64,000 nucleotides of DNA from an uncultured Aliarcobacter sp. (GTDB taxonomy: Bacteria; Campylobacterota; Campylobacteria; Campylobacterales; Arcobacteraceae), in contig CAXXLV010000002.1 of assembly GCA_963664305.2 (NCBI GenBank), positions 480,001 through 544,000 of the forward strand, read 5' to 3'. Shown here one piece after another: positions 1-64,000 of this stretch; the first letter of the stretch is position 1, and each line of letters begins with the position of its first letter. Both the position numbers and the translations under genes were made by a program. A model generated the notes under the pieces. It saw only the letters and a program-made list of their open reading frames with translations. It was not told the DNA's origin and searched no databases.

Positions 1-273
1 AGTTCCATGACCTGTTGATTCATCTTTAGCAATTGATTCAAAAAAGTTTATCTCTTTTTTTTCTAATGCTATTTTTGATAATTCTAGAATTTTATTTTGT
101 AAAAAAGGACTTCCTAAAACACCAATAAATTCATTTTGTGAATTTACAAGCATCATATTTCCAACTTTACTATAGGTAGAACCTAGTGTTTCAATAACAC
201 TAGTTACTACAATATCAAGATTTTTATTTTTACTATTTTTTATAAAATCTAAAATCTTTTTATCTAAAAACAT
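1..273 (-). CDS. XdhC/CoxI-family molybdoenzyme maturation factor, N-terminal part (runs off the window edge; not in ORF track)
   Basis: Manual translation from ATG at 273: MFLDKKILDFIKNSKNKNLDIVVTSVIETLGSTYSKVGNMMLVNSQNEFIGVLGSPFLQ... contains the XdhC-like 'GSTY.K.G..MLV' motif. It starts 3 nt after the stop of the Mo-subunit gene. Confidence 0.7.
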   Translation of the reverse strand, partial: MFLDKKILDFIKNSKNKNLDIVVTSVIETLGSTYSKVGNMMLVNSQNEFIGVLGSPFLQNKILELSKIALEKKEINFFESIAKDESTGHGT

Positions 274-276
274 TTT

Positions 277-2421
277 TTATCCTAGTTTTATAGGAAAACT
301 TGTATATCTTTTTCCTGTTGCATCATAAAGTGCATTTATAATAGCAGCAAACATAGGAGGAACTCCAACTTCTCCAATACCACCTATTTTTTCACCTGAA
401 TTTATAATTTCAACGTTGATGTTATTTGGAGCATCTTTGATTCTATTTACTTCATAGTCATAGAAATTATTTTGGTCAACTGCACCATTTGTAAGTGTAA
501 TTTGAGCATATTTTATATATCCAATTGTAAAGTTTATTGCTCCTTCAATTTGATTTTCAATTCCAAGTGGATTTACTGCCATTCCACAATCAACAGTAGC
601 CCAAACATTTTCCACTTTATAGTCATTATTTTCAACTTTTACTTTTACAACGTAAGCTACGATACTGCCAAAACTTTCAGCAATTGCAACTCCATAACCA
701 CTATTTTTTTCTCTATTTTTCCAGTTTGATTGCTTTGAAACATTTTCAAGAAGTTTTATAAATCTTGGCTCTTTTAGATTTTTAATTCTAAAATCCATTG
801 GGTCAATATTGCTTGCTATTGCAGCTTGGTCTATAATATTTTCAACAATTGGAGCTGAAACTGTGTGTCCAACAGAACGTAACCATAAAACAGAAACTGG
901 TGAACTTGGACAAAATGCTTTTAAATCATGTGATGTTATTTTATATGGATGGTCATCAAGACCTTCTCTTTGAGTTTTATCAATTCCATCTTTGAACATC
1001 ATTGATTCAAACATTGTACCTTTTGTTAAAGATTGATTTACAATTTTTCCCTCAAATGCTGTAATATTTCCTTTTTCATCAACGGCCATTTTTACGCTAC
1101 TTTTTGTCATAGGTCTATAATAACCCATTTTTATATCATCTTCCCTTGTCCATAATGTTTGAATTGGCCACTCTTCATTTTGTGCAACATATACTGCATC
1201 TACAACAAAATCACTTGCAAGATTTGCTCTTCTTCCAAAACTACTTCCTAAATAGTTGTTATAATATTCTACATTTTCAGGCTCAATCCCTAAGATTTTT
1301 GCAGCTGTCCCTCTATATAAAGTTTGAAATTGTCCACCAACACTCATATAAGCTTTATTGCCTTTATGATGAACAGTACAATTTAGTGGTTCCATTGGAG
1401 CATGGGCTAAAAATGGGAAAGAATACTCAGCCTCTACAACTTTAAAAGCTTTATCAAATGCAGTTTTACTATCACCATCTTTTCTCATAATTGGTAAATC
1501 ATCTTTTTTTAAATATCCATCATACTCTTTTTCTAAATCACTAGTGCTTATTTTTTCAAATTCTCCATTTTCCCACTCAACAACTATAGCTTCACTAGCT
1601 TTTTTTGCTTGATACCAATGATTTGCAATTACAGCTATTTTTTGGTTTGGAAGTTGTTTTATTTTTAAAACTCCATCCATAGTTTTGGCTTTTGAGTCAT
1701 CAAAATTTTTTATTTTTGCTCCAAAAACTCTTGGTTGAACAAGTGCAGCGTATTTCATATCAGGAAGTCTTACATCAATACCAAATTTAGCATTTCCAGT
1801 TATTTTTTCTTCAACTTCAATAGGATGTCTTTTAACTCTTTTTCCTATTAAGTTGTATTCACTTTTATCTTTTAATTTCACATCACTTGGAATTGGCATA
1901 GTTTTTATTTCATCAATCAAACTACCATAAGTTACTTTTTCTTTTGTTCTTTTATTTATAACATATGAGTCTTTTGTTTCAACGTCATAAACTCTAACTT
2001 TCCATTTTTTAGCAGCTGCAGTTTTTAGCATATGTCGTAAGTTTGCTCCAACTTGTCGCACACGTTGCTGTTGAGTTTTTATACTCATAGAACCACCAGT
2101 TAACATCATAGGCATTCCAGGAATATTATAAACATCTTTAACTGGTGCTGGTTCAAAAATAATCTCATCCCAATAAGCATCTAACTCATCTGCAATACAC
2201 ATTGCAATTCCTGTATATGCTCCTTGCCCCATTTCAACTTGACCAAGAATAAATGTGATTTTATTATCTTTGTCTATTTTTATAAAAGCATTTGGTTCAA
2301 TAACTTCTTTTTTCTTTTCAAGTTCTTTAGCCATTCCTTTGATTGGAAGATTAAATCCAATAATAAAAGCTGAACTAACTAGTGTACTATTTTTTATAAA
2401 TTCTCTTCTATTTAAACTCAT
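277..2421 (-). CDS. Xanthine dehydrogenase-family molybdopterin-binding subunit (IorB / aldehyde oxidoreductase beta-like), Tat-exported
   Basis: Twin-arginine signal NRREFIK. Motifs EMGQG, TGGSMS, HAPMEPLNC, GSSFGRR, WLRSVG, VDCG..VNP and GIGEVGVPP. Confidence 0.9.
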   Translation of the reverse strand: MSLNRREFIKNSTLVSSAFIIGFNLPIKGMAKELEKKKEVIEPNAFIKIDKDNKITFILGQVEMGQGAYTGIAMCIADELDAYWDEIIFEPAPVKDVYNIPGMPMMLTGGSMSIKTQQQRVRQVGANLRHMLKTAAAKKWKVRVYDVETKDSYVINKRTKEKVTYGSLIDEIKTMPIPSDVKLKDKSEYNLIGKRVKRHPIEVEEKITGNAKFGIDVRLPDMKYAALVQPRVFGAKIKNFDDSKAKTMDGVLKIKQLPNQKIAVIANHWYQAKKASEAIVVEWENGEFEKISTSDLEKEYDGYLKKDDLPIMRKDGDSKTAFDKAFKVVEAEYSFPFLAHAPMEPLNCTVHHKGNKAYMSVGGQFQTLYRGTAAKILGIEPENVEYYNNYLGSSFGRRANLASDFVVDAVYVAQNEEWPIQTLWTREDDIKMGYYRPMTKSSVKMAVDEKGNITAFEGKIVNQSLTKGTMFESMMFKDGIDKTQREGLDDHPYKITSHDLKAFCPSSPVSVLWLRSVGHTVSAPIVENIIDQAAIASNIDPMDFRIKNLKEPRFIKLLENVSKQSNWKNREKNSGYGVAIAESFGSIVAYVVKVKVENNDYKVENVWATVDCGMAVNPLGIENQIEGAINFTIGYIKYAQITLTNGAVDQNNFYDYEVNRIKDAPNNINVEIINSGEKIGGIGEVGVPPMFAAIINALYDATGKRYTSFPIKLG

Positions 2422-2424
2422 TTT

Positions 2425-2877
2425 TTATCCTTTAGCTACAGTGCTAACTGCTTTTAAAATTTTATTATATGTTCCACATCTACAAATATTTCCATTCATA
2501 GCCTCTTTAATTTGCTCTTCTGTTGGATTAGCATTTGATTTTAAAAGTCCTGCTGCATTTACTAATTGTCCACTTTGACAATATCCACATTGGGCAACAT
2601 CATGTTCTTTCCAAACAACTCTTAATGCTTTTAACTCTTTATCTTCTTGATTTTCAATTGTTGTAATATTTTTTCCTAAAGCATCTTTTAGTGGAGTTTG
2701 ACAACCTCTAACAGCAATATTATCAACTAAAATTGTACATGCACCACACATTCCTACACCACATCCAAACTTTGTTCCAGTCATATTTAAATAATCTCTT
2801 AAAACCCATAATATTGGTGTATCTTCTGGAATATCATTTAATGTATAATTTTTATTATTTATAGTAATGTCATTCAT
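2425..2877 (-). CDS. (2Fe-2S)-binding small subunit (IorA/CoxS-like)
   Basis: Motifs GTKFGCGVGMCGACT, QCGYCQSGQ and GNICRCGTY. Start moved to MNDIT (2877), which follows an AGGAG ribosome-binding site. Confidence 0.92.
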   Translation of the reverse strand: MNDITINNKNYTLNDIPEDTPILWVLRDYLNMTGTKFGCGVGMCGACTILVDNIAVRGCQTPLKDALGKNITTIENQEDKELKALRVVWKEHDVAQCGYCQSGQLVNAAGLLKSNANPTEEQIKEAMNGNICRCGTYNKILKAVSTVAKG

Positions 2878-2940
2878 AATTTCTCCTAAGTTATAAAAAT
2901 CTAATATATTTTTATTATATTGAAAAGAATAAATAAATGA

Positions 2941-2975
2941 TAGAATGATTTTCCACATCTATTGCCTATTTCTCC
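2941..2975 (-). promoter_or_regulatory. Candidate AraC (YqhC-type) operator, two half-sites with a 21-bp period
   Basis: Minus strand GGAGAAATAGGCAA-TAGATGT-GGAAAATCATTCTA, located between the divergent iorA-like and araC genes. Confidence 0.55.
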
Positions 2976-3010
2976 AAATTATGTGATAATTTTAAAATTA
3001 GGAGTAATTT

Positions 3011-3904
3011 ATGAATTATAGAGAAGAATTGATTTTTTTAATAGAAAATAAAAAATTTAGTGATGGAGTGATAAATACTAATATCCCAGCTTTGAGATTT
3101 TATACAACAAAACAAACTTCAGAATTTGTTAGTGTGATTTATGAACCCTCATTATGTATAGCAATTCAAGGTTCAAAAGCAGTTGGTTTTGGTGAAGATA
3201 TGTATAGTTATTCTTCTGAAAAATATTTAATCGTGTCAACTCATATTCCAGCAAATGTAAGAATAGAAAAAGCATCTATTGAAAAACCATATTATTCAGT
3301 TATTATAAATTTTACATTAGAACAAATCTATGAAGTAATAAAAGAGTTAGATGAAAATTCAAAAAAGAATGAAGATAAAATTTTTCATAAAAGTCTTTGT
3401 TTTGATAAATTAGAAGATGATTTATTAGAACCAATTTTTAGATTTGTTAAATTATCTTTTAAAGAAGAAAATGTGGATTTTTTATCAAATCTTGTATTAA
3501 AAGAAATTATTTATATTTTACTAAAAAGAAATGGTGATTTTTTTAAACAATATGTTTTAGAAGGTTCTATTACAAATCAAATAGTCAAAGCTATAAGTGA
3601 GATAAAGAATAACTTTAATAAAACAATAAATATGAAAGAATTATCAAAACTTGTTGGAGTTAGTGAGTCATCTTTATATTTAAATTTTAAAAAAGTGACT
3701 TCAATGAGTCCATTACAATTTCAAAAGAAAATAAGACTAGAAGAAGCTAAAAATATTTTATTGAGTCAAAATATTGAAGCATCTGATGTTGCTTTTAGTG
3801 TAGGTTATGAATCTCCTTCTCAATTTAGTAGAGAATACACAAGAATGTTTGGAATGTCACCAAAAGCTCATTCGATTTTTATAAAAAATAATGAAATGAG
3901 TTGA
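3011..3904 (+). CDS. AraC-family transcriptional regulator, YqhC-like
   Basis: N-terminal YEPSLCIAIQGSK and C-terminal double HTH (FKKVTSMSPLQFQK; VGYESPSQFSREYTRMFG). GGAG RBS present. Confidence 0.92.
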   Translation: MNYREELIFLIENKKFSDGVINTNIPALRFYTTKQTSEFVSVIYEPSLCIAIQGSKAVGFGEDMYSYSSEKYLIVSTHIPANVRIEKASIEKPYYSVIINFTLEQIYEVIKELDENSKKNEDKIFHKSLCFDKLEDDLLEPIFRFVKLSFKEENVDFLSNLVLKEIIYILLKRNGDFFKQYVLEGSITNQIVKAISEIKNNFNKTINMKELSKLVGVSESSLYLNFKKVTSMSPLQFQKKIRLEEAKNILLSQNIEASDVAFSVGYESPSQFSREYTRMFGMSPKAHSIFIKNNEMS

Positions 3905-4067
3905 TATTTAAAATTTATTTTTATTATTAAAAATTATTTTATCTTTTAATGGATAAATATTTGAAAAAGGTGTTTATTTTGTATATATTTATTATAGTAT
4001 GATATAAGAAATAAAATGATAGAATTTAATGAAAAAATTTAAAAATAATATTTAAAAAAGGTAGGAT

Positions 4068-5564
4068 ATGCTTAATCTTGGAGAAATCGAAAATTGGCTA
4101 AAAGAACATTCTATTAATAATTACATGATTTCAGAAGATTTATATGTATCAGTACAAGGAAATGTAAATTTAAACGAGAGATTAAATGGTAAAAAAATAC
4201 CTATTAAATTCGATAGAATAGAAGGATATTTTGATATAAGCAATAACAATTTAACTACATTAGAAGGTTGTCCTAAAGTTGTAGTAAAAGATTTTAATTG
4301 TTCAAAAAATAAATTAGTTTCACTATTCGATGCTCCTACAGAAGTAGGGGATTTTGATTGCTCTTATAATCAATTAAAATCATTATCATATGCTCCAAAA
4401 GAGGTTAAAGGAAGTTTTAATTGCTCATTTAATGAACTAACATCAATAAAAGCAAGTCCAAGAACTATTAAAGGACACTTTAAATGTAACGATAATAAAT
4501 TAGTATCTTTAGAAGGTGGACCTAAAAATATTGATACTTATTTTGATTGTTCTCACAATTTTATAGAAAGATTAGTTGGTGGTCCAATTACAGTTAAACA
4601 TGATTATATTTGTAATGGAAATAATTTAAGTGATTTAGAAGGTATTGCTGATGAAATTGGTGGAGATTTAGTTACTGATATAAAATTAAATAATTTAACA
4701 TCAAGATTTAATGAAGAAGACAAATATTGGAAATATAAAGGTAGTGATGTAATAGCACATATTTATAAACCAATGGTTGCATTAAATAATAATGAAGATA
4801 TTTTAAATTGGTTAAATAAATATGATATTAAAAGTTTTACTATTTTACCTGATGGTTCAGTTGATGTTCAAGGGGATGTTAAATTATCAAATAGATTAAC
4901 AAATTTATTTAAATTACCAATTAATTTCAATTCTGTTGATGGGGATTTTGATATTAGTGAAAATGAATTAGTGTCATTAGAGGGAAGTCCAAAAAAAGTT
5001 GGTGGAAGTTTCCTTGCTCATAAAAATGAATTAAACTCTTTAAGAGGTGGACCAAAAGAGGTAAAAGGTAGTTTTATCATCTTACATAATAATATTACAT
5101 CATTATTAAATTCACCTACAATGGTAAAAGGTGATTACATCTGTTCACATAATCCATTAAGAACTTTAGAAGGTATAAATACCGTTTTAGGATATGTTTT
5201 TACAGGTGTTTATGTTCCAAGATTAAAATGTCAAAAATATAACTATAAAGGCGTAACAACTTATAAATATCCAGGTGATTCAGTAATGAAATATTTGGAT
5301 GAAGAGTATATCTCATTAACAGATGAAGAAAAAGCATTTGAAGCAACTAAAAAGAATTTAGAAAAAGTAATCAAAAAGATGCTAAATGCCGGAACTTTAA
5401 CTAAAGAGATGATTAACGATACTTTAATTAAAAACTTAACTAAGTATCAATTAGACCAATTAAAAACTAAAGTTTTATGGATTAAAAATCCACCAAATGA
5501 AGATAATAGTGATATCGTAAGTGAAGAAGATATCATGAAATTAGCTTTTGAAAAAGAGCTATAA
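4068..5564 (+). CDS. Leucine-rich-repeat-like protein with two duplicated modules
   Basis: About 11 repeats of 21-22 aa with consensus GxFxCSxNxLxSLxGxPxxV, in two blocks. Each block follows a similar cap (NWL..h.I..y.I..D..V.VQG.V.L). Confidence 0.75.
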   Translation: MLNLGEIENWLKEHSINNYMISEDLYVSVQGNVNLNERLNGKKIPIKFDRIEGYFDISNNNLTTLEGCPKVVVKDFNCSKNKLVSLFDAPTEVGDFDCSYNQLKSLSYAPKEVKGSFNCSFNELTSIKASPRTIKGHFKCNDNKLVSLEGGPKNIDTYFDCSHNFIERLVGGPITVKHDYICNGNNLSDLEGIADEIGGDLVTDIKLNNLTSRFNEEDKYWKYKGSDVIAHIYKPMVALNNNEDILNWLNKYDIKSFTILPDGSVDVQGDVKLSNRLTNLFKLPINFNSVDGDFDISENELVSLEGSPKKVGGSFLAHKNELNSLRGGPKEVKGSFIILHNNITSLLNSPTMVKGDYICSHNPLRTLEGINTVLGYVFTGVYVPRLKCQKYNYKGVTTYKYPGDSVMKYLDEEYISLTDEEKAFEATKKNLEKVIKKMLNAGTLTKEMINDTLIKNLTKYQLDQLKTKVLWIKNPPNEDNSDIVSEEDIMKLAFEKEL

Positions 5565-5654
5565 AAAATAGATTAAGTCCTAAATATATTTTTTTGGATA
5601 TAATCGTAAAATCAATACAATTAAGTAAATAAAATAAATGGAGAGAATTATAAT

Positions 5655-7250
5655 ATGGTTCAAACTGTCAATCTAAAAAAAGCTTTTGGTCCAAGAGTTT
5701 TATTTCAAGATATAAATTTAAAATTAGATACAGGGAAAAGATATGGGCTTATTGGTGCAAATGGTGCTGGTAAGACAACTTTCTTAAAAATATTATCTGG
5801 TCAAGAAGAAGCAACTGAGGGTGAAGTACAAGTTCAAAATGGTAAAAAAGTTGGAGTATTATCACAAAACCAATTTGCATATGAAAATAACACAATTTTT
5901 GATGCAGTTCTTTTAGGAAATAAAAGATTACATGATGCTGTAAAAGAGAAAGAAGAACTTTATATGAGTCCTGAATTTACTGATGAAGTAAATAATAGAC
6001 TTGCTGAACTTGAAATCATTTGTTGTGAAGAAGACCCAACTTATGAATACGATATTAAAATTACAAAAATATTAGAAGATTTAGGTTTCCCAGCTTCTAT
6101 GCACCAAGATTTAATGAGTACATTAACAGGTGGAGATAAATTTAAAGTTTTATTAGCTCAAGTTTTATATCCAAAACCAGATGTTCTATTTTTAGATGAG
6201 CCTACAAATAACCTTGATATTGAAACAATTGGTTGGTTAGAAAACCAACTTCAACATCATGAAGGAACAATGGTTGTTATTTCTCATGATAGACACTTTT
6301 TAAATGCAGTTTGTACACATATTTTAGATGTTGACTTTAAACAAATTAGAGAGTTTGCTGGAAACTATGATGATTGGTATATCGCATCAACTTTAATTGC
6401 AAAACAAAATGAAAAAGATGTTAATAAAAAATTAAAAGAAAAAGAAGAACTTGAGAAGTTTATCGCTAGATTTAGTGCAAATGCTTCTAAAGCAAAACAA
6501 GCAACATCTAGACAAAAACAACTTGAAAAACTTGATGTTGGTGCAATTCAAGTATCAAGTAGAAGAGATCCATCAATTATTTTTAGACAAAAAAGAGAAG
6601 TAGGAAAAGAGTTATTAACTGTTAAAAATATCTCTAAATCTTATGATGACCATGTTGTATTAAATGATGTTTCATTTACAGTTGAAAAAGGTGATAAAAT
6701 AGCTCTTATTGGTACAAATGGTATTGGAAAAACTACTTTATGTGAAATTTTAGAAGGTAATTTAAAACCAGATTCTGGAGAAGTTTTATGGGGAGCAACT
6801 ATTCAAAACTCATATTTCCCACAAAATGCGACTGATATTATCAAAGGTGATATGACTTTATATGATTGGTTAAGAAGTTTTGATAGAGATGCTGATATTT
6901 CTGAAATTAGAAATTGTTTAGGAAGAATGTTATTTAACGGTCAAGAGCAAGAGAAAAAAGTTGATTCTTGTTCAGGGGGAGAAAAACATAGAATGATGCT
7001 TTCTAAAATCATGTTAGAGCAAGGGAATTTCTTAGTTTTAGATGAACCAACAAACCACTTAGACTTAGAGGCTATTATTGCTTTAGGTGAGGGATTAAAT
7101 GATTATGCAGGTTCTGTAATTTGTGTATCTCACGATAGGGAATTATTAGATGCTTATGCAAATAGAATTATTGAAATTCAACCAGGTGGAACAATAATTG
7201 ATTTTAAAGGTACTTATGAAGAGTACATTGAATCTAAAGAACAAGCGTAA
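5655..7250 (+). CDS. ABC-F family ATPase (YbiT-like)
   Basis: Two nucleotide-binding domains (GANGAGKT, LDEPTNNLD; GTNGIGKT, SGGE, LDEPTNHLD), linker FIARFSANASKAKQATSR, and no TM segments. Confidence 0.93.
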   Translation: MVQTVNLKKAFGPRVLFQDINLKLDTGKRYGLIGANGAGKTTFLKILSGQEEATEGEVQVQNGKKVGVLSQNQFAYENNTIFDAVLLGNKRLHDAVKEKEELYMSPEFTDEVNNRLAELEIICCEEDPTYEYDIKITKILEDLGFPASMHQDLMSTLTGGDKFKVLLAQVLYPKPDVLFLDEPTNNLDIETIGWLENQLQHHEGTMVVISHDRHFLNAVCTHILDVDFKQIREFAGNYDDWYIASTLIAKQNEKDVNKKLKEKEELEKFIARFSANASKAKQATSRQKQLEKLDVGAIQVSSRRDPSIIFRQKREVGKELLTVKNISKSYDDHVVLNDVSFTVEKGDKIALIGTNGIGKTTLCEILEGNLKPDSGEVLWGATIQNSYFPQNATDIIKGDMTLYDWLRSFDRDADISEIRNCLGRMLFNGQEQEKKVDSCSGGEKHRMMLSKIMLEQGNFLVLDEPTNHLDLEAIIALGEGLNDYAGSVICVSHDRELLDAYANRIIEIQPGGTIIDFKGTYEEYIESKEQA

Positions 7251-7269
7251 GTTTGTTTTTTAGCTAAAT

Positions 7270-7305
7270 AAAAAAGGGGAAGATTTGATATCTTCCCCTT
7301 TTTTT
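7270..7305. terminator. Bidirectional intrinsic terminator
   Basis: A-tract, GGGGAAGAT-TTGAT-ATCTTCCCC, then T-tract, between convergent genes. Confidence 0.85.
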
Positions 7306-7321
7306 ATGGAAATAAAAGAGA

Positions 7322-7798
7322 TTATTTCGCGTGTCTTGAAGCCATTCTGATTTCTCTTCTTTGAATAGCATCATTGTATCTTCTTTTATCATCTTCTGTT
7401 ACAAGTTCTAATTTTGGAACAGGAGCTGGTTTACCATGTTCATCAACTGCAATCATAGTAAAATAACAAACATTAGTGTTTTTTATCGTATGGTCTTTGA
7501 TATCTTCTGAAATTACTTTAATTCCGATTTCCATAGATGTTCTTCCAGTATAATTAACTGAAGCATGGAAAGTAACAAGAGAACCTATTTTAATTGGGTC
7601 TTTAAATAAAACCATATCTACTGACAATGTTACTGCGTACATTCCTGTATATCTTGCTGCACATGCATATGCAACATGATCTAACATTTTTAGGATTTCT
7701 CCACCGTGAACATTCTTTCCAGAAAAGTTTGCTTTATCTGGAGTCATTAACATAGTCATTGTAAGAGACTTTTCTCTTTTTACTTCTTCACTACTCAT
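7322..7798 (-). CDS. Acyl-CoA thioesterase (hotdog fold, YciA-like)
   Basis: Motifs ANFSGKNVHGGEILKMLD, VTLSVD and VNYTGRTSMEIG. Confidence 0.92.
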   Translation of the reverse strand: MSSEEVKREKSLTMTMLMTPDKANFSGKNVHGGEILKMLDHVAYACAARYTGMYAVTLSVDMVLFKDPIKIGSLVTFHASVNYTGRTSMEIGIKVISEDIKDHTIKNTNVCYFTMIAVDEHGKPAPVPKLELVTEDDKRRYNDAIQRREIRMASRHAK

Positions 7799-7932
7799 TT
7801 TTTAACCTTATGTTATAATTATTGATATATTTGGTATTATAAAATAAAAACGTGCCATAACCGTAGCAATTTGATAAAATAGTTGTATAGATTATGAAAA
7901 TATATAAAAAAGTAACATTTTAATTTTAGTTC

Positions 7933-10122
7933 TTAATCTTTATATCTATTTCTAATTTCAATAAATAAATTCTTATTTTCTAAAAATAAATCAACAAGAT
8001 ATGGGTCAAACTGTTTAGCTTTTTCATTTTCAAGCAGTTCAAAGATTTTTTTATCTTCCCATGCTTTTTTATAACATCTATCACTTCCTAAAGCATCAAA
8101 AACGTCTGCAATTGCAGTAATTCTTCCATAAATATGAATTTCTTCACCTTTTAATCCAAAAGGATAACCAGAACCATCATATTTTTCATGATGTTCTTTT
8201 GCAACAATCGCTGCTGTTTTTAAAATATCTCTATTTGAATCTTTTAAAATGTTATAACCTATCATTGAGTGTTCTTTCATAAACTCAAATTCATCTTCTG
8301 TCAACTTTCCAGGTTTTTTCAAAATAGAGTCAGGAATACCAACTTTTCCAATATCATGCATAGGTGAAGCTATTAATAAATTATTTGCCTCATTTTCATC
8401 TACTCCATAAAGTAGGGCTAGAAGTTTTGAGTATTCAGCAACTCTTTTTACGTGATTTCCTGTCTCTTTACTTCTTGTTTCACCAATTTCACCCATTTTA
8501 TAGATAATCTCTTTTTGAGTTGATTGAATTTCTTCATTTAGATTAAATAGTTCTGTTAAATCATTTATAATCCACATATATTCTATTGTGAAGTTATTAT
8601 CATCTTTTATTGGAACAATAGTGATATTTATCCAATAATTATCTCCATTTTTTGATTTATTATTTAAAATTTTGTTGAATATTCTTTTGTCATCAATTAA
8701 TAGTTCTAGGTCTTCAAATAAAGGGTCTTTTATATCTTTATGTTTAAATATTTTATAATCAGCACCAATTAACTCTTCTTTTGAATATTTAGTAAGTTCA
8801 ATAAATTTGTCATTTACATAAATAATCTCTCCAAAATTATTTGTTCTTAACAAAATACTACTTATATCTATAGCTTTTTCATACTCTCTTGCAAGTTTTA
8901 TTGAATGATTAAGATTTTCTTCTGAACCTTTTAATTTAAGTTTAAAGTACTCTTTAGCTTCTTCTTGTTCAGTTATGTCATTTCTTAGAGCTATAAACTC
9001 TTCAATATTTCCATTTTTATCAATGATTGGTTTTATAAAGGCTTCAACCCAATAATATGAACCATCTTTTTTCTTGTTCTTTATTTTCCCTTTCCAAATA
9101 GTTTTTTTATTTTTTATGGTGTCCCAAATTTCTTCAAAAACTTCTTTAGGTGTATCAGGATGTCTAACTATATTATGACTTTTTCCGATTAGTTCTTCTT
9201 TTTTATAACCAGATAATAAACAAAACTGTTTATTTACATAAGTTATGATTCCTTTATCATTTGTTTTTGAAACAATAGAACTTTCATCTACAGCATCTTT
9301 ATACTCTTGTAACAACAATGATGAGTGATTTGATTCTTTTTGTTTTTTTCTATTGTAAATCCACAAATCAATTTTTAAGTATAGTTCTTCAATTATAAAA
9401 GGTTTTTTTATAACATCAACTGCACCTAGTCTATAAGCTTCTCTAATAATTGAGATATCTCTTGTTTTACTGATGATTAGAGGAATTTGTAATTCTTTAA
9501 TCAAATTACTATTTTTTTCCATAAAATCTATAACATCAAATCTTTTTGAATTTGCATTTACAATTATTAAATCAATATTGTTCAAATCAAGAGTAGTAAA
9601 AGCCTCATTTGGATTAGAAGATAAAATTGTATTAAAATTTCTTTTTTCAAGTAGTTTTTTTAATTTTTGTTGAGAACTTAAAATATCATCAACTAAAAGA
9701 ATTGTTTCTTCTTTGTTGTTCTCAAGTTTTTCAATATTTTCTATTATAGATTTTGTTTTTTTATCTAAAAATGTATCTTTAACAATAAAATCTATTACCC
9801 CATTTTTCAAATAAAACTCTTTTTCTTCTTTATTTGAATTTATAGATAAAATAAAAATCTTTATAGAACTATCTTTTAATTCATCAAATAACTCTTTTGC
9901 ATCATTATCTGGAAGATTTATATCTAGTATTAAATAGTTAATGTCTTCTTTTTTTATTATTTGTTTTGCACCATTTAAAGTATTTGCATTAAATGTAATA
10001 TAACCATTTTTATTAAATTCTTTAGTCAATAATTCATTTATATTTTTTGAATTATCTACTATTAAAATGTTACATTTAAATTTACTAAAAATTAAACTTT
10101 TCTCTATTTTCATTATTTTCAC
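7933..10122 (-). CDS. REC-REC-PAS-PAS-HD-GYP c-di-GMP phosphodiesterase
   Basis: First receiver has LILDINLPD; second has Asn at the phospho-site (IIVNAN). Two PAS/PAC domains (ELIGKSHNIVRHPD, DGSYYWV), then HDIGK and HHEKYDGSGYP. Confidence 0.9.
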   Translation of the reverse strand: MKIMKIEKSLIFSKFKCNILIVDNSKNINELLTKEFNKNGYITFNANTLNGAKQIIKKEDINYLILDINLPDNDAKELFDELKDSSIKIFILSINSNKEEKEFYLKNGVIDFIVKDTFLDKKTKSIIENIEKLENNKEETILLVDDILSSQQKLKKLLEKRNFNTILSSNPNEAFTTLDLNNIDLIIVNANSKRFDVIDFMEKNSNLIKELQIPLIISKTRDISIIREAYRLGAVDVIKKPFIIEELYLKIDLWIYNRKKQKESNHSSLLLQEYKDAVDESSIVSKTNDKGIITYVNKQFCLLSGYKKEELIGKSHNIVRHPDTPKEVFEEIWDTIKNKKTIWKGKIKNKKKDGSYYWVEAFIKPIIDKNGNIEEFIALRNDITEQEEAKEYFKLKLKGSEENLNHSIKLAREYEKAIDISSILLRTNNFGEIIYVNDKFIELTKYSKEELIGADYKIFKHKDIKDPLFEDLELLIDDKRIFNKILNNKSKNGDNYWINITIVPIKDDNNFTIEYMWIINDLTELFNLNEEIQSTQKEIIYKMGEIGETRSKETGNHVKRVAEYSKLLALLYGVDENEANNLLIASPMHDIGKVGIPDSILKKPGKLTEDEFEFMKEHSMIGYNILKDSNRDILKTAAIVAKEHHEKYDGSGYPFGLKGEEIHIYGRITAIADVFDALGSDRCYKKAWEDKKIFELLENEKAKQFDPYLVDLFLENKNLFIEIRNRYKD

Positions 10123-10396
10123 TTATTAAATAATATAAAAATTATTTTTTATAAATTAAAGATTAATAATATAAAAAATAATTTATTTATATGCTATATT
10201 ATCGCATTTTCTAAGTCTAACATAAAATTATAATTTTATTATGTAAGAAATTGGTTGAAATATTTACAATTTTCGTTCCTTTTAATAGAAATTTATTATA
10301 TAAAATTAATAAAATGATATTTTTGTAATACTTTTTTATAATATAATAAACTTATATTCAAAGATAATAAGTTCTAAATTAGAAAATGGGAATAAG

Positions 10397-11506
10397 ATGG
10401 AAAAATTTAATATTTTAATTGTTGATGACATAGAAGAAAACATTTATTCTTTAAAACTAATAATTGAAGAAAGTTTTGATGTAAATATTTTTACTGCATT
10501 AAGTGCTAAAGAAGCTATTAAAGTACTAGTAGAAAATAAAATAGATTTAATTTTAACAGATATTCAAATGCCAGATATTGATGGATTTGAATTTGCACAG
10601 TATATTAAAGGCGTAGATTCAATTAAACATATACCAATAATCTTTATTACAGGAATTTACGATAAAGATGAGTATAAAAATAAAGGATATGAAGTTGGTG
10701 GTGTTGAATATATTACTAAACCAATAGATAAACATCTTTTAACATCAAAATTAAAAATATATATTGATATTTATAATAAAATAAAAATAACAACTGAAAA
10801 ATTAAATGAAACACAAGATTTATTAATCCAAAATAGTAGAATGGCTTCAGTGGGTGAAATGATAGGTCTTATTTCACATCAATTAAAACAACCATTAAAT
10901 GTTTTATCTTTATATTGTGATGAAATGAATATGAATTATGATTTTAATGAACTCAATGAAGAATATATGAAACGTTTTTCTGATAATACAAAAAATCAAA
11001 TTAACTATATGGATAGAACAATAAATAGTTTTTTAAATTTCTTTAAACCAAATAAAATGAAAGATAATTTTTTACTTAAAGATTGTATTGTAAAAACTGA
11101 AGAGATGTTAAAAAATAAAATAAAACTATATAGTGCAAATATAAATGTAAATATTAATGAAAAGTTAGAAATTTTCGGCGTTGAAACAGAACTATTACAA
11201 GTAATAATTAATATTGTAAATAACTCTTTAGATGTAATTAAAGAAAGAGACATTAAAAAGCCAGAAATATTTATAAATTCATATGAAGAAGATAATAAAA
11301 TAGTTTTAGTTTTAGAAGATAATGCAGGTGGAGTAGATAAAGAAAATTTAGACAGAATATTAGAACCTTATTTTACAACAAAAGAGAATGGAACAGGAAT
11401 AGGTTTATATTTAGTTAAAGTAATAATTGAAGATAGTTTTCAAGGAAAATTAGAAGTAGTAAACGGAGAAAAAGGATTGAAATTTACAATAACCCTTGAA
11501 AATTAA
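10397..11506 (+). CDS. Hybrid receiver / histidine kinase
   Basis: Receiver (VDDIEEN, TDIQMPDIDG, TKP), H-box ISHQLKQPL, DNAGG and GTGIGLY. Confidence 0.9.
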   Translation: MEKFNILIVDDIEENIYSLKLIIEESFDVNIFTALSAKEAIKVLVENKIDLILTDIQMPDIDGFEFAQYIKGVDSIKHIPIIFITGIYDKDEYKNKGYEVGGVEYITKPIDKHLLTSKLKIYIDIYNKIKITTEKLNETQDLLIQNSRMASVGEMIGLISHQLKQPLNVLSLYCDEMNMNYDFNELNEEYMKRFSDNTKNQINYMDRTINSFLNFFKPNKMKDNFLLKDCIVKTEEMLKNKIKLYSANINVNINEKLEIFGVETELLQVIINIVNNSLDVIKERDIKKPEIFINSYEEDNKIVLVLEDNAGGVDKENLDRILEPYFTTKENGTGIGLYLVKVIIEDSFQGKLEVVNGEKGLKFTITLEN

Positions 11507-11507
11507 A

Positions 11508-11540
11508 AAATAAATGATAGGGTTTTTCTATCATTTATTT
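11508..11540. terminator. Hairpin between convergent kinase genes
   Basis: AAATAAATGATAG-GGTTTTT-CTATCATTTATTT. Confidence 0.65.
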
Positions 11541-14052
11541 ATAAACTATTCATATCTTCATTTGAAATTGGGAGTTTAAAATATTTCTCAATTTTATCTT
11601 TATTTATTGAATCTAATTCATCATTTGAATACAAAATTATTAGATTGTTATTTAGTTTTTCATTTATTTGATTTTTTTCTACATCAGTTAATTTTGAAAT
11701 ATCAATTATGATTTTTGAATCTTCATTTTTATTTTTTAAATCAATTAATTTTTCTATAGAATTTGCCTGTTTTACAATATACTTTTTATTTAACACAGTA
11801 ATTAAATTTAAAAATGTAATTGGGTCATTATTTAAAATCAAAATACTATCTTTAGATTCTTTTTCAATTTTTGCATCTATATCTTCATATGAATCTATTG
11901 TTATTTTAGTTTTATTTTCTATGATGTTTTCAGTTGAATTTTCTATATCAACTTTTAGGTTTTTAGGGATTAGTAATTCAAAAGTTGTACCTTTGTTTAG
12001 TTCACTTTTTACATCAATTTTTATATCTAAAAGATTAGATAGTTCTTTAGAAATAGCTAAACCAAGTCCTGTTCCACCATATTTTCTAGTTGTACTACTA
12101 TCAATTTGTTTAAATCTTTCAAAAATTTCATTAAGATTTTCTTGGGCAATTCCAATACCATCATCTTCTATATTTATTCTAATAAAGTCATTTTCATTTT
12201 GAGCTTTTAATCTAATTTGACCTTTATTTGTAAATTTAATTGCATTACTTATAAGATTATTGATAATTTGTTTTAGTTTTTCTAAATCTGTATAAATATG
12301 TTCAATATTTTCATTTATTTCTACAATAAATTCTAAATTTTTATTTTTTGCTTGTTCATAAAATTTATCATAGATTGTTTGAATAGATTTTTTTATATCA
12401 ATTTTTTCTATAGTTAATTTTGTTTTTTTAGCATCTAATTTTGATAAATCTAAAATATCTGTTATTAAATAAATTAAATCTTTACCACATTTATTTATAA
12501 TTTTGATGTTTTTTAATTGATTTTCATCTAAAGAATTAGATTTATTTTTAACCATAATTTCACTGATAACATTTATTGAGTTTAATGGTGTTTTTAGTTC
12601 ATGACTCATATTTGCTAAGAAATCATCTTTTGCTCTATTTGCTTCTTCTGCAAAAACTTTTGCATCATATAGTTTTTTATTTTTAATATTTAACTCATTA
12701 ATCATTTCTGAAAAATTTTGGCTCAATTGAGAAATCTCTAAAATATTTGTATCAAGAACTTGTACATCAATATTTTTTTCTTTTATTTGTGAAGTTTGTT
12801 TTGATAAATCAATTATAGGTTGCGTAATTGAAAAAGAGAATTTGTTGATTTTTTTTAGTAATAAATAGAAAAATATGATATAAAAAACTAATAACAATGC
12901 AATAGCGATATAACCGATTTTATCTGATAAATTTTTTAAATCTTCTATTGATGCGAAGATATTTTTTTTATCAATTAAAACCATTAATTTCCAGTTTGTT
13001 TCATTGATATTTTGTTGTAGTGTTAGATATTCATTATTGTCGATTTTTAGTGTTGAAAGAGTTTTATTATTTTTTATTAAATCTTTAAAATGTTCTGCAA
13101 ATGGACTTTTATTTTTTAATAAATTAAACTCTTCAGGTTTTGAAATAGTTTTTAAAATGGCATCTGTGTATAAATGTTCTTTTAACTCTTTTAATCCTAG
13201 CAATTCTTCGATTTTTTCAGGCATTGCTAAAATCATACCATCTTTATCAACCATGAACAAATTAGCATTATATGGAAGTTTTCTATTTAAAATATTTTTA
13301 ACAAAACTATCAATAGTGATATCTAATCCAGTAACTCCTTCTAAGAATTCATTGTTATATATTGGAACTATACATGATAACATCCAACCATTTCCAGCAG
13401 GGTCAAGATATGCACTTGTCCAAACAGGTTCTTTTTTAGGATTATGTTTTTTATTGGCTAAATAGTAAAAATTATAATCTTCCATATTTATATGTTCACC
13501 ATATTGTTCATAAACTTTAGGAATAAAAGGATATAAACGATTCATATTATCCCAAGAGTTAAAATATGCTGCAACAATATCCGGATTTATATCTACAATA
13601 CTTTTTAAAGATATATCCATAGCTTCTGTAAATGTTGCTTTATCTAGTTCTTTTTGTGTTATTGCTGTTTTAGAAGAATAATATAAACTTGCACCTATTT
13701 CATTTGTTTTATAAAAGACACCATTTTGCGCAATTGCAAATTGTGGTTTATTATTTGGTAAACCAAATCTATTAGGATTTTCAAAAATTGCTTGATGCTC
13801 ATTTTGTAAAAATACAGCAGTTTTAGAAATATCATTTAATTTTTCACTAATAAAATTAGCTTCATTTTCAAGTATTGCTTGAGAATGAGATTGAGCTTCA
13901 TCAAGCAATAGATTGATATTTTTAGAGGAAATATATGCATTTATTGAAAAGTACATTACTAATAATGCAACTTCAACAACTAAAATTGGAATTAAAGAAT
14001 ATCTAACAAAATGTTTAGATAAAAATTTTTCAAGTCGTTGTTTCTTTACCAT
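11539..14052 (-). CDS. Membrane sensor histidine kinase with Cache domain and degenerate C-terminal receiver
   Basis: Two TM helices, dCache-like PVWTSAYLDPAGNGWM, FLANMSHELKTPLN, NLISNAIKFT, DDGIG and YGGTGLGL. Confidence 0.9.
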   Translation of the reverse strand: MVKKQRLEKFLSKHFVRYSLIPILVVEVALLVMYFSINAYISSKNINLLLDEAQSHSQAILENEANFISEKLNDISKTAVFLQNEHQAIFENPNRFGLPNNKPQFAIAQNGVFYKTNEIGASLYYSSKTAITQKELDKATFTEAMDISLKSIVDINPDIVAAYFNSWDNMNRLYPFIPKVYEQYGEHINMEDYNFYYLANKKHNPKKEPVWTSAYLDPAGNGWMLSCIVPIYNNEFLEGVTGLDITIDSFVKNILNRKLPYNANLFMVDKDGMILAMPEKIEELLGLKELKEHLYTDAILKTISKPEEFNLLKNKSPFAEHFKDLIKNNKTLSTLKIDNNEYLTLQQNINETNWKLMVLIDKKNIFASIEDLKNLSDKIGYIAIALLLVFYIIFFYLLLKKINKFSFSITQPIIDLSKQTSQIKEKNIDVQVLDTNILEISQLSQNFSEMINELNIKNKKLYDAKVFAEEANRAKDDFLANMSHELKTPLNSINVISEIMVKNKSNSLDENQLKNIKIINKCGKDLIYLITDILDLSKLDAKKTKLTIEKIDIKKSIQTIYDKFYEQAKNKNLEFIVEINENIEHIYTDLEKLKQIINNLISNAIKFTNKGQIRLKAQNENDFIRINIEDDGIGIAQENLNEIFERFKQIDSSTTRKYGGTGLGLAISKELSNLLDIKIDVKSELNKGTTFELLIPKNLKVDIENSTENIIENKTKITIDSYEDIDAKIEKESKDSILILNNDPITFLNLITVLNKKYIVKQANSIEKLIDLKNKNEDSKIIIDISKLTDVEKNQINEKLNNNLIILYSNDELDSINKDKIEKYFKLPISNEDMNSL

Positions 14053-14064
14053 TTATATTTCCTT

Positions 14065-16020
<1,956 letters not shown>

Positions 16021-16118
16021 TCATTAATAATTTTTATTTGAATTATACTTAATAGATTTAGTATAAAAGATAAATAAGTTATAATTTATATCTTAAAATA
16101 AAGCTATAAAGAGAGTGA

Positions 16119-16466
16119 ATGAGTTATTTAGATATTTGTATAATTGGTTGGAATTTAAATGCTTTGATGTTTGTGATAAATTTTTTAATAGCAATAAAAG
16201 TTATTTCAAATGGAGATAGAACAAAATTACAAGAAGAGAGTCAGATTTTAAAAGAGTTAAAAGATGAATTAGATAAATATTATCCATATAGAACTGCTGC
16301 CACAGTTTTTGCTTATATGGTACCATTTACTGCATTTTTTAGAATTTCTTTTCGATTAGTTGAAATGTATCTATTCTTTCAAAAAAATGAAAATGCAAAG
16401 ATGTTTGATTATATGGTATATAAATATTCTTATGATATTGAAAAGGCTAAGTATAATGAGAAATAA
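16119..16466 (+). CDS. Small hypothetical membrane protein
   Basis: 115-aa ORF with two hydrophobic segments that fills the intergenic space. Confidence 0.7.
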   Translation: MSYLDICIIGWNLNALMFVINFLIAIKVISNGDRTKLQEESQILKELKDELDKYYPYRTAATVFAYMVPFTAFFRISFRLVEMYLFFQKNENAKMFDYMVYKYSYDIEKAKYNEK

Positions 16467-16485
16467 ATAGGAAAAGTCCTATTTA
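16464..16485. terminator. Hairpin at convergent junction, overlapping both stop codons
   Basis: TAAATAGGA-AAAG-TCCTATTTA. Confidence 0.6.
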
Positions 16486-17771
16486 ATTTCTTGAGTTATT
16501 TTTTTTACAATTTTATAAACATTTTCAACAGATTTTATTGAAACTTGTTCTTTTTTAGAGTGGGGGAAGTTTATCGTTGGTCCTATTGAAGCTACTTTTA
16601 TATGTGGATATTTATCTTTAAATATTGCACATTCAAGTCCTGCATGAATTGCTTCAAGTGAAGCCTCTGAATTAAACTCTTTATATATTTCTAAAACTTT
16701 AGAAGTAAATTCGTTAATATCTGGTTTCCAAGCTGGATATTTTCCATTTGTTTCAACACTAAAATTATAATTTTCTAACATTTTTATTGTTTCATCTTTT
16801 AGATTTTTTAATTCAGTATTATCCATAGACCTAGCACTTAGTTCTATTTTAATTTCATCTATTCCAGTTTTTATGATTGCAAGATTTATAGAGTTTTGAA
16901 CAACTCTTAATTCATCATTCATTGCTCTTACACCATTTTGAAAATCATATATAAAATCAATAATTTTGTCATCATAAACATTTAAATGTTCAGATTTTGT
17001 ATCAATTTTTTCTATTTTCATATTTTCATGACTTGCTATTGGAGTAGATTTTGAAGCAATTATTGCTTTTACATTAACAGGAATTGAGTTGATTCTCTCA
17101 CCTCCATTTATATCTAGAAGTTTCCCATCACACTCTTTGATTGTTTTTGCAATTAGTTTTATTCCATTTGGAATATTTTTATCTATATCAACTCCACTGT
17201 GTCCACCTTGAAGTTTTCCTATCGTTATTTCATATAAATCAAGCTTATCAATATTTGGAATAATTTGTTTATTTGAATTTGTTCCAAAAATATCAACTCC
17301 ACCTGCACAACCTATACAAATTTCTCCTTCTTCTTCACTATCAAGATTTAGCATATAAGAGGCATTTAATGGTAGACTTAAATTGTTTGCTCCAATAAGT
17401 CCGATTTCTTCATCACTTGTAAATAAAAATTCTCCATCATAATTTTCACACATTAAAGCAATCATATATGAACATCCAATTCCATTATCACTTCCAAGAG
17501 TTGAATCAGTAGCTTTTAATAAATCTTCCTCTTGTAAAATTTGAGGAACACAATTATCACTTAAACAAACTATGTCATAGTGTGATTGAAAAACTAATTT
17601 TGCATTTGAGTTTTCTTTTTTACATAAAATATTATTGTATTCATCAACTAAACATAAATATCCTAACTCTTCTGATAAATCTTTCATATAATTTATAAAT
17701 GGTTCATGAGTCCCTGAACATCTAGGAATTGTTGTTATTTCTTTAAAAATATCAATTATATTATTGTCCAT
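16479..17771 (-). CDS. pepD: M20C aminoacyl-histidine dipeptidase (PepD-like)
   Basis: Motifs QSHYDIVC, LGSDNGIG, DEEIGL, NLDSEE, GGHSG, IHAGLEC and HSKKE. Confidence 0.85.
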   Translation of the reverse strand: MDNNIIDIFKEITTIPRCSGTHEPFINYMKDLSEELGYLCLVDEYNNILCKKENSNAKLVFQSHYDIVCLSDNCVPQILQEEDLLKATDSTLGSDNGIGCSYMIALMCENYDGEFLFTSDEEIGLIGANNLSLPLNASYMLNLDSEEEGEICIGCAGGVDIFGTNSNKQIIPNIDKLDLYEITIGKLQGGHSGVDIDKNIPNGIKLIAKTIKECDGKLLDINGGERINSIPVNVKAIIASKSTPIASHENMKIEKIDTKSEHLNVYDDKIIDFIYDFQNGVRAMNDELRVVQNSINLAIIKTGIDEIKIELSARSMDNTELKNLKDETIKMLENYNFSVETNGKYPAWKPDINEFTSKVLEIYKEFNSEASLEAIHAGLECAIFKDKYPHIKVASIGPTINFPHSKKEQVSIKSVENVYKIVKKITQEIK

Positions 17772-17810
17772 TTTTCTAAAAATCCTTTGAAATTTTTTTG
17801 TATTATATCA

Positions 17811-20618
17811 TTATAAACTAAGAGGTAATTTGATAGTAAAAAGCGCTCCATTTTCACTATTTCTAACACTTAGATTTCCTTTGCAGTGTTCGTCAATTAT
17901 GATTTTACTCATATAAAGCCCGATACCAGTTCCTTCTTTTTCTTTTTTTGTTGAAAAATATGGGTCAAATACTTTATCGATAATTCCAAGTGAAATTCCA
18001 CCTGCGTTATCATTTATTTCAATAACTGCAAAGTTGTCAATTTTTGAAGTTTTTATAAAAATCTTTTTATTTTTTATTTCTCTTTCATCAAAAGCATCTT
18101 CTGCATTTTTTAGAATAATTAAAATAACTTGTTGAACTTCATTTATATATGTTGTGATTTTTTCATTATATTGATTATCTATTTCTAGTTCTATATTTCT
18201 TGAAATAAGTGATGTTTTTATAATATTTATAGATTTTTCTATTATCTCTTTTAATGAACTATCAGATTTTATTTTATCACTTCTAAAAAAGTTTCTAAAA
18301 TCATCAATTGTTAATGAAAGATGTTGTGAATAATCATTTATCAATTTTAATTCTACTTCCAAATCTTTATTTTCAATTTTTTCAGCTAAGATGATTTTTA
18401 ATAATAAATTATTTGTTGTTGCACTAATTGCAGCAAGTGGTTGTCTCCACTGATGAGCTATCATACTAATCATTTCACCCATTTGTGCAAGTCTTGATTG
18501 TTGTATTAGTTGATTTGTTTTCTCTTTATTTTTTTTAATTTCTTCAGCAATTCTTTCTTCTAGTTTATAAGTTAGACTTTCTAACTCTTTTTCCATTTTT
18601 TTTCTTTTATTTATATCTCTAATCACTGTATGAATTAAAGGAACATTATCTATTTCAATATATGTTAAAACGATTTCTATCCACAAATTATCTAAATCTT
18701 TATTTTGGAAAATCCATTCAAAACTAGAAATTCCTTTTGTTATTGTTTCATTGATTTTTTCTTGAGCTTTTAGATTTGAATTTTCTCCATTTTCTTGATA
18801 AATAGGCGAAATATCAGGTAAAAATCTGTTTAAAAGTTCATCTTTTTCATATTGAAGAATTTTTAAACTAGCTTCGTTACAATCAATGATTTTATTATCT
18901 TTTATAAGTAAAACACCATCTGCTGATTTACTATATAATTTTTCAAAAAGTTCTTTTTGTTTTGCAATTTGTTTTGTTTTTTCAGCGATTTCATTATTTG
19001 CTAATTTTAAAGCTTTGTTGTGTTTATTTAAAATTATTTGTCTATATGTTAATACGCATAAAATAATAAAAATAAAAGATAAAACTTTCCATAAAAGAGA
19101 GTAATCATATGACTCTTTTAAAAAAGAGTTTGCCCATCTGTTTGAAATATTTGTATGTTCATACTCTTTTAGTTGTTCAATAGTTTTATTTAAAATCTTA
19201 TATAAAAGGTAATCCTCTTTTGAAACAGCAATTTTTGTATTTAATGTCAAATCTGTATATCTTGAGATAAAAATATCATTAAATGCATACTTTGATACAT
19301 AATAAGCAATAACAGGAAGAGGCTCAACTGCATAGTAAACTTTGTTATTATTTACAGCTTCTAGGGTTTCATAATCATCTTCTGTTTCAAAAATATCAAT
19401 ATTTGGATATTTTGATTTAAAATAGTCAATATTTTCAGAAGTTGATTTTTTTGCCATTGTTTTATCCAAAATATCATCAATACTTTCAACAACAGGTTTA
19501 TTTTTTTGTGTAATAATTGCAAGTTTATAACTCAAAATTGGATTTGTAAAAAGTGCAACTTCTTCTAGTTTGTTATCTTCTATAGTTGTTGGTAAGATGT
19601 CACAAAAGCCATCTTTTAAATATTGTGTTGCCATTTCATAACTATAAACTTTAATATTTTCAAATTTTATTTCAAGTTTTGTTGCAATTAAATTTAATAA
19701 ATCAATATTTATACCTTGATATTGATTGTTCTCATAAAACTCAATAGGTCTTAAATCAATAATATGACACATTTTTATCACTGATTTATTCTTTAAATAA
19801 GTTTTCTCTTCATTATTTAAAAAACTTTTTTCATTGTTAATATCAGTTGTACCAAACCATTTTCTTTTTAAATTTAGTAACTCTTCATCACTAACGCTAT
19901 TTTGAGCTTTAATAAATATTGAATTTAAAAGTGGTTTGTTTTTTGAAGTTGCAATACTTATATGACTAACTAATTTATTATCGTCAATATAATTTGTTGG
20001 TACAACTTCAGAGATATTTTTAGTTGAAATTATGTAGTCAATTACATTTTTTTTATCAATTGTTGCATCAGCTTTTCCTAAAGAGAGTAATTTCAAGGCT
20101 TCTACAGAATCTGTTACTAAAATTTGTTCTATATTTGGATAGTTTTTTTCTATATATTGTTGAGCAAAAAAACCTTTAGGCATTACTATTGTTTTACCTT
20201 CAAGTTTTTCTAAAGTATCTAGGTTTTCATTTCCTTTTTTTACATAAATGGCATTTGATGCAGAGTGATAAACGTTTGAAAAATTGAAATCTTTTTCTCT
20301 TTGGGGACTACTTGACATATTAATAATTGCATCAATTTCATCTTTTTTTAACATATGAACAAATTCATCCCAAGATGGACCAGAAATATATTTTACTTGA
20401 ACATGAAGTTTTTTTGCTAAAAGATTCATATAATCTATTACGAAACCTTTTGCTACACCATTTTCATTGAAATTATATGGTGGCCAGTATTGTTCATTAT
20501 GTAGTTTTAATGGTTGATTCTTTGAAAGAAATTCTAATTCTTCTTTTGTTAAGTCTATATTAGTTGTTGCATTTAAAAAAGTGCTAAAAAAGATAAGAAT
20601 TAGAAGTAAATATTTCAT
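17811..20618 (-). CDS. Sensor histidine kinase with two periplasmic solute-binding domains and PAS (BvgS/EvgS-like sensing region)
   Basis: Signal peptide, WPPYNF-type PBP domain repeated twice, TM, PAS, MIAHQWRQPL, DNAGG and GTGIGLY. Confidence 0.9.
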   Translation of the reverse strand: MKYLLLILIFFSTFLNATTNIDLTKEELEFLSKNQPLKLHNEQYWPPYNFNENGVAKGFVIDYMNLLAKKLHVQVKYISGPSWDEFVHMLKKDEIDAIINMSSSPQREKDFNFSNVYHSASNAIYVKKGNENLDTLEKLEGKTIVMPKGFFAQQYIEKNYPNIEQILVTDSVEALKLLSLGKADATIDKKNVIDYIISTKNISEVVPTNYIDDNKLVSHISIATSKNKPLLNSIFIKAQNSVSDEELLNLKRKWFGTTDINNEKSFLNNEEKTYLKNKSVIKMCHIIDLRPIEFYENNQYQGINIDLLNLIATKLEIKFENIKVYSYEMATQYLKDGFCDILPTTIEDNKLEEVALFTNPILSYKLAIITQKNKPVVESIDDILDKTMAKKSTSENIDYFKSKYPNIDIFETEDDYETLEAVNNNKVYYAVEPLPVIAYYVSKYAFNDIFISRYTDLTLNTKIAVSKEDYLLYKILNKTIEQLKEYEHTNISNRWANSFLKESYDYSLLWKVLSFIFIILCVLTYRQIILNKHNKALKLANNEIAEKTKQIAKQKELFEKLYSKSADGVLLIKDNKIIDCNEASLKILQYEKDELLNRFLPDISPIYQENGENSNLKAQEKINETITKGISSFEWIFQNKDLDNLWIEIVLTYIEIDNVPLIHTVIRDINKRKKMEKELESLTYKLEERIAEEIKKNKEKTNQLIQQSRLAQMGEMISMIAHQWRQPLAAISATTNNLLLKIILAEKIENKDLEVELKLINDYSQHLSLTIDDFRNFFRSDKIKSDSSLKEIIEKSINIIKTSLISRNIELEIDNQYNEKITTYINEVQQVILIILKNAEDAFDEREIKNKKIFIKTSKIDNFAVIEINDNAGGISLGIIDKVFDPYFSTKKEKEGTGIGLYMSKIIIDEHCKGNLSVRNSENGALFTIKLPLSL

Positions 20619-21334
20619 TATTCATCTTCATATTTAAGTGTATATCCAAAAGAATAAACTGCTTCAAATAAGTCACAATTTAGTTTTACTTTTAACCTAG
20701 TCATTAAATTTCTTAGTCTTTTTGTATTATCTTCACAATTGTTAAATAGATTATATTCTATCTCTTCATAAGTTTTTGATACAGCTTTTGTTGTAATAAA
20801 TAATTCAAAAAGCATTCTTTCATATTTTGATAATTTTATGATTTCATTTTCTTTTAATAATTGATTTGAAGTTTTATCCCAAACGAAACTATGTTTTAAT
20901 TTAATTTTATTATCGTATTTCTTTTTTATATCATATTTATCAAGTAATTTTTCAAGAGTTTCTGCAATTTGCTCTAAAGTGTAGGGTTTTAGTATATATC
21001 CATCAATTCCTTCGTTGATAGTTTTCATAAAATATTCTTTATCATCATGTGCTGAAAGTACAATTATAGGAATTTTTTTATTTTTTATTCTTACAGTTTC
21101 AATTAATGATATTCCATCAACTAAAGGCATTTTTATATCTGTTATGATTAAATCAAAACACTCTTTATTAAATAAATCAAGAGCGATTTTTCCATTGTCT
21201 GCTAATTCAATTTTATTAAAAAATGAAGATAACATTTTATTTGTTTGAAATTGTACATCAAGATTATCTTCTATATACAAAACATTAAAATTTTTTGTAT
21301 AAGTTATAATATTCTTTAATTTATCACTATGCAT
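20618..21334 (-). CDS. OmpR-family response regulator, cognate of the adjacent kinase
   Basis: Motifs YIEDN, TDIKMP, LSAH, LKP and a C-terminal winged helix. Its stop overlaps the kinase start. Confidence 0.9.
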   Translation of the reverse strand: MHSDKLKNIITYTKNFNVLYIEDNLDVQFQTNKMLSSFFNKIELADNGKIALDLFNKECFDLIITDIKMPLVDGISLIETVRIKNKKIPIIVLSAHDDKEYFMKTINEGIDGYILKPYTLEQIAETLEKLLDKYDIKKKYDNKIKLKHSFVWDKTSNQLLKENEIIKLSKYERMLFELFITTKAVSKTYEEIEYNLFNNCEDNTKRLRNLMTRLKVKLNCDLFEAVYSFGYTLKYEDE

Positions 21335-21424
21335 TCTTTCCCTAAGAATTGATTTAAAAAAAGGATTATATGAAAAAAATGATGTTAAAAAGTTAAATTT
21401 GTGATTTTATATGAGAAAATAATT

Positions 21425-21457
21425 TATTAAGGAGTTTAATAATGTAACTCCTTAATA
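21425..21457 (-). terminator. Terminator hairpin downstream of ccsBA
   Basis: TATTAAGGAGTT-9 nt-AACTCCTTAATA. Confidence 0.7.
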
Positions 21458-21463
21458 GTTTTT

Positions 21464-24205
21464 TTAGATAGTTTCTTTTAAATCTTTGTTTCTTATTGCA
21501 AGTAAAATAGTAATAATAACTAAAGATACAGTTACGTAAGCCCAAACTGGAATTGGAACTGGATCACCTGTTGCATAAGAGTGCATTCCTGATAAATAGA
21601 AGTTAACTCCTAAATAAGTCATTAAAATAGAACTAAATGCTAATACAGATGCTGTTGCAAATACAAATGGAGTATTTAGAGATTTTACAAATCTTAAATG
21701 AATTACAAATGCATAAACAACGATTGATACATAAGCCCAAGTCTCTTTTGGATCCCAGCCCCAATATCTTCCCCAAGATTCATTTGCCCAAACTCCACCA
21801 AGGAAGTTACCAACAGTAATAGCTGCAAGTCCAATAATTAAAGCAATTTCATTAATAGCTGTAACGTGTTTGATTATATCATCAAGGTGTGGTCTATTTT
21901 TTCTAAAAATAAACATGATTAATGTTAAGAAACCTAAAATTGCTCCAAGTCCAAAGAATCCATAAGAAGCTGTTAAAATTGAAACGTGGATAGTTAACCA
22001 GTATGATTTTAAAACTGGAACTAAGTTTGTAATTTGTGGGTCAACATCTGTTAGGTGAGCTGTAAACATAAAAATTCCAGCAATAATAACAGCTGCACTT
22101 AATGCTAAAAGAGATTTTCTAAAGAAAATAACTCCTGCAAATACTGCAGACCAAGAGATATAAACTAATGTTTCATAAATATTTGACCAAGGTGCATGTC
22201 CTGATAGAACCCATCTATAACCCATACCAAATGTTTGTAAAGCAAATAAAATTGCCAAAATTACAAAGAATGATGTAGTGATTTTTTTAGGTTTAAACTC
22301 AGGTTTGAAAATCACAATAAATGCTACAACTAACATTACAAAACCAAGAAGTACATATGCTAAAGTTAATTTGAAGAAGATATCAATTTTATTAAATAAT
22401 ATTTCAGCGTCAATTTTTGATTTTGAAAGCATTACATCTGCTCCAACTTTTTCTTGATATAATGAAATCATATTAATAAAGTTGTCTGCATCTTCCCATT
22501 TTCCTTCAACAATAGCGTTTACAAAACCTCTTGTTATAGTTTCAACTGCTGCTTGATTTTGTCCTGTAAAAGTTTGCATAGCTTCTAATGGAGAATACCA
22601 TTTTGAATTATCATCTTGAGCTGTTGTATCTTTAACTTTTGGGAAGATATTTAATAATGAACCATTAAATACTGAATACATAATATTTAATTTTTCATCT
22701 AATTTGATAATATCTTTTTCGTAAGTTCCTCTTTCAATTGGTTTTGTTTGAAGAGCTTTTTCTGCTTCAGCTGCTAATAAATATTCACCATTTCTAAATA
22801 CTTCAGAAAAGGCAATATATTTTTCATTTACATCAACACCTAAAAATTTTTTTAATTTTGGTGTTTGGATTTTTATCATCTTAACATCTTTCCAAACATC
22901 AGGTTTAGATAACATTCCTAAAATTAATTGGTCAGCAGTCATTCCTAAAAAAGATGCTTTTCCACTTAATTTTTGAATAATTTCTCTATCTAAAGTTGCT
23001 AATGGTTTCATTCTTCCACCATTACTTTGTACAACTAAATGACCAAATTTATCAGCTGTTTGTAAAGATTCATCTTTTAATTTATTTAAATAATCTACAG
23101 TTTGTGTTGTAGCATCTACTTCTGGCTGATTTTCAGCAGCATTAAGTGATACTGTACTAAAAGCACATGCAATAACAATTGCAATCGATGCAAGATTTTT
23201 ACCACTAACAAATTTTGTTAATTTCCAAAATCTTGATTTTTTGTCAAAGAAATTCATTAATAATCCAAGTGTTAATAAGAAATATCCTAAATAAGTTGGC
23301 CATTTTCCTGGGTCATTATTTACAGATAAAATTGTTCCTGTTTCATCAGGAAAATAAGAACTTTGGAAAAATAAGAAGTTTCCTTCATTTAAAGTTCTAT
23401 TCATAAATATTCTATAATCATAAGATTTTCCATCTTCTTTAATAACTGTAACTTCAGATGCATAAGAAGAAGGAGACATACTTCCTGGATATCTATCTAA
23501 TTGGAAGTCATTTAACTTGATAGAAAACGGTAAATCAATTATTTTTGAACCATAACCTAAAGTTACTTTTATATCTCCAAATTGTAAATCTCTAGGAATT
23601 GGAGCTTGTCCTCTCATTCCTGGTAATCTAATTTCTTGTTTTTCTCCATTTAAATTAACTTCAACAGTTGTTAATCCCATTTTTCCACCATTTTTCTTAA
23701 CAAACATATAATCTTTATAATTTACTTCTAAAGATTTATCTCCAAAATGAATAACATGTGAAAAATTGTTTAAAGATGAAAGTAATGAAGTGAACTCTTT
23801 TTGATATTCTTGGTAATAAACTTGATTTCCATCAGTTATAGTAACTTGTAAATAAGGTTCAAGTGAAAGCATTTTATTTTCTGTTTGACCTTCTGGTATT
23901 TGCATAATACCTTCATATCCAACATATCTTGTTATTCCTGCACCAATAAGAATAATTACAAAAGATGAGTGGAAGATAAATCGTGCTTTGCTTTTCCACA
24001 TTTTATATTTAAAAATTATTCCGATTAGATTAATAGTAGTTAATACAAGAACAGTTTCATACCATAGGTTATTGTAAACCAAAACTCTTGCTGAAGATGT
24101 ACCAAAATCATTTTCTATAAAGGTAGCAACTCCCGCCCCAATTGCTAGTAAAGCAAGTAAAATCAATGTAGTCTTAAATGAGAATAAGACATTTATAAGC
24201 TTCAA
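21464..24205 (-). CDS. ccsA: Fused system II cytochrome c synthase CcsBA
   Basis: WWD motif WANESWGRYWGWDPKETW, HAPWSN, SYWLTIHV and GMHSYA, plus an N-terminal ResB-like region. TTG start. Confidence 0.93.
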   Translation of the reverse strand: MKLINVLFSFKTTLILLALLAIGAGVATFIENDFGTSSARVLVYNNLWYETVLVLTTINLIGIIFKYKMWKSKARFIFHSSFVIILIGAGITRYVGYEGIMQIPEGQTENKMLSLEPYLQVTITDGNQVYYQEYQKEFTSLLSSLNNFSHVIHFGDKSLEVNYKDYMFVKKNGGKMGLTTVEVNLNGEKQEIRLPGMRGQAPIPRDLQFGDIKVTLGYGSKIIDLPFSIKLNDFQLDRYPGSMSPSSYASEVTVIKEDGKSYDYRIFMNRTLNEGNFLFFQSSYFPDETGTILSVNNDPGKWPTYLGYFLLTLGLLMNFFDKKSRFWKLTKFVSGKNLASIAIVIACAFSTVSLNAAENQPEVDATTQTVDYLNKLKDESLQTADKFGHLVVQSNGGRMKPLATLDREIIQKLSGKASFLGMTADQLILGMLSKPDVWKDVKMIKIQTPKLKKFLGVDVNEKYIAFSEVFRNGEYLLAAEAEKALQTKPIERGTYEKDIIKLDEKLNIMYSVFNGSLLNIFPKVKDTTAQDDNSKWYSPLEAMQTFTGQNQAAVETITRGFVNAIVEGKWEDADNFINMISLYQEKVGADVMLSKSKIDAEILFNKIDIFFKLTLAYVLLGFVMLVVAFIVIFKPEFKPKKITTSFFVILAILFALQTFGMGYRWVLSGHAPWSNIYETLVYISWSAVFAGVIFFRKSLLALSAAVIIAGIFMFTAHLTDVDPQITNLVPVLKSYWLTIHVSILTASYGFFGLGAILGFLTLIMFIFRKNRPHLDDIIKHVTAINEIALIIGLAAITVGNFLGGVWANESWGRYWGWDPKETWAYVSIVVYAFVIHLRFVKSLNTPFVFATASVLAFSSILMTYLGVNFYLSGMHSYATGDPVPIPVWAYVTVSLVIITILLAIRNKDLKETI

Positions 24206-24326
24206 AAAATATCCTTTAAAATTTTTATTTTGATGATTATATTAATAAGAAGTTAACTCAGCGTTAATGAAATGTCAATTTTATGTCATCCTTATTAATT
24301 TAAGATGGAATTTTATCTTAAAAATT

Positions 24327-24332
24327 TATAAT
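24327..24332 (+). promoter_or_regulatory. -10 box, candidate leaderless promoter of cmoB
   Basis: TATAAT lies 6 nt before the ATG at 24339, with no Shine-Dalgarno sequence. Confidence 0.55.
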
Positions 24333-24338
24333 TACGTC

Positions 24339-25253
24339 ATGAATTTAGAAATATTACAAAATAAAAAACAAGAATGTCGTACTTGGAAAAATGTTGAGCC
24401 TTGGTATTTACAACTTCAAGAAGCTTGTAAAATAGAAAAAGCTGATTTAAAAATAGATTATGGGGATTGGTTTAGTGTTGGAGAAAAAGAGGATTTAACA
24501 CAAGAAGAATATGAAGTTGTTTTAGAAACAGCTAAAAAATTAATTCCTTGGAGAAAAGGTCCTTTTAAAGTTTTTGGTTTAGAAATAGATAGCGAATGGC
24601 AAAGTAACATTAAATATAATTTGATACGTCCATATTTTAATCTTAAAGATAAGGTTGTTGCAGATATTGGTTGTAACAATGGTTATTATATGTTTAGAAT
24701 GCTTGAAGATAAACCTAAAAGATTAATTGGATTTGACCCAAGTCCGTTGACTTTACATCAATTTGAGTTCATTAATCATTTTGTAAAATCTGATATTATT
24801 TATGAAATGTTAGGTGTTGAGCATTTAGAATTCTATAATCATAAATTTGATTTTATTTTTATGTTAGGTGTTTTATATCATAGACCAGACCCAGTTGGAA
24901 CTTTAAAATCATTGGCTAGAGGATTAAATAGCAAAGGTGAAATCTTAATTGATACTTTTATGATAGATGGAGAAGAAGAAATTTGTTTAACACCAAATAA
25001 AAGATATTCAAAAATCCCAAATATCTATTTTATTCCAACAATTCCAGCACTTAAAAATTGGTTAGAAAGAGCAGGGTTTGAGAATATTGAAGTATTAGCA
25101 ACAACTGTAACAACGAGTGAAGAACAAAGAAAAACAGAATGGTCATTTGACCAAAGTTTAGAAGATTTTTTAGACCCAAATGATAATACAAAAACAGTTG
25201 AGGGATATCCTGCACCTAAAAGAGTTTATATAAAAGCTAGAAAAGTTTTATAA
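24339..25253 (+). CDS. cmoB: tRNA U34 carboxymethyltransferase
   Basis: Motifs PWRKGPF, IDSEWQS, DIGCNNGYY, GVLYHR and TVEGYPAPKR. Start moved to MNLEIL. Confidence 0.95.
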   Translation: MNLEILQNKKQECRTWKNVEPWYLQLQEACKIEKADLKIDYGDWFSVGEKEDLTQEEYEVVLETAKKLIPWRKGPFKVFGLEIDSEWQSNIKYNLIRPYFNLKDKVVADIGCNNGYYMFRMLEDKPKRLIGFDPSPLTLHQFEFINHFVKSDIIYEMLGVEHLEFYNHKFDFIFMLGVLYHRPDPVGTLKSLARGLNSKGEILIDTFMIDGEEEICLTPNKRYSKIPNIYFIPTIPALKNWLERAGFENIEVLATTVTTSEEQRKTEWSFDQSLEDFLDPNDNTKTVEGYPAPKRVYIKARKVL

Positions 25254-25261
25254 AAGATAAA

Positions 25262-25291
25262 ATACTATAGATTAAAATAAATCTATAGTAT
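25262..25291. terminator. Hairpin at convergent junction
   Basis: ATACTATAGATT-AAAATA-AATCTATAGTAT, overlapping the 3' end of the GGDEF gene. Confidence 0.55.
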
Positions 25292-26246
25292 CTTCTGCAC
25301 TTAAATCACTAAATTTGAATAATTGACTTCTACCTTTATTTTTCGCTTCATAAAGAGCAATGTCAGCATTTTTTATACATTCTGTAATTGAAGAATCAGA
25401 ATCAATTTTATAAATTTCAAATCCTATGCAGATAGTTTTTTTCAAAATTTGTTTTGTTTCTTCATTTACAACTATGTCAACTAAAGCAAAATCAGAGATG
25501 ATTTTCTTAGCTAATTCAGTTGCATGATATTCATTGGCATTATTTAAAATAGATACTAAAAATTCATCTCCATTTAATCTTCCAACCATATCAAATTCAT
25601 TTATATTTGAGTGAATTACTTTTGCTAGTTCAATTAAAACTTTATCTGCAACATCATAATCAAACTCATCAATAACAGCTTTAAAATGGTCAATACCAAT
25701 CATTAAAAAATATATTTCAGTTTGTTTATTATTTGAAATTCTAAGATGTTTAGTTAGATTATCAATAAGATAATTTCTATTATAAACATTTGTTACTGAG
25801 TCTAAAGAAGAAGAATCTATAAAATTCTTTTTCAATATAGCACTTTGAACCATAGGAGAAACTTGAAAAAATGCTGCTTCAATAACAGAATATCTCTCTT
25901 CTAAAATCTTATGGTGAACTTTTGATGTTGCACAAAATGAAACAGTTGCATTTAAACTTGTATGAGTATTTATTATAAAAAAATGCGATAAATCATCATC
26001 TAAAAAGAAATCTTGTCCTTTTACTAAAATTTCTTCTTTTGTATTTTTATTTATGTCAAATAATGAAAATACCATATTATCTATATTAAATTCTTTATTT
26101 AACCAGTTAAAAATATCTTCTGCTAATTGTTTTATATTTGTGGCATATTGAAGCTGTTCATGAAGATTAAAAATGCTAACTAAAGATTTATAAGCATCTT
26201 CATTTGTAGCAGATAATTTAATTAATTCAAGAATTTTATTTTTCAT
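25272..26246 (-). CDS. GGDEF-domain protein, degenerate active site (NGDEF)
   Basis: Motifs DSVTNVYNR, GIDHFKAVID, GRLNGDEF and ADIALYEAKNKGR. Confidence 0.88.
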   Translation of the reverse strand: MKNKILELIKLSATNEDAYKSLVSIFNLHEQLQYATNIKQLAEDIFNWLNKEFNIDNMVFSLFDINKNTKEEILVKGQDFFLDDDLSHFFIINTHTSLNATVSFCATSKVHHKILEERYSVIEAAFFQVSPMVQSAILKKNFIDSSSLDSVTNVYNRNYLIDNLTKHLRISNNKQTEIYFLMIGIDHFKAVIDEFDYDVADKVLIELAKVIHSNINEFDMVGRLNGDEFLVSILNNANEYHATELAKKIISDFALVDIVVNEETKQILKKTICIGFEIYKIDSDSSITECIKNADIALYEAKNKGRSQLFKFSDLSAEDTIDLF

Positions 26247-26254
26247 ATTTTTAC

Positions 26255-27157
26255 CTAAAAGAAATCTATTTTATTTGTATCTTCTTCATTGAATAAAAAA
26301 ACTTGTCCTCTTCCTCTATTTTTAGCTTCATATAGAGCAATGTCAGATTTTTTTATGATTTCTTCAATTGTTGTTGCATTATCTGGATAAATAGATATTC
26401 CACCACAAATTGTTTTCATTAATACTTGTTTTGTCTCTTCATTAATAACAACTTTTTCTTTACTGAAGTTATTAATAAGTTTTTCAGTAATGAGTATAGC
26501 ATTGTTTTCATTAATTATATTTAATAAAATAACCAAAAATTCGTCATTTGAGATTTTGATAACTATATCTGATTCTCTTACACTATTTTTTAAAGTTTGG
26601 GCTAACGCTTTTAAAACTTTATCTCCAATTTCATAATCAAATTCATCAATTACTGCTTTAAATTGGTCAATTGCTATTTTAACAAATGCTATTTTCTTTT
26701 GTTCTCTGTTTGATAAACTCAAAAGATTTCCAACATAATTATTTAAATAACATCTATTATATGAGCCTGTAACATGGTCAACTAGTGACATTTCACTTAA
26801 AGTTTTTTCCATATATTTATTATATAAAGATTGCGAAAAAATTTGTAAAGATAGTTTAATAAAATTTAGATTTTCTTTTATTGAATTAAATTCTTCTTCC
26901 GTTTTTGATAAAAAACTAAAGATTATTTCAGTGTCACAACTTTGTTTAAATTCTAGGGTATTTATAAAATAATTTATTTGTGGGTTAGAACATGAAAATA
27001 AATTCTCAATTTTATCATTTTTCTTAATATCAATTTTAAGAGTTTCTATTTTGTGATGTAAGTTTAAATAATCAAAAATATTTAAACAACTTTTTTCTAA
27101 ATCAGAAAGTTTTAATTTTTCATTCTCATTTATAATCGTTTCGCAAGATAAATTCAT
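26255..27157 (-). CDS. GGDEF-domain protein, degenerate active site (SNDEF)
   Basis: Motifs DHVTGSYNR, AIDQFKAVID, KISNDEF and SDIALYEAKNRGR. Confidence 0.88.
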   Translation of the reverse strand: MNLSCETIINENEKLKLSDLEKSCLNIFDYLNLHHKIETLKIDIKKNDKIENLFSCSNPQINYFINTLEFKQSCDTEIIFSFLSKTEEEFNSIKENLNFIKLSLQIFSQSLYNKYMEKTLSEMSLVDHVTGSYNRCYLNNYVGNLLSLSNREQKKIAFVKIAIDQFKAVIDEFDYEIGDKVLKALAQTLKNSVRESDIVIKISNDEFLVILLNIINENNAILITEKLINNFSKEKVVINEETKQVLMKTICGGISIYPDNATTIEEIIKKSDIALYEAKNRGRGQVFLFNEEDTNKIDFF

Positions 27158-27170
27158 AAATCAAGCCTTT

Positions 27171-27764
27171 TTATATATGTTTTTCCCATTGTCTAAGAGA
27201 AGGAATTTCATTTCTTAATGTCGTTTTATCCCCATGCCCTGGATAAATATGAAAATCTTCTTCCCATTTTAAAATTTTATTTAAACTTCGTTTCATTAAC
27301 GTAGCATTTGAATTAGGGAAGTCAAATCTTCCAATAGTTCCTTTAAAAATAAAGTCTCCACTAAATAAATGTTTGTCAATTTGAATAGCACTACAACCAG
27401 GAGTATGACCTGGAAAATGATGAAATTTTATTTTTATTCCTTCTATTTCTAACTCTTCATCTGGATTAACAAGAACATCAGCGAAAGATGCAGGCATTCC
27501 TAATCCATATGGATCTAATGTTAACATAAATTCATCATCTTTTGGAGTGTAAAGTTTAATTCCAAAATTTTCTTTTACAGCTTGATTTGACCATACATGG
27601 TCAAAATGTCCATGTGTATTTAAAACTGCTATTGGATTTTTTGCGTACATTTTTAGCCAAGAAAGTGCATTAACCCCTGGATCTATGATTATATCTTTTT
27701 CATTAATTGTTACGATATAACAATTAGTTTGATAGTCACCCATTGGTTGTACTTTTATATCCAT
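27171..27764 (-). CDS. MBL-fold metallo-hydrolase (glyoxalase II / YcbL-like)
   Basis: Motifs THGHFDH, PGHTPG, SGDFIF and PGHG. Confidence 0.92.
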   Translation of the reverse strand: MDIKVQPMGDYQTNCYIVTINEKDIIIDPGVNALSWLKMYAKNPIAVLNTHGHFDHVWSNQAVKENFGIKLYTPKDDEFMLTLDPYGLGMPASFADVLVNPDEELEIEGIKIKFHHFPGHTPGCSAIQIDKHLFSGDFIFKGTIGRFDFPNSNATLMKRSLNKILKWEEDFHIYPGHGDKTTLRNEIPSLRQWEKHI

Positions 27765-27818
27765 TTTAAACCTTACTTTGATAAAATTAAATTCATTATA
27801 TCAAAAAAGAGGTTATTT

Positions 27819-28637
27819 ATGGATTATTTTAAAACACTTGAAGAAATTTTATTTACAAGTGAGCCTAAAAATAAAATTGAAAAATTTAGAAATTTTTATG
27901 ATAATTTTTTAAATGGTAATTTTTATTTTAACGATTCTTATGAACCTTATAAATTTGATAAACCATCTTATTCGACTTTTTTAGAAATTGTAAAACCAAC
28001 AGCTTTACCTCCAATAAAAAATTTTAAAACTATTGAAGGGAAAAAATATTTAGTACATACAATTTTACATATTGAGTATTCAGCGATTGATTTAGCATTA
28101 GATGCAGCTTTAAGATATAAAGATTTACCAATAGAATATTATAAAGATTGGTTAGAAGTAGCTGATGATGAAATAAGACATTTTTTAATGCTTGAAGAAT
28201 TACTAACTGAACTTGGAGGAGTTTATGGAGAGTTTCCAGTTCATAAAAATCTTTTTGAAGCGATGGAACAAACTCCTGAATTTTTAAGAAGAATGGCAGC
28301 AGTTCCTAGATATCTTGAAGCAAATGGACTTGACCAAAATCCAAAAATTATGGAAAAATTAAATTCAAATAGAGATGAATTTAATATAAAGTTTATAGAA
28401 GCATTAAGAGTTATTTTAGAAGAAGAAGTAAGTCATGTTAAAAAAGGTGATATTTGGTTTAAATATGAGTGTGAAAGATTAAATCTAGAACCAGAAAAAA
28501 CATATCTACAGATAATTGAAGAGGTTTTCCCAGGCTCAACTACTAGAAAAATGGATTTAAATTTTGATGCAAGAAAAGAGGCTGGATTTTCTTGTTCAGA
28601 ATTAAAATATTTATCTAAAAAAGAGGATTGTAACTGA
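27819..28637 (+). CDS. Ferritin-like DUF455 protein
   Basis: Motifs HIEYSAIDLALD, DEIRHF, LEANGLD and EEVSHV. Start moved to MDYFK, which follows GAGG. Confidence 0.85.
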   Translation: MDYFKTLEEILFTSEPKNKIEKFRNFYDNFLNGNFYFNDSYEPYKFDKPSYSTFLEIVKPTALPPIKNFKTIEGKKYLVHTILHIEYSAIDLALDAALRYKDLPIEYYKDWLEVADDEIRHFLMLEELLTELGGVYGEFPVHKNLFEAMEQTPEFLRRMAAVPRYLEANGLDQNPKIMEKLNSNRDEFNIKFIEALRVILEEEVSHVKKGDIWFKYECERLNLEPEKTYLQIIEEVFPGSTTRKMDLNFDARKEAGFSCSELKYLSKKEDCN

Positions 28638-29296
28638 TGATAAATTCAAATTATGATATTTTGCTTTCAACTATCCAAAAATCAGATGCAGCAATAAAAC
28701 AAGAAGTTGATAGGTTTTTAAATAAATTAGTTGATGTTAGAAATGAAGATAAAACTTCTAGAACAAATGCTTTAACATATGAGAATATAAAAGGTATAAG
28801 TTTAGAAGAGATAGAAACTTTATTTGTTAGTGAAGATGATAAAAATATGGCAAAAAATCTAAGACTTGCAACTCTATTTTCAAGTGATGAAAATTTGTCA
28901 AAAGCTTTATTTAACACAGTTTTAGGAAAACCTTTTAATTTGGGATACTCTTATTTGACTGATAGATACAATGACAAAAATATATTTTTAAATTCAAATA
29001 GTAGTAGTTTATTTGATATGTTAGATTCTTCAATTAGAAGTAAAATAAATAATTCTCAAACAAATTCAACTGATGTAATATCTCAAGATAAATTAGATGA
29101 GATATTAACAAAAGTAAACTCTTTTAATTTTTTGAGTGCTTTATCAAATAATTCAAAAAGAGGTTATGATAAGTATAAAGATGAAAAAAGTGATTATTCA
29201 TTTTTATACAATGATTATTATTTACAATACCAAGAACTTATTTCTAAATATCAAGATTTAGAAAATTTCAATAAAAATTTAATAAAACAGTTTTAA
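28637..29296 (+). CDS. Hypothetical protein (Asn/Ser/Asp-rich)
   Basis: 219-aa ORF whose start overlaps the upstream stop (TGATG). No motif recognised. Confidence 0.7.
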   Translation: MINSNYDILLSTIQKSDAAIKQEVDRFLNKLVDVRNEDKTSRTNALTYENIKGISLEEIETLFVSEDDKNMAKNLRLATLFSSDENLSKALFNTVLGKPFNLGYSYLTDRYNDKNIFLNSNSSSLFDMLDSSIRSKINNSQTNSTDVISQDKLDEILTKVNSFNFLSALSNNSKRGYDKYKDEKSDYSFLYNDYYLQYQELISKYQDLENFNKNLIKQF

Positions 29297-29886
29297 AAAA
29301 TATTTATAAATAGATGTAATTTTAAATTGTCATTTTCATTAGTTAATTTTAATTTTGAACTAATTCTATGTCTTGATAATTCACCTTCTATTGTTTGTAG
29401 AATATGCCAAAATTTTTCGTTGAAAGGCATTTCAAGTTTTTTTATTTTGTGTTTTATTATCAATTCAACAATAGTTTGAATACAATGAAAATAGAAGATT
29501 TTATTTTTTGCTCTTTGAATTTTATAGTTTTTCATTAATTTTAGATTTGAAATATATGCATGTTTTTCAATATCTAATAGAGTAGTTCTATCTGCTATTT
29601 CTTTTTCTTCATTATCTAAGTGTATTAAATAAGAAGAAATTTCTCTATTCATAGTATTTTCTAAATTAGGATGAAATTTTAAAAGAATATCTAAAACTTC
29701 ATTTGATGATAAATTTTTATGATTTATTTGATTTGAATAAACTTTTTTCTCTTCGTAAGGGTGATTTATCGAATTTAAGATATCAATAGCAAAAGTTAAA
29801 TATACAAATTTATCCTCTTTACCATCTTTAAAAAAAATACCTTTTTCGTCTATAATTGGTTTTGGTCCTGCATATTCAACTTTCAT
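29293..29886 (-). CDS. Hypothetical protein
   Basis: 197-aa ORF with AAGGA RBS, directly downstream of trpB. Confidence 0.75.
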   Translation of the reverse strand: MKVEYAGPKPIIDEKGIFFKDGKEDKFVYLTFAIDILNSINHPYEEKKVYSNQINHKNLSSNEVLDILLKFHPNLENTMNREISSYLIHLDNEEKEIADRTTLLDIEKHAYISNLKLMKNYKIQRAKNKIFYFHCIQTIVELIIKHKIKKLEMPFNEKFWHILQTIEGELSRHRISSKLKLTNENDNLKLHLFINIF

Positions 29887-29900
29887 TATTTTTCCTTAAT

Positions 29901-31118
29901 TTAAAATTTTGAATTTGGAATAGGGTAGTTATTGATAACAAAGTCAATGTCTTTATCACCTCTACCACTAAGACTTACTAAAATAGTTTTGTCTTTATCT
30001 AAAGTTTTTGCTAATTTCATAGCGAAACCAACAGCATGAGCTGACTCAAGAGCTGGAATAATTCCCTCTAGTTGAGATAATTTATAAAATGCATCAACAG
30101 CTTCATTATCATCGCAAAGACCAACTTTACTTCTTCCAGATTCTTTTAAATAAGCATGTTCAGGACCAACAGATGGATAATCAATTCCACTTCCAATAGA
30201 GTAAACAGGAGCTGGATTTCCATCTTTATCTTTTAGCATAATAGAATTAAACCCATGCATAATTCCTTCTTCACCATAAGTTAAACTTGCACTATGTTCA
30301 CCAATTTTATCACCTTTTCCCATTGGTTCAACACCATAAAGTTCTACTTCTTTATCATCAATAAAACCAGAGAATAATCCCATAGCATTACTTCCACCAC
30401 CAACACAAGCAGCAACTGCATCAGGAAGTTTTCCTTCATGTTCTAAAAATTGCTCACGTGCTTCAAATCCAATTACACTTTGGAAATCTCTTACCATCAT
30501 AGGAAATGGATGTGGACCAACAACAGAACCAATACAATAAATAGAATTTTCTGTATCTGCTAAATATGCTTCAAAAGCTGAATCAACAGCTTCTTTTAAA
30601 GTTTTTAATCCGTGAGTTGCTGGAACAACTTTTGCTCCTAGAATTTTCATCCTAACTACATTTGGATGTTCTTTTGCAATATCAACTTCACCCATATGAA
30701 TTTCACACTCTAATCCAAAGTAAGCAGCAGCAGTTGCTAATGCAACTCCATGTTGACCAGCACCTGTTTCAGCAATTACTTTTTTCTTCCCTAAATGTTT
30801 AGCTAAGATAACTTCTGCCATACAGTGATTTAATTTATGAGCACCAGTGTGATTTAAATCTTCTCTTTTTAGATAAATTTTTGCTCCACCACAAAAGTTT
30901 GTAAGATTTTTTGCAAAAGATACAGGAGTAGGTCTTCCTTGGTAGTGTTTTCTTACATATTTTAATTCTTCTATAAATTTAGGAGAATTTTTTAATTCTG
31001 CATAAGCTTTTGTAATTTCTGCAAATGGTTTTTCAAGACTTGGAGGAATAAATGAACCCCCAAATTTACCAAAAAATCCATTACTATCTGGCATACTTTC
31101 TAAATATGATTTATTCAT
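29901..31118 (-). CDS. trpB: Tryptophan synthase beta chain
   Basis: [14 protein letters not shown] (PLP lysine), [23 protein letters not shown] and LSGRGDKD. Confidence 0.95.
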
Positions 31119-31150
31119 TTATTTCCCTTTTAATATATCAATTTATTTTT

Positions 31151-32269
31151 TTATGAAAACCATTTTTTTACTTTATCAAACATTGATTCAAATGTTGATT
31201 CGTGGGGTTTACTCTCTATTCCAAAACTATCTTGTAATTTTTCTAAAAGTTCTTTTTGTTCATTGTTTAAACTTTTTGGATATTCGATTTTTATTTGAAT
31301 AATTAAATCACCTTTTCCATAACCTTGAACAGATTTTACACCTTCACCTTTAAATGTAAATTGTTGTTTATCTTTTGCACCTTTTGGAATTTCAAGTTCT
31401 AGTTCACCTCTTAAACTTGGAACTTTGATTTTCCCTCCAAGAGCAACTTGTGTGAAGAAAATAGGGGCTTCAAAGTAAATATCATCATCATGTCTTACAA
31501 AATGAGAATCTTCTTTTACTTTTACTTGTAAATATAAATCTCCTCTTGAGCCGTCAGGTGCGATATTTCCTTTATTTGAAACTCTAATTCTCATTCCATC
31601 ATTTACACCTTCAGGAATATCCACTTTAAAGTTATCTTTTATCTCTTCATAACCAGTTCCACCGCATGATTTACAAGAATCTGATGCTGCTTGACCAGTT
31701 CCTCCACATCTAGGACAAGTTTGTGCAAACGTCATAAAACCTTGTCTTGAATGAACTTGACCATGTCCATTACAAGTAGAACAAGTAGCCATTTTTCCAT
31801 CTTTTGCCCCTGTTCCAGAACAAGGTTTACAAGCTGTTTTGTATTTATAATTTATCTCTTTTTTACATCCAAAAACAGCTTCATTGAATTCTAATTTAAC
31901 TTCAATAGTAACATCTAAGTTATAGTTATATGATTTTTTTTGTCTTCTTCCTCTTGAACTTGAACCAAATCCAAACATCTCTTCAAAAACTGAACTTAAA
32001 TCATCAAATCCACCAGAGAATCCTCCACCTCTTTGTCCATGACCTTCAAGTCCAGCTTTACCATATTTGTCATATATAGCTCTTTTTTCTTCATCACTTA
32101 AGACTTGATAAGCTTCATTTATAGCTTTAAATCTTTCTTCTGCTTCGTTATCACCTGGATTTTTATCAGGATGATATTTCATAGCCATTTGTCTATAGGC
32201 TTTTTTGATTGTACTTTTATCTGAACCTCTACTAACTTCTAGTAGTTCATAATAATCAATTTCAGTCAA
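31151..32269 (-). CDS. dnaJ: Chaperone DnaJ
   Basis: HPD motif, G/F-rich region and four CxxCxGxG repeats. TTG start. Confidence 0.97.
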
Positions 32270-32345
32270 TTTCTATCTCCCTAAAAAATAATCTAATAAA
32301 ATTTATGTAAGTCGCGATTTTATCTAAAAATAGTTAAATCTTAGA

Positions 32346-32351
32346 TATAAT
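32346..32351 (+). promoter_or_regulatory. -10 box, candidate leaderless promoter of recR
   Basis: TATAAT lies 6 nt before the ATG at 32358, with no SD. Confidence 0.6.
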
Positions 32352-32357
32352 CTTGCT

Positions 32358-32930
32358 ATGAATAAAGGATTAGAAAAATTTTATGAACTAGTTGAAGCTT
32401 TTGAGTCTTTACCTACAATTGGAAAAAAATCAGCTTTACGTTTAGCATACCATATTGTTATGAATGATAATTACTGTGGGATAAAGATTGCTCATAGTAT
32501 TGAAAATGCTCTAAAAAATATAACAAAATGCTCAAGATGTGGCTCTATGAGTGAACATGAAATTTGTGAATTTTGTTTAGATGAATCAAGAGATAATGAA
32601 AAATTATGTATTGTTCAAAGTGCAAAAGATATATTTGTGATTGAAGATTCAAATCAATTTGATGGTAGATATTTTGTTATTGAAGAGTTAGACCAAGATG
32701 TTATAGATTCTTTACAAAAGTTTATAATGGATAATGAGGTTAAAAATATACTTTTTGCAATTACACCATCTATTGCAAATGATGCATTTATCCTATTTAT
32801 TGAAGATAAGCTAAAGAATTTTGATATTAAATTTACAAAAATTGCTCAAGGTGTACCAACAGGTGTAAGTTTAGAAAATGTAGATATCTTATCTCTATCA
32901 AAAGCTATACAAAGTAAAGTCGAAATATAA
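32358..32930 (+). CDS. recR: Recombination mediator RecR
   Basis: LPTIGKKSALRLAY HhH motif, C4 zinc finger and KIAQGVPTG. Confidence 0.95.
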   Translation: MNKGLEKFYELVEAFESLPTIGKKSALRLAYHIVMNDNYCGIKIAHSIENALKNITKCSRCGSMSEHEICEFCLDESRDNEKLCIVQSAKDIFVIEDSNQFDGRYFVIEELDQDVIDSLQKFIMDNEVKNILFAITPSIANDAFILFIEDKLKNFDIKFTKIAQGVPTGVSLENVDILSLSKAIQSKVEI

Positions 32931-32932
32931 AA

Positions 32933-33109
32933 ATGGAAAAAAGAATAGTTTGTCAAAAATGTGTTTATTATTTTGTTACATGGGAAGCAAATAGACCACA
33001 CGGCTGTAAAGCTTATGGTTTTAAAACACCAGTATTACCTTCTATTACAGTTAAAAATTCAAGTGGAGAAGATTGTAAATTTTTCACTTTAAAAAATTTT
33101 CAAAGATAG
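32933..33109 (+). CDS. 58-aa four-cysteine small protein (not in ORF track)
   Basis: Manual translation: MEKRIVCQKCVYYFVTWEANRPHGCKAYGFKTPVLPSITVKNSSGEDCKFFTLKNFQR*. It lies 2 nt after recR and 5 nt before the next ATG. Confidence 0.8.
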   Translation: MEKRIVCQKCVYYFVTWEANRPHGCKAYGFKTPVLPSITVKNSSGEDCKFFTLKNFQR

Positions 33110-33114
33110 TATTT

Positions 33115-34596
33115 ATGGAAAATTTTATTGAGCAAATTGAAAAAAATAAAATTGCAATTATAAGAAAATGGATTTCATTTCCTACTGTAATTGAGCTTAT
33201 AAAAAAGTATGAATTAGATGAAAATCTATTTATAAGAAGATACTCTTTTGCAGTTGTTGAACATTTTATTCTGGTTATTAAAAAAGATGAAAAGACTGAA
33301 AAGAACTCTGCAGTAATTGATTTTTTAAAATATTTAAAAAAACAAAATTTTAAAATTAATGAACTTTTTTTAATCTTTTCTGCTTTTAGAGATTCTTTAA
33401 TTGATTTCATTTTTAAAATGAATATAGAAAATATAGAGTTAATAGAAAAGATAAATTTTAATTTTGAAAAGATTTTTTCAGTTCTTTTGGATATTTATTC
33501 AAAATCTATTTCTGAAATAGAGAGTGCTTTAAATAAATCTATTGATATTGTTGATAAATATGTAATTATGTCAAGAACTGATTTAAATGGAATAATTATT
33601 AGTGTCTCAAACGCTTTTTGTAAAGTTTCAGGTTATGAATCTTTTGAGTTAATAGGAAAACCTTTTGATTTTTTGAAACATTCTGATATGAAAGATGAAT
33701 TCTTTTTAAACATAAAAGAGATTATCCAATCAGGTGAAATGTGGCAAGGAGAAATAAAAAATCAAAAGAAAAATGGTGAGTTTTATTGGCTTAAAACTAC
33801 TATTCATCCAAATTTTGACAATAATGGAAAAGTTATAAGTTATGATGCAATAAATGAAGATATTACTTCTCAAAAAGAGTTGAAAAATCAACAAAATTTA
33901 CTTGTAGAACAATCTAAATCTGCTGCAATGGGTGAAATGATTAGTATGATAGCTCATCAATGGCGACAACCTTTACAAGCTGTTTCTATTTTGATTCAAA
34001 AACTTCCTTTGTTAAAAGAGATACAAGGTGAAATTTCTGATGAAATGTTAAATGATGTTGTTTCTCAAGTTTCGGTACAACTTGATTATATGTCAAAAAC
34101 AATTGATGATTTTAGAGATTATTTTAAACCAAATAAGAAAAAAGAAGAAGTTTATATAGAAAATGTTATAAACAAATCTATGGATTTTTTATCTTATTTA
34201 TTCAAAATAAATTCTGTCGAAATTAGATATAAAAATGAATCTACTTCAAAAATCGAGTTATTTTTAAATGAAATGGTACAAGTATTTATAAATCTAGCAA
34301 AAAATTCATGTGATGCTATGATTGAAAGAGAAATAAAAGATAGGTTTATAAATATTTATAGTTATGAAAGAAATAAAAAATTATATGTAGAGTTTGAAGA
34401 TAATGCAGGTGGAATAAGTAAAAATTTTTTAAACAAAATTTTTGAACCTTATTTCTCAACTAAAAGTAATAAAAATGGTACAGGTTTAGGATTGTATATG
34501 ATAAAAACTATAATTGAACAGTATAGTTTTGGTAAAATAGATGTTTATAATACTGAAGTTGGAACAAAATTTATTATTGAATTACCACTAAAATAG
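33115..34596 (+). CDS. Cytoplasmic PAS histidine kinase with helical (RsbRD_N-like) N-terminus
   Basis: PAS/PAC (ELIGKPF, NGEFYWL), MIAHQWRQPL, DNAGG and GTGLGLY. No TM segments. Confidence 0.88.
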   Translation: MENFIEQIEKNKIAIIRKWISFPTVIELIKKYELDENLFIRRYSFAVVEHFILVIKKDEKTEKNSAVIDFLKYLKKQNFKINELFLIFSAFRDSLIDFIFKMNIENIELIEKINFNFEKIFSVLLDIYSKSISEIESALNKSIDIVDKYVIMSRTDLNGIIISVSNAFCKVSGYESFELIGKPFDFLKHSDMKDEFFLNIKEIIQSGEMWQGEIKNQKKNGEFYWLKTTIHPNFDNNGKVISYDAINEDITSQKELKNQQNLLVEQSKSAAMGEMISMIAHQWRQPLQAVSILIQKLPLLKEIQGEISDEMLNDVVSQVSVQLDYMSKTIDDFRDYFKPNKKKEEVYIENVINKSMDFLSYLFKINSVEIRYKNESTSKIELFLNEMVQVFINLAKNSCDAMIEREIKDRFINIYSYERNKKLYVEFEDNAGGISKNFLNKIFEPYFSTKSNKNGTGLGLYMIKTIIEQYSFGKIDVYNTEVGTKFIIELPLK

Positions 34597-34605
34597 GAGT
34601 TAAGT

Positions 34606-35532
34606 TTGTTATATAAAGATTTTAAAGAGAGTATAAAAGCATTAGGTTTTTTAACAATTGAAGATTTTATACAATATTCTGGAGTTACATCTGATGATGT
34701 TTTAAATTGGGAAGAAAAAAATGAAGTACCTTATCTAGTTTCATTGATTTTACATCTTTTAAAAGGTGAGAAAGAGTTATTACCAACAAATTGGGCTTTA
34801 GATAGTGTAATTGAAGAGTGTTTACCTTTAGCTTCACTTTTAGAAGAGGCTTCATCATTCCCTCACAAATTAGAAGAGATGTTTTTATTACAAAAAAAAT
34901 TAAATGATTCTACAAATGGTAAAAATTGGGAATTAGGTTTAAATAAATTTGGAAAAGAGATAAATTGGCTTAGATGTATTCATATGGAAGTTGCTGAACT
35001 AATTGAATCAACTCCTTGGAAACACTGGAAAAATATCAATTCATCTCCTGATATGAATAATATTCATGTTGAACTAGTTGATATTTGGCACTTTTTAATG
35101 TCTTATATTTTACAAGAAACAAATGTTCCAAAAGCTGTTTCTTTATCTAATACTCATTGTATATATGAAGCTGCTGAAGATGTTGATGTAAAACTTATGG
35201 TAAAAGAAGCTGAAAAATTATCTTATATAGCTTTAGCAATTGATACAGGAAATATGCCTTCATTTAGTGGAATAGAAAGATTTATTGACCAATTCTTTAG
35301 ATGTTGTAAAATCTCTGGATTATCATTTACATGGTTACAAAAACTATATATTGGTAAAAATTGTTTAAATCAATTTAGACAAGATAATGGATATAAAGAA
35401 GGACATTACATAAAAGTTTGGAATGGAAATGAAGATAATGTTGTAATGGTTGATTTATTAGAAAAAATGGAAGACGTAAGTTTTGATGATTTATATAACA
35501 AATTAAAAGAAGAGTATAACAAATGTAAATAA
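34606..35532 (+). CDS. dut: Dimeric all-alpha dUTPase with an N-terminal HTH-like extension
   Basis: Motifs MEVAELIES.PWKHWK, VELVDIWHF, KNCLNQFRQDNGYKEG and EDN. TTG start after AGGAG. About 85 extra N-terminal residues. Confidence 0.88.
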   Translation: MLYKDFKESIKALGFLTIEDFIQYSGVTSDDVLNWEEKNEVPYLVSLILHLLKGEKELLPTNWALDSVIEECLPLASLLEEASSFPHKLEEMFLLQKKLNDSTNGKNWELGLNKFGKEINWLRCIHMEVAELIESTPWKHWKNINSSPDMNNIHVELVDIWHFLMSYILQETNVPKAVSLSNTHCIYEAAEDVDVKLMVKEAEKLSYIALAIDTGNMPSFSGIERFIDQFFRCCKISGLSFTWLQKLYIGKNCLNQFRQDNGYKEGHYIKVWNGNEDNVVMVDLLEKMEDVSFDDLYNKLKEEYNKCK

Positions 35533-35554
35533 TAGGTTTTAAACCTATTATTTA
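35526..35554. terminator. Bidirectional hairpin
   Basis: TAAATAATAGGTTT-T-AAACCTATTATTTA between convergent genes. Confidence 0.7.
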
Positions 35555-35566
35555 GAAAAACGAATT

Positions 35567-36067
35567 TTATCTATAATCGTTTTTATATTCTACGTAGTGC
35601 CCAGCGTGAGCTATTAATTTATCAACATCTTCTTGTGTTAATTCTTTTACTACTTTTGCAGGACTTCCCATAATCATACTTCTTGGTGGAAATACTTTTC
35701 CAGCAGTTACAAGTGAATTTGCTCCTACTATACTTCCTTCTCCAATTACAGCATTATCTAAAATCGTTGCACTCATACCTATCAAACAATTATCTTCAAT
35801 TTTACAACCATGAAGCATAACTTTATGACCAATTGTTACATTATCTCCAATAATTGTTTTTGTATTTGTATCTGTATGAATACAAGATAAATCTTGAATA
35901 TTTGTATTTTTACCAATTCTTACTTCATTTACATCAGAACGAATTACACATCCAAACCAAACCGATGAATCTTCACCAATTTTTATATTTCCAATTAAAT
36001 CAGCACTTGGTGCAATCCAAGCACTTGGATGAATTTCTGGGTAAAATTCTTTAAATTTTAAAATCAC
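35567..36067 (-). CDS. Gamma-carbonic anhydrase-family protein (YrdA/PaaY-like)
   Basis: Hexapeptide repeats, TNIQD...IH and TIGHKVMLHGC. GTG start after AAGGAG. Confidence 0.92.
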   Translation of the reverse strand: MILKFKEFYPEIHPSAWIAPSADLIGNIKIGEDSSVWFGCVIRSDVNEVRIGKNTNIQDLSCIHTDTNTKTIIGDNVTIGHKVMLHGCKIEDNCLIGMSATILDNAVIGEGSIVGANSLVTAGKVFPPRSMIMGSPAKVVKELTQEDVDKLIAHAGHYVEYKNDYR

Positions 36068-36095
36068 AGCTCTCTCCTTAGCTAAATTTGAAACA

Positions 36096-36104
36096 ATTAT
36101 AGCA
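36096..36104 (-). promoter_or_regulatory. Extended -10 promoter for the gamma-CA gene
   Basis: TGCTATAAT on the minus strand, in the 45-nt gap after the M14 gene. Confidence 0.6.
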
Positions 36105-36112
36105 AAGGAAAC

Positions 36113-38698
36113 TTATTTTGCTATATATTCTAAAATTATTGGCTCACTATAATTTGGTACATTGTCATAGGTAAATATTGCATAATATTTGTTTATATCA
36201 GTTGCTCCAAAATCATCAAATGTATATTCATCTATTCCTGCATAAAGTTTTTGTCCATCATGAGATGAAAGAGGTTTTCTAAATGGATTTTTTATAACTT
36301 TTACTCCTACAAAATCTATATCTTTTGGATTAGTCCAAGTAAGTTTTATTTTTCCATTTTCAACAATCAATGAAGCATTTGAAACTTTTTCTACAGGAAA
36401 TCTTCTTTTTACAATATGTTCAATTATTAGTTTTGGAGAAAGATTTATATTTGTTGTTTCCCAAGATACTTTTTTATTTTTTAAAGTTTTAAGAGCTGAT
36501 GTTGGTTTTAAAACAAAAGCAACATTTGATTTGTTTTTTAATTTTTCGTTTAAAATTATTTCAGAAAAAGCATCAAAGATAAAGTATTGTGTTTGATTGT
36601 TTTTTAACTCATTTGCACTAATATCATAACCAATATTTTGAATAACTTCTCTATTTGTAATTGCTTCATAGTTTTTGTCAATATGTTCATCAATAAATTC
36701 AAGATGAAATCTAATATCATCTTTTATATAAATTTTTGTAGAGTTAAGTTCAAAATAGGCTTTTGTAATCATAGTATCATTGTATGGTGGTAAAGAAGAG
36801 AGATTAAATTCAAAAATAGAGTAGATTTTACTTCCTTTTTCATCAAATCCAGCACTAATTTCATCTCTTTTTATTTCTGCTTTACTTAAAGTACAGATTT
36901 CCTTTGGATATAAAGTTGTAATTGTTGGTTCTGTTGTAAAAGTTAATTCTAGTCTTGGACGATAGTTTAATCCAAAACCAAATTTTCCATAGCCAATATC
37001 CCATTGCATCATCTGTTTTGTTCTTCCAATTTTTAACTCTTTTGGACCTTCAACCCTTAAAACAATAGTATCTTTTCTAATAGAGTTTTTTAAAGTAATA
37101 CATTCTAAACCTGATAACTCCCAAGTTCTCCAGATACCTTGAGTTAATTGAAAAGATTGTGTAGCTCGTCCTAAATATTGGCTAATATGCATATTTTGAA
37201 CATCTTCAAAATTTGTGATATCTCCCATAGTATCTTGATTTACAATTCCAACATTCCATTCTCCATATTTTTCAATAGTTGTTGAAACTCTGTTTATTGG
37301 GTATAAATTCAACGAAGCTGATTTTATAATGGCATTTATTGGAAGAGATTTTACATTTATTGAAATAATTGCATAAGAAATACCTTTATCATCATCAACT
37401 CCAACAAATAAAGAGTTTACTCCAAAGTGTTTAGCATTGTTGTTTAAGTTTTCAGCAACATAACCTGTACCTTTTGCATTTGCATAGTATGTTCTACTAA
37501 ATTCATCATATTCAACTAAAGTTCGCACCTTTATTTGTGGACAAAATGGAGATTTTTGATTTGTTTTTTTATTTACGGCTCTTATGTTGTAATAGTAGTT
37601 TTTATTAGAAACTAGATTTATATCATTGAACTCTAAACTTTTTGTTTTTGCTATCAAATTTGAAGAGTTACAATATTGTTTATCTTTTGTACTTCTGAAT
37701 ATTTCAAAATATATATTTTCGTTTAATAAATAATCCCATTTAAGATTTACATGATTTGAACCAATATGTGTGATATTAAATCCTTCTACTCTTTTTATAT
37801 GATTGTTTTTTGCATAATTATCAACTTCTTTTAATGCATAAATAAGTGCAGGAATATGTTCTTTGATATTTTCACTTAAATCTTGCATATAATCACTAAT
37901 ATTTCTAGTTCCTACTTCAACAACTGTTGATATAATTCCTAAAGAATAATAAAACTCTCTACCACTTCCACCTATTAATTTTGCAGGTGGTTTTCCTTGA
38001 TGTATTCCATATTCACGACCAGATATTTTTCTTATCTCTTCAGCCATATTTGCACATAAAGTGTTCATATCTGTCGTATCAAAAGTATCTTCATGTCTAA
38101 AATCGTGCGCTGGGAAAAATACATTTCCTTGACTATGGTAATCAAGTGCAATAGTAATATTTGGATGAGTTAAAACAAAATCTCGCAAGGCTTTAGTTTC
38201 TGGTTCACTAAATGCTTCAGGTCCACCATAAACATTTGAAGTTGTTGTTGTACTTTTATTAAATCCAATTGGAAAATTTCTATTTAAATCAACTCCATAA
38301 GTTCCATCTGCATTTTGTCTTCTATTTTTTCTCCAAAAAGAGAAGTGATTTCTTGAATATTCAAAACCATCAGGATTAGCACAAGGTACCATATAAACTG
38401 TACTTTCATTTAGATAGATTTGTAAACTTGGGTCTGTTTCTAAATTTTTTAAAATATAAATTGCAAACTCAATTGCTAACTCATGCCCAATCCACTCTCT
38501 TGCATGTATAGTTCCTGTATAAAAAAGTGCTGGCTTTGTATGGGATATTTTTATATTTTTTGAAATGGTTATAAGATATATATCTCTTTTTTCCCAAGTT
38601 TGACCAATTGATTCTATCTTAAAATTATTTGGATATTTTTCTTGTAATTCATTAAAAATATTTATTGATTCTTTGTAGGACCTATACAATTTTTTCAA
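36113..38698 (-). CDS. M14 zinc carboxypeptidase with FN3 and beta-sandwich accessory domains
   Basis: IHAREW (HxxE), NPDG, RKNRR, GVDLNRNF, FSEPET, DYHSQG and EVG, followed by FN3-like segments. TTG start after GGAG. Confidence 0.9.
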   Translation of the reverse strand: MKKLYRSYKESINIFNELQEKYPNNFKIESIGQTWEKRDIYLITISKNIKISHTKPALFYTGTIHAREWIGHELAIEFAIYILKNLETDPSLQIYLNESTVYMVPCANPDGFEYSRNHFSFWRKNRRQNADGTYGVDLNRNFPIGFNKSTTTTSNVYGGPEAFSEPETKALRDFVLTHPNITIALDYHSQGNVFFPAHDFRHEDTFDTTDMNTLCANMAEEIRKISGREYGIHQGKPPAKLIGGSGREFYYSLGIISTVVEVGTRNISDYMQDLSENIKEHIPALIYALKEVDNYAKNNHIKRVEGFNITHIGSNHVNLKWDYLLNENIYFEIFRSTKDKQYCNSSNLIAKTKSLEFNDINLVSNKNYYYNIRAVNKKTNQKSPFCPQIKVRTLVEYDEFSRTYYANAKGTGYVAENLNNNAKHFGVNSLFVGVDDDKGISYAIISINVKSLPINAIIKSASLNLYPINRVSTTIEKYGEWNVGIVNQDTMGDITNFEDVQNMHISQYLGRATQSFQLTQGIWRTWELSGLECITLKNSIRKDTIVLRVEGPKELKIGRTKQMMQWDIGYGKFGFGLNYRPRLELTFTTEPTITTLYPKEICTLSKAEIKRDEISAGFDEKGSKIYSIFEFNLSSLPPYNDTMITKAYFELNSTKIYIKDDIRFHLEFIDEHIDKNYEAITNREVIQNIGYDISANELKNNQTQYFIFDAFSEIILNEKLKNKSNVAFVLKPTSALKTLKNKKVSWETTNINLSPKLIIEHIVKRRFPVEKVSNASLIVENGKIKLTWTNPKDIDFVGVKVIKNPFRKPLSSHDGQKLYAGIDEYTFDDFGATDINKYYAIFTYDNVPNYSEPIILEYIAK

Positions 38699-38701
38699 AA
38701 T

Positions 38702-40192
38702 CTATTCTCCAACTTTTAATCTTGATTTTAATTGAGCAAATTTATTTTTACCAATACCATCAATATTTTTTAAATCCTCAATGCACTTGATTTCTCCTAC
38801 TTTTTCTCTAAAATCAAAGATGATTTTTGCTAATTTATTTCCAATTCCTTTGATTTTTTTCAAATCTTCTTTATTAACACAATTTATATCAATTCTCATA
38901 TCATCAATATGCTCTTCCCAAGATTTTAACATTTGTTCATCTATTGATTCTAACTCTAATAAATCAGAGCAATCAGTAATAATGTTATCTTGTAAATACT
39001 CTTTAATCTCTATTGCTAAATCTTCTTCCATTCCATATAAACTCATCAAATCTGTTAAACTAGCTTTGTTAAAATCTATTTTTCTAGGGCTAAATTCATC
39101 TTGTTTTGGATTTTGTTTAGCAATTTCAATTTCTGAATTTTCAGGAAAAGGCATATCCTCTTCATTTGATTTTTCTGTCATTTCCATTTCAAAAATATCT
39201 TTTTTATCTTTTATAAATCTTTCTCCATCATAACTTTGTGTGTATTTACCAAAAGTGATGTTTCTTAGAGTTCTTAAAAGTGATGAATCAATTTTTCCTA
39301 ACTCTTCCCACGAGAATAGGGGAATATGTGGTTTTGGATATTTTCCTTTTGAAAAATCCCACATTAAATATTGACAAATCCAATCTCTAATATATGGAAA
39401 AGCAGCAAATGCTGTAGCACACTCTAAAATATAAGCTTTATTTGTGTTTTCATCAATAGCTATATCACAAGCAAAATATTCAGCTTTTGAAGCTTTAGAA
39501 GCATTAACTGCAAGTTCTAAAGCATTCATCGGAACATTTTTATATGACATTGAACCACCTTGAGAAGTATTTGTGATCCATTGATTTTTTCCGGAATATC
39601 TCCAAAATGCACAAACTGGTTTATGACCAATTAACATAACTCTAATATCTCCTGAGTCTTTTAGTTTAATTGCATTTTGTGTATAGATTGGATTATATTT
39701 TTTTAGTTCAAGTAATTCTTTTGCTTCTTTATAGTTGTTTGCTTTATGTACATAATATCCACCATAATTTGATGGTCCATAACTTCTTTTTATAATTTGT
39801 GGATAATTTGCTTTATTTTTTAAATAATCTAAACCTTTTTCCATATTGTAAAAAATTTTTGTTTTTGGAATTGATAGATTATATTTTTTACAAAAAAGCG
39901 TTACATTTTCTTTTGATTTATTTGGAAATTGGCTCTCTATTGATGGAACAAATCTAACATTTGGTAATTCTTTTGCAATTTCAACAAAAGTATCATAAGC
40001 AGTTGCAGGAATATTCCCAACTAATATATCGATCTTTTTTTTCTTTACTTCTTTTATGAATCTCTCTTTATCATTTTTCCAATGATAAACAACAGATTCA
40101 ATTCTGTCACTCCAACCTTTGAAGTTTGATTTATCAAAGAATCTTAAAACATAATCTAGATATAAAAGTCCAATTTTCGGTAGTTTTTTCAT
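38702..40192 (-). CDS. Atypical RimK-like ATP-grasp protein fused to two ComEA-like HhH modules
   Basis: YPQIIKRSYG, GDIRVMLIG, WITNTSQGG, CDIAID and LECATAF. C-terminal IDIN...LKKIKGIGNKLA...LKNIDGIGKNKF. Confidence 0.85.
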   Translation of the reverse strand: MKKLPKIGLLYLDYVLRFFDKSNFKGWSDRIESVVYHWKNDKERFIKEVKKKKIDILVGNIPATAYDTFVEIAKELPNVRFVPSIESQFPNKSKENVTLFCKKYNLSIPKTKIFYNMEKGLDYLKNKANYPQIIKRSYGPSNYGGYYVHKANNYKEAKELLELKKYNPIYTQNAIKLKDSGDIRVMLIGHKPVCAFWRYSGKNQWITNTSQGGSMSYKNVPMNALELAVNASKASKAEYFACDIAIDENTNKAYILECATAFAAFPYIRDWICQYLMWDFSKGKYPKPHIPLFSWEELGKIDSSLLRTLRNITFGKYTQSYDGERFIKDKKDIFEMEMTEKSNEEDMPFPENSEIEIAKQNPKQDEFSPRKIDFNKASLTDLMSLYGMEEDLAIEIKEYLQDNIITDCSDLLELESIDEQMLKSWEEHIDDMRIDINCVNKEDLKKIKGIGNKLAKIIFDFREKVGEIKCIEDLKNIDGIGKNKFAQLKSRLKVGE

Positions 40193-41118
40193 TTTATTTC
40201 TCCTTTGTTTAATGCTTTCCTATCTATTAAATCAACAATTAAATCAATTTTTTTATCATTGAAATTAAGACCTAGTTTTTCTTGTTCAGGAGTTGCAAAT
40301 GCTGGAATTCCATTTACTTCTAAGACTATATATTCTTCTTTTTTTCTATCATAGATGATGTCAACTCCCGCGATATCAAGTCCCAAAACTTCTGTTGCTT
40401 TGATTGCAAGATTTATTATCTCTTCATTTGGTTCTCTTAAAAATACACTTCCACCACTTGTGATATTTGTTTTCCAATGTCCAACAGCTGCTTTTCTTCC
40501 ATAACAACCAACAAATTTACCATCAACAATATCAATTCTATAATCAGTGTTATCATAATCTACATATTTTTCTACATAGAAATATTTAAGATTTATTTGA
40601 TTTAAAAAAGGAATTAACATATTTAAAGCTTCAACGCTATCTATTTTTGTAACTCCAATTCCTCCCCAACCATCAGTTGGTTTATAAACCATTTTGTTCC
40701 ATTTTTTCATAATATTTTCTAGTCTATAAGTTTCATCTTTATTACAAAGTTTATAATCAGCAGTTCTAATTCCATGTTTTCTTAAAAAAAATGATGTATG
40801 AAATTTATCTTCACTTATTTCAAAAGCTTCATAAGAGTTAATCATAGGAATGATTCTATTTAGAGCCTTGTATAAATATACTTGATAAGGAGTTTGTTCT
40901 CCTGCGTTATAAGAGAAAAATAAATCTAATTTATCTAGTTTTAGATTTTTATTTTTCATCTCATATATAATATGACCATTTTTTGCAATTGCATCTTTTA
41001 GATTGATATTAGGTAAAACTTCGATATCTCTTTCTTTTAACTTTTTAATCATTTTTTTTTGAATAACATCTCCACCACTATTTTGATAAAGCCACATACC
41101 AATATTTCTTTTTGCCAT
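40189..41118 (-). CDS. RimK-like ATP-grasp amidoligase
   Basis: Motifs EDKFHT, VYKPTDGWGGIGV, EKYV, DYRI, WKTNITSGG, AGVDII and LEVNGIPAF. Confidence 0.9.
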   Translation of the reverse strand: MAKRNIGMWLYQNSGGDVIQKKMIKKLKERDIEVLPNINLKDAIAKNGHIIYEMKNKNLKLDKLDLFFSYNAGEQTPYQVYLYKALNRIIPMINSYEAFEISEDKFHTSFFLRKHGIRTADYKLCNKDETYRLENIMKKWNKMVYKPTDGWGGIGVTKIDSVEALNMLIPFLNQINLKYFYVEKYVDYDNTDYRIDIVDGKFVGCYGRKAAVGHWKTNITSGGSVFLREPNEEIINLAIKATEVLGLDIAGVDIIYDRKKEEYIVLEVNGIPAFATPEQEKLGLNFNDKKIDLIVDLIDRKALNKGEIK

Positions 41119-41129
41119 AATTTCCCCTT

Positions 41130-42224
41130 TTATATATGTTTTTGAAAATGATTTAAGATTTTTGTCATAAGTTCTATTCTTGAAATAAAACTACTTTTTA
41201 ATGCTCTTTCATTTATTGTATGGTCTCCATCACCAAATGGTCCAAAACCATCAAGTGTTGTTACACCACAACTAGCAACAATATTTGCATCACTAACTCC
41301 ACCTCTTTTTTCTTTTGAAATTTTTGTGTTTGTGATGTTTTCTAACTCTTTTATAAATTTCAGTTGTTTGTCATTTTCAGCCATAACATCTCTTTGAATT
41401 CCTCCACTAAGGGTTGATTTTGAACCTTTTACATAAGAAGTATTTACTATCTTTTCTAATGAGTCTAATACTCTTTGTTTTTCTTCATTTGATGTATATC
41501 TGATTTCTAAAAGTAGTTCACATTTTGGAGAGATTGTATTTGCGCCAATTCCTCCATTTATTTTTCCAACATTAACTGTAGTTTGACGTTCTAGGTTTGT
41601 TAGTTTTACCAATTCTTGCAGTTTGAAACTAGCTTCCAAGTTTGCATCAATTCCTTTATCATAGTGATTCCCTGCGTGACTAGCTAATCCTTCTATTGTA
41701 ATAGTAAAAGTTCCTACACCTTTTCTTTGAGTTACAACTTCAAGATTAATTCCAGCTGCTTCAAAAACAAAACAATAATCATAATTTGTGGCAATTGATG
41801 AAGTTAATTCTTTTGAATCATCACTTCCAGTTTCTTCATCAGAAACCAAAAGAAAATCAATGTTAAATACTTCAGCATTTTGATTGAAAATATTTCTAAG
41901 AGCTTGTAAAGCAACAATATTTCCACCTTTCATATCGCAAACTCCAGGTCCATAAACCCAAAATTCATCTTCTTTAAATCCTTCAAAACTATTTGGAGGA
42001 AAAACTGTGTCATTGTGTCCTAAAAGTAAGATTTTATTGCCAGATTTTTTTTCGGAGGAAAAGAGTAGGTGATTACCAATGTTTTCTCTTGTATAAATAG
42101 AAGTATTAAATCCAAGAGGTTCAATCCAACTTGTCATTTTTTGTCCAACTAAATCAACGCCTGATTTGTTTTTTGTGTAAGAGTTTATATTTACGATTGT
42201 TTCTAAATCTTTTAAGTAATCCAT
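41130..42224 (-). CDS. M20 metallopeptidase, glutamate carboxypeptidase (CPG2)-like
   Basis: Motifs GHNDTVF, GPGVCDMKGG, SDEETGS, FEAA, ASHAG, GGVSDAN and GDHTINE. No signal peptide. Confidence 0.9.
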   Translation of the reverse strand: MDYLKDLETIVNINSYTKNKSGVDLVGQKMTSWIEPLGFNTSIYTRENIGNHLLFSSEKKSGNKILLLGHNDTVFPPNSFEGFKEDEFWVYGPGVCDMKGGNIVALQALRNIFNQNAEVFNIDFLLVSDEETGSDDSKELTSSIATNYDYCFVFEAAGINLEVVTQRKGVGTFTITIEGLASHAGNHYDKGIDANLEASFKLQELVKLTNLERQTTVNVGKINGGIGANTISPKCELLLEIRYTSNEEKQRVLDSLEKIVNTSYVKGSKSTLSGGIQRDVMAENDKQLKFIKELENITNTKISKEKRGGVSDANIVASCGVTTLDGFGPFGDGDHTINERALKSSFISRIELMTKILNHFQKHI

Positions 42225-42249
42225 ACTTTCCTCACTGATAAGATGGATT

Positions 42250-42283
42250 ATTCTAATGTTGAAAAATTACAGTTGAGTGACAG
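42250..42283 (-). promoter_or_regulatory. PhoB/OmpR-type direct-repeat box plus -10 element upstream of the ATP-grasp operon
   Basis: Minus strand CTGTCAC-TCAA-CTGTAAT (42283-42266), a 10-nt spacer, then TAGAAT (42255-42250). Confidence 0.6.
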
Positions 42284-42329
42284 TTACAAATTGGTTATGA
42301 AAAAAGAAATAGTGAGAAAAAAGTAGTGT

Positions 42330-42357
42330 AGCTAAAGTGGAAATTCCACTTTTAGCT
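42330..42357 (-). terminator. argG terminator hairpin
   Basis: AGCTAAAGTGGAA-A-TTCCACTTTTAGCT immediately after the argG stop. Confidence 0.65.
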
Positions 42358-43598
42358 TATTTTCTGTTTGGATTGCTTCCAGCGATGATAAATCTTAAAG
42401 CATTTAATCTAATAAATCCTTCTGCATCTTTTTGATTATAAACTTCATCTTTTTCAAATGTTGAGTAAGCATCATTATATAAAGACATTTGAGAATCTCT
42501 TCCAACAACTGTTACGTTACCTTTGTATAATTTGATTTTAACTGTACCTTCAACATTTTTTTGAGTTGCATCAATAGCAGCTTGAAGCATTTCTCTTTCA
42601 GGTGAGAACCAGTATCCTTGGTAAATTAACTTAGCATATCTTGGCATTAACTCATCTTTTAAGTGAGCAGCTTCTCTATCTAAACAAATAGATTCGATTG
42701 CTCTGTGAGCTTTTAACATGATAGTTCCACCTGGAGTTTCATAACAACCTCTAGCTTTCATACCAACATATCTATTTTCAACGATATCAACTCTTCCAAT
42801 ACCGTGTTTGTTTCCTAATTCATTTAATTTAGCAAGTAATGTAGCTGGTGACATTTCAACACCATCAATAGCAACTGGGTCACCATTTTTATATGTTAAT
42901 GTTAAATATTCAGGTGCATCTGGTGCTTTTTCAGGAGCAGTTGTCCATAACCACATAGATTCTTCTGGCTCATTTGCTGGATTTTCTAAATGTAAACCTT
43001 CATAAGAGATATGTAAAAGGTTAGCATCCATAGAATAAGGACTTGCTTTTGGATTTCCATTCTCATCAACGTGTTTTTTAGAGATTTCAATTCCATTTTT
43101 TCTTGCATATTCAAGTAAACTTTCTCTTGAATTTAAGTCCCATTCTCTCCAAGGAGCAATAACTTTGATATCAGGTCTAAGTGCAAGGGCTCCTAATTCA
43201 AATCTAACTTGGTCATTTCCTTTTCCTGTAGCTCCATGTGAAACTGCATCAGCTCCAGTTTCATTTGCAATATCAATTAATTTTTTTGCAATTAATGGTC
43301 TAGCAATAGAAGTTCCTAATAAATATTCACCTTCATAAATTGCATTTGCTCTAAACATAGGGAAAACGTAATCTTTAACAAATTCTTCTTTAATATCTAA
43401 AATATAAACATTTTCAGGTTTGATACCACAAGCAATTGCTTTAACTCTTGCTGGTTCAACTTCTTCACCTTGTCCTAAATCAGCTGTAAAAGTAACAACT
43501 TCAGCTTTGTATTCATCTTGAAGCCATTTTAAAATAATAGAAGTATCAAGACCTCCACTATAAGCTAAAACTACTTTTTTAACATCTTTTTTACTCAT
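42357..43598 (-). CDS. argG: Argininosuccinate synthase
   Basis: Motifs [35 protein letters not shown] and [11 protein letters not shown]. Confidence 0.98.
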
Positions 43599-43736
43599 AA
43601 ATCTATCCTATGGTTACATTATTTTAAGGCACACATTTTATCGAAAATTAGTTGTAATTCAACTAAAGTTACAAAATAGTTCTTTACTTTGTAGTCTAAT
43701 TGTAATTTATAAAAGGCTCATTTAGTTAATTTTAGT

Positions 43737-43742
43737 TATAAT
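43737..43742 (+). promoter_or_regulatory. -10 box, candidate leaderless promoter of the S4-trpD-tsaE-lptB operon
   Basis: TATAAT lies 7 nt before the ATG at 43750, with no SD. Confidence 0.55.
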
Positions 43743-43749
43743 CAATACT

Positions 43750-43998
43750 ATGAGAATCGATAAATTTTTAAATGCAGTAAATATTACTAAACGAAGAGCA
43801 GTTGCTGAAGATATGTTAGAGCATAAAGTTGTATTTATAAACGACCAAGCTGTAAAAAAAGCAAAAGAAGTAAAAGTTGGAGATATTATAGAAATTAAAT
43901 ATCTTGAGAAGAGTGAGAAATTTAAGGTATTACAAATTCCAGTTACAAAATCAACACCTAAATCAAAAATAGATGAATATGTGCAAAGGATAGACTAA
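43750..43998 (+). CDS. S4-domain RNA-binding protein (YabO/RqcP/Hsp15-like)
   Basis: Sequence MRIDKFL...KRRAVA...V.IN...K..KEVKVGD. Confidence 0.9.
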   Translation: MRIDKFLNAVNITKRRAVAEDMLEHKVVFINDQAVKKAKEVKVGDIIEIKYLEKSEKFKVLQIPVTKSTPKSKIDEYVQRID

Positions 43999-44981
43999 TG
44001 TTTAATACAACAAAATTAAAATTTGATGATATTTTTGAAAATAGATTAAGTCAAGAGGAAATTCGTGAATATCTATTGGAGCTTTATGAAAGAGGTGAAA
44101 CAGCTTCTGAAATAGCAGGTGCAGCAAGCGCAATGAGAGATCATCTTATACCACTTCCAATTCACGAAGATTTAAGAGCAAAAGCAATTGACATTGTAGG
44201 AACAGGTGGAGATAAAAGTTATAGTTTTAATATCTCAAGTACAGTTTCAATTTTATTAGCAGCTTGTGGATGTTATGTAGCAAAACATGGAAATAGAAGT
44301 GTTACAAGTAAAAGTGGTAGTGCAGATATGCTTGAAGCTTTAGGAATAAATTTAAATCTAAGTTTAGAAAATACAGCAAAAATGTTAGAAGAAACAGGTT
44401 TTGGTTTTATGTTTGCTGCAAATCATCATCCAGCAATGAAATATATTACACCTGTTAGAAAATCAATTCCACACAGAACAATTATGAATATTTTAGGACC
44501 TTTATGTAATCCAGCAGGTGTTACAAAGCAAGTAATTGGTGTTTTTGATAAAGATTATATAAATAGAATTGCTACGGCTCTTGATTTACTTGATAGTAAA
44601 AGAGCTATGATTTTATCGTCAAATGATGGAATGGATGAAATATCAATTTCTGATATTACTTATGCAACATTATTAATCAATGGAAAAATTACTGATATTG
44701 AAATTAATCCTGAAGAATATGGTTTACCAATGGCTTCAAAAGAAGATATTATTGGAGAAGGACCAGAGTTTAATGCAAAACTAACAAAAGATATTCTATC
44801 TAAAAAAATTGTTGGTGCAAAACTTGATATTGTTTTAATAAATGCAGCAGCAGCTTTAATCGTTGATGAAAAAGCTAGAGATTTCAAAGAAGGAATTGAG
44901 ATGGCAAGATGGGCTATCATAAGTGGTGCTGCACAAGAAAAGTTAGAACAAATTATTAAAGTATCTCAACAATTAAGTTAG
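43998..44981 (+). CDS. trpD: Anthranilate phosphoribosyltransferase
   Basis: Motifs DIVGTGGD, FNISS, AKHGNRSVTSKSGSAD, NILGPLCNP and DGMDEI. Confidence 0.96.
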   Translation: MFNTTKLKFDDIFENRLSQEEIREYLLELYERGETASEIAGAASAMRDHLIPLPIHEDLRAKAIDIVGTGGDKSYSFNISSTVSILLAACGCYVAKHGNRSVTSKSGSADMLEALGINLNLSLENTAKMLEETGFGFMFAANHHPAMKYITPVRKSIPHRTIMNILGPLCNPAGVTKQVIGVFDKDYINRIATALDLLDSKRAMILSSNDGMDEISISDITYATLLINGKITDIEINPEEYGLPMASKEDIIGEGPEFNAKLTKDILSKKIVGAKLDIVLINAAAALIVDEKARDFKEGIEMARWAIISGAAQEKLEQIIKVSQQLS

Positions 44982-44988
44982 GTTTATT

Positions 44989-45405
44989 TTGATAAAAGAG
45001 TTTGAATTAGAATTAACTAACTTAGATGTTTTAGTTAAAGAGTTAAAAAATATTATTGGAAATGAAGATAGTATTATTATATTAAGAGGTGACTTAGCAA
45101 GTGGGAAAACAACTCTTGTTAAAAATTATGTAAAATCTTTAGGATTAAATGATTTAGTTACTTCTCCTACTTTTTCATTGCAAGCAATATATTCAGAAAA
45201 AGTTTTTCATTATGACGTTTATAATAAAACTTTACAAGAATTTATCTCTCTTGGTATGTTAGAAGAGTTTGAAAAAGAGGGTATCCACTTTGTAGAGTGG
45301 GGTGATGAAAAACTAGAAGAAATACTAAAAGATTACGGATATAGAGTAATTTTAGTTGAAATTGAAAAAAAAGATAATAGAAGGTTGTATAAAATAAATG
45401 CATAA
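44989..45405 (+). CDS. tsaE: t6A37 tRNA modification ATPase
   Basis: Motifs GDLASGKTT, VTSPTF, HYDVY and VEWG. Confidence 0.93.
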   Translation: MIKEFELELTNLDVLVKELKNIIGNEDSIIILRGDLASGKTTLVKNYVKSLGLNDLVTSPTFSLQAIYSEKVFHYDVYNKTLQEFISLGMLEEFEKEGIHFVEWGDEKLEEILKDYGYRVILVEIEKKDNRRLYKINA

Positions 45406-46120
45406 ATTAGAAGTAAAAGATATTACAAAAACAATCAAAAAAACACAAATCTTACATGGTATTTCTCTTGAAGTTAACTCTGGGGAAATAGTTGGTTTAT
45501 TAGGACCAAATGGAGCAGGGAAAACAACAACTTTTTATACAGTATGTGGATTAGTAAAACCAACTAGTGGAAATGTTTATTTTGATGATAAAGATATTAC
45601 AGCTTTACCTTTACATAAAAGAGCAATAAAGGGAATAGGTTATTTACCTCAAGAATCTTCTATTTTTAAAGATTTATCAGTTGAAGACAATTTAATGCTT
45701 GCTGCTGAAATCATCACAAAAGATAAAGATGAACAACAAAAAAGAGTTGAAGAGTTACTTGAATTGTTTAATATTGAGCCAATAAGACAAAGGAAAGGTG
45801 TTTCTTTATCAGGAGGTGAGAGAAGAAGAACTGAAATAGCAAGAGCCTTAATCTCTCATCCAAAATTTTTACTTCTTGATGAACCTTTTGCTGGAGTTGA
45901 TCCAATTGCTGTTAAAGATATTCAAGAGATTATTCATCAATTAACAAAAATAAATATTGGTGTTTTAATAACAGACCATAATGTAAGAGAAACTTTAGAG
46001 ATATGTGATAGAGCTTATGTTATGAAAGCAGGTGCATTGTTATCTAGTGGAACAAGTGATGATATTAAAAATGATCCAAAAGTAAGAGAACATTATTTAG
46101 GTGAAGATTTTAATTTTTAA
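45398..46120 (+). CDS. lptB: LPS export ABC ATPase
   Basis: Motifs GPNGAGKTT, GYLPQESSIF, LSGGERRR, LDEPFAGVDP and TDHNVRETL. Confidence 0.96.
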   Translation: MHKLEVKDITKTIKKTQILHGISLEVNSGEIVGLLGPNGAGKTTTFYTVCGLVKPTSGNVYFDDKDITALPLHKRAIKGIGYLPQESSIFKDLSVEDNLMLAAEIITKDKDEQQKRVEELLELFNIEPIRQRKGVSLSGGERRRTEIARALISHPKFLLLDEPFAGVDPIAVKDIQEIIHQLTKINIGVLITDHNVRETLEICDRAYVMKAGALLSSGTSDDIKNDPKVREHYLGEDFNF

Positions 46121-46125
46121 ATAAA

Positions 46126-46152
46126 ATAGTAATAGTTTTAAGCTATTACTAT
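46126..46152. terminator. Hairpin at the lptB / diguanylate cyclase convergent junction
   Basis: ATAGTAATAG-TTTTAAG-CTATTACTAT. Confidence 0.6.
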
Positions 46153-47454
46153 ATTTTTCCCACTATTTTTTGCAAGATAAAGTGACTTATCAGTTTTAGA
46201 GATTAATGAAGATTCCTCATCATTTTCAAGCATTTGACTTACTCCAAAACTTGCTGTTATTTGTAAATTTTTACTTGTTAAAGGTTTATTTGCGATAGTC
46301 GTTCTAATTTTTTCAGCAACAGCTTTTGCTCCTTCTAAAGGAGTTTGAGGAAGTAAAATTAAAAACTCTTCTCCTCCCCATCTAACACAAATATCAGGTT
46401 CTCTAACATTATCTAGAAGTATTTTTGCTATTTCAATTAAAACTTCATCTCCAACTTGGTGACCATAAGTGTCATTTACATTTTTAAAATCATCAATATC
46501 AAAAAGTATTATTGATAAATTATTACCATATCTTTTTGCTCTTTTTATCTCTTTAGAATATAGTTCATCAAATCTATTTCTATTAAATAAACCAGTTAAT
46601 TTATCATGGCTTGCTTGATATTCAAGTAAGTTTGATTTTTCTTTTAATTTTGTAATATCAGTTAAAGAAAATACATAGTAGTTATCTTTATTTTCATAAT
46701 AATCAACATTAATAGCAAAGATTTTTTCTTCATTTGAAGAGTTTTTGATTTTTACTATTCTATCAATTTCATGTAAATCTTTTATATATTGAATCCATGA
46801 TGCTTGTTTATTGATTTGTTCTTTACTAATAAATCCAAACTCTTCTTGAAAAAAATCAAAAATATTTTTTCCACTAGAAGTAAAATCATTAAAATCTTTG
46901 ATTTCAAAAAAGTCAAGAAATTTTTTATTTACATTTGTGATATTTTCATTATGTGTAACGATAATAATATTATCTTGAGCATCTAAGATAGATTTTATTT
47001 TACTTACTTCTTGTTCGATTTTACTCTCTAAAGATAGATTTAACTCTATTAGTTTTCTTTTTAATAAAATAGGTTCCATAGCTTTTATGATACTTTCTAT
47101 TAATTGGTATAAATCAATAGGTTTCATAGCATAAGTATTAACACCAACTTGAATAGCTTTTCTTAAAAAACTTGTATCATTATGAGCACTAGTTATTACA
47201 AGAGGCATTTCATTGTTTATTTTTCTAATTTGTTCACACATATCTAAGCCATTCATTTTTGGCATATTAATATCTGAAATAATTAAATCTATATCATTTT
47301 GATTTTCTTTATATAACTCTAATCCTTCTAAACCATTTTGAGCTACATAGACTTTTTTTAGTAATGAACTTAATAATTTTGAAGTAAATTCTCTTACATC
47401 GTTTTCATCTTCAACATATAAAACGGAAATGTCTTTTAAAATTTCTTTGTTCAT
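46138..47454 (-). CDS. REC-PAS-GGDEF diguanylate cyclase
   Basis: Intact receiver (VEDE, SDINMP, MKP), DIDDFKNVNDTYGH, I-site REPD and RWGGEEF. Confidence 0.93.
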   Translation of the reverse strand: MNKEILKDISVLYVEDENDVREFTSKLLSSLLKKVYVAQNGLEGLELYKENQNDIDLIISDINMPKMNGLDMCEQIRKINNEMPLVITSAHNDTSFLRKAIQVGVNTYAMKPIDLYQLIESIIKAMEPILLKRKLIELNLSLESKIEQEVSKIKSILDAQDNIIIVTHNENITNVNKKFLDFFEIKDFNDFTSSGKNIFDFFQEEFGFISKEQINKQASWIQYIKDLHEIDRIVKIKNSSNEEKIFAINVDYYENKDNYYVFSLTDITKLKEKSNLLEYQASHDKLTGLFNRNRFDELYSKEIKRAKRYGNNLSIILFDIDDFKNVNDTYGHQVGDEVLIEIAKILLDNVREPDICVRWGGEEFLILLPQTPLEGAKAVAEKIRTTIANKPLTSKNLQITASFGVSQMLENDEESSLISKTDKSLYLAKNSGKNIVIA

Positions 47455-49424
47455 TTTTCTTTCTCTTTAAATTCAATAAGATTAGGTTCTGCAATTGGAG
47501 CTGAAAAATAATACCCTTGGGAATAATCAGCTCCAAGATTTTTAACAATATTAAAAATCTCTTCATTTTCAACATATTCGGCAATTGTTTTCAAATTTAA
47601 ATTTTTGGCAAATTCTATTATAGTTTTTGTTATCTTATAAGAGTTCTCATTTTTAGCAATATTTTTTATCAATGAAGCATCAATTTTTAAATAATCAACA
47701 TTCATTTTTAATAAATGCTCAAAATTTGAATATCCACTACCAAAATCATCAATTGCAACTTTACAACCTAAATTTTTAATTTCATCAATAAACGATATTA
47801 ATAAATTGTAATTTTTAATATTCTCATCTTCTAAAATTTCAAAAACAACTCTATTTTTAACATCATATTTCTTTAACATTTCTTTTATGAAATCTAAAAA
47901 TGAACTATTTTCAATATCTTCATAAGAAATATTAACTGAAAACTCAAAAGGTAAATTCTCAAATTTTTTGAATGATTTTTCTATTACAATTTTTGTCAAT
48001 TTTGTATATTGATTTGACCTTTTTGAAATATCTAAAAAGAAATATGGATTTACAACTTTTCCATCTTCATCAATAAGTCTTACTAAACATTCATATTTAT
48101 CAACATTTAAAGTTTCATTATTAACTAAAGGTTGAAAATATACTTCAATATTATCATTTACAAAAGCAGATTTTAGTTTTTTAGTCCAAAACATATTATT
48201 TTCATATTCTTGAAATTTATCAAGTTCATCATAAAAAATCAAATAATCTTTATGGTCTTTTTTTGCAGTTTGTAAAGCAATATCAGCTGTGATTAGTTTA
48301 TTGTTTTTATCTGAAAATGAAATTCCAGCTGTCATTCTAATATCAATTTCATAATGTTCAAAAATAAATACATTTTTATAAATTGTTTCAATAATTTCAT
48401 TTATTAAATCAACAAATTCATCTCTTGATTCTTCTGTATTTACTACACAATAAGTATCAGAAGGAAATTTATAAAGTTTCAAATTTTTATGGTTGTGTAT
48501 TTTTTTTGAAATAAGTTTTGCAACATCAATTAAGATAGAATCTCCAACTTTATGTCCAAAAAAATCATTAACTTCTTTAAAAGAGTTAATATTCAATAAT
48601 GAAACAGCTTTTAAATTTAGTCCATTATTTTGTAAATCTTCTATTAATTTAGCTCTGTTTGGGAATTTTGTTAAATTGTCTGTATAAAGAAGTTTATAAA
48701 GTTCATGTTTATGTTCTACTTCATGACTTATATCATTTAATATAATTATATTTGTGTCATTATGAGATAAATGAATTTTTTGAATAGAAAAAAATCTTTT
48801 TTTATTTCCAGTTTTTATACATACTTTTAAATTTTTTTCTTTTAATCTACTAGAAGAAATTTTTTCCATGTCTGTAACACAGCCTTCTTCTTTTTCAAAA
48901 ACATCTTTAACAGTTTTGTATTTATCATTTAACTCTTCAAGTGAATAACAATTTGTAAGCTCATAAAAATGGTCATTTGCAAATATAATATGTTCTTTAT
49001 CAACAGAAAAAATTGGATTATTAATATTGTTAATTATTGAATTAGAGAAATCTTCTTCATTTTTTAATAAAATATGATTTTTTATATTGTTAGTAAAATA
49101 TTCTATTTTTGAAACTAATTTATTAAAATCAAGAGGTTCATATAAAATATCTAATTTTCTCGAATTAGATATTTTTGCTAAATCAGAATTATCATTTATG
49201 ATAAAAATAATATAAGGGTCGTTTTTTAAATATTTTTCAATGATATTATAATATTCAATAGAATCTATATGAACAATAAGTACATCAACAAATTCTATTT
49301 CATTAATCATATCTTCAAAATTTGGAAATAATGAGATGTTCACATTTCTAATTTTTTTTGAAGAGTAATCTTTAAAATCATTAAATTTTAAAAAATTATC
49401 TATGATGAAAACATCATAATGCAT
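47451..49424 (-). CDS. PAS / degenerate GGDEF / EAL phosphodiesterase
   Basis: GGDEF replaced by PSDTY. EAL-domain motifs FQP, ECLVRL, SVN, FEILE, DDFGSGYS, KID, AEYVE and QGYYF. Confidence 0.9.
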   Translation of the reverse strand: MHYDVFIIDNFLKFNDFKDYSSKKIRNVNISLFPNFEDMINEIEFVDVLIVHIDSIEYYNIIEKYLKNDPYIIFIINDNSDLAKISNSRKLDILYEPLDFNKLVSKIEYFTNNIKNHILLKNEEDFSNSIINNINNPIFSVDKEHIIFANDHFYELTNCYSLEELNDKYKTVKDVFEKEEGCVTDMEKISSSRLKEKNLKVCIKTGNKKRFFSIQKIHLSHNDTNIIILNDISHEVEHKHELYKLLYTDNLTKFPNRAKLIEDLQNNGLNLKAVSLLNINSFKEVNDFFGHKVGDSILIDVAKLISKKIHNHKNLKLYKFPSDTYCVVNTEESRDEFVDLINEIIETIYKNVFIFEHYEIDIRMTAGISFSDKNNKLITADIALQTAKKDHKDYLIFYDELDKFQEYENNMFWTKKLKSAFVNDNIEVYFQPLVNNETLNVDKYECLVRLIDEDGKVVNPYFFLDISKRSNQYTKLTKIVIEKSFKKFENLPFEFSVNISYEDIENSSFLDFIKEMLKKYDVKNRVVFEILEDENIKNYNLLISFIDEIKNLGCKVAIDDFGSGYSNFEHLLKMNVDYLKIDASLIKNIAKNENSYKITKTIIEFAKNLNLKTIAEYVENEEIFNIVKNLGADYSQGYYFSAPIAEPNLIEFKEKEK

Positions 49425-49526
49425 AGATTCACCCTTATATTTTTTTGTTTATATACATAAGTCTTCCATAAAAGTGCTTTAATATTACTTTATTTATAAG
49501 ATTAAGTTATAAAGCACTTTTGATAA

Positions 49527-50252
49527 TTATTTTTTAAAGATTTCTATAGCTCTGTTTAAATCTTCTTGTGTATCAATACCAAATGATTTAGAAACAACCT
49601 TAACCATCGCGATTTTGAAACCATTATCAATAGCTCTTAATTGTTCTAATTTTTCTATATTTTCTAGTTTTGAAGGAGAAAGTTTACAAAAAGCGTTTAA
49701 AGATTTTTTAGTAAAACCATAAATTCCTAAATGTCCACTATATGTTGAAACTTCATGATGATCTCTATGATATGGAATTTTTGCTCTTGAAAAATATATT
49801 GCATTTGAGTGTTCATCTAAAATTACTTTTACATGATTTGGATCATCAGCTAATTCTGAACTTATTTCTTTGAAACAAGATGTAATCATAATATCTTCAT
49901 CATTTTCTTTTATTTTTTTTACTCTATTTATTACAGATTGTACAACATCAGGTTCTATAAAAGGTTCATCTGCTTGAACATTTACAATAATTTCATCATC
50001 ACTTAAATTTAAAATATTAACAGCTTCATTTATTCTATCTGTTCCACTTTGATGTGATGAAGAAGTCATTACAGCATCAAATCCATACTCTTTAGCTAAA
50101 TCTACAACTTCTTGAGAATCTGTTGCAATTACTACTTTATCTAAACTACTTACTTGTTTAGCAGTTCTAATTACCATCGGTAATCCTAAAATATCAACCA
50201 TTATTTTATTTGCAAATCTACTAGAATTTAATCTTGCAGGTATAATTATCAT
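49527..50252 (-). CDS. kdsB: CMP-Kdo synthetase
   Basis: Motifs IPARLNSSRF..K, HQSGTDR, NVQADEP, YFSRA and EKLEQLR. Confidence 0.96.
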   Translation of the reverse strand: MIIIPARLNSSRFANKIMVDILGLPMVIRTAKQVSSLDKVVIATDSQEVVDLAKEYGFDAVMTSSSHQSGTDRINEAVNILNLSDDEIIVNVQADEPFIEPDVVQSVINRVKKIKENDEDIMITSCFKEISSELADDPNHVKVILDEHSNAIYFSRAKIPYHRDHHEVSTYSGHLGIYGFTKKSLNAFCKLSPSKLENIEKLEQLRAIDNGFKIAMVKVVSKSFGIDTQEDLNRAIEIFKK

Positions 50253-50337
50253 TTACATTCCTTTTGTTATAAAACCTTGTTTTTAGTGACATTATTATAA
50301 TATAAAAACTTTAAACAAGTAAACAAAAGAGATTTAT

Positions 50338-53022
50338 ATGAAAAAAACAATTACAGTAATAGATACATTTGGCTTTTTATTTAGAAGTTATTTTGCTCTT
50401 CCTCCATTAAAATCAAGAGAAGGTTTCCCAACAGGTTTATTAACAGGTTTTATTAATTTTATATCAAATATTGGAAAAGATTTTCAAACTGATTATATAG
50501 TTTTTGCTCTAGATGCAAAAGGAAACACATTTAGAAATGAACTTTATGATGGATATAAAGCACATAGACCTGATGTTCCAGAAGATTTACTAAAACAACT
50601 TCCAATCGCAATTTCGTGGATTGAACAAATGGGATTTAAAACTGCAATAAGAACAGGATTTGAGGCAGATGATATTGTAGCTTCAATTGCTCATGATGCA
50701 AAACAAAAAGGTTTAGAAGTAAGAATTGTTTCTCACGATAAAGATTTATATCAATTAATAGATGATGATAAAGTTTATTTATTTGACCCGACAAAAAAAG
50801 TAATTATTAATGAAGATAAATGTTTTGAAAAATATGGAGTTCATCCTTCTCAATTTACTGATTATCAATCATTATTAGGAGATAGTGCTGATAATATTCC
50901 AGGAGTAAAAGGAATTGGAGCAAAAACAGCAGAAACTTTAATCAAAGAGTTTGGAACTTTAGAAAATATTTATGAAAATATTGAAAATATTACTAAAAAA
51001 AGAACTAAAGAGTTACTTCTTGAAGGTAAAGAGATGGCATTCATCTCTAAAAAACTTGTAACTTTATCAACAGATTGTCATGTGATTGATAATCTTGATG
51101 AATTTGTTTTACCTGTTGAAAATCCAATTTTAAGAATTAGTGATATTTTAATCAAATATGATATGCATAAAATTTTAGAAAAAGTAAATAAAAATGGAAT
51201 GGGATATAAAACAGAAATCCCAAAAGAGGTAAAAAAAGAAGATAAAATTGAGTATGTTTTACTTGATAACGAACATAGTTTATCTTTAGTTATAAATACA
51301 ATTCCAAGAGATTCTATAATTTCTTTTGATACTGAAACTACAGATATTGATACAACTTGTGCAAAGATAGTTGGATTTTCTTTTGCTTTTGAAGAAAATA
51401 AAGCATATTATGTTCCAATTGCACATTCATATTTAGGTGTAGGAAATCAAATTTCAAAAGAGGCTGCTTTTCAAGCTATTGTTCAATTAAATAGATATAA
51501 ATTAGTTTTACAAAATTTTAAATATGATTATCAAGTAATTAAACATAATTTTGATTTAGAATTAAAACTTTATGCGGATACTATGATTTTATCATGGCTT
51601 TTAAATACAAATGAGAAAGTAGGGCTTGATTATCAAATTGATAAACATTTTAGACATAAAATGATTAGTTTTTCTGATGTTGTAAAAAAAGGTGAAAATT
51701 TTTCAAATGTAGAAATTTCAAAAGCATGTGAATATGCTTCAGAAGATGCATTAATGACTTTAAAATTATTTAATAGACAATTAGAAATTTTTAAAGAAAA
51801 AAATGAAGAAGAGATTTTAAAATTAGCATTTGAAGTTGAATTTGATTTTATTTATGTTCTAGCTGAAATGGAAAATAATGGAATAAAAATTGATGTTGAA
51901 CTTCTAAAAGAGTATAAAGATAAAAGTAATAAATATATTAGTGAATTAACTTCTAAAATACATGAAGTAAGTGGTGTTGAATTTAATATAAACTCGACTA
52001 AACAATTAGGTGTAGTTTTATTTGAAACTTTAGGTTTACCAACATCTAAAAAAACAAAAACGGGATATAGTACAGATGAAGCAGTTTTAAGTAGTTTAGT
52101 AAATGAACATCCTGTAATTCCTTTACTTCTAAAATATAGAGAAGCTTATAAATTACAATCAACTTATATTGAACCTTTATTAGAACTTGGTTTAAAAAAT
52201 AAAGATAATAGAATACACACTTCATTTTTACATACAGGAACTGCAACAGGAAGATTAAGTTCAAAAAATCCAAACTTACAAAATATTCCAGTAGGAAGTG
52301 ATTCTTTATTACAAATTAGACAAGCATTTATTCCTGAAAATGGCTATAAATTAGTGGGAGTAGATTATTCTCAAATTGAATTAAGACTTTTAGCCCATTT
52401 TAGTCAAGATGATGCTTTAGTTGAAGCATTCAAAAATGATTTAGATATCCACTACCAAACAGCTGTTAAAATTTTTGGAGCAGAATTAGCAAAAGAAAAA
52501 AGAAACATTGCAAAATCAATAAATTTTGGATTATTATATGGAATGGGAAGTAAAAAACTTGGAGATACTTTAGGAATTCCATCAAAAGAAGCTAAACTTT
52601 ATATTGACTCGTATTTTGAAGCTTTTAAAAGTGTAAAAGATTATTTAAAATCTATTGAAGATTTTGCTTATACAAGTGGTTATGTAAAAACACTATTAAA
52701 TAGAAAAAGATTGTTTGATTTTGATTCTGCAAATGCAATGATGAAAGCAGCATATTTAAGAGAAGCTGTAAATACATTATTTCAAGGTACAGCTGCTGAT
52801 TTAATAAAGTTATCAATGATAAAAATTTATAAAAAATATAAAAATAACGATAAGATGAGATTGCTTTTACAAATCCATGATGAACTTATTTTTGAAATAA
52901 AAGATGAATTTGTAGAGAGTTTTACAAAAGAAATAAAGGAAATTATGGAGAATATTTATACTTTAAATGTTCCTCTAAAAGTATCGGTTGCAATAGGAAA
53001 TTCTTGGCAAGAACTTAAATAA
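50338..53022 (+). CDS. polA: DNA polymerase I
   Basis: 5'-3' exonuclease (FEADD, GDSADNIPGV), DTETT, TATGRLSS..PNLQNIP, DYSQIELR, AKSINFGLLYG and QIHDEL. Confidence 0.98.
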   Translation: MKKTITVIDTFGFLFRSYFALPPLKSREGFPTGLLTGFINFISNIGKDFQTDYIVFALDAKGNTFRNELYDGYKAHRPDVPEDLLKQLPIAISWIEQMGFKTAIRTGFEADDIVASIAHDAKQKGLEVRIVSHDKDLYQLIDDDKVYLFDPTKKVIINEDKCFEKYGVHPSQFTDYQSLLGDSADNIPGVKGIGAKTAETLIKEFGTLENIYENIENITKKRTKELLLEGKEMAFISKKLVTLSTDCHVIDNLDEFVLPVENPILRISDILIKYDMHKILEKVNKNGMGYKTEIPKEVKKEDKIEYVLLDNEHSLSLVINTIPRDSIISFDTETTDIDTTCAKIVGFSFAFEENKAYYVPIAHSYLGVGNQISKEAAFQAIVQLNRYKLVLQNFKYDYQVIKHNFDLELKLYADTMILSWLLNTNEKVGLDYQIDKHFRHKMISFSDVVKKGENFSNVEISKACEYASEDALMTLKLFNRQLEIFKEKNEEEILKLAFEVEFDFIYVLAEMENNGIKIDVELLKEYKDKSNKYISELTSKIHEVSGVEFNINSTKQLGVVLFETLGLPTSKKTKTGYSTDEAVLSSLVNEHPVIPLLLKYREAYKLQSTYIEPLLELGLKNKDNRIHTSFLHTGTATGRLSSKNPNLQNIPVGSDSLLQIRQAFIPENGYKLVGVDYSQIELRLLAHFSQDDALVEAFKNDLDIHYQTAVKIFGAELAKEKRNIAKSINFGLLYGMGSKKLGDTLGIPSKEAKLYIDSYFEAFKSVKDYLKSIEDFAYTSGYVKTLLNRKRLFDFDSANAMMKAAYLREAVNTLFQGTAADLIKLSMIKIYKKYKNNDKMRLLLQIHDELIFEIKDEFVESFTKEIKEIMENIYTLNVPLKVSVAIGNSWQELK

Positions 53023-53116
53023 AGATAAAAATTATGTAATATATAATTTTATTTTTGACAAATAAAGAAATTTTTGTTATTATTATAACTTAAACCAATA
53101 ATTAAAGAGTTATATT

Positions 53117-53821
53117 ATGTTAAAAACAGTAAGAAATATAAGAAAATTGTACAATGCAAAACTACTATTTATTAGTAGTGATTTGGCAGTTAAACAAACT
53201 ATAGAAAGTGAGTTTGACGATTATTTTAAAGAATTAAAAATTGCTACAACAATGTCTGAAGCGTTATCTTTAGCTTGTTCTAACAATTATGATATGTCAA
53301 TTATTGATGCTGATATTGAGGGTGTTTCTTTTTCAGAATTATGTTCTGAGTTATCTCAATTAGCTCCAACATTACCAAAAATAGTTATTTCTAGTTCTGA
53401 TGATAATGAAAATATCGTTACAGCTATTAATTCAGGTGCTTATACTTTTTTATCTAAGCCATTAAGAGCAAAAGATGTTAAATTAGCTGTAATTATGTGT
53501 CTGAACCAAACAAAAAGAGGTGATAAAATTGAATTTGAAAATGGTATTTATTTTGATGAATATAGAGACCAATTCTTCAAATCAGGTGGAGTATTAATTG
53601 ATTTTACAAGATTAGAAAAATCATTCTTAAAATTATTAATCACAAAAAGAAATGAAATTACAGATTATGATACAATAAAAGATGTAGTATGGAAAGGTAA
53701 AGATATGTCTATTTATACTATGAGAAATATTGTAAATAAAATTAGACAAAAAACTTATTATGAGATTATTAAAAATCATTCAAATAAGGGTTATACAATA
53801 GACATTTTGAAAAATAATTAG
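53117..53821 (+). CDS. Orphan OmpR-family response regulator with atypical receiver
   Basis: IIDAD and FLSKP are retained, the acidic pocket reads ISSD, and a winged helix ends in KGY. Confidence 0.82.
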   Translation: MLKTVRNIRKLYNAKLLFISSDLAVKQTIESEFDDYFKELKIATTMSEALSLACSNNYDMSIIDADIEGVSFSELCSELSQLAPTLPKIVISSSDDNENIVTAINSGAYTFLSKPLRAKDVKLAVIMCLNQTKRGDKIEFENGIYFDEYRDQFFKSGGVLIDFTRLEKSFLKLLITKRNEITDYDTIKDVVWKGKDMSIYTMRNIVNKIRQKTYYEIIKNHSNKGYTIDILKNN

Positions 53822-53860
53822 ACATTATGATTTGCAAAATCTAAATAAAAAAGTTATAAT

Positions 53861-54055
53861 ATGCAAGAACTGATCATACCTAAAGAAGAGCTTATACAAA
53901 TGTTTGAAAGTCAAAAGATTGAAGACACTGGTCGAGGTTGGCTTATGGATGGTAAGGTTGTTGATATTATAGCTTTACATGATATTGATCCAAAATTTCT
54001 TCAAGATGTTAGTAATGCGAAGTTCTATAAACTAATAATCAAAGGTAAAAAATAA
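53861..54055 (+). CDS. Small hypothetical protein
   Basis: 64-aa ORF whose stop overlaps the next start (TAATG). Confidence 0.65.
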   Translation: MQELIIPKEELIQMFESQKIEDTGRGWLMDGKVVDIIALHDIDPKFLQDVSNAKFYKLIIKGKK

Positions 54056-54327
54056 TGTCGCATTGCCCATTTTGCAAAAAAAAGATTGCTATGAGTAAGG
54101 CTTTTTGTTCAAGAAGCTGCAAAGAGAATTATTTTCAATTAATTGCTATCCAAGTTCCAAAACCTTTTTTAAAAAGAATTTTTGTATTTTGTACTCCGGA
54201 GCAAAGAGATGCTGAAATAGAAAATTTTGCTAGTAGACATGGGTGGAGATTAGATTTACTAAAAAATAAGATTATAGAATTAGCTATTGAATCTGGTTAC
54301 AGTAAAGAAGTTAAAATAAATAGTTAA
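54055..54327 (+). CDS. Zn-ribbon (DUF2116-like) small protein
   Basis: Sequence HCPFC...FCSRSC. Confidence 0.75.
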   Translation: MSHCPFCKKKIAMSKAFCSRSCKENYFQLIAIQVPKPFLKRIFVFCTPEQRDAEIENFASRHGWRLDLLKNKIIELAIESGYSKEVKINS

Positions 54328-54343
54328 AAATTAACTATTTATT
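54315..54343. terminator. Hairpin covering both stop codons of a convergent pair
   Basis: AATAAATAGTTAA-AAA-TTAACTATTTATT. Confidence 0.6.
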
Positions 54344-55146
54344 ATTTTTTTTCTTCCAATATAAATTATTATACAAATCCCTAAAATTATCAAAGATTGT
54401 AAAATCCCCATTGTTAGCCAATCACTATATAAGAATCCTAATTGTGTATCTGGTTGTCTGAAGAATTCTGCAATAATTCTTGCAATTGCATAAAATGCAC
54501 CATACATTAATGCTAATTGTCCATCAAAAGTTTTTCTTTTTCTAAAATATACTAAAATTAAGAATACAAAAAGACCTTCAAGTATTGCTTCATAAATTTG
54601 AGATGGGTGTCGTAAAATTCCACCTACATAAATTCCCCATGGAACATCTGTAATACGTCCTATTAATTCTTGATTGAAAAAATTACCTATTCTTCCAAAC
54701 ACATAAGCTGCACTAATTCCAAGAACAGCAATATCTGTTATAAACCAAAAAGATATTTTATTTTTTCTACAAAATAGATAAGAAGCTATAATAAATCCAA
54801 AAAAAGCTCCATGATAACTCATCCCTGAAATTCCTGCATAAACACCATTTATATATGGATTAAATATTTGCCATGGATGAGTTAAATAGTACATTGTATG
54901 TGTATCATAAAATAATACATATCCAATTCTTGCACCTAAAATTACACCAATTTCTGCCCACCAAATATATGAATCAAATAAGTCATTTGAAATAGGTAAT
55001 TTATCATGTTTAATAAACCATTTTGCAATAAAAATTGCACTTATTAATGCTAAAGCATACATAAGTCCATACCAATGAACAGCAACAGGTCCTAAATTAA
55101 AAGCAACGGGATTAAAATTTGAATAAATATTTTGCCAAAATTCCAT
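54331..55146 (-). CDS. lgt: Prolipoprotein diacylglyceryl transferase
   Basis: Motifs VHWYG, GARIGY, GMSYHG, GRIGNFFNQEL.GR, RHPSQIYE and EFFRQPD. Confidence 0.97.
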   Translation of the reverse strand: MEFWQNIYSNFNPVAFNLGPVAVHWYGLMYALALISAIFIAKWFIKHDKLPISNDLFDSYIWWAEIGVILGARIGYVLFYDTHTMYYLTHPWQIFNPYINGVYAGISGMSYHGAFFGFIIASYLFCRKNKISFWFITDIAVLGISAAYVFGRIGNFFNQELIGRITDVPWGIYVGGILRHPSQIYEAILEGLFVFLILVYFRKRKTFDGQLALMYGAFYAIARIIAEFFRQPDTQLGFLYSDWLTMGILQSLIILGICIIIYIGRKKIINS

Positions 55147-55149
55147 ATT

Positions 55150-56448
55150 TTAATCTTCCAGTGCTTCAGCAATTAATTCAATTGGATTTTTAAATTGAAC
55201 ATCAACATTTGCTTGATATAAAGAGTTAGTTATTTGCATTCTACATGCACTACATTCAGCACTTACAATTTGTGCTTTTGTATCTCTAATCATCGCAGCT
55301 TTTGGAGCACCAGCAGCTTTTGCAAAATCATATTTTTCAGTTTGCATAGTAACTCCTCCAAATCCACAACATCTATTTGAATCACTCATCTCTTTTAATA
55401 TATAATTTTGTTTTAAAAGATTTCTTGGTTCTTGCCAAACATTTTGCATTTTTTTAGCATGACATGGGTCATGATAAGTTACAAGTTGGTCGAATTTTTT
55501 ACCAGAATTTGCTAATAAATCTTTTAAATCTGTATTGTTTTCTAACCATTTTGTAGCTAAAAAGATTTTTGAAGATAGTTTAGCTGCTCTTTCTTTCCAT
55601 TCTGGTTGATTATGTAAATAGTGTTCCCAATCTTTATTTATCATTGCACTACATGTTGCTTCTGGAATAATCACAGCATCAACTTCATCAATCCAAGTTT
55701 CAAAATATTTGATATTTTCTTTAACTAAATAATCAACAGTATCAAAAGCCCCCGTAAAATATGCAGGCGCTCCACAACAAAGTTGTTTTTTTGGAATCAT
55801 AATGTCTAAATCTAATTTTTTTAGAATTTTTACTAAAGAATCTCCAGTATTTGTATATGTATAGTTACTCATACAACCAATAAAAATTGCAACTTTATTT
55901 TTTCTACCAACTTCTTCTTTTTTATTTGTTGCTGGAATATTTGCTGGATATTTATTTAAAAAGCTTATGCTATCAGCAAATGGTAGAGCTCTATCTTTTT
56001 TTACAATTGGTAATGAAAATCGCGGAAGTGCTGATTGTTTTGCATTATCAATTTTTAAAGCACAAGTTTGGAATATATAACCCATTTTTGATAGAAAATC
56101 CATAGTTTTTCTATGTCTTAAAAGATAGAAGAAAAGTTTTTTATACCAAGCAATACCATATTTTTGAGCAATATCTGATCTCACTTGCTCAATAATCATA
56201 TCTGTTGGTAAATCATTTGGACAAACTTCAACACAGTTAGTACATAAAAAACATGATTCAAAGATATCTTTTGCAGTTTTATCAAGTTCTAATTCATCTC
56301 TTTTATAAGCTCCAAGTAAATCAATAAAACCTCTTGGACTTGTTGCTTCATCTTGATTTATATTAAAGATTGTACAAACAGGTTTACATTTTCCACACTT
56401 AACACAATCATCAGAAATTTTTGTATAGTCAAATTTTTCTATAGCCAC
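55150..56448 (-). CDS. GlcF-like Fe-S oxidoreductase (two 4Fe-4S motifs plus CCG domains)
   Basis: Motifs CVKCGKCKPVC, CFLCTNCVEVCP, CCGAP, YHDPCH, CCGFGG and CSACRMQ. GTG start. Confidence 0.9.
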   Translation of the reverse strand: MAIEKFDYTKISDDCVKCGKCKPVCTIFNINQDEATSPRGFIDLLGAYKRDELELDKTAKDIFESCFLCTNCVEVCPNDLPTDMIIEQVRSDIAQKYGIAWYKKLFFYLLRHRKTMDFLSKMGYIFQTCALKIDNAKQSALPRFSLPIVKKDRALPFADSISFLNKYPANIPATNKKEEVGRKNKVAIFIGCMSNYTYTNTGDSLVKILKKLDLDIMIPKKQLCCGAPAYFTGAFDTVDYLVKENIKYFETWIDEVDAVIIPEATCSAMINKDWEHYLHNQPEWKERAAKLSSKIFLATKWLENNTDLKDLLANSGKKFDQLVTYHDPCHAKKMQNVWQEPRNLLKQNYILKEMSDSNRCCGFGGVTMQTEKYDFAKAAGAPKAAMIRDTKAQIVSAECSACRMQITNSLYQANVDVQFKNPIELIAEALED

Positions 56449-56528
56449 TTGTAGACCCTTTATAATTTTAAAATTTATAATATTTATAATAAAAATTTAA
56501 TATACAAAAATATTGGTTAAAAGTTCTT

Positions 56529-56551
56529 AAATAGGGAATTTATCCCTATTT
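56529..56551 (-). terminator. Terminator hairpin after the lipoprotein gene
   Basis: AAATAGGGA-ATTTA-TCCCTATTT. Confidence 0.65.
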
Positions 56552-57537
56552 TATGGAAGTTGTGACTTGGCTTTTATTTTTTCTTGCAAATTAATATTTG
56601 TACGATTAATCCCATAATTGATTAAATCTAGGTATTCAATATTTGAAGTAAGAGTTTTCGCTTGATTATACATATTATTTGCAATTTCAAGTTTTCCATA
56701 AGCCTCATAGATTAAAGCTAGATTATAGATTACTTCAAAACTTTTTCCATTTAATTCTTTGTCTAAGTTTTCAAGTTCAGCTTTTGCAATATCTAGTCTT
56801 GTATCTTCAATTAAATTTACAATATTTTCAAATCTATTTCTTTGCTCTTTTGTATAAATTGGATTATCTTCATCTAATTCTTCAATGATATTGATATTAA
56901 AATAGACATAATGTGGAGAAATATCGTCAATTATATCACTTGCTATTTCATCTGCAATTTGAGAATTTATTCTATAATTATTGTTAGATGACAGACTCAT
57001 ATGGGGAATATAAGGTCTATCATAACAAATTGAATCATAACTTGATTTGTCATAAGTTTTTGAAAAAATTATACTATTGTTAACTGGTTTAATAATTTGT
57101 AGATTGGTTGTAACATTATAAGTTCTTTTTTCACAAGGAACAAATCTAACAGCATATTCTATACAATGTTTAGTTTTACTTTTTTCGTCATATCTATAAA
57201 ATCTACATCTTGAATAATCTATCTCATCTCGATAATATGTGTGAACATTAACTGAAGAGTTTAAAACTTCTCCTGTAATTATTGCATCAGTACCAAAAAT
57301 ATCATTTTTTAAAGTGAAAACTCTTTGATTATCTACAATTTTATTTGCTATTTTATTTTCTAAGCTGATGGTTTGATTTACACTATCATTTCTAAATCTT
57401 TCAACAACAACTGTATTTATTTTCTCATTTTCAATTTTTGAAGGCTGAAGAGTTCTTACAGTTAATTTTTTAGCACTACAACCACTCATAAAATATGATA
57501 AAAATATCAATAAAAAAACATGGAATAAATTTTTCAT
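56551..57537 (-). CDS. Putative lipoprotein with C-terminal TPR
   Basis: Lipobox MSG-C20 and TPR-like VIYNLALIYEAYGKLEIA..MY..A. Confidence 0.75.
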   Translation of the reverse strand: MKNLFHVFLLIFLSYFMSGCSAKKLTVRTLQPSKIENEKINTVVVERFRNDSVNQTISLENKIANKIVDNQRVFTLKNDIFGTDAIITGEVLNSSVNVHTYYRDEIDYSRCRFYRYDEKSKTKHCIEYAVRFVPCEKRTYNVTTNLQIIKPVNNSIIFSKTYDKSSYDSICYDRPYIPHMSLSSNNNYRINSQIADEIASDIIDDISPHYVYFNINIIEELDEDNPIYTKEQRNRFENIVNLIEDTRLDIAKAELENLDKELNGKSFEVIYNLALIYEAYGKLEIANNMYNQAKTLTSNIEYLDLINYGINRTNINLQEKIKAKSQLP

Positions 57538-57671
57538 AAAAATCCTTTTGATTATGGAAAATTATAACTTATTTGTAGAAATAATGTGTAATTAGTACTA
57601 AATAAGAATAATTTAATTCTAAAATGAGATAATATTATCATTTAATAAATATTATAGTTAAGGATAGTTTT

Positions 57672-58151
57672 ATGGGATTTTTTACAGCAGATTTATGCGA
57701 TGAGTTTAGTGAAAAAGTACAAATTTTAGGACCAGATTTTAAATCATATGGTGGAAATAAAAAGTTTAAGGGTGAAGTTATTACTGTAAAACTAGAAAAA
57801 AATAATAAAGATTTAGCAACATTTTTAAAAAACAATGATGGAACTGGAAAAGTTGTAGTTGTTGATGTAAATATGAGATATTTTGCAGTAGTTGGAGATA
57901 ATCTAATGAAATTTGCAGCAGATAATAAATATGAAGGAATAATTGTAAATGGTTATGTAAGAGATACTATTAATACAAAAGATTTTGAACTTGGTCTTGT
58001 TGCAAAAGGAACTTGTCCAAGAAAATATATTCCAGTTCAAGATGGGCAAATTGGTGTTCCTTTAGTTATTGATGATGTGGAAATTTATCCAGGTGATTAT
58101 ATTTATGTAGACGTTGATGGAATAGTAATTTGTAAAGAAAAATTGGTTTAA
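57672..58151 (+). CDS. RraA-family protein (RNase E inhibitor / HMG-aldolase fold)
   Basis: Motifs TADLCD, YGG...F.G, VVVVD, AVVGD.L, NGYVRD and PGDYIYVDVDG. Confidence 0.9.
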   Translation: MGFFTADLCDEFSEKVQILGPDFKSYGGNKKFKGEVITVKLEKNNKDLATFLKNNDGTGKVVVVDVNMRYFAVVGDNLMKFAADNKYEGIIVNGYVRDTINTKDFELGLVAKGTCPRKYIPVQDGQIGVPLVIDDVEIYPGDYIYVDVDGIVICKEKLV

Positions 58152-58153
58152 TC

Positions 58154-58720
58154 ATGTATCTTTTTGGTTTTGGTTCACTAATAAATCTTTCTAGTGCTCA
58201 AAAATCTTTTAAAAGAGTTTTATCTCAAAAAGATTTACTTCCTGTGAAAATTAAAGGTTATGAGAGAATTTGGAATGCAATTGAATCTATACAATTTGAA
58301 GATGAAGATGAAGCTATAAATGGAGTTTTTTTAAATATTAAAAAAAATGAAAACTCTACTTTATATGGTGTGATGATTGAAATATCTGATGAAGAGTTAG
58401 AAATTCTAAAATTAAGAGAAAAAAATTATAGTTGTATAACTATAAAAAAAGAAGAAGTTTTAAATTTAGACGTAAAAGATAATTTAATAGCTTTTATGAC
58501 TACAAAAGAAGATAAATTAGCAAAAACTGGTGATAAAAACTCTTTTATACCAGAAAAATATACACAAATAGTAAAAGATGCATTAAAAAATTATGATGAG
58601 GATTTTAATAAAGATTTTGAAAAAATTTTCGAAAATTATCCTTTTGTCCTAAAAAATGGGAATTATTCTTTTACTGACCCAATTCAAAATAAAGCTGCAC
58701 GTGAAGGAACTAAAAGTTAA
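58154..58720 (+). CDS. Gamma-glutamylcyclotransferase-family protein
   Basis: YLFGFGSLIN, KGYERIW, and catalytic-type Glu in LKLREKNY. Confidence 0.8.
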   Translation: MYLFGFGSLINLSSAQKSFKRVLSQKDLLPVKIKGYERIWNAIESIQFEDEDEAINGVFLNIKKNENSTLYGVMIEISDEELEILKLREKNYSCITIKKEEVLNLDVKDNLIAFMTTKEDKLAKTGDKNSFIPEKYTQIVKDALKNYDEDFNKDFEKIFENYPFVLKNGNYSFTDPIQNKAAREGTKS

Positions 58721-60943
58721 ATGAACCAAAATAGTTGTTTTATTCATATTTCAAAACTTTGTAATTCAAAGAGAAAAACAAAAGAAGATAGTTGTATAAC
58801 AAAGAAAAATAATAGTTTATACGTAACATATTGTGAAAACGATAGTTTAGATAAGTTTGAAGCAGATATAAATTTACTTGCTGGAACTTCTTCTTTTTTA
58901 TATTTTTTGAAAAAAAGATTTATAGCAACTTTTATTTCAGTTATTTCAGTTCTTGTGATTTTAATAGCTTTATTATCGGTATCAATTTATGAAGATTTTT
59001 TAAAAAAGATGATATTTGAAATGCCTTCTTCTTGGGAATTTAATGATTATATATCTTTTATTTTTGTTTTTGTTTTCTTTTTAGGATTATTGATGATGCC
59101 ATCAATTTTAGATGGTGAAGGAAATGAATTTAAAACTTTGATTTCATCTTGGTTTAATAAAGATATTAGGAAATTAAGAAAACTAGAATTGGCTCTTTCA
59201 AATTTTGATAAAAAGATGGAAATTCATCTTTATAATTTTGATTTAGAAGATAGTGAACATTGGATTTGGAAGATATTTACAAGTAGAGTTGTAAATAGAT
59301 TTTCAAATATAAATTTTTATATCAGAAATGATAAATTACAAACAATTATAAAAAGAGTAAATAAATTTGAAATATTAAATTTAGAAGTAATAAAATCAGA
59401 AAAAATACCTAAAAAATGTGATGTAGAAATTTTATTAAGTTCAAAAGAACAAAAACTTTATTCTTTAATGCAACTGTGTTCAACAGTTATTGCAAAACAA
59501 AGAGATAAAAAAACTTTTATATCGTTAGAGCTTTTTGAGTATTGTGGTAAAAATTTTATAAAAGAGGAAAATGATTCAAAAAATCAATTGATTTTTGGTT
59601 TCCAAAATTTTATAAATAGAAGTTTTGATGATTTTAAATTTTTAGTTCAAGAAAAGTCTTTACAAGTTTTTTTCACACAAAATGTAATCTTTAAAGATTT
59701 AAGTGAAGAGGAAAAACGTCTTGCTTATTATCTTAGAAATCATATTGAAGAGTGTATAGAAAGATTTGAAAATCCAATATCTCTTTTGATTTTATATTAT
59801 TATGTAAAAGATATAGTTTTAGATAAAAGAAGAACTATAAAAATTCTAGAAAAATTTATAAGTTCAATTAAAAATAAACAACAATATGAATTAATAAATT
59901 TTTATTGGTTTGAAATTGCTGGTTATATGTTTGATTTCAATGATGTGAATACTTTTGAAAGTTCAAATAACTCTTATTATAGAAAGATTTCAATAGATGC
60001 TTTAAATGATTTAGCATTTTTATTTGAGAGAAATGGGCACTTTGAACAAGCAATACTTTTAAATCAATATTTATATGAAATTAATCCAAATAAATATGCC
60101 TTAAATATCTGTTCTTTATATGAAAGAATGGGAAAATTTGAACAAGCTTATGATAGTTTACCAAAAGAGTTAAATTTAGGAAAAAGTTCAAAACCAACAG
60201 ATATTGAAATCAGATATTATCAAAGAAAAGCTGCTTGGATAATCATTTCACAAAGAAATGAAACTTTAAAAGAAGAAGCAATCGAATCTTTAAATAAATT
60301 AGAAACTTTGCTATTTTCTCACAGTGATGATAATGAACCATTATGGTTATGGCATTTTTATAATATAAAAGCAAATCTAAAAGAGTGGGAAGAAAATTAT
60401 GATGAAGCAATAGTTTTCTATAAAAAATGTTTATCAATTCCAACACTTGGAGCTTTTGAATATGGAGCAACTTTTGTAAATATGGCTATTTCTTATAGAT
60501 GTAAATATATAGAACAAGAAATAAAAAATGAAAAAACTATTGATAAATCAATCAAACTTGGGCGTTTAGGAATGATTTTAAAAGAATCAGTTGGAGATAG
60601 AGATGAAATGCCAGTTGTTTTACATAATTTTGCTTTAAATATTTTATATAAAATTGCTAACTCTTTTGATTTGAATTTATGTAATGAAGTTTTAACAGCA
60701 ACAAACGATGCTTTAGAAATTTTAGAGCGAACTAAATCTATAAAAAGATTAGGAATGGTTTTAATTGAAAACTATATTTCAAAAACACTTTTAAAAATTG
60801 ATACAAAAGATATCGTTTTAAAACTTGAAAATCATATGCCACTTTTAGGTCAAAGTGAGTTGAACCAACTATTAAATATATACAAAGAGTTTGAAAAAAA
60901 CAATAAAATGAAAAAATTAGAATTTTTAGATAATTTAATTTGA
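58721..60943 (+). CDS. Membrane-anchored protein with C-terminal TPR-like repeats, function unknown
   Basis: Two hydrophobic helices at about aa 67-127. TPR-like segments LAFLFERNGHFEQA, SLYERMGKFEQA and NYDEAIVFYKKCL. Confidence 0.7.
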   Translation: MNQNSCFIHISKLCNSKRKTKEDSCITKKNNSLYVTYCENDSLDKFEADINLLAGTSSFLYFLKKRFIATFISVISVLVILIALLSVSIYEDFLKKMIFEMPSSWEFNDYISFIFVFVFFLGLLMMPSILDGEGNEFKTLISSWFNKDIRKLRKLELALSNFDKKMEIHLYNFDLEDSEHWIWKIFTSRVVNRFSNINFYIRNDKLQTIIKRVNKFEILNLEVIKSEKIPKKCDVEILLSSKEQKLYSLMQLCSTVIAKQRDKKTFISLELFEYCGKNFIKEENDSKNQLIFGFQNFINRSFDDFKFLVQEKSLQVFFTQNVIFKDLSEEEKRLAYYLRNHIEECIERFENPISLLILYYYVKDIVLDKRRTIKILEKFISSIKNKQQYELINFYWFEIAGYMFDFNDVNTFESSNNSYYRKISIDALNDLAFLFERNGHFEQAILLNQYLYEINPNKYALNICSLYERMGKFEQAYDSLPKELNLGKSSKPTDIEIRYYQRKAAWIIISQRNETLKEEAIESLNKLETLLFSHSDDNEPLWLWHFYNIKANLKEWEENYDEAIVFYKKCLSIPTLGAFEYGATFVNMAISYRCKYIEQEIKNEKTIDKSIKLGRLGMILKESVGDRDEMPVVLHNFALNILYKIANSFDLNLCNEVLTATNDALEILERTKSIKRLGMVLIENYISKTLLKIDTKDIVLKLENHMPLLGQSELNQLLNIYKEFEKNNKMKKLEFLDNLI

Positions 60944-60965
60944 ATAAGAGTATAAAAGGAAGAAA

Positions 60966-63056
60966 ATGGATTTTATAAAAAATAGCGTAAATTTGAATAC
61001 GGGCACGATAGAAGAAAAAAGAGAAGAAATAAAAAAACAATTTTTACAAACTTATGAAATAGATGAAAAACTTTTTGATTTATTAAAAGAAAAAGAGTTT
61101 ATTTATCAACAACCAAATAGACTTAGACATCCACTTATTTTTTATTATGGACATACAGCAACTTTTTTTGTAAATAAATTGGTTCTTGCAAATATTTTAA
61201 AACAAAGAGTAAATAAAGAGTTTGAATCAATTTTTGCTATTGGTGTTGATGAAATGAGTTGGGATGATTTGAACTCTGGAAATTATAAATGGCCAACATT
61301 TGAAGAAGTAAAATCTTACAGAGATAGAGTTAAAGAAATAATTTTAGATTTGATTGATAATATTGAATTTTCTATGCCAATAAACTGGGATTCTCCTATG
61401 TGGGTTATTTTAATGGGAATAGAACATGAAAATATTCATATAGAAACAAGTTCAGTATTACTTAGAGAATTGGATATAAAATATTTAAAAGAAGAAGAGA
61501 TATTTGAATATGTAAATGAATTTTCAAAAGAATATCCAAATAATGAGCTTATTGATGTAAAAGAAGGTGAAGTTTTATTACAAAAAGATAGAAAAAATCC
61601 AATATATTATGGTTGGGATAATGAGTTTTCATATCACAAATCATTTATAAAAGATTTCCAAGCTTCAAAATATCTAGTTTCAAATGGAGAATTTTTAGAA
61701 TTCGTAAAAGAGGGTGGATATAATAAACCTGAATTTTTTTCAAAAGAGGGACGAGAGTGGCTCGATTTTACACAAGCGAAATATCCAACATTTTGGATAA
61801 AAAAAGATGAAGAGTATTTTTTAAGAGAAATAAATAGAATAATTCCTTTACCACTTAATTATCCAGTTGATGTAAATCTTTATGAAGCTGAAGCATTTTG
61901 TAAATATAAAAGCCAAAAGTTAGGTTTTGAAGTTAGACTTCCAAGTGAAGATGAATATTATAGACTTTATGATTTTGTTAAAGCAGATACAAAAAAATCA
62001 AATATTGGACTTAAACAATTTAACCAAAGTAGGGTTGATAAGTATAATTTTGATGAATTTTATGATGTAGTTGGAAATGTTTGGCAATGGAGTTTAACAC
62101 CAATTTATCCTTTTGATGATTTTATAACTCATCCAATTTATGATGATTTTACAACTCCAACTTTTGATGATAGACATGCTTTGATAAAAGGTGGTTCATT
62201 TATTAGTTTAGGAAATGAAACTTTAAGAAGTGCTAGATATGCATTTAGAAAACACTTTTTTCAGCATGCAGGATTTAGATATGTTAAATCTTCAAATGAA
62301 TATAGAACAAAATTAAATGATAATGTTTATGAAACAGATGAATTGATTTCTCAGTATTGTGAATTTCATTATGGAAAAGAAAATTTTGGAATTAAAAATT
62401 TTTGTGTAAATTCAGTTGAATTATTAAAACCATATGTAAAAGATTTAAAAACTTCTAAAGCTCTTGATTTAGGTTGCTCTGTAGGACGAGCAAGTTTTGA
62501 GTTAGCAAAAATATATGATGAAGTATTAGGAATTGATTTTAGTGCAAACTTTATAAATGTTGGAGTTAAACTAAAACTTTATGATTCTTTAATTTATAAA
62601 GTTAAAAAAGAGGGTGAAATTTTTGAAGAAAAATCTGTTTCTTTAAAAGATTTAGATTTAGAAGAAATTAAAGAAAAAGTATCTTTTATGCAAGGTGATG
62701 CTTGTAATTTAAAAGATATTTATACAGGTTATGATTTGATATTTTGTTCAAATTTAATAGATAGATTATATTATCCACAAAAGTTTTTAGATGATATTCC
62801 AAATAGAGTAAATAAAGAAGGTCTTCTAGTTCTTTTAAGTCCTTATACTTGGCTGGAAGAATATACGCCAAAAAGTAATTGGCTTGGAGGTTTTATTAAA
62901 GATAATAAAGAAGTATCAACTTTTGATACTTTAAAAGAAAATTTATCTTCTAGTTTTGAATTAGTTGATGTTTTAGATGTTCCTTTTGTAATAAAAGAGA
63001 CAAATAGAAAATATCAACATACTATTTCTCAGATGTCAATTTGGAAGAAAAAATAG
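60966..63056 (+). CDS. ovoA: 5-histidylcysteine sulfoxide synthase / methyltransferase (ovothiol biosynthesis)
   Basis: LRHPLIFYYGHT, GVDEMSWDDL, iron motif HENIHIE (HX3HXE), FGE-sulfatase region (YGWDNE, GNVWQW, HPIYDDF, FRKHFFQHAGFR), and SAM motif LDLGCSVGR. Confidence 0.93.
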   Translation: MDFIKNSVNLNTGTIEEKREEIKKQFLQTYEIDEKLFDLLKEKEFIYQQPNRLRHPLIFYYGHTATFFVNKLVLANILKQRVNKEFESIFAIGVDEMSWDDLNSGNYKWPTFEEVKSYRDRVKEIILDLIDNIEFSMPINWDSPMWVILMGIEHENIHIETSSVLLRELDIKYLKEEEIFEYVNEFSKEYPNNELIDVKEGEVLLQKDRKNPIYYGWDNEFSYHKSFIKDFQASKYLVSNGEFLEFVKEGGYNKPEFFSKEGREWLDFTQAKYPTFWIKKDEEYFLREINRIIPLPLNYPVDVNLYEAEAFCKYKSQKLGFEVRLPSEDEYYRLYDFVKADTKKSNIGLKQFNQSRVDKYNFDEFYDVVGNVWQWSLTPIYPFDDFITHPIYDDFTTPTFDDRHALIKGGSFISLGNETLRSARYAFRKHFFQHAGFRYVKSSNEYRTKLNDNVYETDELISQYCEFHYGKENFGIKNFCVNSVELLKPYVKDLKTSKALDLGCSVGRASFELAKIYDEVLGIDFSANFINVGVKLKLYDSLIYKVKKEGEIFEEKSVSLKDLDLEEIKEKVSFMQGDACNLKDIYTGYDLIFCSNLIDRLYYPQKFLDDIPNRVNKEGLLVLLSPYTWLEEYTPKSNWLGGFIKDNKEVSTFDTLKENLSSSFELVDVLDVPFVIKETNRKYQHTISQMSIWKKK

Positions 63057-63078
63057 AGTTTTTATACTCTATTTTTTT
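63048..63078. terminator. Bidirectional hairpin overlapping both stop codons
   Basis: AAAAAATAGAGT-TTTTAT-ACTCTATTTTTT. Confidence 0.65.
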
Positions 63079-63625
63079 GTTTTACTTGCTCCATTAGTTT
63101 TAGTTGATCAGCTACACTTAGACTTAATATTTGGTTCTCTTTTACAGAAGTACCATTTTTATTATTTGTAAAAGTTTCTTTCAGCCCATTTATTTTTTCT
63201 TCAATCTCTTTTTTTATAGGGAAAGTATTATTTAGATTTTCATTTGTATTTCTGATTGATCTTCCTGTAACCTTTTCTTGAGCTTGAATTAATGTTGTTT
63301 TTATATCTTTTAATGTTGATTCAATTTCACTTAGAGATAAATTTCCATCAGATGATTTTTTCTTTTTTAGATTTTCTAATTTGTCTAAAAGTTCTTTTAT
63401 CTTTTCTAATTCATCTTCTGTAAAACCTGTTTTTAGTAGAGATAATATATCTTTTACTAATGCTTCTCTTTCATTGTTTTCAATTTTTACATTATTTTCT
63501 TTATCATTATCCTTTTCCATTAATGAATCAAAAGAATTGATTGAATTTTCATCTTTATCTTTTGATAAAAGAGAATCTTTTGTTGATGTACCAAATAATG
63601 AATTTGTAGAAGTTGTTATTTGCAT
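63062..63625 (-). CDS. Hypothetical coiled-coil protein
   Basis: 187-aa ORF rich in K/E/N, with a Ser/Thr-rich N-terminus. Confidence 0.7.
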   Translation of the reverse strand: MQITTSTNSLFGTSTKDSLLSKDKDENSINSFDSLMEKDNDKENNVKIENNEREALVKDILSLLKTGFTEDELEKIKELLDKLENLKKKKSSDGNLSLSEIESTLKDIKTTLIQAQEKVTGRSIRNTNENLNNTFPIKKEIEEKINGLKETFTNNKNGTSVKENQILSLSVADQLKLMEQVKQKNRV

Positions 63626-63667
63626 AAAAAGCCTTTTAAATAAAAAATTTTATGTATAATAATTTTT

Positions 63668-64000
63668 ATGATTATTAGTAAAATAAAAAGTAAACAAATT
63701 GTAACAATTATTTTCTTATTTTTTCTATTTTTATTAAACCTTTCCATTGAATATAGTAAATATTTAGATTTAGTAGATGAAGAGATTTATGAAACAAAAG
63801 TTGAAGTTTTGAATATTTATAAAAAAGAAGAATTTAATATCTTAAGATTAAAAGCAGATAATTTTGACTTTTTTACAAATATAGATAAAAGTGAGAATAT
63901 AAAAAAATTTGATTTATTAAATCTTGTTTTTATTTCAAAAAATATAAGTTTTTTAGATTATCTAAAAGGTTTTTATACAAAAACTATTTATTTTGACATT
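63668..64000 (+). CDS. comEC: ComEC/Rec2 competence protein, N-terminal part (runs off window; not in ORF track)
   Basis: Open frame MIISKIKSKQIVTIIFLFFLFLLNLSIEY...ISFLDYLKGFY, resembling the N-terminus of Campylobacterota ComEC. TATAAT lies 7 nt upstream. The competence domain itself is not in the window. Confidence 0.6.
   Translation, partial: MIISKIKSKQIVTIIFLFFLFLLNLSIEYSKYLDLVDEEIYETKVEVLNIYKKEEFNILRLKADNFDFFTNIDKSENIKKFDLLNLVFISKNISFLDYLKGFYTKTIYFDI

Follow-up and report, generated by a model that had tools for sequence, protein, structure and literature searches.

A four-gene block encoding an M20 peptidase, two ATP-grasp ligases (AG1 and AG2) and an M14 carboxypeptidase lies within the 64,000-nucleotide stretch of DNA analyzed here (the window), and constitutes a real, self-contained unit that is co-inherited across genera and phyla. 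Its arrangement and domain content, together with intact catalytic motifs and an arginine in the pocket of the M14 enzyme, point to a cytoplasmic system that may reversibly add and trim glutamate-type residues on some acceptor, possibly associated with nucleic acid, a reading to which we give an even chance. A literature search found no publication on the four-gene module. The block and its surroundings comprise the following features (positions in the window):

41130-42224, minus strand: gene 1, M20 peptidase, 364 aa
40189-41118, minus strand: gene 2 (AG1), RimK-like ATP-grasp ligase, 309 aa
38702-40192, minus strand: gene 3 (AG2), ATP-grasp and HhH ligase, 496 aa
39203-40192, minus strand: AG2 residues 1-330, divergent, strongly basic ATP-grasp core
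38702-39202, minus strand: AG2 residues 331-496, acidic flexible linker, HhH-like domain (372-429) and HHH_3 domain (430-496)
36113-38698, minus strand: gene 4, M14 carboxypeptidase, 861 aa, TTG start
37814-38698, minus strand: gene 4 residues 1-295, M14A-type zinc carboxypeptidase domain
36113-37813, minus strand: gene 4 residues 296-861, FN3, two DNRLRE/CBM96-like beta-sandwich modules, FN3
42357-43598: argG, flanking gene (635 bits to NF001770)
42334-42352, no strand: palindromic hairpin of 19 nt directly after the argG stop, terminator-like, bounding the upstream gene
36096-36104, minus strand: TGCTATAAT extended -10 in the 45-nt spacer ahead of the gamma carbonic anhydrase gene, read directly
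35567-36067: gamma carbonic anhydrase gene, the other flank

The four genes are co-oriented and closely packed, with an 11-nt gap between genes 1 and 2, a 4-nt overlap between genes 2 and 3, and a 3-nt gap between genes 3 and 4, exactly the spacing that the sequence-only reading had described and that the ORF list gives. The corresponding junctions, read from the sequence, are 'TAA aaggggaaatt ATG', 'aaggagaaataaAATGA' and 'ggagaaTAGattTTG'; these place a Shine-Dalgarno-like purine run at each start, and each of the four genes possesses its own ribosome-binding site. Co-transcription is putative, with the gene spacing as the feature that speaks for it. The argG terminator and the extended -10 of the gamma carbonic anhydrase gene, earlier proposed as the bounds of the block, are both seen: the hairpin is a consensus-type match to a terminator, with a T-run beginning ~12 nt further on, and TGCTATAAT marks the downstream boundary from outside the module itself. 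No terminator-like site was found between the M14 and gamma carbonic anhydrase genes. Both argG and the gamma carbonic anhydrase gene adjoin the module in Arcobacteraceae only. Inspection of the four translations by eye disclosed no hydrophobic signal-peptide core at any N-terminus, in agreement with the earlier statement that signal peptides are absent.

Among 80 loci recruited via AG2, 61 contain the complete set, ordered M20, AG1, AG2, M14, and a further 13 are incomplete solely at contig ends; an arrangement that recurs to this extent in other genomes is far beyond chance, and this neighborhood check, which extends over several phyla, bears out the self-contained module of the sequence-only reading. 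Clustering of the ORFs of at least 50 aa from the 80 loci, a length limit that a very small gene could escape, revealed no fifth common family. Across 401 Campylobacterota genomes, each at least 90% complete, AG2 occurs in 37 and M14 in 38; the two are found together in 37, and 363 genomes lack both. The genes are retained even when unlinked, as in genome G038, where AG2 sits between efp and dnaE, and AG1 and M14 lie together 840 kb away. The module is also present in several Gammaproteobacteria, and the loci of a Thiomicrorhabdus and of a Desulfuromonadales MAG have the same Sulfurimonas locus as best match for all four genes; the module thus appears to have been transferred between lineages as a whole block. 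AG2 shows a mean identity of 0.75 within the phylum and 0.69 against the Gammaproteobacteria, and its full-length form accounts for only about 5 clusters among 1.84 billion representatives. Within the genus the module occurs patchily, in 7 of 24 other genomes, the named carrier genera are free-living and mostly marine or sulfidic, and none of the 276 genomes from the two largest Campylobacterota families sampled carries the module.

AG1 is a probable RimK-family ligase, scoring 69.4 bits against PF08443 (cut-off 21) and 134.7 bits against TIGR00768, narrowly below the cut-off of 143.4; its best NCBIfam match is MptN (146.5 bits, cut-off 350), and CofF also matches. All 30 orthologues compared have K146, R194, D253, E267, and N269, the motif LEVNGIPAF displays the canonical E-V-N form of E-x-N, and the ATP/Mg motifs are retained. 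Pseudomonas RimK holds poly-Glu through S7, R8, S14, R64, and S68 (PMC10092738); judged by eye and unaligned, the start of AG1 (IGMWLYQNSGG) does not keep the N-terminal Ser and Arg residues of this set. Neither ligase is RimK proper: AG1 and AG2 reach 54 and 17.3 bits against the RimK equivalog NF007764 (cut-off 331), neither matches the Rimk_N domain, and the genome encodes a separate canonical RimK (contig 1, 534715-535281; 219 bits to PF08443, 118.7 bits to Rimk_N), preceded by a PF05618 protein. The sequence-only reading had named ordinary RimK or GshB orthology of the ligases among the findings that would count against it, and these scores, with a distinct RimK elsewhere, speak otherwise.

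The structural comparison of AG2 using Foldseek places LysX (3vpd), ArgX (3vpb), and RimK (7qys) as the closest folds (TM 0.66-0.74), with a weaker match to D-Ala-D-Ala ligase (TM 0.57-0.60). The model therefore shows an ATP-grasp fold of the RimK/LysX/ArgX class, and the remaining ATP-binding residues are retained; K135, K150, R184, D243, and E257 are invariant. The E-x-N position reads LECATAFAAFPY in all 78 sequences, with the Glu kept and the Asn absent, with or without an alignment gap, and AG2 was consequently rejected as a catalytically standard ATP-grasp enzyme. With this Asn lost, AG2 may be weakly active, may use another metal arrangement, or may act as a non-catalytic partner. A RimK-type ATP-grasp domain is called, followed by two stretches matching HHH_3 (PF12836, 80.4 bits, cut-off 27); the tail was rejected as a full ComEA family member (TIGR01259, 69.7 bits, cut-off 152.35). 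The net charge of the core is +20 here (mean +12), and the tail comprises (i) the linker, -6; (ii) the first HhH domain, -13; and (iii) the terminal ComEA-type HHH_3 domain, +4. The model pLDDT drops under 50 in two stretches, residues 310-332 and 351-369, and lies at 82-91 in the HhH part. An HhH-type tail is found in 13 of 18 diverse AG2 orthologues. The fusion of a ligase to HhH domains, as earlier noted, stands; since the first HhH domain is acidic, putative DNA binding would be confined to the terminal one.

Gene 1 displays both an M20 domain (PF01546, 62.8 bits) and an M20 dimerization domain (PF07687, 66.2 bits), each above its cut-off, and its closest solved relative is carboxypeptidase G2 (CPG2; 1cg2, E 1.2e-24), which releases C-terminal glutamate and has folate-type N-acyl glutamates as substrates. 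The motifs HxD, D97, EE130-131, E155, and H345, which we take from CPG2 to be the metal ligands, are conserved in 65 orthologues. From these domains and ligand motifs, the product is predicted to be an M20 metallopeptidase of the CPG2 type. It falls below the cut-off of every NCBIfam equivalog, so that membership in the glutamate carboxypeptidase subfamily NF004788 (180.3 bits, cut-off 349) and in the hydrolase equivalog NF005602 (204.4 bits, cut-off 357) was rejected.

The M14 domain of gene 4 (PF00246 at residues 15-266, 200.6 bits) begins at residue 5, too early to leave space for either a signal peptide or a pro-segment. Its closest relatives of solved structure are CPA4 and CPT (E 1e-29 to 1e-40). 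A profile search of solved structures gave 55 matches, all of the CPA, CPB, CPT, CPO, or CPD/E/M/N type; with none named CCP and the domain starting at residue 5, assignment to the cytosolic carboxypeptidases (M14D, CCP) was rejected. Across 27 orthologues, H65, E68, R123, R126, N139, R140, H188, R247, and E261 never vary; the equivalents of the zinc ligands HxxE...H, of the catalytic Glu270, and of Arg127, Asn144, and Arg145 are all kept, and the enzyme is putatively active. At the position of Tyr248, the aligned residue is the non-conserved Lys240, and a conserved Tyr250 lies three residues after Arg247. Arg247 aligns with Ile255 of CPA4, an assignment to position 255 made from spacing and from a moderately confident sequence alignment, not from coordinates: the distance to the zinc His, 59 residues, matches, and that to the catalytic Glu is 14 versus 15. 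The pocket would thus resemble that of acid-specific CPO- and CCP-like enzymes, in which a basic residue at position 255 accompanies acidic P1' specificity (PMC4230590, PMC9925722). CPO, described as specific for acidic C-terminal residues (PMC6214572, PMC9925722), likewise combines an M14A-type domain without a pro-segment with Arg at 255; unlike gene 4, it is an animal gut enzyme without FN3, CBM96-like modules, or a ligase partner. The invariant Arg247 and the proximity of the M20 enzyme to CPG2 favor the earlier proposal of peptidases suited to C-terminal acidic residues. The tail of gene 4 (AlphaFold2 pLDDT 89.2) contains a DNRLRE domain at 613-759 (NF033679, 39.8 bits, cut-off 34); atlas features point to CBM96 at 0.91, and the best single-domain Foldseek match is the chondroitin-sulfate-binding CBM 8wab_A (TM 0.75). 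These modules are not basic overall (pI 6.0-7.7), so their charge lends no support to polyanion binding.

We infer a cytoplasmic module that would handle acidic residues, alpha-linked L-glutamate being the likeliest. AG1 and AG2 would convert a carboxylate to its acyl phosphate and then couple the amino acid to the activated group, one ligase probably initiating the chain and the other elongating it; the M14 enzyme would strip acidic residues singly from the free C-terminal end, and the CPG2-like M20 enzyme would take the last residue or cut short products. The basic AG2 core and basic terminal HhH domain suggest that the acceptor may be an acidic macromolecule positioned at, or close to, nucleic acid; a growing oligo-glutamate would qualify, as would the tail of a protein associated with the nucleoid or the ribosome. 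In favor of addition and trimming, both ligases fall in the structural class of RimK, LysX, and ArgX, the solved members of which act on a protein by extending its C-terminal Glu. Against it stand the missing E-x-N Asn of AG2, the apparent absence from AG1 of the N-terminal poly-Glu-holding residues of RimK, the lack of an evident Tyr248 equivalent, the acidic first HhH domain, and the CBM-like modules that are not basic.

It is possible, if rather unlikely, that the module instead builds and then degrades a free polymer (oligo-alpha-glutamate, poly-alpha-glutamate, or an acidic polyamide of mixed composition) that would store nitrogen or carbon or serve as an osmotic reserve, comparable to the polymer handled by cyanophycin synthetase, cyanophycinase, and a dipeptidase. 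The ligases would build the chain, the M14 enzyme, anchored by its four beta-sandwich modules, would degrade it from the C-terminus, and the M20 enzyme would split the last di- and tripeptides. RimK makes free poly-alpha-glutamate (PMC11957791) and poly-Glu was observed in RimK crystals (PMC10092738); in addition, no gene for an acceptor accompanies the module, and both the lifestyle of the carrier genera and the absence from the 276 genomes are in keeping with a reserve. The closest characterized relatives of the tail modules bind long acidic polymers: CBM96 binds alginate, and its characterized members recognize internal stretches of acidic polymers (PMC9971899). Gene 4 carries twice the same beta-sandwich type as alginate-lyase CBM96/DNRLRE and 8wab; unlike those secreted carbohydrate-active enzymes, however, its copies belong to a peptidase of the cytoplasm and lack a basic overall charge. 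The HhH tail, of the same kind across lineages, has no obvious storage role, and the extremely high conservation of AG2 points to a macromolecular partner that is itself conserved. Decidedly less probable is a small molecule or cofactor that gains one or two Glu from the ligases and is hydrolyzed by the peptidases for salvage, for which MptN, CofF, and mammalian RIMKLA/B provide models of glutamylation, and the glutamate carboxypeptidases acting on N-acetyl-aspartyl-glutamate or folates provide models of hydrolysis. The best NCBIfam match of AG1 to the tetrahydromethanopterin:alpha-L-glutamate ligase MptN, the additional match to CofF, and the folate-type substrates of CPG2 agree with it. Rimklb, described as a mammalian homologue of RimK, adds to this side (PMC7907349). 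Nevertheless, the scores lie far under the family cut-offs (146.5 versus 350), no transporter or additional biosynthetic gene is linked, and an 861-aa M14 enzyme with four extra beta-sandwich modules plus an HhH-tailed ligase exceed the needs of a metabolite pathway.

Carrier-protein biosynthesis of the LysW type, in which an ATP-grasp enzyme loads the carrier C-terminal Glu and an M20 hydrolase frees the product, as do LysX/ArgX and LysK, is very unlikely. It would pair an ATP-grasp ligase with an amide-undoing M20 hydrolase, among solved folds AG2 comes nearest to LysX and ArgX, gene 1 matches the [LysW]-lysine hydrolase model (E 3.9e-11), and the module adjoins argG in Arcobacter; yet this adjacency is limited to Arcobacteraceae, gene 1 scores 204 and 180 bits to CPG2-type families versus 43 to LysK, and an M14 enzyme is present. 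No carrier, kinase, reductase, aminotransferase, or other pathway enzyme is linked, and the 80 loci share only the four families, without a small acidic carrier gene among the ORFs of at least 50 aa. Most improbable is a cytoplasmic recycling of murein peptides, with M14 and M20 cutting gamma-D-Glu/diaminopimelate peptides and the ATP-grasp enzymes re-ligating amino acids. Certain M14 enzymes (MpaA, Csd4/Pgp1) do cleave murein peptides, and the pocket Arg could also hold the distal diaminopimelate carboxylate; but none of the 55 solved-structure matches bears a murein peptidase description, the neighborhood contains no mur, mpl, amp, or ldc gene, and the ligases belong to the RimK/LysX class (TM 0.66-0.74, versus 0.57-0.60 for D-Ala-D-Ala ligase). 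An equally faint prospect is a conflict or defense system tagging invading proteins or nucleic acid, as the patchiness in the genus (7 of 24) and the movement of the whole block between phyla might indicate. PADLOC assigned the four proteins to 0 families at E up to 0.01, no phage copy was found, the sole match in the plasmid collection is a non-mobilizable Photobacterium record of 2.1 Mb classed as a plasmid, housekeeping genes and not defense islands flank the block, and the very high sequence conservation is unlike that of fast-evolving defense genes.

For reversible addition and trimming of acidic residues, the preferred reading, the earlier statement that no characterized pathway has this combination of enzymes has to be narrowed. 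RpsF is glutamylated by RimK and deglutamylated by RimB (PMC11957791), and, more generally, a RimK-family ligase adds alpha-linked glutamates to protein C-termini and makes free poly-Glu, while a co-encoded peptidase removes the added glutamates (PMC11957791, PMC7343187, PMC4741518); ligase-plus-peptidase glutamylation is therefore not unprecedented in bacteria. The module resembles Pseudomonas RimABK and E. coli RimK in that a RimK-like ATP-grasp ligase is co-encoded with a peptidase. It differs in (i) possessing two ligases, neither a RimK orthologue nor equipped with Rimk_N, and one bearing HhH domains; (ii) employing as putative erasers two metallocarboxypeptidases instead of the retropepsin-like endopeptidase RimB; and (iii) residing in a genome whose RimK is encoded elsewhere, after a PF05618 protein. 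With only M20, ATP-grasp, HhH, M14, and DNRLRE domains, and no RimA or RimB-type peptidase, it was rejected as RimABK. The eukaryotic tubulin glutamylation cycle of TTLL ligases and CCP deglutamylases separates initiating from elongating ligases and chain-shortening from last-residue-removing peptidases, a division of labor that, by analogy, would map neatly onto two ligases and two peptidases. Unlike that cycle, the module has ligases of the RimK/LysX type and not the TTL type, an M14 enzyme of the CPA/CPT (M14A-like) type, with no CCP-named chain among the 55 profile matches, an M20 enzyme as second eraser, and no known tubulin-like target. Common to both are ATP-grasp-fold ligases and an M14 enzyme with Arg at 255, the residue carried by the CCP M14 deglutamylases that remove acidic residues (PMC4230590).

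The four-gene module is a real, conserved and horizontally mobile unit that brings known enzyme families together in an uncharacterised combination; a prediction of its chemistry is possible with moderate confidence. The module comprises two ATP-grasp ligases, hereafter AG1 and AG2, flanked by an M20 and an M14 peptidase.

Genes of the module in the window
41130-42224, minus strand: gene 1, M20 peptidase with dimerisation domain, 364 aa (ORF list, Pfam/NCBIfam)
40189-41118, minus strand: gene 2 (AG1), RimK-type ATP-grasp enzyme, 309 aa (ORF list, Pfam/NCBIfam)
38702-40192, minus strand: gene 3 (AG2), ATP-grasp enzyme with two C-terminal HHH_3 helix-hairpin-helix (HhH) stretches, 496 aa (Pfam/NCBIfam)
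36113-38698, minus strand: gene 4, Peptidase_M14 at residues 15-266, 861 aa, TTG start (Pfam/NCBIfam)

The ORF list gives exactly the co-oriented genes, coordinates and spacing described by the sequence-only reading, with a gap of 11 nt, an overlap of 4 nt (ATGA) and a gap of 3 nt from gene 1 to gene 4, and a purine-rich ribosome-binding run precedes each of the four starts. The proposed boundaries also hold: argG lies upstream and is followed by a palindromic hairpin, and a gamma carbonic anhydrase gene, preceded by TGCTATAAT, lies 45 nt beyond the M14 stop. Inspection of the four translated N-termini, which had been read as free of signal peptides, finds none that resembles one, the M14 domain starting at residue 5 of the gene 4 protein. 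On this reading the four proteins are cytoplasmic; they are co-inherited, and a single message probably serves for the translation of all four. An Rfam search of 35000-44000 returned two chance-level matches only and no riboswitch or leader, and a promoter scan was uninformative (36 promoter-like sites observed, 50.3 expected). A 7218-nt Logan contig from a metagenomic relative spans 36000-41774; it is an assembled contig, not a transcript, and its RNA label is a guess.

The names attached to close homologues assign the source organism to Arcobacter in the wide sense. Among 40 relatives, a full-length AG2 orthologue occurs in 7 of the 24 that are further members of the genus and in 5 of the 16 from other families of the order. 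Seven same-genus loci, drawn from six of the seven AG2-positive genomes plus a further genome (G019), all display M20-AG1-AG2-M14 between argG and the carbonic anhydrase gene, some with unrelated DNA inserted on one side of the block, and in three other genera the block is intact in different surroundings. A wider scan with the AG2 alignment against one genome per species disclosed 80 loci, distributed among (i) Campylobacterota, including Arcobacteraceae, Sulfurospirillum, Sulfurimonas, Sulfurovum, Nitratiruptor, Nitratifractor and Hydrogenimonas; (ii) Gammaproteobacteria, including Thiomicrorhabdus, Veronia, Endozoicomonas, Pseudoalteromonas, Psychromonas and Photobacterium; and (iii) one Desulfuromonadales MAG. 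All four genes are present in 61 of the 80 loci, in the order M20, AG1, AG2, M14 without exception, the M20 gene being either co-oriented or divergent. A contig end explains the missing gene in 13 loci, and six are incomplete despite sufficient room: AG2 stands alone in L046, L047 and L088, M14 is missing from L078, M20 from L091, and both M20 and AG1 from L095. Clustering of the 3691 ORFs of at least 50 aa in the 80 loci places the four module families in 78, 70, 64 and 62 loci; the next clusters are antisense shadow ORFs and Arcobacter-specific neighbours only, so the module has no fifth gene.

Among 401 evenly sampled Campylobacterota genomes at least 90% complete (AG2 core at E up to 1e-60, M14 at E up to 1e-100), the AG2 core occurs in 37 and M14 in 38, with both in 37, neither in 363 and M14 without AG2 in a single genome (G379); neither turned up in the two families with the most genomes in the sample (118 and 158). 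Co-occurrence across genera, suggested earlier as a check, is therefore borne out by the complete loci and by these 37 genomes, counts that describe the pattern and do not test it, because kin are not independent. The module genes are retained in one genome even when unlinked: in G038, AG2 lies between efp and dnaE, and AG1 and M14 are adjacent to each other ~840 kb distant. This unlinked placement of AG2 is confined, among the loci described, to one genus (L017, 7336-13094; L088, 7806-13597). Identities between Gammaproteobacteria and Campylobacterota lie within the range seen inside Campylobacterota, and the Thiomicrorhabdus and Desulfuromonadales loci find their best match, for all four genes, in the same Sulfurimonas locus, indicating that the block moved between phyla whole. 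The module is widespread in free-living Campylobacterota and marine Gammaproteobacteria and has travelled horizontally as a unit. In one same-genus locus (G013; L012, 10403-12767), the M20 gene is halved (residues 1-188 and 187-364) by an insert of ~1.2 kb whose encoded protein has a DDE_Tnp_1-associated domain; the three remaining module genes are intact.

AG1 keeps all the usual RimK-family motifs, including LEVNGIPAF, and scores 134.7 bits against TIGR00768, just under the cut-off of 143.4, while remaining far from every equivalog (MptN, 146.5 bits vs 350; RimK, 54 vs 331). In addition, the genome encodes a distinct canonical RimK elsewhere, so the module ligases are not ordinary rimK products; had they been, this would have told against the initial proposal. 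This canonical RimK matches PF08443 at about 218-219 bits and Rimk_N, the RimK PreATP-grasp domain, at 118.7 bits, and is directly preceded upstream by a 141-aa PF05618 'Zn_protease' protein, a family which we take to be RimB-type; the genome seems to hold a RimB/RimK-like pair besides the four-gene module.

RimK and PF05618 pair of the source genome (domain matches)
Contig 1, 533215-536781 (L102: 1426-2358 and 2371-2796), minus strand: canonical RimK with PF05618 protein

AG2 is the more unusual ligase. Full-length proteins of its type form only about five clusters among 1.84 billion cluster representatives, each sharing 60% identity or more with the query; next come a single 287-aa protein at 42% and then RimK-like proteins of generic type at around 30%. 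No part of the module is as conserved as the AG2 core, whose mean identity is 0.75 inside the phylum and 0.69 to Gammaproteobacteria, and the AG2 model (pLDDT 77) finds LysX, ArgX and RimK as the nearest folds (TM 0.66-0.74). AG2 retains the lysines, the DIRV arginine and the metal-binding Asp and Glu, and the asparagine of the E-x-N motif is absent in 78 of 78 sequences, the motif reading LECATAFAAFPY. In Pseudomonas RimK, N262 and R189 touch the final glutamate in the bound chain (PMC10092738); from its position, N262 would be the E-x-N asparagine, in which case the loss in AG2 could change the metal site and the substrate site both. The active-site region also displays three invariant cysteines (C194, C242 and C258), two of which directly adjoin the metal ligands Asp243 and Glu257, coinciding with the loss of the asparagine. 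The AG2 core is strongly basic (+20 in the window, +12 on average). C-terminal to it come a disordered linker of acidic composition, an HhH-like domain that is also acidic (-13) and, at the end, an HHH_3 domain that is basic (+4). An HhH-type match (E up to 0.01) was found in 13 of 18 diverse orthologues, in seven of the 13 above the Pfam cut-off, with HHH_3 or HHH_5 according to lineage; judged by these profile matches, the tail is conserved in kind and not in sequence. A predicted complex of AG1 with AG2 residues 1-340, from a 30-row alignment for each, scored 0.00 and speaks neither way.

The M14 domain belongs to the carboxypeptidase A/T type, with E values of 1e-29 to 1e-40 against solved chains, and 27 orthologues share invariant zinc ligands H65, E68 and H188, together with R123/R126, N139/R140 and the catalytic E261; an equivalent of Tyr248 is not evident. 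Arg247, kept in at least 98% of 62 M14 sequences, corresponds to position 255 (carboxypeptidase A numbering) on the basis of the carboxypeptidase A4 sequence alignment, where it aligns with Ile255, and of spacing, the zinc His lying 59 residues away in both enzymes and the catalytic Glu 14 residues away in M14 vs 15 in carboxypeptidase A4. Among the other pocket alignments, the carboxypeptidase T profile alignment ends at residue 178, and residues 170-300 gave weak, truncated alignments only. In carboxypeptidase O and the tubulin deglutamylases, a basic residue at position 255 accompanies the removal of acidic residues (PMC4230590, PMC9925722). The nearest relative of the M20 enzyme is carboxypeptidase G2 (E 1.2e-24); the metal-ligand motifs of the M20 enzyme are conserved, and it scores 204 and 180 bits, under the cut-offs, against two NCBIfam families related to carboxypeptidase G2.

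Beyond Peptidase_M14, gene 4 encodes ~600 more residues, a DNRLRE domain among them by Pfam/NCBIfam. Sequence comparison gives no solved relative for this tail (residues 296-861), and its high-confidence model (pLDDT 89.2) comprises an FN3 domain, two larger beta-sandwiches and a second FN3 domain. By structure, the closest single-domain match is 8wab_A, a module that binds chondroitin sulfate (TM 0.75), protein-atlas features point to CBM96 (0.91), and the founding CBM96 member binds internal alginate chains (PMC9971899); these are leads towards a possible polymer-binding role. The overall charge of the tail modules is not basic and therefore lends polyanion binding no support.

Two ligases of a C-terminal-glutamate-extending class, combined with two exopeptidases for which the nearest relatives or the pocket point to the release of an acidic C-terminal residue, make reversible addition and trimming of glutamate-type residues the simplest reading of the module, and we consider the case for and against it evenly balanced. 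The acceptor may be a protein tail located at or close to nucleic acid, a reading prompted by three features of AG2: its basic core, its terminal HhH domain and its extreme conservation. A more elaborate and distinctly doubtful proposal is that the module is a bacterial counterpart of the eukaryotic 'glutamylation code', placing oligo-glutamate tails on a conserved nucleic-acid-bound protein. In such a system, (i) an initiator and an elongator ligase would write the tails; (ii) M14 would trim the chain and M20 take off the last residue; (iii) the target would be a nucleoid, repair or ribosome-associated protein, its hold on DNA or RNA being tuned by the tails; and (iv) the tethered HhH domain would bring the ligase to the target, while the acidic linker and acidic first HhH domain would restrain it and could mimic substrate. 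If this proposal is true, the scattered links to base-excision-repair genes and ribosomal operons would be meaningful.

Free oligo- or poly-glutamate in place of a protein tail is an unlikely product; it would imply a new reserve or osmotic polymer pathway and an enzyme source for making or trimming poly-alpha-glutamate. The remaining readings fit the data less well. A metabolite pathway is quite improbable. A LysW-type carrier-protein pathway, towards which the comparison with LysX/ArgX and LysK leads through a common fold and M20 partner, is very improbable, since the families shared by the 80 loci (ORFs of at least 50 aa) include neither the carrier protein nor the pathway enzymes. Recycling of murein peptides by the module peptidases and ligases has hardly any likelihood in our judgement, and a role in defence is scarcely credible: PADLOC gave no match for the module proteins, the phage collection none, and the plasmid collection a single one, to a Photobacterium record of 2.1 Mb that carries no annotation at the matched position.

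For reversible glutamylation itself, the nearest characterised system is RimK with RimB (PMC11957791), which shares the logic of the module but displays different erasers, one ligase and no HhH domain. The eukaryotic TTLL/CCP cycle has an Arg255-type M14 eraser in common with the module, but not the ligase family. The earlier statement that no characterised pathway has such a combination hence stands for the gene set, on which a full-text literature search found no paper (the amidoligase-neighbourhood survey of Iyer et al. 2009, outside the search, may mention it), but not for the logic, which RimK and RimB share. In eukaryotes, reversible polyglutamylation ranks among the major regulatory modifications; in bacteria it is, to our knowledge, known only for RimK and RimB on ribosomal protein S6. 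If reversible glutamylation holds, the module would be a second bacterial polyglutamylation system, differently built from two ligases and two exopeptidases. The components of the module are soluble enzymes for which clear assays exist, which makes its substrate directly approachable at the bench.

Beyond the module, the neighbours vary among loci, with two recurring themes, DNA repair/replication genes and the rpsP-rimM-trmD-rplS operon, which represent perhaps twenty independent contexts only and therefore amount to no more than a lead. In three related loci, the endonuclease III gene begins 0-4 nt downstream of the M14 stop, forming a five-gene string; in a fourth locus, AG2 is followed by an exonuclease III-type gene. 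Two Pseudoalteromonas loci carry fpg in convergent orientation to the M20 gene, one locus has a uvrA-like gene next to the module, and dnaE adjoins unlinked AG2 in two.

DNA repair genes directly beside the module, from several lineages (coordinates of each locus)
L075: 9803-10447
L091: 9821-10471
L096: 14539-15189
L083: 12128-12901
L089: 7309-8118
L094: 6175-6984
L079: 10592-13264

The rpsP-rimM-trmD-rplS operon abuts the module upstream of M20 in eight Sulfurimonas-type loci (L036, L048, L049, L050, L054, L056, L060 and L070) and, differently oriented, in one Endozoicomonas locus (L093: 4940-7201). As candidate acceptors, L19, S16 and EF-P were rejected for their C-termini, which are not acidic, and S6 of the source genome for its C-terminus, KKAAK. 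The usual acceptor end of E. coli S6 is Glu-Glu; the source-genome S6 (contig 2; L114: 1429-1785, minus strand) ends in ...EAAKKAAK, with no glutamates at the terminus, despite the canonical RimK.

In 27 of 91 loci, spread over three lineages and including that of the window, a dimeric dUTPase gene is found no more than ~4 kb from the module. The window dUTPase (PF08761; 34606-35532, plus strand) comprises 308 aa with ~87 additional N-terminal residues, and is directly preceded by a PAS histidine kinase gene (33115-34596, plus strand). Just left of the studied region, positions 32500-34500 of the window combine a very low G+C content (0.23-0.24) with a GC-skew switch.
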